From a bacterium (GTDB lineage: Bacteria > Fidelibacterota > Marinisomatia > Marinisomatales > UBA1611): a stretch of 14,093 nt of DNA. The stretch spans positions 23,987 through 38,079 of the forward strand of contig JAYPIC010000013.1 in assembly GCA_038127595.1 (NCBI GenBank), read 5' to 3'. Below, one piece after another: positions 1-14,093 of the stretch (position 1 is its first letter; each line of letters opens with the position of its first letter). The notes under the pieces were generated by a model, which did not search any database, had not been told where the DNA came from, and worked only from the letters and a program-made list of their open reading frames with translations. A program made the position numbers and the translations under genes.

Positions 1-87
1 TACCAGAATAACCCTAATCAGCCCTATTGTATATTTGTTATCAAGCCTAAACTGGACAAATTGATTAAGAAAGGGGTCATAAAGTGA
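1..87 (+). CDS. msrA: 3' end of peptide-methionine (S)-S-oxide reductase MsrA (truncated by window edge)
   Basis: Frame 1 is open from base 1 to TGA at 85-87 and reads YQNNPNQPYCIFVIKPKLDKLIKKGVIK*. This matches the typical MsrA C-terminus 'NPxQPYCxxVIxPKxxK' carrying the resolving Cys. The stop overlaps the next start (GTGA). Not in the ORF track. Confidence 0.82.
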   Translation, partial: YQNNPNQPYCIFVIKPKLDKLIKKGVIK

Positions 88-836
88 AAAAACAATTTTT
101 ACTTTTCATTTTAATGTTTTTTATTTCAGCTTCTATTCAATTCTCAGCATGCGAAGAATCCGAAAATAAAAGTTCAAATTGCGATACAGATATAATGATC
201 AATCAGCCAGAGAACCAATATCGTGTAAATGCCCAGGTTTTCGGAGGTATTGAAGGATGTGGTATTGTAACAGTTGAAAAGGGTGGTGAAACAATAACAA
301 ATGCAGTTGTAAAACTCAATGGTACAGAGCTAGCCTTTGATGAGACTATGGGGTATGCATCATTTCTATCAAATACATCAGGAGATGAAATTGAATTAGA
401 GGTGACTCATGAAGGTTCAATAATCGGTTCAGGGAAAGTTTGTCTTCCTAGTTTTCCTGGTATATCTAATATTGACTCAGGCGATGTACATCAAAAAAAT
501 ACAGATCTAACTATTAATTGGTCTGCAGTCTCAAATGCAACGGCGATTGATGTTACAATTGACGAAGATATAACATATGAACAATATAGCTCTGGATTGC
601 TTTTACCAACGACTACCTCTCATACCGTACCGTCATCATTCTTTAACTTAGCTTCAGATTGGAGTGATACTGCTGAATGCATTATTAATGTTACAGCATA
701 TTATGGGGTTAGTTCTGAGGAAAATTATGAGGACTTAGATTCTACTGATTTAGGCTATAATATAAATGGCTCTGCTGGATTTTTTATTGGAATAAACGGA
801 GATGAAACTACCATATATGTTCCAATAAGTGATTAG
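84..836 (+). CDS. Hypothetical acidic lipoprotein, probably beta-sandwich rich
   Basis: 250 aa ORF with GTG start and AAGGGG SD-like site upstream. N-terminus MKK + hydrophobic stretch + FSA|C lipobox (Cys23). D/E/S/T-rich mature part with four further Cys. No recognisable family. Confidence 0.75.
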   Translation: MKKQFLLFILMFFISASIQFSACEESENKSSNCDTDIMINQPENQYRVNAQVFGGIEGCGIVTVEKGGETITNAVVKLNGTELAFDETMGYASFLSNTSGDEIELEVTHEGSIIGSGKVCLPSFPGISNIDSGDVHQKNTDLTINWSAVSNATAIDVTIDEDITYEQYSSGLLLPTTTSHTVPSSFFNLASDWSDTAECIINVTAYYGVSSEENYEDLDSTDLGYNINGSAGFFIGINGDETTIYVPISD

Positions 837-842
837 GTAAGA

Positions 843-1925
843 CTAATAATTTTTTTCAAAATTTTGCATAGCCTCTATTAATGCATCTACTCCATCTTCT
901 GGCATAGCATTATAAATTGAAGCTCTAAATCCACCTACAGATCGATGCCCTTTAAGAGTGGTTAGTCCTTTGTTTAGACAATAGTCTAAGAAAATCTTAT
1001 CATCTATTTTCTTATCTAAAAATACAAAAGGAACATTCATAGTTGAACGGTCCTCTTTATTTATAGGACTTTTAAACAGACTATTTCTCTCAATTTCTGT
1101 ATAAAGCTTTTCTGCTTTTCGCTCGTTAATGATTTCCATTTCCTTTAATCCACCTAATGATTGTATCCATTTTAAAGTTTCATTTACCACACAAACGGTA
1201 AAAACTGGCGGGGTATTAAACATTGAATCTTTAGATGAGTGGGTTTTATAACGCATCATCGTAGGCACATCTCTAAAGTTACTATCTAAAAGATCTTTAC
1301 GAATGATGACCAACGTTACTCCTGCTGGCCCCATGTTTTTTTGTGCTCCAGCATAAATTAATCCAAATTGAGATATATCTATTGGCTTTGATAGAATATC
1401 AGAACTCATATCAGCGACTAAATATGAGTTAGTGTATTTAATTTCTGGGAAGCTCTTATATTGAGTACCATATATTGTATTATTACTTGTTATATGTAAA
1501 TACGAAGCATCCTCTGAAGTAACCACATTTTTTGGAATGTAAGAATAAACTGAATCTTTACTGCTTCCAACGACATTAACATTACCAAATTTTTGGCATT
1601 CAATAACTGCCTTTGCCGACCAAGATCCAGTATCTATATAATCTGCTGTGCCACCGGTGGGAAGAAGATTCATTGGAACCATTGAAAATTGTAACGATGC
1701 TCCTCCTTGCAGCCAGAGAACGGAATAATTTTCCGGAATATCTAGTAAATTAATAAGATTTTGAGTCGCATCATCAAACAGCTCCACAATAGGTGCTGAC
1801 CTATGACTCATCTCTAGTATACTTATTCCTGATTTTTTATAGTCTTTTACAGCGCTTTTTGAAGCTTTTAAAGCAGGCTCTGGTAGGCAAGCAGGGCCTG
1901 CGCTAAAATTATATATTTTTTTCAA
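843..1925 (-). CDS. serC: Phosphoserine aminotransferase
   Basis: Motifs NFSAGP, EMSHRS, LQGGASLQF, ADMSS, YAGAQKNMGPAG (PLP lysine) and GHRSVGGFRASIYNA; 360 aa; TTG start. Confidence 0.97.
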   Translation of the reverse strand: MKKIYNFSAGPACLPEPALKASKSAVKDYKKSGISILEMSHRSAPIVELFDDATQNLINLLDIPENYSVLWLQGGASLQFSMVPMNLLPTGGTADYIDTGSWSAKAVIECQKFGNVNVVGSSKDSVYSYIPKNVVTSEDASYLHITSNNTIYGTQYKSFPEIKYTNSYLVADMSSDILSKPIDISQFGLIYAGAQKNMGPAGVTLVIIRKDLLDSNFRDVPTMMRYKTHSSKDSMFNTPPVFTVCVVNETLKWIQSLGGLKEMEIINERKAEKLYTEIERNSLFKSPINKEDRSTMNVPFVFLDKKIDDKIFLDYCLNKGLTTLKGHRSVGGFRASIYNAMPEDGVDALIEAMQNFEKNY

Positions 1926-1983
1926 AATTGTAAAATATTTCTAATAAAATGAAACGAAATTTGTTAAAAAGGAAGCTGAGTAT

Positions 1984-2063
1984 CAATAGCTACTGCGCTC
2001 TTTTTATAATATCAAGTTGTCGACTTTTCTATTATTTATCTGATCAGAGCGCAATAGCCATTA
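1984..2063 (-). other. Long RNA stem-loop of unknown function (3' UTR element, processing site or small RNA)
   Basis: On the minus strand UAAUGGCUAUUGCGCUCU (2063-2046) pairs with AGAGCGCAGUAGCUAUUG (2001-1984): 18 bp, 15 Watson-Crick plus 3 G-U. Inner helices are AUAAUA/UAUUAU and AAGU/ACUU. Confidence 0.65.
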
Positions 2064-2070
2064 GAATGAA

Positions 2071-3096
2071 TTAATTTGGCCGAGTGACTTTATATGGTAT
2101 GGATAAGGTGTAGCAATTATATCCACCATCCTCAGTAAAGATAGTTGCTAGATCAATTATACTAAAAAATGAACGAAAAATTCGGGACTCTTGTCCTAAT
2201 CCTGGGCCGTGAACCCTCCATAATCCAGCATGTATGTTATCATTTACGATTTCATCTACGCCAATTCCTTTATCATTTAATTTCCTTCTTCCTCTTTGAT
2301 ATTGAGATCGTCCATAGCGATTCATTACCCATTCTCCAACACCTACAGAGTCTAAAGCATACTCAGGGCCATTGTTTTCTACAGCAATTTTCAACATTAT
2401 ATGTTGAAAAGCATCAAACGTAGGCAGGTTGTCCCTATCTAAAAATAAATCACCAATTTCGGATGAATTTAACGCAAAAAGCAGGTCCCCCTCTTCAACG
2501 GTAATACCATTAATACTATCAGTCGATGCATTTACTGAAAATATATTTAACGATGAAAGAGACACTTTATCGCCAGAGACACTTACTAGAGGAGTCATAG
2601 CAGAAATTCTCCAAAAATACCCATCAGGATTATTTTGATTAACGGTCCTAACAAACTTTACCTTTCTTGTCATCAATGAACTGAAATCTTTTGAGAAGCC
2701 CATTGAATCAATAACATCCATTGAAGAAGTATCTCTTACTTGAACAACAAAAGTGCCATTTAAATTATAATTAATAATACCTAATGCTGTATCTCCTTCA
2801 ATGGAAAAATCAACCGTACGATTACGGTTTAATATACGCCTTCCATAACGCACCCTATACCCTTCTCCATAATTTAGGGTGTCGCCTAAAGTTCTAGATA
2901 GACCAAAAAGCTCTAAACCGGTGTCGTATTCAAGATCAACCAACCCTCCATCATCAAAACCATCTAAACCAGTAGCTGAGTCTTCATCTAATAACCTTAA
3001 AAGCTCAATTTCATCATTTTCATTATTATTTTTTATATCAGAACAGCCGATAAAAAAAATAACACAAAAACTTAATCCTTTTATTAAAAAATTCAT
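2071..3096 (-). CDS. Hypothetical lipoprotein, last gene of the ECF operon
   Basis: 341 aa; AGGGAG SD at 3109-3104; signal peptide ending FIG|C (Cys18); 14 nt from the upstream gene's stop. Confidence 0.8.
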   Translation of the reverse strand: MNFLIKGLSFCVIFFIGCSDIKNNNENDEIELLRLLDEDSATGLDGFDDGGLVDLEYDTGLELFGLSRTLGDTLNYGEGYRVRYGRRILNRNRTVDFSIEGDTALGIINYNLNGTFVVQVRDTSSMDVIDSMGFSKDFSSLMTRKVKFVRTVNQNNPDGYFWRISAMTPLVSVSGDKVSLSSLNIFSVNASTDSINGITVEEGDLLFALNSSEIGDLFLDRDNLPTFDAFQHIMLKIAVENNGPEYALDSVGVGEWVMNRYGRSQYQRGRRKLNDKGIGVDEIVNDNIHAGLWRVHGPGLGQESRIFRSFFSIIDLATIFTEDGGYNCYTLSIPYKVTRPN

Positions 3097-3110
3097 TTTT
3101 TACTCCCTAT

Positions 3111-3647
3111 TTAATTCCAAAATTGTCGTTTATTTCTTTTTCTTTCATTACGAAATTTTCTTTTACTTTTATCTGAGCGTTTATTTTTCATTTTACCCTT
3201 AAGGTCTTTCATCATTTTATGTTTAAATACCCCAAGCTTTGCTTGCTGTAATGGGTTAAGTATGTCGCCTGAATTAATTAAGAATTTTTCTTCTAAATCA
3301 GACATTTTCCTTTTCAATGATGATGTTTCTTTTATGATCCTACTTACCTCACTTGATGTTAGTTTTTCATTCTTCATATTTAGCTTTAGCGAGCCAGCTA
3401 ATGATCTTTGTTTTCTTCGAAGGTTCTCCATCTCCGCTCGATGCTGCCTAAATCTTGGAAAAAACTTTTCAGCTTGAGCTACTTCAAGCTCTAATTCCTC
3501 AGTTAACTTCCATATCATCATTGATTCTATTGATTTTCTATTTTCTTGTTCATACAAAGAATCAGATAAAATTTCCCTAGAACTGCCATCTTGTGAATAG
3601 ACTACCGCAATCAAGAAGAATATCAATATAAAATGTAAAAGTTTCAT
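3111..3647 (-). CDS. Secreted Spy/CpxP-like helical protein (ECF-associated periplasmic partner)
   Basis: Sec-type signal peptide (MKLLHFILIFFLIAVVYS-Q); helical heptad pattern; two LTxxQ-like motifs (KLTEELELEVAQAEKFFP and ILNPLQQAKL); very basic tail; ATGA overlap with the anti-sigma stop. Confidence 0.7.
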   Translation of the reverse strand: MKLLHFILIFFLIAVVYSQDGSSREILSDSLYEQENRKSIESMMIWKLTEELELEVAQAEKFFPRFRQHRAEMENLRRKQRSLAGSLKLNMKNEKLTSSEVSRIIKETSSLKRKMSDLEEKFLINSGDILNPLQQAKLGVFKHKMMKDLKGKMKNKRSDKSKRKFRNERKRNKRQFWN

Positions 3648-4048
3648 AAAGTCTCTCCATTTTTATCAAAAACATCTAAATAATCATCCATGTAAAATAA
3701 TATTTCTAAATCATAATCATTTGACTCTTCCATATAAAATAGGGTTAAATCATTATCATTGATACTGCTTTCATTTAACTGATCAGCCAAAATCTCAAAA
3801 TAAACTTCACTTTCATCATATGCAAATGGGACATAGCTATTATAATTATCAAAATTTTCTAATTGATTAAATGTAATAATTGAAATCAGAAATATGAACG
3901 CAAATGCAGAAAAGCCGGATCTAATTCTTTTTTTTCTATTTGACTCATATACTTGTTTGGCTCTCAGATTTGAAATAAAACTAGAGGCATTAATTCCTTC
4001 AGCTCTAATTTTTACTGAGGCTAAGATTTTATCTTCAAAACTAGTCAT
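3644..4048 (-). CDS. Putative single-pass membrane anti-sigma factor
   Basis: Overlaps the ECF sigma stop by 8 nt. About 45 aa cytoplasmic N-terminus ending in basic RKKRIR, one hydrophobic segment (FSAFAFIFLISIITF), then an acidic C-terminal domain. Function inferred from position and topology. Confidence 0.65.
   Translation of the reverse strand: MTSFEDKILASVKIRAEGINASSFISNLRAKQVYESNRKKRIRSGFSAFAFIFLISIITFNQLENFDNYNSYVPFAYDESEVYFEILADQLNESSINDNDLTLFYMEESNDYDLEILFYMDDYLDVFDKNGETL
3687..3760. repeat. Degenerate tandem duplication inside the anti-sigma gene
   Basis: TCCATGTAAAATAATATTTCTAAATCATAATCATT (3687-3721) versus TCCATATAAAATAGGGTTAAATCATTATCATT (3729-3760); encodes NDNDL-TLFYMEE and NDYDLEILFYMDD. 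Confidence 0.65.
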
Positions 4049-4565
4049 TATTTAGTTTTTCTTTTAATCGTTTAAGTCCATGATGAAAATTAACTTTTGC
4101 TGTGCCCTCAGACATACCAGTTATTTCTGAGATATCGCGGTAAGAAAGTCCATCAGTTACCCTTAATATTACTACTTTTCGTTGTTTTTTTGGTAGTTTA
4201 GCTATTTCTTCCCACAATTCTTGTCTAGTCCATTCAAAGTCATTTTTTTGATCATATTTTCCTTCTTCTGCTATTTGCTCTAAGTGCAGCATACCTTTCC
4301 ATTTATTTCTAGTTATCCATGAATTTGCTGTATTAGAATTAATTCTATATAAATAAGTCGAAAAATTTGATTCGTATCGAAAATTTTTCAAATTTTTATA
4401 TAATTTTAAAAACACATCTTGAGTTAAATCTTCTGCTGCCATTTCATCTCTAGTTATTTTCATAAAAAATCCAAAAACATTATTTAGGTTATTTTGTACG
4501 ATTTGATCAAAAGCTTTTTCATCTCCAGCTGTGAATTTCCGAATTAGTTCTTTGTCATCAATCAT
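4041..4565 (-). CDS. RNA polymerase sigma-70 family ECF sigma factor
   Basis: 174 aa. Region 2: GDEKAFDQIV, AEDLTQDVFLK, FSTYLYRI..N. Region 4: LPKKQRKVVILR..DGLSYRDISEITGMSEGTAK. No region 1 or 3. Confidence 0.95.
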   Translation of the reverse strand: MIDDKELIRKFTAGDEKAFDQIVQNNLNNVFGFFMKITRDEMAAEDLTQDVFLKLYKNLKNFRYESNFSTYLYRINSNTANSWITRNKWKGMLHLEQIAEEGKYDQKNDFEWTRQELWEEIAKLPKKQRKVVILRVTDGLSYRDISEITGMSEGTAKVNFHHGLKRLKEKLNND

Positions 4566-4577
4566 ATCATTTGTTAA

Positions 4578-4604
4578 TTAGACTAATAAATTTAGAAAAG
4601 GTTA
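4578..4604 (-). promoter_or_regulatory. Putative autoregulatory ECF promoter
   Basis: Minus strand TAACC (4604-4600), 16 nt spacer, GTCTAA (4583-4578), ending 12 nt before the sigma ATG. Fits the general ECF pattern of AAC at -35 and (C)GTC at -10. Confidence 0.6.
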
Positions 4605-4628
4605 AAAAATAATTTCATATTTTTCGAT

Positions 4629-7610
4629 ATGGATCTAGATGAAATTTTACGAATTGCAAACCCAAAACAACTTGCAGCAATTAAACATCCCCTTGCACCT
4701 TTAATGATAATTGCTGGTGCAGGAACAGGAAAAACATTCACTTTAGAAAATAGAATCATTTACATGATTCAACAATATGGTGTAAAACCAGATTCTTTAC
4801 TCACCATTACCTACACGGAAAAAGCAGCTAAAGAACTGAAGTCGAGACTACATGAAAAGATTGGTCAAAAGGTTCATCCTATGTTTGTCGGGACATTTCA
4901 TTCATTTTGCTACAAATTAATGAAAGATTATCAAATCAATAACGCTGATTCTTCCTCACTGATAGACCAAAGTGAAGCTGTTCATATGATACTTGAAAAT
5001 TATGATGATTTTATGCCATTTATGTCTGAGGAATATTCAATAAACCCAAAAATATCTGTAGTAGAGAGTTTCATTCCTTTCTTTAACCGTTTAAGAGATG
5101 AACTAGTTGATATAGATAAAGTAGATCAATCTATCCTTAAAGATTTTTATAAAGATGATGCTGAATCACTTGATCAACTAAATGACCTATTAAGAATATT
5201 TCCAATCTATCAAAATCTTAAAAAAGAAAATAACCTAATAGATTATAATGATATGATCTTAGACACTTTTCATGCGCTTAAAAATGATACAAGATTACTT
5301 GAAAAAGTCCAAAGTAAATACGAGCACCTTATCATTGATGAATTTCAAGATAATAATTATGCCCTTAATGAAATTTCTAGATTAATTAGTAAAAAAAATA
5401 GGTCTATTACTGTTGTAGGAGATGATGATCAGGTAATCTATAGTTTCAGAGGAGCAAATGCTTTTAATATATCAACATTTGAAAAAACATATGAATCTCA
5501 CCCTAATTATGAAATGATAACATTAGAAACAAACTACAGGTCATCACAACCTATTTTAGATCTTGCGAACCACTCAATAAAGCACAATAAAGAAAGAAAA
5601 GTAAAGTCATTAGTATCTGCAGGAAAAAACATTGAAATAAAGCCAATTATTTTCAAGGGAGAAAAAACCGAGCAAATTGAATTTATCGCAAATGAGATAA
5701 TCAAATTAAATAAGCAGTTCTCATATGCTGATATGGCTATTCTTTGTCGCACGCATGAACAATCGCAACAAATAATCGAGTATTTAAATTTAATTGGAAT
5801 TCCCAATCGCTCTCCAAAAAGAAACCTTTTTAATATATCCTCAGTCAAAGATTTGATTTCCTGGGTGCAATTATTGGCAAAGGGACAATACTATGATATT
5901 GCACTATTCCGAATTTTAAAAAATGAATGGGGATATAAAAAAGCTCATGATTTTTTTTCAATTGAAAATGGTTTAAATAAAGATGACTTAATCAAAAAAA
6001 TCACAGAATATGGTCTTAAAAATAATATTGCATCAACGGAACGAATAACAAAAATAATAGACCATTTTGAAAACATTATGCACAAAAGATCTGCTGCTGA
6101 AGTTGTGTGGGAATTATGTGAAAAATTAGAGCTTCTTAAAAATAAGGCACGTAGGTACCTTGTTCAAGACCAAATTGATATATTAAATATTAGCTCCATC
6201 ATATCAAATGCTCAAAAATTCTCAAGTACTATCGTAGATAAAAAGAAAGATAATATTTTCAGGTTTAATAAATTCATCGAAAATGTGATGACTTCAGGTG
6301 GACTTCCTCCATTAGAGCCTGAAAAAGACCAGGACTATACTGCTGTCACAATAAATACTGTTCATGGAGTGAAAGGTGGTGAATTTGATATTGTATTTTT
6401 ACCATTTCAACGCTCTGCCAGCTTCCCTCTTAACTTTAAATCTGAAAAGAGGATAAAAAACCCTCCGGATATATTATTAAATTACAATAACTATACAGAG
6501 TTAACTGCAAAGGAACATCATTATCAAGAAGAAAGAAGACTATTTTATGTTGCTATTACTAGAGCTAAAAAATACATGTACATTCTTGCGCCAAATAAAG
6601 CGACCTCAAAATTTGTTAAAGAATTGCCAGAAGAGCTTATGACAAATATATCCGATAAAACAAAGTTAAAGGTTCATTCATCTCGTTCTGTATTGAAAGT
6701 AAAGTACTCAAATATGTTGCAAGATGCTTTATCAAAAAGTCAATATGATATTGTAAAAGAAATAGCAGAAATTCTAACTATAATTGATAAACATGAAAAT
6801 GGTGAGTCATACTCTTTGGCTAACTCTGAATTGCAGCAGCAATTAAAAAGAGATTTAAAACCTAAATTCATCCCTGAACCTCCAAAGCAAATCAGTTTAT
6901 CAGCGAGTGCTATTGAAACCTATTTATCTTGTCCTTTAAAGTATAGACTATCTAAAATTGATAGGATTCCACAAACGGCAAGTAAACCAGAATTAGTATT
7001 TGGAAATATTATACACAAGGTTTTACAGAGATTTCATAATGAATGTAAAAAGCTAGATAAAAATTCTATTTTAGAGCTACTGGAGCAAGAGTGGCAAAGT
7101 GGAGCATTTGAATACAAAGTGCGAGAAGAAAAATTTAAAGACCAAGGTTTAGAGATGCTATCTAAATATGTAGAAAACATAAAAACAAACACTCCAAATG
7201 TTTTAGCCACAGAGTTGAGTTTCACTTTCCAATTAAATGAAACAACTATTGTTGGAACAATTGATAGATTAGATAATGAATCTGGTATTGTAATAACTGA
7301 CTATAAAACAAGTAAAACATCAACCAAAGCTAAAAATAGTTTACAACTAGCTATATACTCCTTATACCTTGAACAGTCTGAAGATTTAGAACTAAAAGGC
7401 ATTCCAAAAAAATCACAACTTTATTTTTTGAGAGATCATGAAGATCCTTTAAAAGAACATTCTTTTTCAAGTGATGAATTACGCGATACAGAAGAAAAAA
7501 TACTACACGTTTCTAATGGCATAAGAAAAAAAGATTTTAAACCTATAAAGGGTAACCATTGTAATTGGTGTGATTACAAACACCTTGCCTGCCCCGTTTA
7601 TGAGGAGTGA
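4629..7610 (+). CDS. UvrD/PcrA-family SF1A helicase fused to a C-terminal PD-(D/E)XK nuclease with 4Fe-4S cysteines (AdnB/AddAB-like)
   Basis: Helicase motifs AGAGTGKT, TYTEKAA, GTFHSF, DEFQD, VGDDDQVIYSFRGA, LETNYRS, TVHGVKGGEF, EERRLFYVAITRAK. Nuclease motifs LSAS..CP, GNIIH, GTIDRLD, DYKT, QLAIY. Cys768 plus C978/C981/C988. Confidence 0.93.
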   Translation: MDLDEILRIANPKQLAAIKHPLAPLMIIAGAGTGKTFTLENRIIYMIQQYGVKPDSLLTITYTEKAAKELKSRLHEKIGQKVHPMFVGTFHSFCYKLMKDYQINNADSSSLIDQSEAVHMILENYDDFMPFMSEEYSINPKISVVESFIPFFNRLRDELVDIDKVDQSILKDFYKDDAESLDQLNDLLRIFPIYQNLKKENNLIDYNDMILDTFHALKNDTRLLEKVQSKYEHLIIDEFQDNNYALNEISRLISKKNRSITVVGDDDQVIYSFRGANAFNISTFEKTYESHPNYEMITLETNYRSSQPILDLANHSIKHNKERKVKSLVSAGKNIEIKPIIFKGEKTEQIEFIANEIIKLNKQFSYADMAILCRTHEQSQQIIEYLNLIGIPNRSPKRNLFNISSVKDLISWVQLLAKGQYYDIALFRILKNEWGYKKAHDFFSIENGLNKDDLIKKITEYGLKNNIASTERITKIIDHFENIMHKRSAAEVVWELCEKLELLKNKARRYLVQDQIDILNISSIISNAQKFSSTIVDKKKDNIFRFNKFIENVMTSGGLPPLEPEKDQDYTAVTINTVHGVKGGEFDIVFLPFQRSASFPLNFKSEKRIKNPPDILLNYNNYTELTAKEHHYQEERRLFYVAITRAKKYMYILAPNKATSKFVKELPEELMTNISDKTKLKVHSSRSVLKVKYSNMLQDALSKSQYDIVKEIAEILTIIDKHENGESYSLANSELQQQLKRDLKPKFIPEPPKQISLSASAIETYLSCPLKYRLSKIDRIPQTASKPELVFGNIIHKVLQRFHNECKKLDKNSILELLEQEWQSGAFEYKVREEKFKDQGLEMLSKYVENIKTNTPNVLATELSFTFQLNETTIVGTIDRLDNESGIVITDYKTSKTSTKAKNSLQLAIYSLYLEQSEDLELKGIPKKSQLYFLRDHEDPLKEHSFSSDELRDTEEKILHVSNGIRKKDFKPIKGNHCNWCDYKHLACPVYEE

Positions 7611-7618
7611 CAGATCAA

Positions 7619-8056
7619 TTACTGTTTAATTAGCTGAAGATCAAGAATACAATTAAGCTTTGCTGCAATCAGTTCGAGCCTCGTTGGATTTCCAATGTAC
7701 TCAATAGCGATATCAGATATTGAAGTCGTTTGTCCGTTAATTTGAATATTAAATATTTCAGCATTGTTAGAATTATATAATTTTAAAAATGTTGAATCAG
7801 AACTTATTGAAGAAAAATCTTTTACAACCAGAGACGTAAATAATGTGTCTTCATTTCCAGATTCAAATTCTAACTCCCAAATGTAATTTTCTGTTAAATC
7901 CTCGGCATTTAAGCTTAAAGAAAAATAATCTACCTCATTAACAATAGCTGGAATATTTAAGAGAAGTCCATCATCATAATCAGGCGGCTCCACACACCCA
8001 GAAATCAAAATTATAAATGAAATTAAATGAAATTTTATTAACATATTAATTTTCAT
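7619..8056 (-). CDS. Small hypothetical lipoprotein
   Basis: Hydrophobic N-terminus ending ISG|C; acidic beta-rich mature part. The start is either ATG 8056 (overlapping rmuC) or ATG 8044 (1 nt after the rmuC stop). Confidence 0.72.
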   Translation of the reverse strand: MKINMLIKFHLISFIILISGCVEPPDYDDGLLLNIPAIVNEVDYFSLSLNAEDLTENYIWELEFESGNEDTLFTSLVVKDFSSISSDSTFLKLYNSNNAEIFNIQINGQTTSISDIAIEYIGNPTRLELIAAKLNCILDLQLIKQ

Positions 8057-9140
8057 CTGTTCTAATCACCTTATCATTACTTCCTAATTGCAGTTCATTT
8101 ATTTTATCCATTGGTTTTTCAAGTTCCCTTAACCTAGGACCTCTTAATTCTTCATAATGATTTGTAAGCGCACCAATTGATTTATTCATAGCATTTATTT
8201 TTGATTTAAACTGCTCCCATTGTTTTCTAAAAACACCTACTAACTCTTGCATCTCTCCTGCTTTCTGCTCCATAGCAAAATTCGAAACAGCCTGCCTAAC
8301 TAAAGATAATATCGCATACAAAGTAATAGGCGAGCAAAGAATGATTTTTCTTTCTAATGAAAAATCAATGAGTCTGTCATCTTCTCGGTTTAAAAAAGAA
8401 TAGATGCTTTCATTTGGTATAAAAAGCAAAACATAGTCAACCGTTCCACCTTTTGGATCAATGTAAGAACGATCTGAAACTTCTTTAATCCTATTCCGAA
8501 CATCTTTAATAAAAGCTTTTTTTTCTAGCTCTTTTTCTGACTCAGATTCTGCATTAACGTAATTCTCATAATGATTGAGTGGGAATTTGACATCCATATT
8601 TATAACTTTGTCATCAGGAAGGAAAAAAGTAAAATCGGGTCTAGAACTATCTTGTTGAGTTTGCTGCTTAAAATTTATACCCTCGGTTAAACCAATGAAA
8701 TTTAAGATATCCTCAACCATCCTTTCACCCCATTGACCTCTAGCCTGGTTGCTGGATAAAATTTGTCTCAACCGCAAGGTAGTGTCCGATAAATCTCCAA
8801 CAGTTTTTCGAGATTCTTCCATTTGAGACTTCAATGCTACCGTATTTTCAGATAAGCTTTTTAATCGTTCTTTCATTTCTTTTAAGGAACTATCGATAAG
8901 TTCTTTTTTCTTATCTAATTGATCTTCGGAATTATCGAGAAGAGATGAAAATTTATTTTCAGCGAGCTCCAAAAAGCTTTTTTGATTATTTAACAATGCC
9001 TCATTGGATAAATCGCTAAAATTCTTTTTTAATTCTTCCTGATTTTGTTTAAATGAATCGAACTCTTTTTGACGTACAAACCATATGATTATTGAACCAA
9101 GTAAAAAACCAACTAAAAAAATAATAAATTCAAGAATCAT
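8046..9140 (-). CDS. rmuC: DNA recombination protein RmuC family
   Basis: N-terminal TM helix, long coiled coil, then RGQWGE, RPD, DVKFP, FIPNE and SPITL motifs and a C-terminal coiled coil. Confidence 0.92.
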   Translation of the reverse strand: MILEFIIFLVGFLLGSIIIWFVRQKEFDSFKQNQEELKKNFSDLSNEALLNNQKSFLELAENKFSSLLDNSEDQLDKKKELIDSSLKEMKERLKSLSENTVALKSQMEESRKTVGDLSDTTLRLRQILSSNQARGQWGERMVEDILNFIGLTEGINFKQQTQQDSSRPDFTFFLPDDKVINMDVKFPLNHYENYVNAESESEKELEKKAFIKDVRNRIKEVSDRSYIDPKGGTVDYVLLFIPNESIYSFLNREDDRLIDFSLERKIILCSPITLYAILSLVRQAVSNFAMEQKAGEMQELVGVFRKQWEQFKSKINAMNKSIGALTNHYEELRGPRLRELEKPMDKINELQLGSNDKVIRTDEN

Positions 9141-9147
9141 TATTTTT

Positions 9148-10470
9148 TCATAGAGTCAGCGCAAAAGAATCTGCTAATATTCCGGGGCAAGTTGTACCAC
9201 CAATTTCACGATTCCCATATGTACTAGTATTTGGAATAAATTCAGTTTTATTACCAACCTCAAGGAGATTATCACCAAAATAATTATAAAATGAATCGTC
9301 AAAACGCATTGTATTAATTGGACCGACAATCTCACTATTTTCAACCCAAAAACAAGCATACCTTGTTAAGCCAGTAATTCTACCATTCGGATTATCGCTC
9401 CAGTTAAGATAATGGATGTTTGAAAGGTACAGCCCTTTATCAATTTGTTTTAGAACATCACTTTGATCAAGCGATCCAGGCTTCATAAATGGAGACCTAA
9501 GATATTCGCCTGACTCAGCAAAGTTACTCGTTCTATTGTATTCATTGGCTGTCCTAGAACTAATTAGTGTATTTTTCAATTCACCAAAGGATATAATCTT
9601 TAGCTCTTCAGCAGAAACCTCACCATCTGAATTAAATTTTGGTACTAATCCTGATGAGAAATCCTCAGAAATTGAAAACTTCGATGATAATCTAACATTA
9701 TCGTTTCTCATTTTCCCAAATCCACTACAACCCTGTTGAATGCTTGCTTCACTGATTCCATTCCAAGAGAACATACTTAAAAAATCAGAAACTGCTGCTG
9801 GCTCAAACCATGTCTTATAATTACCAGTTTTTACCTTTACAGGAGAAAGTTCCATAAGTTCAAGTTTCTTTTTAGATTGTTTTAAATAACCCTCATATTC
9901 ATTTTGATCCCAGTCTGTACCTGCAAATGTACCTTTAACCATCTGATGGTTCGTTGCAACTAATGAGTAATCTAATGAAAAAGACTCAGTTTCAAACCAA
10001 TGCTCCTGCCCTAAAGAATTTGAATTACCTCTATACATTTTACCATTAGATAAAATTCCTACAAAATCTACTCCTTGAATAGCTGGTAAAATTGCATCAA
10101 CAGCGTCTTCAAAGTTTAAACCATTAGATTTTTTTATCTCCCTGCTTGAGCCAGAACCCTTAGGTATGATCAGGTATGGGTCTTCTAATATTTGCGTAGA
10201 TTCCAATCGCATTCTTTCAATCTCTAACCCTGCTCTCTTTGCATCAACATCATCATTTCCAGAAAGCGTAAAACTTCCAGTGCATGTTCTACCATTCGCA
10301 ATCATTTTCATATGAATATCAGCATCATTGACCAAACCAGTTTGTCTTATTTTTGCATTATTAAGTCGTATGAATTGGCTCTCTTCTCCAGTAAAAGACA
10401 ATGTTAACAGTTCATCTTTCTTTAAATAAGAGTATATAACTTTCGAGATATTTTTAAATTTATTTTCCAT
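9148..10470 (-). CDS. TldE/PmbA-like non-catalytic subunit of the TldD/E metalloprotease (start corrected to 10470, 440 aa)
   Basis: EESQFIRLNNAKIRQTG N-terminus and LYLSNIHYLNWSD..ITGLTR..FWVEN C-terminus; no HExxxH. ATG 10470 lies 1 nt after the tldD stop with a GGAGGAG SD, so the ORF-track 43-aa extension is unlikely. Confidence 0.88.
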   Translation of the reverse strand: MENKFKNISKVIYSYLKKDELLTLSFTGEESQFIRLNNAKIRQTGLVNDADIHMKMIANGRTCTGSFTLSGNDDVDAKRAGLEIERMRLESTQILEDPYLIIPKGSGSSREIKKSNGLNFEDAVDAILPAIQGVDFVGILSNGKMYRGNSNSLGQEHWFETESFSLDYSLVATNHQMVKGTFAGTDWDQNEYEGYLKQSKKKLELMELSPVKVKTGNYKTWFEPAAVSDFLSMFSWNGISEASIQQGCSGFGKMRNDNVRLSSKFSISEDFSSGLVPKFNSDGEVSAEELKIISFGELKNTLISSRTANEYNRTSNFAESGEYLRSPFMKPGSLDQSDVLKQIDKGLYLSNIHYLNWSDNPNGRITGLTRYACFWVENSEIVGPINTMRFDDSFYNYFGDNLLEVGNKTEFIPNTSTYGNREIGGTTCPGILADSFALTL

Positions 10471-10471
10471 G

Positions 10472-11914
10472 TTAAGCTCCTCCAAACACTTGAACATTTT
10501 CAAACAGGCAAAGCGGTGATGCGTGACCAACTCGAATGACTTGATTCGGCTCACCTTTACCACAGTTAGGGGTTCCATAAATACCATTAGTATCACCATT
10601 ACCGACCATTTTTAAACTATTCCAAAATGGATTACTTATACCTCTGTAATTTGGATTTTTTATCGTCTTCGTAAGTTTACCATTCTCAATTAATTTACCA
10701 TACTCACATCCGAATTGAAATTTATTCCTATAGTCATCTATACTCCATGACCGATTGCTTTCTACATATATGCCTTTTTCAACACTACCGATAATATCGT
10801 CAAAAGATGAATCTCCGGGTTCTAAATTTATATTTGCCATGCGGTCAATTGGTGCTCGATTCCATGAGCTTGCTCTAAAATTAGCCACGCCATCTATTCC
10901 GGACCTAACCTGACTTTCTTTACCTCCTAGTCCCCTTACTAAGATGCCCTCTTTAATAAGATACTCTCTTTCAGCTTTAAGACCGCCATCATCATATGCG
11001 TATGAGGCAAACTCAGAAGACACAGTAGGATCGAATGTGACATTCATTAATTTTGATCCATATTGTAACTTGCCAAAATCTTCAAGTTTCACAAAACTCC
11101 AACCAGCATAATTTCTTTCATCACCTAAAATTCTATCTACCTCCAAAGCATGCCCAATACTCTCATGTATTTGAAGCATCATTTGATCAGGAGCGATGAC
11201 AATATCCATCTCACCAGTAGGCGTTTCATCAGCATCGAGCAATTCTAATGCTTGCTCGCCAATCCTATTAGCCTGAGCTAAAATTTCCATCTGATCTAAA
11301 AATTCCATTCCAGCTTGTCTGCATGTCCCACGCATTCCTCCAAATGTTCTCGTTTGCTGATTTTGCCCATCCACTGCTGTTGCAGATAAGTCAAATTCTA
11401 GCATTAAAAAATCTTGCTCAACATTACTACCATTTGAACTTACATAATGAAAATTGGTTTGAATTACATTAGCTAATGAGCTTGCACTAACGATCTTATC
11501 TGAAACTTTTAAATTTTTATATGCATCAAGAAGTAACATGTTTAATTCTTTTGCACTGATACTTCTTAGATCTTTTTCAAATGGAGAAGAATATTTACCA
11601 ATGTTTTTAGGCCGTACTTCATCTGTAAAATGATGTAGTGCATATTTAGAGGCTGCTTTTGCTTGATCATATGCTTTTTTTGCTGCTAATTCTATACCAC
11701 TTTTACTTAAATCAGGAGTTCCAAAATATCCAAATTGTCCATTTACTAAAACTTCAACCATTGCTCCGTGGGTTGAATAGTGACCATTTGATACTGGCAC
11801 TCCATCGCGGATCATACGAGGTGTGTTAGACTCGTATACTTCTCTAAGGCCTACCCAATCAGCAGGTACTGTTACCGCATCTAATAATGATTTAATACTA
11901 ATTTCATTTCTCAT
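10472..11914 (-). CDS. tldD: TldD-family zinc/iron metalloprotease subunit
   Basis: HESIGH (HExxGH) metal-binding motif, YDDGG, PIDRMANINL and the C-terminal CGKGEP Cys ligand; AAAGGA SD at 11926-11921. Confidence 0.93.
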   Translation of the reverse strand: MRNEISIKSLLDAVTVPADWVGLREVYESNTPRMIRDGVPVSNGHYSTHGAMVEVLVNGQFGYFGTPDLSKSGIELAAKKAYDQAKAASKYALHHFTDEVRPKNIGKYSSPFEKDLRSISAKELNMLLLDAYKNLKVSDKIVSASSLANVIQTNFHYVSSNGSNVEQDFLMLEFDLSATAVDGQNQQTRTFGGMRGTCRQAGMEFLDQMEILAQANRIGEQALELLDADETPTGEMDIVIAPDQMMLQIHESIGHALEVDRILGDERNYAGWSFVKLEDFGKLQYGSKLMNVTFDPTVSSEFASYAYDDGGLKAEREYLIKEGILVRGLGGKESQVRSGIDGVANFRASSWNRAPIDRMANINLEPGDSSFDDIIGSVEKGIYVESNRSWSIDDYRNKFQFGCEYGKLIENGKLTKTIKNPNYRGISNPFWNSLKMVGNGDTNGIYGTPNCGKGEPNQVIRVGHASPLCLFENVQVFGGA

Positions 11915-11925
11915 TGTTAATCCTT

Positions 11926-13161
11926 TTATAATTTAATCTTATCAAATTTTTCAGGGTTTTTTTTGAGAGCGTTTGAAACCTTTTCAAATGCATCAACCAC
12001 ATCTTTAAGGTCATCGCTCGAACCTAATAAATGATTTTGTCTTAACCATACGGCTTGCTCTTCAGCAATGATTTCAGTTCCAGAATGAAACAAGTCACCA
12101 TAATTTCTTCCTTCTAACCAAGGATATTCTTTCGGGTTAATCGAAAATAGGGGTTCTTTGTAAAGTGGAGACCATCCCTTGTAAGTAAACACACCTTCTG
12201 CCTGCATTGCTTTAAAAAATAGCTCTCTATTTATATTATTAAATTCTTCTTTTAAGTATCTTACCATGTATAAATGATTTGAAGATCTAGAACCTGGAAT
12301 TAAGTCCATTGGAATAAAACCATCAATAGCTCCTATGTGACTATCTAAATATTCTCTATTTTTCTCACGTAAAATTAAATCATTTTCTACTGATTTTATT
12401 TGAGGAATTAAAATAGCAGCATTTAATGCGCTCATCCTCATGTTACTTCCCAACCTAAAATGCTCATACCACTTGCCATTTCTAACCCGCCCACAATTAT
12501 GATAAGAAAAACAAGCATCTATGAAGGATTCATCGTTGCTTACAATAGCTCCACCTTCACCAGAACTCATATTTTTTGAAGTTTGAAAACTGAAAATTCC
12601 ACCAAGTCCAATTGCACCGACTTTCCTATTATCTACACTAGAGCCATGACCTTGGGCAGCATCTTCTATAATAGGAATGTTATATTTTTTTGATATATCT
12701 AAAAAAGCTTTCATATTAGCAGGAGCACCTGCAGTGTGAACAGGAATGATAGCTTTTGTCTTTTTTGTAATTAATTTTTCAACAGAAGTTGGGTCAAGAT
12801 TAGCAGTCTTTTTGTCTATATCAGCAAAAACAGGTACAGCATTCGCTAAAACAACTGCAGTTGCAGTTGCTATGAAGGTATAAGAAGGTAAAATTACCTC
12901 ATCGCCTGCTTCGATACCCGCAGCTTTCAAACATATCCATATTGCTGAGGTACCTGAGTGAATTGAAAGACAATACTTGGCATCTTGCATATTTGCAAAT
13001 TGTTCATTAAAAAGGGTTATTGTTTTACTACCAACACCCCAATCTTCATTTTCATAAGTGTGAATAAGACTTTGTTTGATTTCCTCGGTTAGCCGCGGCC
13101 AAACTGGGAATGGTTTTTTTCGTACTGGCTCACCACCAAAAATTGCTAAATCTGTTGACAA
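11926..13161 (-). CDS. DegT/DnrJ/EryC1/StrS-family PLP aminotransferase
   Basis: SGTSA, PSYTFIAT, PVFADID, AIIPVH, IEDAAQGHG, FSFQTSKNMSSGEGG (PLP lysine); N-terminal LAIFGGEPVRKKPFPVWP extension; TTG start. Confidence 0.93.
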   Translation of the reverse strand: MSTDLAIFGGEPVRKKPFPVWPRLTEEIKQSLIHTYENEDWGVGSKTITLFNEQFANMQDAKYCLSIHSGTSAIWICLKAAGIEAGDEVILPSYTFIATATAVVLANAVPVFADIDKKTANLDPTSVEKLITKKTKAIIPVHTAGAPANMKAFLDISKKYNIPIIEDAAQGHGSSVDNRKVGAIGLGGIFSFQTSKNMSSGEGGAIVSNDESFIDACFSYHNCGRVRNGKWYEHFRLGSNMRMSALNAAILIPQIKSVENDLILREKNREYLDSHIGAIDGFIPMDLIPGSRSSNHLYMVRYLKEEFNNINRELFFKAMQAEGVFTYKGWSPLYKEPLFSINPKEYPWLEGRNYGDLFHSGTEIIAEEQAVWLRQNHLLGSSDDLKDVVDAFEKVSNALKKNPEKFDKIKL

Positions 13162-13264
13162 CTAAGACTTCTCTTTCAAAATAATGTAAGCAAATTTACT
13201 AACTAGCTTATAGGTCTACAATGATATCAGTATGTAAAAAAGGAATTAAAAAAAATATTTAGTA

Positions 13265-13318
13265 TGTAAATATGACAGCTTTAAAACAATAATAAAATTT
13301 ATAAATGTCATATTGGCA
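13265..13318. promoter_or_regulatory. Two imperfect palindromes TGTCA-N3-TGACA, putative regulator binding sites
   Basis: TGTAA-ATA-TGACA (13265-13277) and TGTCA-TAT-TGGCA (13306-13318), each one mismatch from the perfect palindrome, starts 41 bp apart. Confidence 0.5.
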
Positions 13319-13351
13319 GACTATATGAATTATATGCTACAAAAATTTAAA

Positions 13352-13367
13352 TGGCACACAAATTGGT
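13352..13367 (+). promoter_or_regulatory. Sigma54-like -24/-12 promoter of hsp20
   Basis: TGGCAC-ACAAA-TTGGT versus consensus TGGCAC-N5-TTGCW. Spacing is exact, with one deviation at the -12 C. Confidence 0.5.
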
Positions 13368-13405
13368 AAAGTAAGCAAATCTAAATAACAAAAAAGGAGT
13401 AAAAA

Positions 13406-13843
13406 ATGAACTTAATTAATTGGAAACCAAAAACAGTTTCTTCATATCGCACTTTTCCAAATATTTTTGAAAGAATGGTAGATGATAACTTTTTCTTTGA
13501 TTATGATAATAATGATTTTAGACCATCAGTTGATATAAATGAAAGTAATGACGCTTTCATGATATCAGCGGACTTACCAGGTATAAAAAAATCTGATATT
13601 GAAGTAAAAGTAGAAGAAAATACTCTTATCCTTAGCGCTAGTAGACATTTAGATAAGTCAGATAATAATGAAAAATTCCATTACAACGAGCGCAGGTTTG
13701 GTACCTTTAGCAGGTCATTTAAATTGCCAAAAGCTGTTAAGGAAGAAAAGATAACTGCTAAACTTGACAATGGTGTTTTATCTGTAGTCATTCCAAAAGC
13801 TGAAGATGCAATTAAGAGCAATAGGGTAATTGCTGTAAAATAG
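13406..13843 (+). CDS. Hsp20/alpha-crystallin small heat shock protein
   Basis: PSVDINE, ADLPG, ERRFGTFSRSFKLP, AKLDNGVLSVVIPK and a C-terminal I-x-V; AAGGAG SD at 13394-13399. Confidence 0.96.
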   Translation: MNLINWKPKTVSSYRTFPNIFERMVDDNFFFDYDNNDFRPSVDINESNDAFMISADLPGIKKSDIEVKVEENTLILSASRHLDKSDNNEKFHYNERRFGTFSRSFKLPKAVKEEKITAKLDNGVLSVVIPKAEDAIKSNRVIAVK

Positions 13844-13855
13844 AAGCGAGTAAGT

Positions 13856-13890
13856 ATAATAGAGGGAAGAGTATCTTTTCCCTCTATTAT
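13856..13890. terminator. Probable bidirectional terminator hairpin between convergent genes
   Basis: ATAATAGAGGGAAGAG-TAT-CTTTTCCCTCTATTAT: 16-bp stem (one G-U on the plus strand), starting 12 nt after the hsp20 stop and overlapping the stop of the opposite-strand gene. No classic U-run. Confidence 0.75.
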
Positions 13891-14093
13891 CTAGTATTAT
13901 TATAAAACTCTATTTTTAATTTTTTTGCAGCGGCATTTATTTTGGATATCAAATTATTAGGACCTGAATAAAAAATTCTATATTTATCAGCTGATTTACC
14001 TTTTAATATATTTTTAAACTTATCATACCATATTGGAGAACCAATGTGATTGTGTTTTCCTAAGCCATCTAATAGGTCAATATCGTACTCGTT
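13887..14093 (-). CDS. 3' end of a NOX/ferric-reductase-like protein (NAD(P)H-binding domain C-terminus; truncated by window edge)
   Basis: Frame open from 14093 to TAA at 13889-13887: NEYDIDLLDGLGKHNHIGSPIWYDKFKNILKGKSADKYRIFYSGPNNLISKINAAAKKLKIEFYNNTR*. It follows the NOX pattern DxxTGL-x6-GRPxW-x3-F...VFxCGPxxL. Not in the ORF track. Confidence 0.68.
   Translation of the reverse strand, partial: NEYDIDLLDGLGKHNHIGSPIWYDKFKNILKGKSADKYRIFYSGPNNLISKINAAAKKLKIEFYNNTR

Follow-up and report, generated by a model that had tools for sequence, protein, structure and literature searches.

What protein is encoded by an open reading frame that runs off the end of a contig, and is that protein an NADPH oxidase (NOX)? 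The question is raised by the window, as we call the whole stretch of 14,093 nucleotides that was analyzed, from a bacterium of the group labeled Marinimicrobia/Fidelibacterota in the databases. Its last nucleotides hold, on the minus strand, 68 codons and a TAA stop codon (Table 1). A first-pass annotation had read this frame as the C terminus of a eukaryote-type NOX in a noncyanobacterial bacterium, either a superoxide source or a repurposed or inactive domain, and the motifs it quoted (DLLDGL, GSPIW, FYSGP, and the YNNTR end) are all present exactly in the frame. The length of the frame proves little, since an edge frame of this length is expected from composition in about 3% of such windows and a Pfam scan of the fragment alone returned no match; it is homology that shows the gene to be real. 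With phmmer, the fragment matched the dehydrogenase chains of csNOX5, the NOX5 of the cyanobacterium Cylindrospermum stagnale, with an E value of 2e-4. Among 58 longer candidate proteins, 18 matched the fragment at 66 to 90% identity, all with PF08030, and of 36 genomes from the bacterial family to which the window belongs, 24 contained a match to the fragment.

The end of the window is also the end of its contig (C13), and the gene is broken there. The upstream 452 codons are found outside the window on another contig of the same genome (G000:C63:8714-10069, plus strand), the end of which overlaps that of the window. At one of the three mismatches in this overlap, contigs of the public runs X16 and X20 carry the letter of the window; the X20 contig spans the last 257 nucleotides of C63 and extends 99 nucleotides further. 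The ortholog in a related genome (P0020 of G003) is a single frame of 492 amino acids that is 94% identical to the C63 part and 88% identical to the window part, and the combined gene order, to the left of the C63 part and to the right of the window part, agrees with that of G003 and other relatives. Based on the single-frame ortholog, the matching synteny, and the X16 and X20 contigs, we consider the two parts to be one gene. The frame, which the first-pass annotation had proposed to follow past the edge, thus continues on C63 and does not close there. P0020 served as the reference for the full-length analyses. The stem-loop at the end of the gene (-17.7 kcal/mol; z score, -4.9) was not called by a consensus terminator scan; it is likely a terminator common to the two convergent genes, and its position over the stop codon fits a true gene end.

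Table 1. Features of the window at and near the NOX5-derived gene (position 1 is the first nucleotide of the window)
Feature	Position	Strand	Remark
Last 68 codons and stop of the ~492-aa membrane-less NOX5 derivative	13887..14093	-	C-terminal part of the NADPH-binding lobe
DLLDGL	14061..14078	-	Counterpart of the NOX DLITGL segment
GSPIW	14028..14042	-	Counterpart of GRPxW
SGP	13959..13967	-	Counterpart of CGP (NOX2 C537)
YNNTR end	13890..13904	-	Replaces ExF
84-nt overlap with the end of contig C63	14010..14093	-	3 mismatches
Stem-loop between the convergent HSP20 and NOX5-derived genes	13853..13892	.	Overlaps the stop of the latter
HSP20 gene, convergent neighbor	13406..13843	+	Synteny marker; found on this side at 19 of 20 relative loci
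DegT-family aminotransferase	11926..13161	-	Synteny marker; followed by TldD, TldE-like, and RmuC genes
TldD and TldE-like pair, then RmuC	9148..11914		Conserved next to the locus (18 of 20 relatives, or wherever a contig extends this far)
993-aa UvrD/PcrA-like helicase	4629..7610		C-terminal nuclease-like four-cysteine tail, presumably as in AdnA/AddA-type repair enzymes

The full protein comprises four EF-hands, a leftover of transmembrane helix 6 (TM6), and a NOX-type FAD/NADPH dehydrogenase. The FAD_binding_8 and NAD_binding_6 domains that the first-pass annotation had expected (PF08022 and PF08030) were found over cutoff, the two-lobed FNR fold with its flavin-ring Pro and aromatic residue is present, and NOX5 chains ranked first by sequence and by fold. 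A NOX5-type dehydrogenase C terminus in a noncyanobacterial bacterium was therefore borne out. The term eukaryote-type holds for the style of the motifs, but such NOX5 proteins are widespread in bacteria and the best tree places the family among them. Compared with NOX5, approximately 170 residues are gone, corresponding to preTM1 and TM1 to TM5. At most one hydrophobic window was detected, the TM6 leftover (peak, 0.84 to 1.69), by a scan that also undercalls the helices of intact NOX5, and a profile of NOX5 TM1 to TM5 did not match the membrane-less protein, which departs in this from the six helices of the NOX family. The four heme histidines (TM3 and TM5) are present in 55 of 55 intact bacterial NOX5 proteins and are deleted or replaced in the membrane-less family; the six-helix ferric reductase domain with four heme histidines, also expected in the first pass, is hence absent from the protein. 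The oxygen-reducing center of NOX consists of NOX2 R54, H119, and the outer heme (PMC9711523), and the helices that bear it fall in the deleted part. The structure model had a pLDDT of 75 (~60 across the TM6 leftover) and a pTM of 0.66. The protein descends from NOX5, but its helices, hemes, oxygen site, and two cofactor motifs all place it outside the NOX family. A single sequence of 449 amino acids (P0050) carries the TM6 leftover and dehydrogenase of the family with an unrelated N terminus replacing the EF-hands, and it may be a chimeric assembly.

The membrane-less form was found in one bacterial family. With P0020 as the query, matches were retrieved in 31 of 36 genomes of the family, 2 of which hold intact NOX5 only, leaving 29 with the membrane-less form, and in none of 24 genomes of the other families of the order. 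A profile search of 400 genomes of the phylum gave matches in 36 of 43 family genomes, or 34 after removal of two with intact NOX5 only, these 34 including several contig-edge pieces and one N-terminal part only. Outside the family, 1 of 357 genomes matched, with a split match in a 664-aa frame that is an intact NOX5, so that the membrane-less form amounted to 0 of 357. Among the best 150 matches from 1.84 billion representatives, only two full-length proteins had the membrane-less build. One genome of the family (G032) carries both the membrane-less form and an intact NOX5. In genus g2, the gene is missing in all four genomes, three of which show an empty site (L157 to L159, in G009, G035, and G267) where no gene separates the synthase gene described below from the FabG-like, FMN-reductase-like, and HSP20 genes opposite it; G267 retains just a stub of the FabG-like gene.

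The gene has a fixed chromosomal position; the gene order around it is shared by the entire block and persists in genomes that lack the gene. As far as tested, the HSP20 gene is not part of the system. On the other side, divergent from the NOX5-derived gene in 19 of 20 relatives, is a gene for a 317-aa cystathionine beta-synthase (L017:7668-8621, on C63 of G000) that scored over the TIGR01137 cutoff, covers 320 of 457 model positions, and is without the C-terminal regulatory part. It is adjoined by a gene for a GH1 beta-glucosidase fused to a C-terminal ResA/TlpA-like thioredoxin fold (L017:5809-7671, on C63 of G000), at the position of which several relatives have just a 165- to 175-aa protein of that cluster. 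The sequence of the membrane-less gene is present in six RNA libraries. When two RNA libraries were compared with the window, the intergenic stretch 13200-13379 was uncovered, whereas two DNA runs cover most of it, a pattern that is a weak hint of transcription. The HSP20 contigs reached a summed depth of several hundred in RNA run X16, against ~6 for the NOX5-derived gene, a contrast that is a hint only, as contig depth cannot rank genes.

To place the family, we built a main tree from the EF-hand and dehydrogenase columns of 41 rows (13 of 54 were dropped as long branches or redundant) under a mixture model. The membrane-less family forms one clade (support, 100/100) on a stem of 0.91 inside the bacterial NOX5 set (85/84), and it thus has a single origin. 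Its sister in the best tree is the intact NOX5 of the same bacterial family, a weak grouping at 86/33 for which a quick search gave 90; a union with animal-type NOX5, in which two of the seven rows are named and the others, like the outgroup, are labeled by tree position, was not rejected (AU test, P = 0.09), and a fast tree of the dehydrogenase alone placed the family at the base of all NOX5. Duplication in the ancestor of the family would be the simplest history, with G032 retaining both copies. The stem branch measured 1.08 for the dehydrogenase and 0.45 for the EF module. In five pairs (dS, 0.25 to 0.71), dN/dS was 0.11 to 0.16, similar to intact NOX5 (median, 0.136; 129 pairs), more distant pairs being near saturation. 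For the pair of G000 and G003, dN/dS was 0.31 at a dS of 0.09 and reached 1.57 in the FAD lobe, where the changes are few (dS, 0.03). Frames of 487 to 499 amino acids without stops persist in proteins down to ~38% identity. The membrane-less gene is under purifying selection and is not decaying.

We then compared the dehydrogenase in 79 rows of the membrane-less family (57 database proteins and 22 complete genome proteins, forming 43 clusters at 80%) and in 55 intact NOX5 frames of 640 to 780 amino acids (from 80 loci kept of 101, 69 of them with a motif-bearing frame; 36 clusters). The motif used to pick the intact frames required W[FYH]PF, and their Pro and Phe counts are therefore partly due to selection. 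The motif filters were those given in the available text of PMC5676040 and PMC9421330. A number of observations were made. (i) The FAD motif H[PSA]F[TS][LIMV] (PMC5676040) was matched in 1 of 79 family rows versus 54 of 55 intact frames, and the NADPH motif in 0 of 79 versus 55 of 55, the protein of the window's genome reading FPFNL and GAGIAK, respectively; the (V/I/L)xGP(F/Y)G motif (PMC9421330) is kept in 77 of 79 rows, that protein included. These failure counts are new here. (ii) At the sites of NOX2 H338, T341, R356, P415, C537, E568, and F570, 6, 8, 4, 0, 11, 5, and 56% of the rows retain the NOX residue, and the replacements are mostly, in this order, Tyr, Asn, Lys, Lys/Arg, Ser, various residues, and nothing, with Tyr fixed at 85%, Asn at 86%, Lys/Arg at 100%, and Ser at 82%. 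Lys/Arg sits in place of the nicotinamide-site Pro. In NOX2, according to the available text of PMC4550764 and PMC11161758, FAD binding suffers from H338Y and T341K and FAD uptake from E568K, while diaphorase activity is blocked by P415H/L and C537R. That the changes in the family fall on these disease sites is also new here; they are mostly to other residues than the disease ones, only His to Tyr being identical. (iii) The altered motifs noted in the first pass (GSP, SGP, and YNNTR) are real. In the counterpart of DLITGL, the family has D in 32%, T in 4%, G in 24%, and L in 43%, versus 96 to 98% in intact bacterial NOX5. In the GSPIW counterpart, G and P are invariant and the Arg of GRPxW, which corresponds to DUOX1 R1495, occurs in 0 of 79 rows; of the three arguments, this one is the weakest, as that Arg is 60% conserved in intact bacterial NOX5. 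The SGP site has Ser in 82% and Cys in 11%, against 98% Cys in intact bacterial NOX5, and 44 of 79 members retain the terminal aromatic residue, the single loss of which occurred in the clade of the window gene. (iv) In DUOX1, Arg residues select NADPH, with R1495 binding its 2'-phosphate (PMC7794343, available text). The NADPH-selecting Arg residues and the three adenosine-side contacts of SpNOX (PMC11564096, available text) are lost and variable in the family. In 12 rows, Asp, Glu, or Ser has replaced the first Gly of the nucleotide loop, which takes six independent changes on a tree built without those columns. (v) Of 54 columns fixed in the intact NOX5 dehydrogenase, 19 survive, nearly all structural. 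The flavin-ring Pro and Phe are kept at 99 to 100%, and the FAD-contact Lys, at which SpNOX likewise has Lys, is kept in 90%; the His/Arg and the Ser/Thr hydroxyl of the flavin motif occur together in 1 of 79 rows.

The EF-hands present the opposite picture. In the loops of EF2 to EF4 (79 rows), Asp at position 1 and Glu at position 12 are found in 100%, Asp/Asn at position 3 in 100%, and Asp at position 9 in 97 to 100%, and these ligands are tighter than in intact NOX5 (0.24 versus 1.06 bits). The NADPH lobe evolves at 1.81 times the rate of the EF module in the family versus 0.74 times in intact NOX5. Constraint has thus flipped from the NADPH lobe to the EF-hands, a feature reported here for the first time. 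A total of 25 columns are newly fixed in the membrane-less family, among them an N-terminal GPF motif; the TM6 leftover carries an invariant Asn and Arg.

Taking together the architecture, single origin, purifying selection, loss of cofactor motifs, and tightened calcium ligands, we propose, with about even confidence and by sequence comparison, that this NOX5 derivative acts as an intracellular calcium switch and that its dehydrogenase half has probably ceased to function as an enzyme that takes electrons from NADPH to FAD. Of the options named in the first pass, the repurposed or inactive domain is the one favored by the motif loss and the shift in constraint. In such a switch, Ca2+ would bind EF2 to EF4, and the EF module would shift against the dehydrogenase body in the way described for NOX5 (PMC11088703, available text). 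This movement would uncover or reshape a surface of newly fixed residues (the GPF motif, the Asn and Arg of the TM6 leftover, and the basic residue at the nicotinamide-site Pro), which may bind a partner protein, the surface of a membrane, or a small ligand (perhaps a flavin that is bound but not turned over). The output would be a binding surface and not electrons, turnover having presumably been lost. Several findings argue against the switch. The flavin-ring Pro and Phe, the contact Lys, and the GPYG motif are all kept, and several replacements are fixed and not free, indicating that the cleft is still under selection. The NOX2 disease changes are mostly to other residues than those of the family. 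In SpNOX, Pro and Phe sandwich the flavin ring, which is held largely by backbone contacts, and the isolated dehydrogenase is an active flavin reductase at about 5 per second, F397S, the loss of its C-terminal Phe, raising its activity (PMC11031084, available text), while C370A only raises KM through a loss of affinity (PMC11564096, available text); its flavin motif uses H233 and S236. E. coli Fre is active although its sequence has Tyr at the position of the motif Pro and Ala at that of the Cys, this Ala having been placed by eye where the alignment drifted. Finally, the model is middling and no partner was found.

The protein could instead be a calcium-gated soluble flavin reductase or diaphorase, similar to Fre or the SpNOX dehydrogenase and probably switched from NADPH to NADH, in which Ca2+ relieves EF-hand inhibition and reduced flavin goes to cytosolic acceptors. 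We regard this as possible but rather doubtful. A new Asp and a basic pair in the family could fit NADH, as judged by the likeness to NADH-specific relatives, but the lineage of the window itself has neither the new Asp nor the terminal aromatic residue. Of 79 rows, 78 have lost both polar HPFT residues, in contrast to Fre with its RPFS; the loop Gly has become acidic or Ser six independent times; the NADPH lobe is 1.8 times as fast as the EF module; and the deletion has removed the membrane domain, a source of contacts to FAD and NADPH in DUOX1 and NOX2. FMN-reductase and FabG-like neighbors at some loci are also there in genomes without the gene. Alternatively, the cleft may have been rebuilt for other chemistry or for a small ligand such as an anionic metabolite or nucleotide, making the protein a calcium-plus-metabolite sensor or a nonredox enzyme. 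The fixation of Tyr, Asn, Lys, Lys/Arg, and Ser at the flavin site and the long dehydrogenase stem relative to that of the EF module, as after an adaptive burst, would agree with this, but no neighbor or fold match indicates a substrate and the gene order holds where the gene is missing; we consider it unlikely.

The superoxide source of the first-pass annotation would now require a split NOX, that is, a soluble half serving as electron donor to a heme membrane protein from a different gene. E. coli has such a pair in Fre and MsrQ (PMC11031084, available text), and ~4% of G000 is missing from its assembly (95.8% complete). However, neither Ferric_reduct (best E value, 0.042) nor the NOX5 TM1 to TM5 profile (best E value, 0.031) had a match over cutoff in G000, and TM6 remains on the soluble half, where it has gained the basic residue and Asn. 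Over 61 genomes, Ferric_reduct exceeded the cutoff in 3, in each case an intact NOX5 gene, and only G032 among these also has the membrane-less gene; a ferric-reductase-type membrane protein was therefore present in 1 of the 30 genomes of this set with the membrane-less gene. With no heme domain found in the protein or elsewhere in the genome, superoxide production of the NOX type is improbable and the split arrangement very unlikely. A decaying, functionless remnant of NOX5 is scarcely credible. The lost motifs, the higher dN/dS of the G000 and G003 pair and of its FAD lobe, and the absence of the gene from all four genus g2 genomes searched could be read that way, but intact frames, dN/dS values like those of intact NOX5, the fixed locus, and the presence in RNA libraries largely refute it.

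The intact bacterial NOX5 proteins, retrieved for comparison, showed features of their own. EF-hand NOX5 in loci L054 to L133 come from Myxococcota, Spirochaetes, Pseudomonadota, Planctomycetota, and Fidelibacterota, a range far wider than the few cyanobacterial cases as which bacterial NOX5 is treated in the available text of PMC3591440 and PMC9421330, and several frames of 870 to 1,460 amino acids suggest extra domains. Three intact NOX5 genes of the same bacterial family (L054:457-4989, L056:462-4992, and L057:462-4992) directly follow, on the same strand, cytochrome genes with four and ten CxxCH motifs; their R54 sites are Glu, Glu, and Met and their H119 sites Tyr, Tyr, and Phe. These proteins may pass NADPH electrons to multiheme cytochromes instead of O2. 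Among the 55 intact NOX5, a neighbor with at least four CxxCH within 3 kb was found for 14 of 20 without His at the H119 site and for 0 of 35 with it; these cases fall in about two lineages and so are not independent of one another, and some flanks are truncated. In a mostly myxobacterial clade (L099, L102, L106, L107, L110, L112, L115, L116, L120, L122, and L129), the H119-site His is absent and a neighbor has 5 to 8 CxxCH. A six-frame scan of G000 found a 996-aa frame with eight CxxCH on C14, the only such multiheme frame of that genome.

Set against known systems, the membrane-less family differs from csNOX5 (PDB 5O0X and 8CAP) in being without preTM1, TM1 to TM5, the heme histidines, and the oxygen site, in its altered HPFT, GIGVTP, CGP, and ExF motifs, and in a new conserved N-terminal segment. 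Human NOX5 (PDB 8U85 to 8U87 and 8U7Y) was the top sequence match overall (E value, 5.5e-57): both have four EF-hands, of which EF1 is noncanonical and EF2 to EF4 are canonical, the TM6 segment aligns, and the model fits the calcium-free state over 402 residues, whereas the family again is without the membrane elements and has altered dehydrogenase motifs. The epsilon truncation of NOX5 drops the EF-hands and keeps the membrane core (PMC11088703, available text), the reverse of what is seen here. The intact NOX5 of the same bacterial family (P0082 and P0083; L054, L056, and L057) shares 43% identity in the EF module and 27 to 30% in the dehydrogenase; unlike the membrane-less form, it keeps the six helices, the four heme His, and all dehydrogenase motifs, and is found at another locus, beside the multiheme cytochromes. 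E. coli Fre and the isolated SpNOX dehydrogenase are likewise soluble FNR folds without a membrane domain, and Fre also departs from the Pro and Cys motifs; neither has EF-hands, and Fre keeps RPFS and an Arg after the second Rossmann strand, both absent from the family. In contrast to four-EF-hand sensors of the calcineurin B/CBL type, the sensor here is bacterial and fused to its own dehydrogenase-fold body. A plant cluster in the ESM Atlas (59 members, 488 aa) has NADPH_Ox, FAD_binding_8, and NAD_binding_6 as its top three families, without Ferric_reduct; this is possibly a convergent membrane-less RBOH, faulty gene models, or an effect of only three families being displayed. In the open-access literature searched, we found no published description of a membrane-less EF-hand NOX5 form. 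NOX proteins are defined by the heme membrane domain, and published surveys (PMC5676040 and PMC9421330) select for it and for the FAD and NADPH motifs, a filter that necessarily excludes this family.

The membrane-less NOX5 form is real and conserved, is probably not an oxidase, and has likely undergone a change of job. It offers a natural experiment on the way in which the NOX5 dehydrogenase responds to calcium and the EF module; as a soluble, stable protein of EF-hands and dehydrogenase that has neither membrane part nor heme, it should be easily expressed and its structure easily solved in both states. Annotation by FAD_binding_8 and NAD_binding_6 would wrongly count these genomes as superoxide producers. 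If active, the protein would be a calcium-gated flavin reductase that works without motifs thought to be essential. If catalytically dead, it would be a eukaryote-style calcium switch in a streamlined (~2 Mb) marine bacterium and a handle on the calcium signaling of an uncultured group. Tentatively, and with slightly less than even confidence, we regard it as a NOX pseudoenzyme: an abundant marine bacterial family may have cut out the heme core and disarmed the dehydrogenase to obtain a soluble calcineurin-B-like switch, while its intact sister copy lost the oxygen site and belongs to an operon that includes decaheme cytochromes. If this were true, bacterial NOX5 would have abandoned superoxide production in two different ways within a single family.
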